Positions 1-23,000 of a stretch of 23,000 bases of DNA are shown piece after piece. The DNA lies in assembly GCA_030704615.1 (NCBI GenBank), contig JAKLZA010000169.1, positions 1 through 23,000 of the forward strand. Direction: 5' to 3'. The DNA comes from Takakia lepidozioides (taxonomy: Eukaryota > Plantae > Bryophyta). Positions within the stretch are counted from its first letter, which is position 1, and every line of letters begins with the position of its first letter. Below the pieces are notes generated by a model. It worked only from the letters and a program-made list of their open reading frames with translations, was not told the DNA's origin and did not search any database. The position numbers were made by a program, and so were the translations under genes.

Positions 1-129
1 TTTTGGTTGCATTGGCCACCATCGAAATGGAAAGGTGATGTAGTTTCTCTTGAGTCATTTCTGGCTTGGAGCCATACTTGTCATAGTGTGCTTTTCACCT
101 GCTCCAGAAATTCCGTGCCAAGACCTGGG

Positions 130-847
130 TGTCGCGGCCCTTTGCCTTGAGGGCAGGGGGTTGGGACACATGAGGGGCTGCCCCTGTGGTGGGGGCAGTG
201 GCAGCGATAGGTATGGGGCTGAGGCACCCTTGAGTGCCCAAGGCACTCAGGGAAGCGGAGGCGCTCACTAGGTGGAGCCCCGCAGTTGCGGTGGGGGTGG
301 CTCCACAAGGGGTGGTGGTAGCTTAGTGGGACTTAGTGGGGGTGTCATAGGACTCACCATGGGGGCGGAGACCTCGTGGTGGGAGTCGTGGGGAGTCTTG
401 GGACTCATCACGGTCCATAGGGGCCGTGGTGAGCGGGCCAAGACTCACCGCGACTCACCACCGGGAATCGAGGGTCTTCGTGGTGGTTCGCCATAAAATG
501 GCATGGCTGGTTGTGAAACCCCCGCGGACAGCTACAGAAGTATATATAGGGAGTAGTAACCCCGAGAACGGTGCAAGCCCGTTGGTGACCAAAAACTAGT
601 GAGTAAGCGAGCGAGCCGGAAAGCGACCAAAGAGTGGGGAGCTGTTCCGGACTGCCATCTACCAAAGGGAATTCTCCTAGTCCCAATTAGGTAGAGGGTT
701 TTAGAGGGAAGCGAAAGGGGACCGTTATGTCCCGGTGAGCAGCCGAAGCTCCAAGTTGGCCTGGCGGCCAGGTTGGGAGTTAGGCGCGCGCATCAAAGCG
801 AGTAACTATGACTTGAAGGGGAGTTTACCGAAGTGAGGTGCGCGACA
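130..847 (+). repeat. 5' LTR of chromovirus
   Basis: Starts TGTCGCGGCC, ends GTGCGCGACA; near-identical to 6365-7081; TATA-like TATATATAG at ~540. Confidence 0.96.
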
Positions 848-849
848 CT

Positions 850-861
850 TGGTATCAGAGC
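850..861 (+). promoter_or_regulatory. Primer binding site (tRNA-iMet)
   Basis: TGGTATCAGAGC 2 nt after the LTR end; canonical plant iMet PBS. Confidence 0.95.
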
Positions 862-902
862 TTAGAGTTCAGTACGCGATCGTCCTTGGGATTGGCCTCA
901 TC

Positions 903-1990
903 ATGGGGTCGGGCAAGCCGAAGCGAAAGCGGAACGGCCCAAAAGATGATGATCCCGGTGAGCCCGATGGGGGCGACGTGTCACCGAGGCGGCCGTTTGA
1001 GGAAGCGATGCATGTTTCCGAAAACGAGGCCGCCAAGAGCGGGAGGAATCCGAGGAGTCGGAGCCCGAGGAATCCTTGAGAGCTCCGACAAACCAAGAGA
1101 TGCCTCCCATGCCGGCAGCCTTTTGGGAAGGGTTGTTGGCGCAGTTTGGCGGGACGTTGAAAGACGTGTTGAAGGCGGCTAATGCCACTTCCACTAAGGC
1201 AAAGTTTAAGGTGAAGCCTAAGGAACCCGGCACCTTCGAGGGCGTCCGAAATCGGAAGGCACTCAACACCTGGCTCTTGGAGCTAGAGCAGTACTTCCGG
1301 GCGGCCAAGTTGAGTGACGAGGATCGGGTGGAAGTGGCTCCCACCTATTTGAGGGGCTATGCTCAACAATGGTGGCAGAAACGCCTTCACGACCGAGGTC
1401 CAAGCCCGGAAACCTTGAACTGGAGTGGGTTCAAGGAATTGATGAAGAGACAGTTTGTGCCCCTCAACGCGTCCTGGCTTGCCCGGGACAAGATGAGGAA
1501 TTTGAAGCAAACAGATGACATTCGGGGGTATGTCCAGGCTTTCAATGTGCTGTTGCTCGAAGTCGCGGACATGGCAGAACCAGAAATGGTCTTCAACTTT
1601 GTGGCGGGACTGGCCCCATGGGCCAGGCGGAAGTTGGAGGAGAAGCCACCCAAGACTTTGAACGAGGCAATTGAGAGGGCTGAATGTTTCTCGGATGTCC
1701 CTAGGGGTGAAGACAAGGCCGTACGGAGCTGAACCACAAGAAGACCCGGCGGGAAGGTGACTCCTTCCGACCGGAAAAGAAGTGGGATAGGCCACGCGGC
1801 GAAAATGGCACGTGGAAATCGAAGGGAGGGCCTTCACACGTCAAGGCGGCACCCGGTGCTTCGAAAGGAAAAGCGGGTGGAGCGGCTTATGGCGGACAGA
1901 AGGCGACCTTTGATGGAGTGTGTTTCAATTGCGGGGAGCCCGGGCACATGGCCAAGAAGTGCACGAAGCCCCGACAATTGAACATGACTC
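903..1990 (+). CDS. gag: Gag with CCHC zinc knuckle (frameshifted at ~1075 and ~1725)
   Basis: ATG at 903; Retrotrans_gag-like PGTFEGVRNRKALNTWL...YLRGYAQQWW...W..FK; CFNCGEPGHMAKKC at ~1921. Confidence 0.9.
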
Positions 1991-4900
1991 GGGCGACCAC
2001 GGAGCTGTCGGAAGATACCATCAGTCGCTTGGTGGAAGCGGTGGTCGCCAGGACTTGCAAGGTAGGCAAATTTTCTTGTGAGTTGTATCAGGAAACTGGC
2101 GCCTTACGAAAAGGGAGTCAGTTATTGTTCGTGGATGGGATAATATCCGGAACTAATGTGTCGTTGTTGGTGGACACAGGAGCGTCGCACTCCTTCATGA
2201 CACCGGCAACGGCACAAAAGCTGGGACTCCCGACAAGTGACGTGGGGCCTCTATTGAGGTGCGTTCTGCCAAAGGAGAACCACAGTTGGCGACAAGGTTG
2301 GCGTTTGATGTTCCTCTTCAACTGGGGAGTTGGGAGGGACGTGAGAACTTCACCATCTGCGAGATCGATGGAGTGGATCTCATTTTGGGGATGACCTTTT
2401 TGAGCAAATCCGGAGCGGTCATAGATGGCCGCAAGAGAGTAGTCACGCTGCCATGTGGGAATGGTGGCGAGGTTTTACGAGTGTCGGAAACGCCCAAATC
2501 CGTGGGAGGGCGAATAAACCTTCTGTCAGCAAAGGAGTGGGCCGTGGAGGAGGCACACGAGCCCCAGTTTTTGCTTTACATTAGAGAAGTGAAAGGAGAA
2601 GGCGATGGGGAGCCGAGCCCAGATTGGATCAAGGGGATTTTGGAGAAATACCAGGATGTGATGCCGGAGGATTTACCAAGCGGCTTGCCACCGCGAAGAG
2701 GAGTTGACCACAAGATTGAGGTGATACCGGGATCGGAACCGCCTGCCAAGGCGCCCTACCGGTTGAGCCACAGAGAGTTGGTCGAGCTGAAGACTCAGCT
2801 CAAGGATCTAATGTCAAAGGGGTACATCCGGCCGAGTAAGTCACCTTACGGAGCCCCGGTGCTATTCGCAGACAAGAAGGATGGGACGCTGCGGATGTGT
2901 GTCGATTACAGGGCTCTGAATAAGGTGACTATCAAAAACCGGTACCCTTTGCCAAGGATCGACGACCTCTTCGATCGGTTGGCAGGAGCGAAGTATTTCA
3001 GCCGGATCGACTTGCGCTCCGGCTATCATCAAATTCGGGTGGCGGAAGGAGATGAGGAGAAGACCGCGTGCAGGACAAGGTATGGTTCATATGAGTTCTT
3101 GGTGATGCCTTTTGGGCTCACCAATGCACCAGCGACATTTAGCACGCTGATGAACAGCCTTTTCCAGGAGTGGTTGGATGACTTTGTGATCGTGTACATC
3201 GACGACATCTTGGTGTACTCGAAAACAAAGGAGGAGCACCTGGAGCACCTCAAAAGGGTGTTCCAAAAATTGCGAGAAGGGAAGCTGTATGCCAAAGCTT
3301 CAAAGTGCGAATTCGGGGTCACAAAAGTGGAGTTCTGGGGCATGTGATTACACAGGATGGGATCAAAATGGATGACAGAAAGGTGAGGGCGATCTTGGAC
3401 TGGGAGCCTCCGACTTCGGTCCCGGGAGTGCGATCCTTCCTAGGACTCGCCTCCTATTACCGGAAGTATGTGAGAAATTTCGCCAAGATCGCGGGGCCGC
3501 TGTCAGACCTTCTGTGTAAATCCAAAGTCTGGGTATGGAACACCTTTTGTGGCCAAGCTTTTGCTGAATTGAAGCAGCGGATGGCGGAAGCTCCAGTCTT
3601 GAAAATCCCGGAGTTCGATCGTCCATTTGAGATTCATACAGATGCGTCGGACTTCGCGATTGGGGGTGTACTTATGCAAGATGGACGTCCAGTGGCTTAC
3701 GAAAGTAAGAAACTGAATGAAGTGGAGCGACGGTGGCCGACGCACGAAAAAGAGATGAAGGCGGTGGTGCATTGCCTTGAGCTTTGGCGCCACTATGTTG
3801 GTTCCAACCCAGTGAAGGTGTTCACGGACAATGTCACGGTGAAGTATTTTGCCACGCAGCCCAAGTTGTCCCCAAAACAACTTAGGTGGCAAGATACTTT
3901 GGCGGTGTTCGACGTGGATATCCAGTACAAACCGGGACGGGACAATGTGGTGGCCGATGCTTTAAGTAGAAAGCAGCAGCTCTTGTTGGTGTACAAGGGC
4001 GAGACGGCGCTCCAAAGGAAGATCCGGAAGGCTTGCCGGAAGGATGAGCTGGCGAAGTCCGTGATGCAGGACTTGAGGATGGGGGTTAAATCGCAGTTCC
4101 ACTTGCAAAATGGACTGCTCCGGTATAAGCAAAACGTCTCTACGTGCCGAAGGGAGGGATCAGAGATAGCCTCTTGAGAGAATGCCATGATAGCCCGCTT
4201 GCGGGCCACGGCGGAGCCAAGCGCACTGCGGCACTCTTGAAGAAAGAGTATTTCTGGCCCAAACTGAGGGAGGAGGCAGAGGAGTATGTCAAGACATGCA
4301 CCACATGCCAACAAAACCGGAGCGAGTACAAAAAGCAAGCGGGGCTGTTACAACCCTTGCCGATTCCAGAGGGGACTTGGGAAAGCGTCTCGATGGATTT
4401 CATGACTGCTATGCCGCTGTCAAAAGGATTCGATGCAATCATGGTGGTGGTGGATAGGTTCAGTAAAATGGGCCATTTCATCCCCACCAAGGAGACGGCA
4501 ACGGCGCAGGAGACAGGGCGACTTTACTTCGCCCACGTCTTAAAGCATCATGGAGTCCCGAAGGATATTGTCTCGGACCGCGATCCAAAGTTTACGAGTA
4601 AATTTTGGAGGACACTTTGGAAGAAGATGGGGACGAGGCTGAAGATGAGCACCGCCTTCCGACCTACGACGGACGGCCAAACGGAAAGAGTGAATTCCGT
4701 AGTGAAGCAATTCTTGCGGAATTACGTGTCGGCAGACCAATCAGACTGGATGGAACACTTAGACGCGGCAGAGTTCTGTTATAATAACACAGAACACTCC
4801 GCAACGGGAGTTTCCCCTTTCGTATTGGTCTATGGAAAAGCACCTCTGGTGCCGACAAGTTGGGCCGCCCAGGACGTTGAGGAACCGGCAGTAGCGGCGG

Positions 4901-5460
4901 TACTGGAAGAACGCGAGCGTTTGTTGAAGCTCGCAAAGTACAACATTGCCAAAGCTAGGAAACGGTATGAAAGGCAGGCGAATCGGAAGCGGAGGGAAGT
5001 GAAGTTTGAGGCAGGCACAGAGGTCTGGTTGAACATCAAGAATTTCCGACTACCTCCGGAAGTGAGTCCGAAGTTCGTACCTCCGTATGCGGGACCCTTT
5101 CGCATTCGGAAGGTTATGAATGAGGATGTGTATGAATTGGAGCTGCCGGCAAACAGCAAGGTGCACCCAGTATTCCATGTCTCCCTTTTGAAGCCTTACT
5201 TCAAAGATGAAGCGCGTCCGAATCGGCATCAAGTGTTGCGTCCGCCACCTATGCTGTTGGATCATGAAAATGAACCTGAGTACGAGGTGGAGGCAATACT
5301 TAAGTCGAGGAGGTTCAAGAACCGAGAAACGGAGTATCTCGTCAAATGGAAGGGCTATCATCATGTGGAGGCATCTTGGGTGCGTGCCTCAGAAATGGGA
5401 AACGCATCCGAGGCGGTTGCAGCTTTCGAAGGGCGACCTCAAAAGCGGAAGAAGCGTTGA
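1991..5460 (+). CDS. pol: Pol: aspartic protease, RT, RNase H, integrase, chromodomain (frameshifts at ~2250, ~3340, ~4135)
   Basis: [10 protein letters not shown]; [27 protein letters not shown]; TDAS...DALSR; HDSPLAGH...CTTC; SMDF/VSDRD/TDGQTE; YAGPF; C-terminal basic tail RPQKRKKR. Confidence 0.95.
5278..5430 (+). other. Integrase C-terminal chromodomain
   Basis: [35 protein letters not shown] retains the Y/W/Y aromatic cage residues. Confidence 0.92.
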
Positions 5461-6350
5461 TGGGGACATCAACCTTGGAGCGTGGGGGAGGAAATGCATG
5501 CTTAGCCCGGCTTAGCTAGCTTAGGAATCCGATTGCAAAAACTTGTATTGTACAAAAATTTGTTATAAAGGAAATGGGTTCCAAATGTTGTGCGTCCTAT
5601 TTTGTTTGGAATGGTGATGCATGGTATGGTTGGCTAGTGTGTAGAATGCATGCTAGCTTATAAAAGTGGGAGAGGTAAATTGGGTTAATCGTGTGTTTGC
5701 GTAGTGCCGAAATCGGGTGACCCCATCCAAGGGGCAAGGAAACTTGCGCCTTCTTTGGGAGTTCACGTGCTAGTGCGCACCTGGCGCGTGCGCGTACTAT
5801 AACTGCGCTACCGAGGGGGTTGCCTTGTAGTGCGGGCTAACGCGGAAGCTACGTGCTTCCGTTCACGTACTATAATCGTGTAGCCTCGGGACGAAGTCGT
5901 AGTGCGGCTTCGGCGTGTTCCCGTACCTCAGGCCAGCATTCCAAGGCGGACCCAATTGTAGTGATTGGGGCGCACGGTTGGTTCAAGGTTATCTTCCTAG
6001 TCAAAGAGGGTTCCAGGTGAACCCTTGCTCAAGGTGATGCCAAAAGCGGCATCATGAGCGATCGCAAGCAATGTTGTTGCAGTAAGGCGATTCGATCCTC
6101 GGGGAGGATCGTTCCTTGGCCTTGAAGTAGGCCAAGAAGAGTGCACTGGGAGGAGCTGGAGAGGCTCCACCCTTGGCCGGGACTTGGAGGAAGTCGGCCG
6201 AACTAGCTAGTGGAGAGTAGAGTCAAGTGTGGGGTTTGGTTCTTTGCCATGGGACGCCATGGTACGGAAACAAACTCCTTGATGTGGGACGCCACAACTT
6301 GGATGTTCGTTTCTACAAAATGGACAAGTCGATGAGGACATCGACTCCCT

Positions 6351-6364
6351 GTTGGTAGGGGGTG
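6351..6364 (+). promoter_or_regulatory. Polypurine tract-like site
   Basis: G-rich GTTGGTAGGGGGTG immediately before the 3' LTR. Confidence 0.8.
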
Positions 6365-7081
6365 TGTCGCGGCCCTTTGCCTTGAGGGCAGGGGGTCGGG
6401 ACACATGAGGGGCTGCCCCTGTGGTGGGGCAGCGGCAGCGATAGGTATGGGGCTGAAGCACCCTTGAGTGCCCAAGGCACTCAAGGAGGCGGAGGCGCTC
6501 ACTAGGTGGAGCCCCGCACACCGGGTTGCGGTGGGGGTGGCTCCACAAGGGGTGGTGGTAGCTTAGTGGGACTTAGTGGGGGTGGCATAGGACTCACCAT
6601 GGGGCGGAGACCTCGTGGTGGGAGTCGTGGGAGTCTTGGGACTCATCACGGTCCATAGGGGCCGGGTGAGTGGGCCAAGACTCACCGCGACTCACCACCG
6701 GGAATCGAGGGTCTTCGTGGTGGTTCGCCATAAAATGGCATGGCTGGTTGTGAAACCCCCGCGGACAGCTACAGAAGTATATATAGGGAGTAGTAACCCC
6801 GAGAACGGTGCAAGCCCGTTGGTGACCAAAAACTAGTGAGTAAGCGAGCGAGCCGGAAAGCGACCAAAGAGTGGGGAGCTGTTCCGGACTGCCATCTACC
6901 AAAGGGAATTCTCCTAGTCCCAATTAGGTGGAGGGTTTAGAGGGAAGCGAAAGGGGACCGTTATGTCCGGTGAGCAGCCGAAGCTCCAAGTTGGCCGGCG
7001 GCCAGGTTGGGAGTCAGGCGCGCGCATCAAAGCGAGTAACTATGACTTGAAGGGGAGTTTACCGAAGTGAGGTGCGCGACA
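6365..7081 (+). repeat. 3' LTR of chromovirus
   Basis: Direct repeat of 130-847; differs by roughly ten substitutions, a 6-bp insertion (CACCGG) and several 1-bp, mostly homopolymer, indels. Confidence 0.96.
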
Positions 7082-8220
7082 GTAGGGGGAAGGGGGCACA
7101 AGGGCAGGTAGGTGGGCAGGGAAGTGTTGCTGATACTGGCCCTCTGGTGGTTGTCCAGCAGACTCCACCGCATGGTAGGGGATCCGGGAGAAAGAACAAG
7201 GGGGTGGTTGATCCCAAGGACCCGTACCATGCAGTGGAGCATCCCACAAGGGTCATTCGCCCTACCAGGTTGGAGATGGCCAACGTTGGGTTCCTTGCCA
7301 TGATGGAGTCCAAGAAATCTGATTACAAGGGCGAACCATCACCAGTGTGGGAGAGGATTGTGGAGTTCCTCGGCACGGTGCGTGTTGTCTTTTGCTTCTT
7401 GTCTGTTGTGTGCATGGATCGTTTCAATCCTCTTGAGCATTCCATTGCATGCTTGTTTGCAGGCTAAAATGACCAAATCCTGGGTGAACGGGAAGGAGAA
7501 GCCATATGCAGCCGAACTCATCATCTTGGACATCCCTGATGGCTTGCCAGTCCCGGATGTCCCTCCATCGGGTGCTTGTCCAGGTTGGAATGCTTTTGAT
7601 GAGCGCTACTGGCGGTGGATTTTCTCCTTTTGCAATTTCTTTCTGTCCGATGCAGGTGTTTTGGTGTTCATCCAATCCATCGACCTTCACTGTCACCGTG
7701 CACTTGCCAGCTATTTGAAAGCCTCCGGTATGAGGGTCGTGAAGACATGGAATTGTGTGAACAGCATGTACCTGACGAAGGGGATAGTCCCGGAGAGATG
7801 GTAAATCTGCCTTCTTATTCCTCTTCTTGGTGGTTCTCGGATGGAGTTGCATAAGTCGCTCAAATGAATATGTAGGGGCCTGGTTTTCAAGCTTCTTAGT
7901 TCCTTGTGGATGTCCTGTTCATAGACTCGTTTGTTTGAAGCTATTTGTCTCGTCCGAGTGCATCCACCTACGACTCCAGCCGTCATTAGGGAGTTCGCCA
8001 TCACTCATGGGGCAAGTTCATAGACGAGAGGACAGATCCTCCCACGGATGACATGCACCACAACTACGTGGACAACAACGTGGACAACAACGTGTGCTTG
8101 CGAAGGGGGAATGGGGTTCCTTGGAGAGGGGCCAGGGAGAGGAGCCTGGCTTTCATTCAGACGATTGTGAGTGCTGCACCTACACAGACGCCAGAGTTTT
8201 GGATTTGTCAATGGGCATAG
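7082..8220 (+). pseudogene. Spliced beta-class N6-adenine/N4-cytosine DNA methyltransferase-like gene fragment (exons ~7082-7377, 7463-7800, 7925-8220)
   Basis: GT..AG intron 7378-7462 joins two ORFs in frame (EFLGT|AKMTK); second intron 7801-7924; donor at 8221. Motif IV-like ELIILDIPDG (DIPDG at 7529-7543) precedes PWRGARERSLAFIQTIV(E)CCTYTDARVLDLSMGIG (motif I-like VLDLSMGIG at 8196-8220). Reading this needs three 1-bp frame corrections. Confidence 0.7.
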
Positions 8221-8350
8221 GTTCGTCTCTTCAACATTCACATTTCGTGAGGTTTGTTTGACCTTGCACTTTCAGCTCTTCCCACCGTTCCAAATGTGTC
8301 TTCAATGTCTGTTTGCTCACGGTTTCCTGGGATCACAGGCTCACGCCTCT

Positions 8351-8373
8351 GGGCACACATAATAGCACCCCCC
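8351..8373. mobile_element. Putative terminus (TIR-like) of the DNA element carrying the MTase gene
   Basis: GGGCACACATAATAGCACCCCCC lies exactly where KP4 homology begins, in the middle of the signal peptide; the partner end is not in the window. Confidence 0.4.
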
Positions 8374-8781
8374 CTCATTCTCATAGACTGGAGCATTCAA
8401 GGCGGTGAACTGTGGCACTCGGCATCAATTGTCGCGGCAGCTCCGATTACAATAATGCGGGGAACCATGGAGCACTGCAATAGTTGATGACCGTCATCAA
8501 CGATATCAACCCCAATCGTTTTTACAACAATAAAAAATAAATTATATGCGGCGCTTTCGAGGGAAATTCATTTGTGTCTTTTTGCAAAAGGTCCGGCGAC
8601 ACTCCCGACTACTCGATCAAGACCTTGATTCAACAACTTGCAGATCACGGTTGTAAGGTCCGTGGGAGTATCCACTTGTCTATGACAAGACAACAATGTT
8701 ATCGACGGGATGCTGACCGTCAATGCGATCGTTTTTGGGTGCAATTATAATGACAATGTCAATAACGTTGATTTATGCTAA
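8373..8781 (+). pseudogene. KP4 killer-toxin-like pseudogene (5' truncated)
   Basis: LGINCRGS at 8418, NPNRFYNN, LADHGCKV, GMLTVN; in-frame stops TAG 8481 and TAA 8538 plus frameshifts; paralogous to 9292-9750, including the 3' UTR start GCGGAAAGCAAA. Confidence 0.9.
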
Positions 8782-9180
8782 GCGGAAAGCAAATCTCCTA
8801 AAGCGAACATCGTGACAATGATATGAATATAGCAAAGCAAAAGACTTTAGCCTAAGTTGATATCCGTGGCGTTCCAAAGATGTCAGCTGCATGATACAAA
8901 TCATTGTTTTTTTATTTTTTGTTTATTTTTTCTGGAAAATGGCAGGAAATAGCCGTATATTTTGTTCATTTTATTTGGAGAAGTTTGGCGATTTCATCCT
9001 TGAAATAACAACATTTGCGACAAAACAGTTTATTTACGTATTCTTTGTTTTTTGTGGATTTGAATTTTTTTTTTGTATTTTTAGATCAACAAATTTAGAT
9101 TTTTAAAAGGTTGTTGATCTATGCGGACATCAAAGTCCTCACCGGCAACTTTACTACCAACTACTACAACTCGATCTCAA

Positions 9181-9190
9181 GTATATATAT
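9181..9190 (+). promoter_or_regulatory. Putative TATA box of the KP4-like gene
   Basis: GTATATATAT about 100 bp upstream of ATG 9292. Confidence 0.4.
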
Positions 9191-9291
9191 GTCTCCGCTT
9201 GAAGGTTACAATAAAATACATTAGACTCGCAACCAAGCAAACACGAGCGACCTCCTCGTAATATTTCTTCGTCTTACCATTGCATTTCATC

Positions 9292-9750
9292 ATGGCACTA
9301 CATTCATCAGTTGTCCTCACCGTTCTCATTCTCATAGCCTTGAGCATTCAAGGTGGTGTTGTGGCACTCGGCATCAACTGTCGCGGCAGCATGTTTTGCT
9401 GGAGTTATTGGGACTATAGAGAAGTACTATTTGCGTTGGAGAGCGTCATCGACTTTCATATCGACCCTAATCGCTTTTACAACAATGAAGAACAGATTGC
9501 CTGCGGCTTTTTTGAAGGACAAAGTTTTTATGGACAAACTTTTGTGTCTTCTGCCAAAGTTCCGGTGGCGCTCCCGGCTACTCGATCAAGACCTTGATTG
9601 GAGAACTTGCAGATCACGGTTGCAAGACCTGTGGGAGTATTCCACTTTTCTATCCACAACAATATTGCCAACGGAATATTGACAGTCAACGTGGTCAAAA
9701 ACGCCTGCAAATATGATACTTATGATGGTTACACCGTTGGCCTATGCTAG
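9292..9750 (+). CDS. Secreted KP4 killer-toxin-like protein (two compensating frameshifts at ~9541 and ~9658; gene or young pseudogene)
   Basis: 25-aa hydrophobic signal peptide, then LGINCRGSMFC...IAC...CVFCQ...LADHGCKTCGSIPLFYP...NIANGILTVN...GLC*. Matches the KP4 signatures LGINCRGS, HGCxxCGSxP and GxLTVN; intronless. Confidence 0.88.
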
Positions 9751-9804
9751 TGAGCGGAAAGCAAACACTACAACATCCCATGGAGGATTTCCAACCAGCA
9801 AGGT

Positions 9805-9850
9805 TTCACTGTTATTTTCACTATGAATATTTCACTATCATTTCACTATA
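9805..9850 (+). repeat. Short degenerate tandem repeat TTTCACT(A/G)T x4
   Basis: tttcactgt, tttcactat, tttcactat, tttcactat spaced 10-14 bp apart. Confidence 0.6.
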
Positions 9851-10613
9851 GTTAAGAATTGCTGACAAAACTTTAAACTCACTATGTAATAGTTACGCTG
9901 GAAGTGATATTTATGATATTTCAATAACTAATGGTAGTGGCAAATGTTTAAAAGCAATGTGTACAACAATTCAAATGTATATGAACATTTGGATATTTTC
10001 AACTATCTATGCTTAAATAATACTTAAGCAGTTCACACATTCAAAGTGACAATATATCAAGAAAGAAACCAATTTACTTTGGAAAAATCCATTGATTTTG
10101 GGTAGAAGGCCAAAAATGAAAACCATGTGTGGATGGGTAGAATTGTGAGTCCTCTAGCTATTCCCAAAAAACTACGTCAAAGAGGTTTCATATGACCAAT
10201 ATATGGCCAAACCTATAAAGTATAATCTAAATCTGACCTTATAAATTTTTAAATTTAAAACAATAAATATTAATTCCGCATTCATTACAATAATTTGAAA
10301 TTTGGCTTAGAAGCATATAATTGACCGATTAGTAAAATCTTTCACTATAGCTAGGGAACATTACTCACCTATACACGTGTGGAACAATATGAGTGGCTGA
10401 AAAATGCGTGGTACCAACTACGTGGATATACAGTCATGGACATTTTTTGATTCAATCTCTTCGTCTTAGTTTAACGAAGTCCTACATGTGCGAGCTTGCG
10501 TGATTATGTGTAGGAGCTAAGTCCTAAAATGTGTGATTTGTATTGTGTGTGTGATCTTTGAAGGTGGTTTTGCTAGCTTTTCTCATGTATAAAAAAGTAT
10601 GTTGTCACTCACC

Positions 10614-10895
10614 CACTACTGCGATTAGGGGGGTCTAACGACGCCCACGCCCGATCGCGGGCTTGGGCGAGCGACACCAGCCGCAAAGGCCAAAAAAACG
10701 ATGCCCCAGACAGCACCCCAGACGCCCCAAAAGTACTTGAAATTATGAGACCAAGTTGGTGTACCCTCCTCATCGTGCACCCCTCCTTATCGAGGGCTTT
10801 CCAACAGTACGAAGCACCAGGGTTTGGTGCCCGCGGTTGAAAGATCTCAACGTTACAAAACAAAACAAAACAAACAAGCGGCTCGTCGCGTAATG
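10614..10895. mobile_element. Possible non-autonomous CACTA-like/MITE insertion
   Basis: GC-rich island in AT-rich DNA with imperfect inverted ends CACTACTGCGA / TCGCGTAATG; no 3-bp TSD. Confidence 0.3.
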
Positions 10896-11333
10896 GCTCC
10901 TCTTAGTTGATGAACTATGTTAATATCAAATAATATAAGTAGGTAATTTAAAATCAATATATAAAGTTTATGGTCTGTCCAACATGCCTTTGTTTAATAC
11001 CAGATAGTAATGTCGGTGAGGCACGTTTTGTCCAAACATCACTAATTGAAAGCCATAAATTGTAGTACTGAAAAGAATCATGAATATTTATAATTATTTT
11101 TTGATACAAAATTATTATGTAAATATCTACACTAAAATCTCATAATATTATTGTTGGATAAAATAAACATTAAAACTTATCACTATTTTGTATTTTTGTT
11201 TTGAAAATCAGTGAGGTAAGAAGCACTTTAAATTAAAAAGAGGCGGATTACAAAAGAAAATATAACTTTACGAGTCCGTAATTAATTATAGTGGATTAGA
11301 TGAAAGCCACCTATAATTTTTTTACAAGTGGCT

Positions 11334-12037
11334 TATCAAGGTTTTGGTCATGGTTAGTTGGAATTACCTACTTCTAGTTAACTATGACATTTCGGATATT
11401 CATATTTAGTATTTTTGTGTGTTGGGACCTCATTTGGTCTCATATGACGTAAGGATGGTTTTCCGCTTGTGATGATTGATGAGGCTCACATTCTTGTAGT
11501 TGAGCCTCCATGAGTCTCTCTCACCTCCATAGCTCTAGGTATTGAGAGAGAGTGTAATAGAGGGCTTTATAGGGTGGATTCCTTATCAAAAGTGTCATTG
11601 GCTTGACTTAGTTTATGTTATGTGATTGAGTGGATTTCACTTGGTGGAGTGTGCCATTGCGTTTCTATCTTCTCTTCACGTTTCACAAGTCCCTAGGAAT
11701 CAACTAAGTGTGTGAAAACATGAGTGACAAGCATGAGAAAAGGGTGGATTCCAAAGAGCACCAAACAGCAGACTGCGTAAAAACACTCTGGGTGCTGCGT
11801 CTCAAGCTGTACACACCTGAAGAATGTTGAGCCAATAAGTCACACACACATGTCCACTGATGTCCCCTAAAAAATTCCAAGCAGCCCCAAGCTGCTGGGT
11901 TCTTTGGCATCAGCCTCGTATCCCGATGCACATTCACTTTCATTATCATTGTGGCATAGCTTTCTAGGATGGCTTGTTAGGAAATGTGGTTAGATAGCGA
12001 TGATGTGGGTTGTGGCACGATGCTTAGGTATACGACA
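11334..12037 (+). mobile_element. Diverged solo LTR related to the terminal repeat of the DNMT-carrying element, with a ~265-bp internal insertion
   Basis: Collinear inverted matches: 11498-11507/12325-12334, 11572-11582/12248-12258, 11599-11609/12218-12228, 11631-11639/12187-12195, 11943-11956/12136-12149; ends TATCAAG...ACGACA. Confidence 0.7.
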
Positions 12038-12057
12038 TGCTCAAAATTTAAATGTGT

Positions 12058-12584
12058 TGTCGTGCGCATACATATCGCTACACAACTACATCGCTGTCCA
12101 AACCACACCACACATATATGCACAATAAAGTAGTCTGCCACAATGATAACAAGCTAAAATGACACACACTCTCAACACAAGAAATATGAAATCCATCGCT
12201 ATCACTCTTTAAAATAGAAGTCGAGCCAGGGGCACCCCAAGCTATGGGGACTCCACCCCACAACAACCTATACTCCCATCATAAGCACACTCAGATCTAA
12301 ACGCATGAAGGAGCTCGGTCGCGCAGGCTCAACTCGAGAGAGATGAGCGCGCGACTGCCGCTCTCGTGAAGATAAGACGGTTCAGGTGTCAAACTAAACT
12401 TGACACCTGATTTAACACTTGACCTAAATCCAAGTGTTAAATACAAATAACTAGTTTTATTCTAGTTGTTTTCACACTGTGCTTATTTAACTTGACAGCT
12501 GTCGTGCGCATACATATCGCTACACAACTACATCGCTGTCCAAACCACACCACACATATATGCACAATAAAGTAGTCTGCCACA
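12058..12584 (-). repeat. 3' terminal repeat (LTR) with A-B-A structure
   Basis: Identical 87-bp direct repeats at 12058-12144 and 12500-12586. The minus strand reads PPT, TGTGGCAG...CACGACA, GC, TGTCAAG...CACGACA. Confidence 0.8.
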
Positions 12585-12596
12585 ATCGCCCCCTAG
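12585..12596 (-). promoter_or_regulatory. Polypurine tract-like site
   Basis: Minus-strand CTAGGGGGCGAT directly before TGTGGCAG. Confidence 0.65.
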
Positions 12597-12844
12597 CTGG
12601 TGGATAGGTCCCTCTACCTCCAGATAGCTACAAGATGTAATAGCCACAACCGTACTAAGTCCTCTATCACTGTCCCTATTGTACTCAAACTCTATAGACC
12701 AAGAGGCCGGGTACAAGAGTAGCCCCATCGTTAGTCGCCGTCTTGCAATCTGTGAACTTGAGCCAGGACCTCGTGTGTTCAAGGTCTCCTAGTAGCTGGG
12801 CCTTGCGTTTCTTGTTAGCCTTCCATGGTTGTATCCACTCCCAC

Positions 12845-12935
12845 TATCCAATGCAATGTGGACATAACCAATCCCCATCCGGAACCATCTAGAAGCAAGT
12901 GCCAGCACACCAACAAGCAACACACCCTCAAACCT
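12845..12935 (-). other. PHD-finger remnant at the integrase C-terminus
   Basis: GLR-C...LLVC...WHL...MVPDGDWLCPHC* read across a frameshift; the intervening loops are missing. Confidence 0.65.
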
Positions 12936-14090
12936 GCAGATACCACTGCCAGGTTTGGGTCAATCCTGCCATCGACATTCGGAAGGTGACATGGCGCACA
13001 ATTACGCACATGGTCCTTCCAAGTTATGCCATCCCGACCCTCCAAGACCAAGACGCCTGAGGGCAAGACCTCTCGAACCCTCAAAATAACACGTCCTGCA
13101 GTCACATCCAAGGTCGTAGGAGCAGTCTGCTGCAGATAGACATAGTCACCAGGGTTGAATCTCCGAACCCCAGGACGATAGCCCCCACCACGTATGGTAG
13201 CATACCTCAACGTATCACGGTGTTGTGCAATGGCAAGGTTCTCGAAAGCCATGGGCATGACTCTCTTGAACAACTCTGCACGCTGCTCACATGCACGTGC
13301 CCACACGTCCGGATCGTCAAGGTTAAGAACTGTAGCAGCTTCTCTGCGAATGGATGTAGGCAAATCCGGCTCTCGGCCAAAGAGAAGAAAGTATGGTGAG
13401 AAGGAGGCAAGTGATGCTTGCTTGCTGAACCTGTAGCCCATGGCTAACCAGGGTAACTGAAGGTCCCAATCTCCTAGGTGTCCCTTCTGCAAGCCATACT
13501 TGCGCCCTCTTTACTGTCCTGAACAACTCTCTCTGCCAAGCCATCGGCCTCAGGATGATCCGAGAAGTGGTGCGGTGGTCTATCAAGGCCTTGTCACACA
13601 AAGCCTGAAACTCCCCCAAGAACTCTCTCCCTTGGTCCGTGAGTACCTCAGCTGGAGCACCGAATCGGCTAAGCACACAATCCAAGAATGCATACGCAGC
13701 TCCCTCACTAGCCTTATCAGGCAATGGAACCAATTCAATCCACTTGGAGAAGTGCTCCACCATCACCAACACGTACTTGTTGTGGCGCATGGTCAGTGGC
13801 AACGGCCCTGCGAAGTCAAGACTCCACCTGTAGCCCAATCCATGATCGGAAGAGGGTGCAATTGTGGAGTAGGGGCGTTGAATGAAGCACGCACCCTGTC
13901 ACACACCATGCACCTAGCCACAAATTGTTGCACCTCTGTGTGCATACCACGCCACCAATACTGCCCCTGCAGTAGACTATGAGTGCGTCGCACCCCAAAA
14001 TGCCCCAACTCCTCATGGGCATGCCGCACTAACCGTGCCCGCTGTGTTGGGTGAGGCACAATCCTCACTCGACCATCCTCCCACACTCGG
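12936..14090 (-). CDS. Integrase (H2C2, DDE core, C-terminal domain), frameshifted
   Basis: HEELGHFG...CMVC; WSLDFAGP, VEHFSKW, LTDQGREF, DGLAE; WDLQLP...SPYFLLFGREP. Confidence 0.92.
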
Positions 14091-14399
14091 AGCAGGTGTG
14101 TCCCCTCCCACTTGAACCTCTGGCTCGTTGTAGGATCCGATCCCTCTCCTTGGCAGTCACAGTGGCTGCCGTGTCTCCAGTGCGGAGGTAGTCCAACACA
14201 ACTGAATCCTCATGTATATCTTTGGCGCCACCTTGCTCATTGCTGGCCTCAGGGTCCTCAGACACTTGATCTACAGTCATCCCTGTTGCAGGTCCAACCT
14301 GGCCTTCCGCTGCCAAGATACACAGAAATGCAGATGCATGCCATCCGGGCACCATCTCCTCGTCCGTCTCACCATGCCACCGAGCTCCAGTGTCATCCT

Positions 14400-14900
14400 G
14401 CTGGCTCGTGCATGGATTGCGACTCAACCCATCTGCATTGCGATTGACCAAACCCGGTCGATGCACCACCTGAAAGTCATACTCTTGAAGGATGAGTGCC
14501 CACCGTGCAAGCTTCCCCGTAAGCTTGTCTGACTCCATCAACCACTTGAGTGGTTGGTGATCCGTGACAAGGGTGAAGAGATTGCCGTATAGATAGCACC
14601 TGAAGTGTGCCACGGCCCACACTGCAGCTAAGCATTCTCCCTCATATGAGCTATACTTAGACTCTGCAGCATTGTTCGAGCGGCTAGCATAAGCCACTAC
14701 GAACTCTCTTCCCTCATCATCCACCTGTGTGAGCACCGCTCCAAGCCCCAGCATGCTCCAATCTGTATGCAGCTGAAAAGGACGCCCCCTGATAGGTCGT
14801 CTCAAGATGGGCGCCGAGGTCAACCTCGCCTTGAGCTCTTGAAAAGCTTGTTCTTGCTCATCTTCCCACTGCCACTCCTGGTCCACCTTGGTCAGCTTGT
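14400..14900 (-). CDS. RNase H
   Basis: FQLHTDWS, YEGECLAAVWAV, TDHQPL, NADGLSR. Confidence 0.93.
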
Positions 14901-15720
14901 GGAACCTGTGCAATGGACTCTACCTTAGTCTGCTGTACCCCCAATCCTCCAGGATATATCATGTGACCCAGATACTCAATCTGGTTGTGGAAAAACTTGC
15001 ACTTGCCCGGATGTAACTTCAATCCGTGCGTCCTCAAGCGCTCAAATACCCCCTGAAGGTGTCTCTCATGCTCCTCCACCGTAGCACTAAAGATGATGAT
15101 GTCATCTATGTAGCACCGAGCAAACTCCACCCCTGCTAGAATCCTGTCCATGACTCTTTGAAACTCAGCGGGAGCGTTTTTAAGCCCAAATGGTAAGAAC
15201 CGCCACTGGTATAGGCAATCCTTCCCGTGCTCATTGATCCCCCAGAATGCCGTCTTTTGCTTATCCGCCTCCTTGATCGGCAACTGGTGATATCCGGATC
15301 GTAAATCCAACGTGCTAAAGACCTTGGAATGCCCAATGGCATCAAAGATCTCCTCTGGTGTCGGCATGGCATACCTATCGGACTTGGTCTGACGATTTAC
15401 AGGCCGGTAATCACCGCACATACGTCTCTCCGTCCAATTGCCATAGACATCCTTCTTGCTGGCATCACTGTGGCTGAAGCATACTCTCCACCAGAGAGCT
15501 CCACCAAACCTGCCTCCCAGAGATCTTGAGTCCTCATCTGAATCAAAGACCTCTCCATGTCACTATCTATAGGGTCTCCGAAAGATTGGCGTGTCAGTGG
15601 CCAACTCAATACGGATCTCTTGACCCTTCAGTGCTCCCAAGTCCTTCAAACTGAAGGCAAAGCAATTCCTGTAAGCCCTCAGGAACCGCCGTATACGTCG
15701 TCTCTCTCCTCCGGTGACAA
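14901..15720 (-). CDS. Reverse transcriptase (thumb segment deleted)
   Basis: [38 protein letters not shown]. Confidence 0.95.
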
Positions 15721-16099
15721 TGGGTCCAATGTCAGGCTCCCAATTGTCCTCCGTAACTGCAACCTTAAGTCCAGTGGGCTTAGAGGTAGAGGACGCGTCC
15801 CGTGGTTGCTATGCTGCAACCTCTTGAGCAGTACTCCCTTCCTGCTCAGTCAATGACAAGGCCTCATCCTGCCCCATCATCTCATCATTGAGAACCTCCT
15901 CAACCCGAGAAGAATCCCCAACCTCATCCATCACAGCTGCCTTGGCTGCCAACTCCCTCTGAACCTCGAGCACCCCACGTGTGCCATGGATGTCTACACC
16001 CGTGGTCCTCACCGGCTCGCCCCCACTCGCTGCCTGTACCGTCTCGGTAGGCAGAGAGACCGTCAAGGGAAGTGCACTCCGCACTCTACGTTGCTCAGC

Positions 16100-17056
16100 C
16101 ATAGCCAAGCTGATAATCCAGGTCAAGCAATTGAGATCCATTGCTTGCCCCAACACCTGACGACGTGATGCCTCAGAAAGAGAAGGCACCGCCGTGGTCC
16201 CAGTGGAAAACCCCATAGCCCGCTCTCGCTCGTCGGCATTAGGCTCCACTAACTGCTGCAACTGAGCATCCCACAGGAGGCCAGGTCCACCATCCCGAAA
16301 AGCATGGGATCCTGGGAAGCTGAGCAGTGTAGGTAATGCTGCTCGTGGTTGACCCACCCTGTTGACCACTGCCAAAGGCGAACGGTCATCGTGTCTCACA
16401 CGTTGAGACTGCCTCCTGTGTCCAAAATGCCATCCACGGTGAGGTGTGCTGGCCGCTGCACCCCATCAAATGCACGCTTGAGCAGTGCGGGTGGCATCAA
16501 GTTAGTCCACCATAGCCGTGGACGATGAGCCCGTGACCCCACTGCAGCTGCATCCAGCAACACTGCTGACCCAAGCCACGACCGGACTTGATGCACACTG
16601 GCCATCACCCTGGCCCGAGAATCACCCATCAGTGGCACATTCTCCAAGATGTATGCTGGAGATACAGCTTGATGAAGCTGCAAGTGGCGCAAAATCCGCA
16701 CCATCTCCCAAAACAGACCCGTCCTCGAGTCTCGCAATCCATTGCCATGCCCGGCTGATGAATGCCCTTGGCAGGGCCAACCTGCCACTACCAGATCAAT
16801 GGAGCCAACCTGCTCCAAATCCGGCCCCCAGCAACGAAATGTCTGCTGGCAAGGCTTGTTGGTATCCACGAACTGCAGACACTGGCAACAAAGTCAGGGT
16901 ACTGCTGTACCAACTGAGCAACATGGCGCAGTGAGACGCGTCGTGCAGTCTCATCCCTCTCCACATACAGGTAACGTTACCCGCACACCTGCCTGTAGCA
17001 CAGCAGCCAATCCGGTGCTGATCCCGCCAAACAAGTCCAGAAGGCAAATGCCTTCA
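16100..17056 (-). CDS. C5-cytosine DNA methyltransferase domain (DNMT3-like motif style), split by frameshifts
   Basis: Motif I LLDLFGGIS, II YVERD, IV AGWPCQG (PC at 16771-16776), VI ILENV, VIII AHRPRLWWTNL, IX ERERAMGF, X RRQVLGQAM, all in canonical order. Confidence 0.93.
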
Positions 17057-17449
17057 TCCGGATACTGCCACACAATAGGTGTGGTATCCAATGGTGACAA
17101 CTGAGGTGGTCCTGGTGCAATACCACTCTCCTCCTCTCCTGACGGTACAAAAGCCTCTACCCAGGCTTGTTGCACCCGTCGATCAGCAACCTGCTGCAAA
17201 TCCTTGCTCGTACCCCACAATGGAGTGTGAGCAACCATGGCAGGCAACTCCGCCATACCATGCATGTCATCCTGCTCTGCTGGAGGTGGCACATCCTCTG
17301 CATGGGCATTGCCTTCCAGCAACTCTCCAGGCCAACTAACTGCAGCTGTAAAGGCGGCTAGTGTTGGCATCTTGCCCCGCTGGGCAGCCGCAATACCCCC
17401 AATGAATGTCACAGGGAGCTGTGCACGGCGACCATCCCTGACTGCCATC

Positions 17450-17850
17450 CAGGCCTGTAGGATGCTGACTCCTCCCAAAAGTCCAGGGTGAAGCCCATGG
17501 GGTATAACACTGCCCCACCAACGAGGACATCGTAAGAGACCGCGTCTGTCACAATGGCCTTGGCTCGCATCACTGAGCCATCTATAGGATGATCCGGCTG
17601 CAGTCTAATGGCCAACTGATGCCGTGTCATGCCCGAGCCTGCTCTGATCCTCCCAGAGATGTCTGTATCTGGAAAGGACAAGGCTCCATATCCGCCTCCA
17701 TGAGGCCCAAACCTGCAATAGCAGCTCTGCCCAACATCAGTGGCTGAGCTCCCGAGTCCAACAAGACCCAGTGGCCGGTACTTCTTGCCTGCCGGTCCAC
17801 TCAAAGTGAAAATGCCTCCTGGTTGTCTAACAAGACAACTCCAGGTGTCA
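17450..17850 (-). CDS. Retropepsin-like aspartic protease
   Basis: VLLDSGAQPLMLG (Asp at 17756-17758, in a frame not shown in the ORF track) and YDVLVGG. Confidence 0.85.
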
Positions 17851-18499
17851 CCATGGCGCGCTCAAAGGCTGGCCTAGCTGGCAGCTCCGTCAACCTGGCA
17901 GCTGCAGCTTGCCAGGGCGCAGCCGTGGCAGTCTTGACCCTCAAATCCGAGGATCCCTCTGCCACTACACCTTCCACTAACTCCGCAGAAGATGAAGTGA
18001 CCTCCCCACTCTCACAGAGTGTTGCTGCTAGTCTGAACACTGCAGCTGGTCTTACCCCGGCGTCGCAATCATGGTTGCCGAGAACAGTGGGGCTTGACAC
18101 ACAGAGGTGGCTGCCCCCAATAACACACCGGCTGCACTAGCCTTGGTAGCAGGTGTCAGTGCTGCACGTGTAGCTCTCCCCAATGGCATAGTAACCTCCG
18201 CCTCGGTAACAGTCGGGCGAGAACTAGGTGCCATGGATGGCGTCGACACTGTCTCCGCCAATGTGAATGACTGAGGAAGCCTCGCCTGACGGCTTGCCTC
18301 CCCACGCTGTGGATCCAATTCCACCTCTGCACCTCGTGGCTCAGGAACTCGTGCTGCTCCTCGAGTCACGGCTGCAGCAGACTCCACCTGCTCTAGTGGT
18401 AGTGCTGCTCCGCACATGAATCCCATGCCTCCCATATCTCCTCCCTCAGGAGCAGGAGGTGGACCATCCCGCCTGGGAGCCGGTACCGCCTGAGCTATA

Positions 18500-19936
18500 G
18501 CCATGGCAGCGAGCCTCTGCTCTAGCTGCTGAAGCCGGTTGGCCATGCCTTGGTCAACACCCTGACCTCCGCGTCCTTGGCCATGTGGAGCTTGCCCTTG
18601 GCCTGCACCTCGTGCCCGACCACCTCGTCCTCTCTGGGCTGGTCCACCTCGCCCCGGCCACCATTGTTCCCTTGGAACTGGCCTGGGCGCAACTCAGGAT
18701 GCAAGTCATAACACTGGGCATCTCCATGCCCATACTTGCCACAATGCCCACACTGCAACTGTGCAGGCTGTGCTTGTGCCGGCCTTTTGCCACTCTCTGG
18801 GCAATCTCTCTTGACATGGGGTCCTCCACATGTCCAACATATCACCCCTGGTTGCTGTTGGCCTGCAAAAGATGCCACGGGCCTCTGCACCTGAGGTCCC
18901 CTGTAAGCTCCATGGAACTTGGGCTGGGCAACCTTGCCCCCCTGACCACGCTGTTGGGCAGTCCCTTGTGCCTGTGGGCTGACAGCTGTGCCCCGTGCAG
19001 GCATGTCCTTGCCAAATCCAATGTAACAACTCGCTCCTCCACCATGTTGAGCTCAATCCGCTCAGCCAGCAGAAACACATCTGCTAATGTGGGTTGGGCT
19101 GCTTGTAACAGGGTTGCATCTCGCACCCTTCTCTTGAGCTCCTTGTCCAGAATTCCATACCAAAACTGGATTGCCTGAGCTTCAGTAACCCCTTGGGTCA
19201 CACTTATCAAGCGCCTCATACGAGTGTACGCCTCTCGCAGGCTCTCACTGGGTTTGCGCTGGAAGTCTTGCAAACTTCGCAGCTTCTCTGTCCGTACACC
19301 TTGGTAGTTCCTCCGCAACTCCTGGAAGAACTCCACCACCGGGTTGAATCTAGGCACATGTGTTGTAGTCGTGGCAGGAGGAGTAGTAGCACCTTTTGAA
19401 CTGGTACCACCTGCAGAAGTACCACTACTTGCTCCACTACTAGTGCTGGCAGTGGGAGCTATTGGTACTGATGCAGCTACTGGTCGCGTCGTGCCTCGAG
19501 TAATGGAGACGTAGTCAGGTGACCAATACATCCTCCACTCCTCAATCTCTGCTTCATGTCCTCGCCTGAACTCGTGGTAATCGTCCATAGGCGGGCCTTC
19601 CAAATGCTGGAACAGTCCCTTCCACGCCATGAATGGGGTGAATAGCTGTGGATTGCGCATCTGCTGCAAATCACACCAGCTGTCGAACTCCTGGATAAAG
19701 TCATCCAACTCGATTGTGCCCACAGCTCCAGAGTACCTACGAGGCCCCTTGGTAGCTCCATACATCTCCTCCATGTCGTCCCACAACAATGGCGAATGAA
19801 AGTGCACACCTGTTGATGAAGCCTCCGAGTCTGTGTCTGACTCTACAGTAATTGAGGGTGGCGGTGAAGGTGGTCTGAACCGAATACCTCGTCTTGTGAA
19901 CCCACTCTCACTGTTACTGCCTGTAGCCGTACTCCC
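18500..19936 (-). CDS. gag: Gag-like protein with two zinc knuckles
   Basis: LDDFIQEFDSWC...LQDFQRKPSESLREAYTRM; knuckles CWTCGGPHVKRDC and CGHCGKYGHGDAQC; the frame stays open upstream of 19807 to ~19936. Confidence 0.85.
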
Positions 19937-20629
19937 TCAAAACCCTTGGGTAACTCCGTAATGACACTCACAATGTGCACCTCCTCCACGTGACACTATA
20001 AGGCTCTAGTACTAATCTAATAGTGACACGGGTGGGCACCTGTTGCAGTTTAAGGGTCATATCCCAATGGCTCAGGGCACCTGCACCTGCATCCACCGCA
20101 AGAACTCCTATGGTTGGCTGGTCATCAACCCAGCCTCACCATAGAAGAAACACTGGTGGTCTTGCTGGTCATCACTCCAGCCTCACCACCGACAGCATAC
20201 TCTAGGATTGACCGGTGATCAAATCCGGCCTAATCCCTATGAAAGCAAGCGCCCACACAAAACCAACATGGCGCACAGTCAAGCATGCAGGTGTTGGGGG
20301 GATCCAAACACAAGAAATCAAAACATCAACACCCCCACACCAAAATCCAGCTGCAATGCTGATCCTGCAGAATATCCCAGCCCAAAACCCCGGACTGACT
20401 GGCCTCCACCAAGAGAGGCTTTGGCAACTACAAGTACAAGGTAATGAAAATAGTACAGAGATGGAGGGGAAGAATAGAAGCCCGACCAAGCAAGATCTAA
20501 TCCTGATCTATGCTATCAACTGCCAGACTTCTCTCAAAGTGCCTCGCTCTGCATGATGGTAAGGTGTAGGAGGTATATCTATGTCCAGAAACCTGCCACT
20601 AACCTTGTCCCAAGCTACAGTAGCTCGCT

Positions 20630-21340
20630 CTAACCAACCCTCCTCCTCTTTCTGCCAGGTAGAGACAAAGCAATACTCCCTATCTCCCGCTCACTGAACA
20701 CTAAAGAAAACAAAGGTAGGGTCTGATAGTCTCTCAACTCGAAAGCTTTGAGACGGTTGCGGGTGTCCTCATTGCGAATGACTGCATCTCCTTCAAACAG
20801 AACAAACTTGTCATTGCTAATGAACCCCCGCTCGTGGTTGCCTTGTGCAGAGCGTGTCCGGCTGCAACCATGTCTGATTGCACAAACTTGTGTAGCTCCT
20901 GCTCCTCTGCTCCAGTACACCACGGCCTTGTGGCTGAACACTTGGTCCCCGGGGCTGTCTTTGGCTGTGTTCCAAGCCTAGCTTTCACCCACTTTGGTAT
21001 TTCACCTACAGCTGCAGAACTGCTGGCTCCAACAGAGTTCTGACTCCAAGGCGATATTGAGGCCCTCAATGCCAACTACAGCAGTCTGTTGTCTACTGCT
21101 AATGCCTGACTCCCAGTATGCAATCAACTCGTCCAACTGTTCTCCACTCAAATCAGTCTGAGTTCCTTGGGAAACATAAATCTTGTCCCCTTGTGCACAG
21201 GCTAAGAGAAGAGACCTGCCCTTCAATTACGTCCTCATTTCCCCCAGCCATACAAGGAGTACATCCCCAGATTTGTCTCTCATGTAGACCAGAACAGGTT
21301 CTAGAAACAGGATTGTGGATCTTTCATGGCACACTCACAC
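20630..21340 (-). pseudogene. Degenerate ORF of unknown function upstream of gag
   Basis: ORF pieces 21002-21226 and 20630-20941 share one frame, separated by a few stops; protein-like composition; no recognisable motif. Confidence 0.3.
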
Positions 21341-23000
21341 TCTAAAAATTCCATAGATTTTTAGCAGAGTCCCAAAAACAAAAACCAGGTCTAGATAGGT
21401 AGATTTCCCTTTCTGCAGCTATCCCCCCAAAAACTGAGTCAAACGAGCCATTTGACAAAGATATGACCAATTTGGCTTTAAATCATTTAATTAGATCAAA
21501 GGGTTTTTTTTAAAGGTTTTCAAATTTAAAAATTTAAAGTTACACCCAAAATATCTGGTAACTGGTTCCCGGTTCCTAAGTTCTATATGGTTTCCTAGGT
21601 TTCCCTGGCCACGTGCCCTATAATTTCTAGATTTCAGTTGTGTTTACAAATGCACCCCCCACAGCTCTTGGTTACCAGTGACCTGCTCTCCTCCAGTCGA
21701 GATCCGTAGCTATGCGAGCCTTAATCCTTTGCACCAATATTCCCAACAAAAGCAAGAGCACTTACAATGCAACCCCGGAAAGCACCAGAGCTAACTAGCT
21801 TGATCAAGAACGCTTACAGCCCTTCATGCGTGCTGATTTTTCAAGGTGACAACAACAGATCTGCTATCACTGATTGTGTAAGCCTTTACATGGAGTTGGC
21901 ACAGGCTGCCCTCAAGTTTGAATTGTAAACATAGACCAAGCAGGTCGTGTAGTGAGCTGGGCCCCTTCAGCTCATATCCCGCTCATACACAAGTGTCACT
22001 GGTGAGTCCACAGTCTCCCACTCTCATACTCTCCAGTAAAGATTGCCTGAGGCTTGCTGTTGCAAATGGCGTAAGTGCAGCAACTTGTTGTGCTGGCTCA
22101 ATGTGGAGTTCAGCTGCATTAACCATCTTTACAAGGCCATGCACAGGCTCATGTAAAAATTGCCAAGCTATAGTTCAAAGAACCACAAAGAAAAGCTGCT
22201 GTGGCCAGCTTGACCAACCACGAGGCACAAGGCGCTAGTCCCAACTTTCACTATTGGCTGGAAAGATTGCCAACCATTCTTTCACCACAACCTTAGAAAT
22301 CTTCATCAGGTGTGTGAATTAATGCTTCAGGGGCTCAAAAGTACTGAGTACTGGCTGGCAGGAAGTTGCAATGCCCCACATCAAGGTGGCCTGTAAGCAC
22401 TGCACCACGAGCTTCTCTTCAACAGTGCGCGGGTGTCCAACTGCCCTCATGCCTTCTGCACTCCAGCCATCTCGAGCCACAAAACCCATTCCACTAGAAG
22501 CAACACTCAACCAACGAAGTGACAATGGAAGGCTACACAGATGGTACGCCGAGATCAGCGACATGCATCTCTCTGACAAACAGTTCTTTGCAACGGAGCG
22601 CGCCTACCAAACTCGCTCTGCGCAGAATCTGCCAACGATCAATGACACACATGCCCAGGCGCTCCAGCAACACAAACTCCTGTGACAACCAACCGTCAGA
22701 CCACCAGATTATCCTCCGCTCTGCAACACCTACGCCACCTGGTGCTCTTGGCTAACAACCCAGGTATCAAACGAGCACCGAGTGCGCTCAACAGTGATCC
22801 AGCTCCCACTCTGATCCAAAAGTACGCTACGCCAGGCCCCTCACAACACATGGACACCTCCGTTCACCGATCACTGCCTTTACTAAGCACGGTAGCAAAC
22901 TATGGTCTGGACTTCTCAAAATCGAGCTCCTCCACCTGCGACTGATGGCATTGTGCTCTTAAGACAACCGCGCCTTTGTTATGGAGATGGCCTTGGCGAT

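Follow-up and report, generated by a model that had tools for sequence, protein, structure and literature searches.

Organization of the element and its neighbours

The window, a stretch of 23,000 nucleotides of Takakia lepidozioides (contig JAKLZA010000169.1), carries on its minus strand a retroelement with the domain order gag-PR-DNMT-stop-RT-RH-IN-PHD. The gag region (18525..19936; PF03732, E 7e-4) has zinc-knuckle-like motifs and is followed by an aspartic protease region (17436..17893), recognized by homology to the intact locus L020, and by a frameshifted DNMT3-like C5 cytosine methyltransferase (16100..17050; PF00145, E 1e-13; FGG motif among others). Beyond an in-frame stop codon lie the reverse transcriptase and RNase H (14467..15463) and the zinc-binding (H2C2) domain and DDE core of the integrase (13563..14050; PF17921, E 4e-17, and PF00665, E 2e-14), all frameshifted, and then the integrase C-terminal domain (12986..13240), a predicted small beta-domain that ends in the anchor HVRNCAPCHLP ahead of a PHD finger remnant. 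A sequence-only reading of the same DNA had attributed a DNMT to the element, and this is borne out by the DNMT3-related catalytic motifs PCQ, ENV and RxR; the best PDB matches of the L020 enzyme are DNMT3A/B/C, and the remaining domains follow the Gypsy order PR-RT-RH-IN with a DDE integrase.

The 3' end of the element consists of split direct repeats (12058..12586, minus strand), in which an 87-nt repeat flanks a 355-nt block on both sides (B at 12586-12500, A at 12499-12145, B at 12144-12058), with a purine tract at about 12594-12587, ahead of the first B repeat. A search of 19500-23000 yielded no 5' copy of A in the window; the full A-coding-B-A-B layout was present in 3 of the 18 sister loci examined (L014, L042, L053). 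It corresponds to a two-LTR circle (BA-coding-BA) that has been circularly permuted, the purine tract preceding the first B.

A DNMT3 within Gypsy pol, together with DIRS-like repeats, has been described for KnitGypsy-Dnmt3 (de Mendoza 2018, PMC5890265), whose methyltransferase was inactive in yeast, an inconclusive result (PMC5890265). The elements are alike in the DNMT3-like enzyme upstream of RT in a Gypsy pol and, as seen in full in the sister loci, in the A-coding-B-A-B repeats (PMC5890265). They differ in that DNMT runs on into RT in the Klebsormidium protein P0115, whereas a stop parts the two in bryophyte-type elements. In a DNMT tree, in which the rows are the sister families L020 and L053 rather than the window's own enzyme, these two group with P0115 (SH-aLRT 98). 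That tree is a quick IQ-TREE run with long branches, and the integrase tree, a FastTree run in which row L053 uses the integrase of the sister copy L042, has a very long outgroup branch, so that neither tree fixes a root or tells which way the DNMT moved between the positions described below. From its domains and B-A-B repeats, we assign the window element to the published Gypsy-DNMT3 (KnitGypsy) clade, as a damaged copy of a variant that carries a candidate readthrough stop.

The observed/expected CpG ratio was 0.50 in the DNMT element (12851-19936) and 0.89 in a neighbouring chromovirus (1001-5460), a single comparison that fits long-term CpG methylation of the family. This chromovirus (129-7081, plus strand) is complete, with LTRs 97% identical, a chromodomain (PF00385, E 1.5e-12) and several frameshifts. 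It resembles the DNMT element in carrying a reader domain at the integrase C-terminus; it differs in that this domain is a chromodomain, in its ordinary LTRs and in the lack of a DNMT, and its integrase, 26-28% identical, belongs to a distant lineage. Between the two elements, a short secreted-looking ORF (9262-9597, plus strand) matches the antifungal killer-protein family Kp4 over the first half of the model only (PF09044, E 9e-10); its tandem duplicate, a paralogue, lies at 8374-8671, some 950 nt further upstream. KP4-like genes in mosses are regarded as fungal transfers. An inverted match of 130 nt between 21345-21470 and 10083-10210 (72% identity) is probably a small dispersed repeat.

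A broken PHD finger behind the integrase

The remnant of the C4HC3 finger occupies 12853..12925 (minus strand) and is divided between two frames. The frame of the integrase C-terminal domain reads GLR-VCCLLVCWHLLL at 12934-12890, and a second minus-strand frame reads stop-MVPDGDWLCPHCIG-stop at 12891-12844, retaining VPDGDWLCPHC with the P-x-G-x-W pocket motif at the C-terminal side. PHD anchor motifs had been reported here, after the integrase C-terminal domain, by the sequence-only reading, and both motifs and coordinates are as it described, with the addition that the pieces are out of frame. The canonical Cys4-His-Cys3 spacing is absent from any one frame of the copy as assembled: from the C1 equivalent to C8 it spans 73 nt versus 135 nt in relatives, and is thus 62 nt shorter than its sisters. 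The pol stop codon (12844..12846, minus strand) follows three codons past C8.

A Pfam scan of the ORF at 12818-13510, which includes the remnant region, matched no family, and against a profile of 78 intact family PHDs the remnant scored 1.3 bits (iE 0.13), the best of nine six-frame profile matches, with one noise match at 0.9 bits. The remnant alone is not significant; its identification rests on its position and on sister copies, by which 12925-12853 is identified as a broken PHD finger on the integrase of a Gypsy-DNMT3 element. As assembled, this copy is incapable of the histone-binding, readthrough or methylation roles proposed below for the family. A chromodomain at the integrase end, as found in chromoviruses, was rejected for the DNMT element, since the frame closes after C8 with no such domain behind it and PF00385 was found in 0 of 33 relatives scanned; a chromodomain query over 78 metagenome loci gave a single match, 4 kb away.

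Within the remnant, a 35-nt patch (12891..12925) is a mosaic of conserved PHD codons. Contigs of two other studies (X7, X8) link 12890 to 12926 via 97 letters where the window has 35. In these 35 letters, conserved codons are mainly kept, the variable loops are gone and the order is collinear with the PHD DNA of relatives, an alignment of modest significance (21-64 of 500 shuffles score equally well). Across 12835-12984, contigs of four runs of one sample have a depth of zero at 12895-12914 and are deep on both flanks, which is compatible with an assembly artefact, although a hole in contigs proves nothing. The window's pol has four frame changes and only two stops, both inside a short out-of-frame stretch; the corresponding counts in decayed single-element sister loci are 6-20 stops and 0-2 frame changes. 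The neighbouring chromovirus is likewise frameshifted, with 8 gaps and 9 mismatches between its two LTRs. The excess of frame changes over stops, together with this frameshifted neighbour and its gapped LTRs, suggests an assembly prone to indels, or one that merged different copies into a consensus. We lean towards regarding the PHD lesion as an assembly artefact, and the 35-nt patch is possibly an assembly consensus artefact. Small indels were also noted at 13504-13560 and 12588; at these sites most contigs of the other runs share one reading that the window lacks, as would be expected if the copy were private or error-prone. In this assembly, remnants known by motifs alone may thus reflect consensus artefacts, not biology.

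Intact PHD fingers in related elements

A protein search with the integrase tail yielded 185 matches, 120 of them listed. PF00628 was present in 111 of the 120 listed homologues, which upholds the earlier preference for a PHD finger over a chromodomain, and 105 of the 120 had the full C4HC3 pattern directly after an HxxNCxPCHLP anchor. The best named matches were from Marchantia polymorpha (80%), Calypogeia and Klebsormidium, joined by Sphagnum fallax from a PHD-only protein search, which returned three proteins, each element-derived; these names point to a probable bryophyte host. Among 78 metagenome loci, 59 extend past the integrase C-terminal domain, and in 32 of these the PHD is intact and in frame, the remainder having mostly decayed PHDs. 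The alignment of sister copies that had been proposed as a check thus did recover an intact finger; in L020 it matches PF00628 with an E value of 4e-10. A scan of IMG/VR with the L020 pol found no relative.

Bryophyte- and Klebsormidium-type proteins end 0-13 aa beyond C8. In algal-type relatives, the PHD is followed by a tail that can reach about 450 aa, with no Pfam chromodomain in it. In seven between-subfamily pairs, pN of the PHD was 0.26-0.34 versus a pS of 0.57-0.97 (uncorrected and near saturation), values similar to those of the adjacent integrase domain. These substitution patterns indicate that the PHD is under purifying selection between subfamilies.

Predicted ligand of the family finger

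For the family PHD, the best 60 of 85 and of 108 PDB matches were headed by CHD4, ATXR5, DPF, BHC80/PHF21A and BAZ2, and also by KDM5-PHD1, UHRF1 and AIRE, which, going partly by entry titles and by the papers cited below, we take to be readers of unmodified H3. An AlphaFold model of the intact relative L020 had a pLDDT of about 81-86 over the finger; it superposed on the ATXR5 PHD with an rmsd of 0.8 over 47 columns and also on BHC80 and UHRF1, the fold matching ATXR5, BHC80, UHRF1 and DPF at 0.7-1.4. The ATXR5 PHD holds A1 on Pro60/Gly62, R2 on Asp41/Asp44 and K4 on backbone carbonyls (PMC5499861), and in the UHRF1 PHD, D334 is essential, while loss of D337 lowers affinity nine-fold (PMC3214078).

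Pocket residues were compared in three groups of 19, 21 and 67 proteins, set by similarity and source names. The R2 aspartate after C3 was present in 18/19, 21/21 and 62/67 (101/107), and the proline of the A1 pocket in 18/19, 21/21 and 59/67 (98/107), so that the relatives combine the R2 aspartate and the P-x-G-x-W A1 pocket of an unmodified-H3 reader. The window keeps VPDGDW, and its R2 aspartate position falls inside the lost part. A second R2 aspartate is mostly absent from family PHDs and is missing in the window's lineage. At the position before C1, an aspartate of the H3K4me0-selecting BHC80/AIRE type is found in 20 of the 21 Klebsormidium-type proteins, and a glycine in 15 of the 19 bryophyte-type proteins and in the window. 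Ahead of the third cysteine, the window's lineage has a stretch with a net basic character (-1.2 vs +3.2 in algal-type members).

In H3K4me3-reading PHDs, the cage tryptophan stands two residues ahead of the zinc histidine. Tryptophan is never among the top residues at this position of the family PHD, where glycine is found in 19/19, 21/21 and 58/67 proteins (98/107); an identity as H3K4me3 reader was rejected on these grounds. Such readers, of the ING/BPTF type, need an aromatic cage (PMC3214078). The sequence-only reading had expected the finger to read the state of H3K4, an expectation that is not supported as stated: with the cage tryptophan absent and the K4me0 aspartate lost in the window's lineage, K4 sensing stays putative.

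The family finger is thus like those of ATXR5, BHC80 and UHRF1 in its C4HC3 spacing, R2 aspartate, A1 pocket and lack of a cage tryptophan, and unlike them in the missing second R2 aspartate, in the missing K4 aspartate of the window's lineage and in that its reader role is a prediction. By residues and model, it appears closest to readers of the unmodified H3 start, and we predict weak to moderate binding of A1 and R2 with loose discrimination at K4. A different fate, in which the bryophyte-type finger has given up histone reading and serves the integrase as an appendage for structure, DNA binding or protein docking, would agree with the Gly, Lys and Arg that have taken the place of acidic residues before C1 and in the first loop of that lineage, and with the structural roles that the conserved aspartate and tryptophan of PHDs also have (PMC3214078). 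We consider it doubtful, as the residues of the A1 and R2 pockets still hardly vary, ATXR5 and UHRF1 hold K4 without an aspartate, and purifying selection on the PHD persists.

A conserved stop codon between DNMT and RT

In the window, DNMT and RT are in the same frame, interrupted by a TAG followed by CAA CCA (15803..15811, minus strand), an exact match to the TMV-type CAR-YYA context and a candidate programmed readthrough site. CAR-YYA is also the readthrough signal of the retroelement SIRE1. After UAG, it forms the TMV signal, at about 10:1 (PMC2754532). Of 38 loci surveyed, window included, with three more too close to a contig end, 32 have a TAG or TAA ahead of CAA and then CCN or TCA; of the other six, L068 has GAG at the stop site and five have unrelated upstream sequence. 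Most surveyed loci are near-copies of one family, with an ATG 7 nt past the stop, so that reinitiation is possible there. CAR-YYA is exact in the window and in L020 and has one mismatch in this main sister family. The stop and a CAA-(C/T)C hexamer are kept in all three lineages (window, main family and L020), with flanking residues that cannot be aligned, and two of the three have an exact CAR-YYA and no adjacent ATG.

The clearest case is the pristine locus L020, which has gag, a -1 overlapping PR-DNMT frame, TAG CAA TCA and an open RT-RH-IN-PHD frame of 1047 aa, that is, a UAG with CAR-YYA and an open downstream frame as in TMV. Gag and PR-DNMT share one frame in L028, L047, L053 and L057. 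Among DNMT homologues, 24 of 40 end 78-146 aa past the last motif and 1 of 40 continues towards RT, in a survey that left out proteins over 853 aa and is thereby biased towards early ends; DNMT and RT are in one frame without a stop in P0017, P0089 and Klebsormidium P0115.

Together, these data suggest that the conserved UAG is leaky and read through. Our literature searches found no text naming a readthrough stop in Gypsy-DNMT3 elements. The stop might instead be a true end, with pol expressed by reinitiation, splicing or a separate transcript, or a lesion shared by dead copies. The downstream ATG of the main sister family and the decay of most sister loci, with their 6-20 stops in pol, speak for this; the persistence of stop and hexamer in three lineages with unalignable flanks, the two lineages with an exact CAR-YYA and no adjacent ATG, and the lack of any other stop in the L020 pol speak against it and make it unlikely.

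Distribution of the PHD-DNMT pairing

A DNMT profile search of relatives gave 34 near-full cases. The enzyme lies before RT in 5 of them and directly before the integrase in the other 29, after RNase H where recorded; named examples of the latter are Pleodorina and Volvox. A PHD is present in 33 of the 34 DNMT-bearing relatives, the sole exception being a partial record. One protein, P0096, has the PHD and lacks the DNMT. Among the metagenome loci, a DNMT was found upstream in 35/78, the others being mostly too short. A Klebsormidium integrase with an intact PHD (P0032) is sister to P0115. Integrase distances correlate with those of the DNMT (rho 0.54; 0.21 within the algal type) and of the PHD (rho 0.48); as kin share history, these correlations show co-inheritance, not co-evolution.

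The sequence-only reading had proposed that the element itself convergently combined a histone reader with a DNA-methylation writer. A newly assembled fusion was rejected, given that nearly all DNMT-bearing relatives have both parts and that the distances correlate; the pairing is inherited. Among the relatives surveyed, members of an old green-lineage clade carry reader and writer together as a rule, and the pair is no invention of this element.

As further observations on the algal-type relatives, the same DNMT3-like enzyme lies between RNase H and integrase in P0048, P0049, P0052, P0053, P0092, P0101, P0107 and others, and P0064 and P0106 have a G-patch domain between DNMT and integrase.

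Discussion

The two halves of the pairing have each been published. PHD fingers on retrotransposons have been called widespread (PMC6673714; PMC8557442) and are catalogued in 10.1101/2021.11.30.470311, and DNMT3 on Gypsy is known from KnitGypsy. A PHD is unmentioned in the searched text and supplements of PMC5890265, where Fig. 4c may draw one; in the portions of the REXdb paper covered, there is no mention of PHD or methyltransferase (PMC6317226), and PMC12344493, as far as covered, cites retrotransposon DNMT3s without a PHD. In the literature text that we searched, PHD and DNMT3 are nowhere named together, though figures and bioRxiv supplements may add to this, and none of the papers found describes chlorophyte-type members whose DNMT lies between RNase H and integrase. 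The idea of a reader-plus-writer element is itself in print, since EpiLTRs already combine a histone reader and a DNA methyltransferase in one LTR element (bioRxiv 10.64898/2026.05.21.726589). These carry a chromodomain, DAM and a DNMT4-related enzyme, whereas the window element has a PHD and a DNMT3-like enzyme (10.64898/2026.05.21.726589).

A functional parallel is offered by Gypsy-7a_cRei, an active Chlamydomonas Gypsy with a PHD in its polyprotein, which inserts into intergenic DNA 2.6-fold over expectation and whose PHD is proposed to limit harmful insertions (PMC9940879). It differs in that no DNMT is listed for it (PMC9940879). REM1, known here from citation, is another PHD-bearing Chlamydomonas Gypsy.

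Our preferred reading, to which we give a probability of about 0.55, is that the intact PHD likely binds the free start of H3 and thereby likely tethers the integration complex to nucleosomes, and that the DNMT is likely a separate, more abundant product. The finger would hold A1 of H3 through P-x-G-x-W and R2 through the aspartate after the third cysteine, and would tolerate or mildly disfavour methylation of K4. Insertion would thereby be biased away from H3K4me3 promoters, as chromodomains do via another mark. Ribosomes would pass the UAG at a low rate, yielding DNMT near the level of Gag and RT-RH-IN-PHD as a fraction of it, and packaged DNMT would methylate the element's own cDNA or the new insertion, the PHD giving it no direct guidance.

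The sequence-only reading had likened the element to the DNMT3 enzymes of animal hosts, which sense unmethylated H3K4 through a PHD-like ADD domain; this analogy implies coupling in one chain. In a coupling of this kind, the PHD would draw the DNMT, with which it would share the uncleaved readthrough polyprotein or a complex, to nucleosomes with unmethylated H3K4 where the element inserts, and the two would act together. The near-constant company of near-full DNMT and PHD (33/34 relatives), the DNMT in frame with pol in algal-type members, P0017, P0089 and P0115, and the unmodified-H3 class of the finger are in its favour. We judge it quite unlikely: in the window's lineage, writer and reader lie on either side of a conserved in-frame stop and of all of RT-RH-IN, about 1000 residues, and such a stop would leave the writer abundant and the reader scarce on separate products. 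The element also encodes a protease, and retroelement proteases normally cut Pol into domains. Moreover, the DNMT moved position whereas the PHD stayed on the integrase, P0096 keeps its PHD without a DNMT, and a single PHD is not an ADD, which comprises a GATA-like finger, a PHD and a helix. Finally, a chance run of cysteines, to which the 1.3 bits and missing Pfam match of the remnant might point, was rejected as having practically no probability, given the PHD at the same position in 111 of the 120 homologues listed, the sister contigs that bridge the gap (97 letters for 35) and the metagenome loci with an intact finger.

Beyond the preferred reading of a tethering PHD and a separate DNMT, we tentatively envisage an old Gypsy clade, spread across the green lineage, that fixed a DNMT3-like writer, moved between two pol positions, and an H3-tail PHD reader. 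Land-plant members would dose the writer by readthrough: DNMT at the level of Gag would methylate cDNA in the particle, the scarce PHD-integrase would pick H3K4-unmethylated chromatin, and copies would arrive pre-silenced in silent regions.

As an accessory, the PHD of the window element is nothing unusual for its known element family, and the added value of our analysis lies in the anatomy. Gypsy-DNMT3 is extended to algal-type elements with the enzyme at another position. The leaky stop, if true, bears on what retrotransposon DNMTs do: it would supply DNMT in quantities close to those of the capsid, which is what methylation of cDNA inside the particle would call for, and would suggest why an isolated DNMT domain may have failed in yeast. 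The PHD on the integrase points to a second route to chromatin-guided integration in plants, beside chromodomains.

Follow-up and report, generated by a model that had tools for sequence, protein, structure and literature searches.

A bryophyte Ty3/Gypsy lineage with a Dnmt3-type methyltransferase ahead of a conserved and putatively leaky stop codon

When a cytosine methyltransferase gene is found among the domains of a retrotransposon, the question is whether the enzyme belongs to the element and, if so, how it is made and which DNA it acts on. We addressed this question for positions 1 to 23,000 of contig JAKLZA010000169.1 of Takakia lepidozioides, the whole stretch analysed here (the window). 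A preliminary description of this DNA had proposed a Ty3/Gypsy retrotransposon with its own intronless C5-cytosine methyltransferase (DNMT) inside Pol, between the protease and the reverse transcriptase (RT) of one apparent polyprotein. Translation of the window revealed a minus-strand element with the order gag-protease-DNMT-RT-RNase H-integrase, followed by a remnant of a PHD finger (Table 1). This Gag-PR-RT-RH-IN order and the DDE integrase are those of Ty3/Gypsy elements. The methyltransferase motifs were indeed located on the same strand between the protease DSG and the RT YIDD, and all of them occurred in the normal order: motif I (DLFGGI, ~17037), II (YVERD), IV (GWPCQ, with PC at 16776-16771), VI (ENV, 16644), VIII (RAHRPRLWW), IX and X (GQAMD, 16150). 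No intron was needed to read them, and the profile check that had been recommended gave a match to Pfam PF00145 (DNA_methylase) over the piece 16399-16893, with E=1e-13 and 51.9 bits against a cut-off of 22.

Table 1. Features of the DNMT-bearing element in the window, in their order along the element
Feature	Position	Strand	Basis or remark
5′ leader	19940..21480	-	contig depth high until ~21480, ~100-fold lower beyond
gag region, two zinc knuckles, frame switches	18050..19936	-	Pfam Retrotrans_gag E=7e-4, below cut-off
Aspartic protease, LLDSG at 17764-17750, D at 17758	17440..17800	-	sequence; collinear with Marchantia P0011 and Klebsormidium P0065
Dnmt3-type C5-cytosine methyltransferase, motifs I-X in normal order, four frame switches	16096..17064	-	sequence, Pfam, relatives
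C-terminal tail of ORF1, 3′ of DNMT	15812..16095	-	reads open until the stop in 6/6 families
TAG CAA CCA, in-frame stop with type I (UAG CAR YYA) readthrough context	15803..15811	-	sequence; kept in relatives; motif from PMC3542737
ORF2 start and reverse transcriptase, YIDD at 15112-15101	14900..15802	-	Pfam RVT_1 E=1.7e-33
RNase H	14479..14868	-	Pfam RT_RNaseH E=1e-36
DDE integrase: H2C2, core, C-terminal part	12926..14050	-	Pfam Integrase_H2C2 4e-17, rve 2e-14
C-terminal PHD finger remnant	12790..12925	-	LRC..C and WLCPHC, in different frames
Polypurine tract CCAGCTAGGGGGCG, abutting repeat B1	12587..12600	-	same motif and place in L050, L064 and most peat-type loci
Repeat B1, 87 nt, 3′ end GACA	12500..12586	-	sequence
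2-nt spacer GC and repeat A2 (start TGTCA); GACA-GC-TGTC forms an inner palindrome	12145..12499	-	junction common to related loci
Repeat B2, identical to B1; its GACA is the 3′ end of the element	12058..12144	-	sequence

The window copy is a dead or mis-assembled (or poorly assembled) member of a real lineage. Compared with unbroken relatives it contains 16 frame switches, nine before the stop codon (four of these in the DNMT) and seven after it, and relative to the proteins P0098 and P0095 about 33 codons are gone between RT and RNase H. Since contigs from four runs differ in length at the break sites, the breaks are a property of this copy or of its assembly; the adjacent chromovirus in the window displays the same type of breaks. 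The gag of the window is 66% identical to residues 1-248 of the Marchantia protein P0011, which can be aligned over the entire gag-protease-DNMT stretch. In the unbroken relative L064, Pfam Asp_protease_2 gave a weak match, and the PHD finger is unbroken in L064, L068 and P0096. The 5′ terminal repeat (A1) and the primer site are absent from the window, where no further match to A2 or to its primer complement was detected. From ~11900 to 21480 the contig depth, which is not a copy number, is high and even, the DNMT and its neighbouring domains included, and it therefore points to a repeated family of which the domain is an integral part.

With the DNMT core as query, 94 proteins were retrieved: 17 from Marchantia, four from Calypogeia, four from Sphagnum, one from Riccia, two from Klebsormidium and 66 without an organism name. 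Named bryophyte proteins, many of them encoded on chromosome-scale contigs, account for 26 of the 94, in agreement with the suggestion that the lineage is present in land plants; no vascular plant protein was named among the 94. The bryophyte cores are 65-73% identical to that of the window, and the core of Klebsormidium KFL_009030040, which occupies the same position, is 49% identical. In the RT tree (40 rows, with L065 excluded as too short) the window fell into a 98/87 clade with Calypogeia, Marchantia and peat-type loci, and Klebsormidium was placed outside this clade. The DNMT tree (44 rows, built by a quick search without a host Dnmt3 as outgroup) recovered the same group at an SH value of 99, within a clade of 15 rows (97) whose proteins stop soon after the DNMT; the deep branches of both trees are open. 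The KP4-like gene, tried as a guide to the host of the window, gave no hit. Judged by these comparisons, the family is a bryophyte (moss and liverwort) Ty3/Gypsy lineage related to the charophyte element, a kinship that had been suspected. Among the relatives the DNMT takes three placements: on Gag, fused to RT, or between RNase H and integrase. In P0065, P0069, P0059, P0118 and P0119 it is continuous into RT without a stop. Among viral contigs there were 36 pattern matches, none of them related.

By sequence, the closest solved structures for the DNMT of the relatives were DNMT3A and DNMT3B, followed by DRM and then by bacterial HhaI. The structure was modelled on the unbroken domain of relative L046 instead of the window copy; the model had a pLDDT of 96.7, and its top fold was DNMT3A in complex with DNA (E=6e-20, TM 0.74). 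With unpermuted motifs I-X, the catalytic PC, ENV and a DNMT3 fold, the domain is of the Dnmt3 type. Furthermore, across 86 sequences the catalytic cysteine, the ENV glutamate and the residues of motif VIII show at least 90% invariance. Over the 325-codon domain, dN/dS was 0.126 for the pair L064-L065, 0.121 and 0.102 with L068, and 0.17 for both L046-L001 and L046-L010, many other pairs being saturated; the RT of L064-L068 gave 0.034. Within the window family, 15 of 25 DNMT variants were synonymous against 30% expected (p=0.002), in a test that drew on the 40 best-supported of 67 variants and excluded those near indels. The DNMT of the bryophyte elements is thus under purifying selection, with a dN/dS of 0.10-0.17 between families.

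The proposed single polyprotein did not hold. An in-frame TAG at 15811-15809 of the minus strand, conserved across the family, separates the DNMT tail from RT, whose frame is in phase, so that the DNMT is not inside Pol but closes the Gag ORF. We surveyed this stop in 81 sequences (80 metagenome loci and the window), which represent few independent families; in 58 of them the first ORF2 motif was recognised by a pattern. In 56 of these 58 loci an in-frame stop lies 16-24 codons 5′ of the first conserved ORF2 motif, the other two having a Tyr codon, and CAR follows the stop directly in 55 of the 56. The in-frame stop is a family feature and not a product of decay. In the contigs of two other runs (X7 and X8) that span the window junction the stop context was unchanged, with all differences located elsewhere. 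The window and L046 read TAG CAA CCA, L064 and L065 read TAG CAG TTA and L068 reads TAG CAA TCA, all of which fit CAR YYA. Outside this consensus are the peat-type family (TAG/TAA CAA CCC) and L060 (TAG TAG CCA), which was missed by the junction pattern. Accordingly, UAG CAR YYA with the next frame in phase is found in four of six divergent families (the window and three of five others), and in these sequences CARYYA after any stop triplet has a background of 0.2%. Synonymous sites between the element families are near saturation.

In L064, which is unbroken, an ORF1 of 1369 aa and an ORF2 of 1047 aa are parted solely by the TAG; no ATG is present in the first 110 codons of this ORF2, and the conserved motif starts at codon 24. 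The Marchantia ORF1 proteins stop 79 aa past the DNMT and keep all six motifs in five of eight checked, the ORF1 ends in the named Marchantia, Sphagnum and Calypogeia records being judged from the protein ends. A shared 3′ stimulatory RNA fold was not found in the six families (z -0.2 to -2.6). The conserved stop with its context and the frames kept in phase make it likely that the stop of ORF1 (Gag-protease-DNMT) is read through at times to yield RT-integrase. The bryophyte methylase would then be made with each Gag chain, and RT and integrase by readthrough only. Such a Gag-level dose is not required everywhere, since among the relatives there are DNMTs joined to RT and others that lie between RNase H and integrase.

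The termini depart from those of an ordinary LTR element. At its 3′ end the window element carries the 87-nt repeat twice, and longer loci have the layout A1-coding region-B1-NN-A2-B2, in the relatives with TGTCA at the 5′ end and GACA at the 3′ end. Nine insertions were available with both ends. All nine have a 4-bp target duplication, six of them exact and three with one mismatch, and their repeat order is A-B-A-B in four, A-B in four and rearranged in one. The B1/A2 junction GACA-GC-TGTC is present in the window and in most loci, and the polypurine tract abuts B1 in the window, L050 and L064. Two full direct LTRs are therefore lacking: the relatives have A...B-GC-A-B, and the window, with its 5′ end missing, B-GC-A-B only. 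The TG...CA ends, the short target duplication and the polypurine tract that are usual for Ty3/Gypsy do occur in the relatives. The Ty3/Gypsy assignment thus stands for the domains, the DDE integrase and the element's own DNMT, and has to be amended for the repeats, which are split. An assignment to DIRS/Ngaro, which combine a tyrosine recombinase with the lack of a target duplication, disagrees with the rve integrase and the 4-bp duplications.

The 16 nt that follow A1 pair at 16 of 16 positions with a site at TATA+26 in six of 23 A1 copies (0/200 shuffles each), and the best pairing site is at TATA+26 in 15 of the 23; in eight of the 23, which are decayed copies, no primer pairing was found at the expected place. 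L064 has a different 16-nt sequence in the same self-primer geometry, the end of its repeat A being inferred and not mapped. Minus-strand synthesis is therefore predicted to be self-primed by the predicted transcript start. As the primer site and the polypurine tract bound B-GC-A, this unit should be the LTR of the linear cDNA. This suggests that the A...B-GC-A-B form arises via a two-LTR circle that is opened at the inner palindrome of one LTR.

The domain order, the conserved stop with its context, the selection on the DNMT, its Dnmt3 fold and the split repeats with 4-bp duplications can be accommodated in one model, to which we give moderate confidence: a bryophyte Gypsy element with a Gag-protease-DNMT ORF1 and a leaky UAG, which packs its DNMT at the level of Gag and is predicted to methylate its own DNA. 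A single transcript would start ~26 nt past the TATA box in repeat A and would prime minus-strand synthesis on itself. Ribosomes would mostly halt at the UAG, with a few per cent going on into ORF2, and each Gag chain would carry DNMT into the particle, either set free by the protease or as part of the chain. Synthesis of the plus strand, begun at the polypurine tract, would produce linear DNA with B-GC-A at either end; these ends would be joined, and the integrase would cut the inner palindrome (GACA/GC/TGTC) to give the integrated A...B-GC-A-B. Before integration the DNMT would methylate the new DNA, probably at CG, as camouflage or protection, and a circular intermediate that persists in the nucleus would have a further need for methylation. 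Because the DNMT is tied to Gag, RT or integrase in the three architectures, it should remain with the particle, whose only DNA is the newly made cDNA, and methylation of the element's own cDNA is the likely, predicted outcome.

Conceivably, the abundant DNMT could instead work outside the particle, in the nucleus, where it would methylate or bind its own promoter, the insertion site or other copies and thereby restrain the element itself or assist in targeting alongside the PHD finger. Gag-level output would far exceed the need of one cDNA, the PHD finger on the integrase points to chromatin reading, and roles of this kind are listed by de Mendoza et al. (PMC5890265) in the passages used here. 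However, in each of the three architectures the fusion to Gag, RT or integrase ties the domain to the particle, and the near-invariant catalytic residues speak against a role in binding only, so that we judge a site of action outside the particle unlikely. That the DNMT is a nested insertion or decayed passenger, or that the contig is algal or a contaminant, is hardly credible. A passenger would suit the heavily broken window copy and the dN/dS of 0.89 between two decayed peat-type copies, but Gag-PR-DNMT is collinear in proteins of Marchantia, Calypogeia and Sphagnum, the depth is even over the DNMT and its neighbours, and dN/dS between families is low. Moreover, both RT and DNMT group with bryophyte elements, contrary to an algal or contaminant source. 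The three outcomes that the preliminary description had named as fatal to its proposal, namely nesting, neutral evolution and a foreign contig, were thus absent.

With regard to the stop, ORF2 could be expressed by splicing across a real stop, as is known for Ogre elements, or through ribosomes that reinitiate at an ATG close by. The gene models P0005 and P0079 do splice over the stop, but they skip different stretches. In addition, the linker, which has six lengths of 348-471 nt, keeps its frame in all six families and contains one in-frame stop (two in L060) against 4-12 in the other frames, and conservation of CAR YY would be needless if the stop were spliced out. Reinitiation is favoured by an ATG within 14 codons in L060 and L068 and by the peat-type family, the largest sampled, which may reinitiate instead of reading through, since its CAA CCC deviates from CAR YYA and is directly followed by ATG. 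In the window, L046 and L064, however, ORF2 contains no ATG up to its conserved motif, and splicing or reinitiation appears distinctly improbable to us beside readthrough. The circle is more debatable. An extra strand transfer might copy B onto the end of the linear cDNA, which the integrase would then use in the ordinary way, and we treat this as a real, if less than even, possibility. The ordinary TG...CA ends with 4-bp duplications agree with it, and the A2/B2 joint, which has an identical 1-nt overlap in six loci, would suit a templated jump. Yet this joint has extra bases in L059, L078 and the window, and the primer site and polypurine tract bound B-GC-A and not A-B. The four A...B insertions with target duplications also count against the transfer, but may stem from B1 x B2 recombination.

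The closest known system is KnitGypsy-Dnmt3 of Klebsormidium nitens, a Gypsy element with a Dnmt3 inside Pol, DIRS-like repeats (Fig. 4 legend) and purifying selection (PMC5890265). The bryophyte elements resemble it in their intronless Dnmt3 domain between protease and RT, the DIRS-like repeats and the purifying selection. They differ in that the Klebsormidium DNMT is part of the Pol frame and continuous with RT (P0065, P0069), whereas the bryophyte DNMT ends the Gag frame before UAG CAR YYA, and in that their hosts are land plants and they form a separate branch in the RT and DNMT trees. In the parts of the paper drawn on here, KnitGypsy-Dnmt3 is described for Klebsormidium only and is called an acquisition in the K. 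nitens lineage (PMC5890265); in contrast, the relatives found here range from chlorophytes to bryophytes. The same parts report that the Klebsormidium enzyme had no activity in yeast, which the authors call inconclusive, and that SymbioDIRS-Dnmt3 of Symbiodinium, regarded as an independent capture, methylated CG de novo in yeast (PMC5890265). SymbioDIRS-Dnmt3 likewise is a Dnmt3 carried by a retrotransposon, but has DIRS order and a dinoflagellate host. De Mendoza et al. 2018 put forward cDNA methylation as a form of camouflage or protection (PMC5890265), and the part of a later paper used here restates the Klebsormidium and Symbiodinium result of 2018 (PMC12344493).

Other features recall different systems. 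SIRE1 uses the same readthrough signal at its pol-env boundary, and in DIRS elements of the PAT/Ngaro/TOC1 type, which have a tyrosine recombinase, split repeats imply a circular intermediate. The bryophyte elements share with the latter the A...B-A-B order and the circular intermediate that it implies, but have a DDE integrase, TG...CA ends, 4-bp target duplications and a Gypsy RT; the split direct repeat layout of the PAT/Ngaro/TOC1 type is described in the cited part of PMC8557442. According to the sections of PMC3542737 used here, type I readthrough at UAG CAR YYA occurs in tobamoviruses, benyviruses and pomoviruses. As in these viruses, UAG CAR YYA is followed by a frame in phase with a polymerase downstream, although here the putative signal belongs to a retrotransposon and lies behind Gag-protease-DNMT. 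Gag-pol readthrough is termed rare in the cited passage of PMC3441728. Self-priming is described for the Gypsy elements Tf1/Sushi and Tcn1 in the part of PMC6317226 used here. As in these, a tRNA primer site is lacking and the bases that follow the 5′ repeat are complementary to the predicted start of the transcript, but the bryophyte elements have a PHD finger instead of a chromodomain, split repeats and a DNMT. In the paper on the REXdb lineages Phygy and Selgy, neither a methyltransferase nor a PHD finger is mentioned. A literature search, with subscription papers and Repbase outside its scope, yielded no publication on bryophyte Gypsy elements that carry a DNMT, on their stop or on circle-junction integration.

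What appears to be new here, as read from the sequences, is the land-plant range, the Gag-side DNMT behind a virus-type stop that is predicted to be leaky, and the predicted circle route. Methylase-bearing transposons have been stated to be absent from land plants such as tracheophytes, at least in the cited passage of PMC6338049; DNMT-bearing elements do, however, occur in mosses and liverworts. The role of retrotransposon methyltransferases has been open since 2018, because neither Symbiodinium nor Klebsormidium is easy to handle experimentally and no signal was obtained from the Gypsy enzyme in yeast. Marchantia chromosomes bear copies with full-length first frames, annotated as 'hypothetical proteins', and as this species offers genetics and methylomes, the question becomes testable. 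From the leaky stop one would expect far more methylase than RT, and from the arrangement of the repeats a route via a circle, which would be unusual for a DDE integrase. In addition, element-borne genes may lead to overestimates of the number of plant DNA methyltransferases encoded in bryophyte genomes. On a wider view, which we put forward only tentatively, there would be one Gypsy clade throughout the green lineage (from Scenedesmus to Marchantia and Sphagnum) in which a single captured Dnmt3 was kept for hundreds of millions of years and moved between Pol and Gag. In its land-plant branch a virus-type leaky stop would set the dose, the cDNA would be methylated in the particle, and the DDE integrase would insert a two-LTR circle via its inner palindrome, a route foreign to ordinary LTR elements.

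CpG content was considered as a possible sign of self-methylation. At codon positions 3-1 it was 0.31-0.44 in the DNMT element of the window versus 0.63-0.80 in the adjacent chromovirus. In related loci, however, other retroelement stretches had values of 0.17-0.50, none of the seven exceeding the DNMT elements of those loci (0.53). CpG depletion thus does not set DNMT-bearing elements apart, and we rejected it as evidence of self-methylation. The adjacent chromovirus had been considered as Tcn1, a name that was dropped because its primer site TGGTATCAGAGC is one that we take to be of the initiator-tRNA type; its RT is only ~35% identical to that of the DNMT-bearing element.

A profile search with the DNMT, the Dnmt3-type C5-methyltransferase domain of the main element, recovered 436 clusters at 50% identity with E-values up to 1e-30, and the best 150 of these contributed 146 new proteins (P0121-P0266). 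The reverse transcriptase (RT) preceded the DNMT in 46 of the 146 and followed it in four, while the other 96 displayed no RT on either side. Among 22 proteins of this set that were scanned for domains, 16 had the order RT-RH-DNMT-integrase, mostly with a PHD, and one protein of the set was annotated as pol from Scenedesmus sp. PABB004. RT-RH-DNMT-integrase is a third architecture of DNMT elements, present in a chlorophyte, Scenedesmus sp. PABB004.

In the RT tree, the RT-RH-IN-PHD protein P0096, a member of the main element's clade that derives from a Coleochaete scutata transcript, was placed beside the bryophyte clade. P0278, which clusters with P0100 from the family of the intact relative L064, is labelled in the database as coming from an uncultured Synechococcales cyanobacterium; this label probably reflects plant or algal DNA inside a bin.

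In the peat-type family, CAA CCC ATG was located directly 3′ of the stop (e.g. L001:10955-10966). The stop was TAA in 15 of 46 copies, and two copies (L031 and L032) carried a Tyr codon at this position. Possibly, readthrough has here been replaced by reinitiation, or else the region is decaying.

At two related loci, L066:12725-13192 and L069:5352-5819, the joint between the terminal repeats A and B still contained the initial bases of the primer site; it may be a circle joint that formed imprecisely, or the product of a deletion. In the window, the AT-rich stretches 10083-10210 and 21345-21470 were 71% similar, and the former may be a leader remnant from a related element.

Additional features in the window
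Feature	Position	Strand	Characteristics
Full chromovirus-type Gypsy element	80-7081	+	LTRs 97% identical; initiator-tRNA primer site; chromodomain
KP4-like gene, first of tandem pair	8374-8723		decayed
KP4-like gene, second of tandem pair	9292-9750		Pfam Kp4, E=9e-10

A search for relatives of the two KP4-like genes found none. The four frame switches and the LTR differences of the chromovirus were located largely within single-base runs, which suggests long-read assembly errors in the window.
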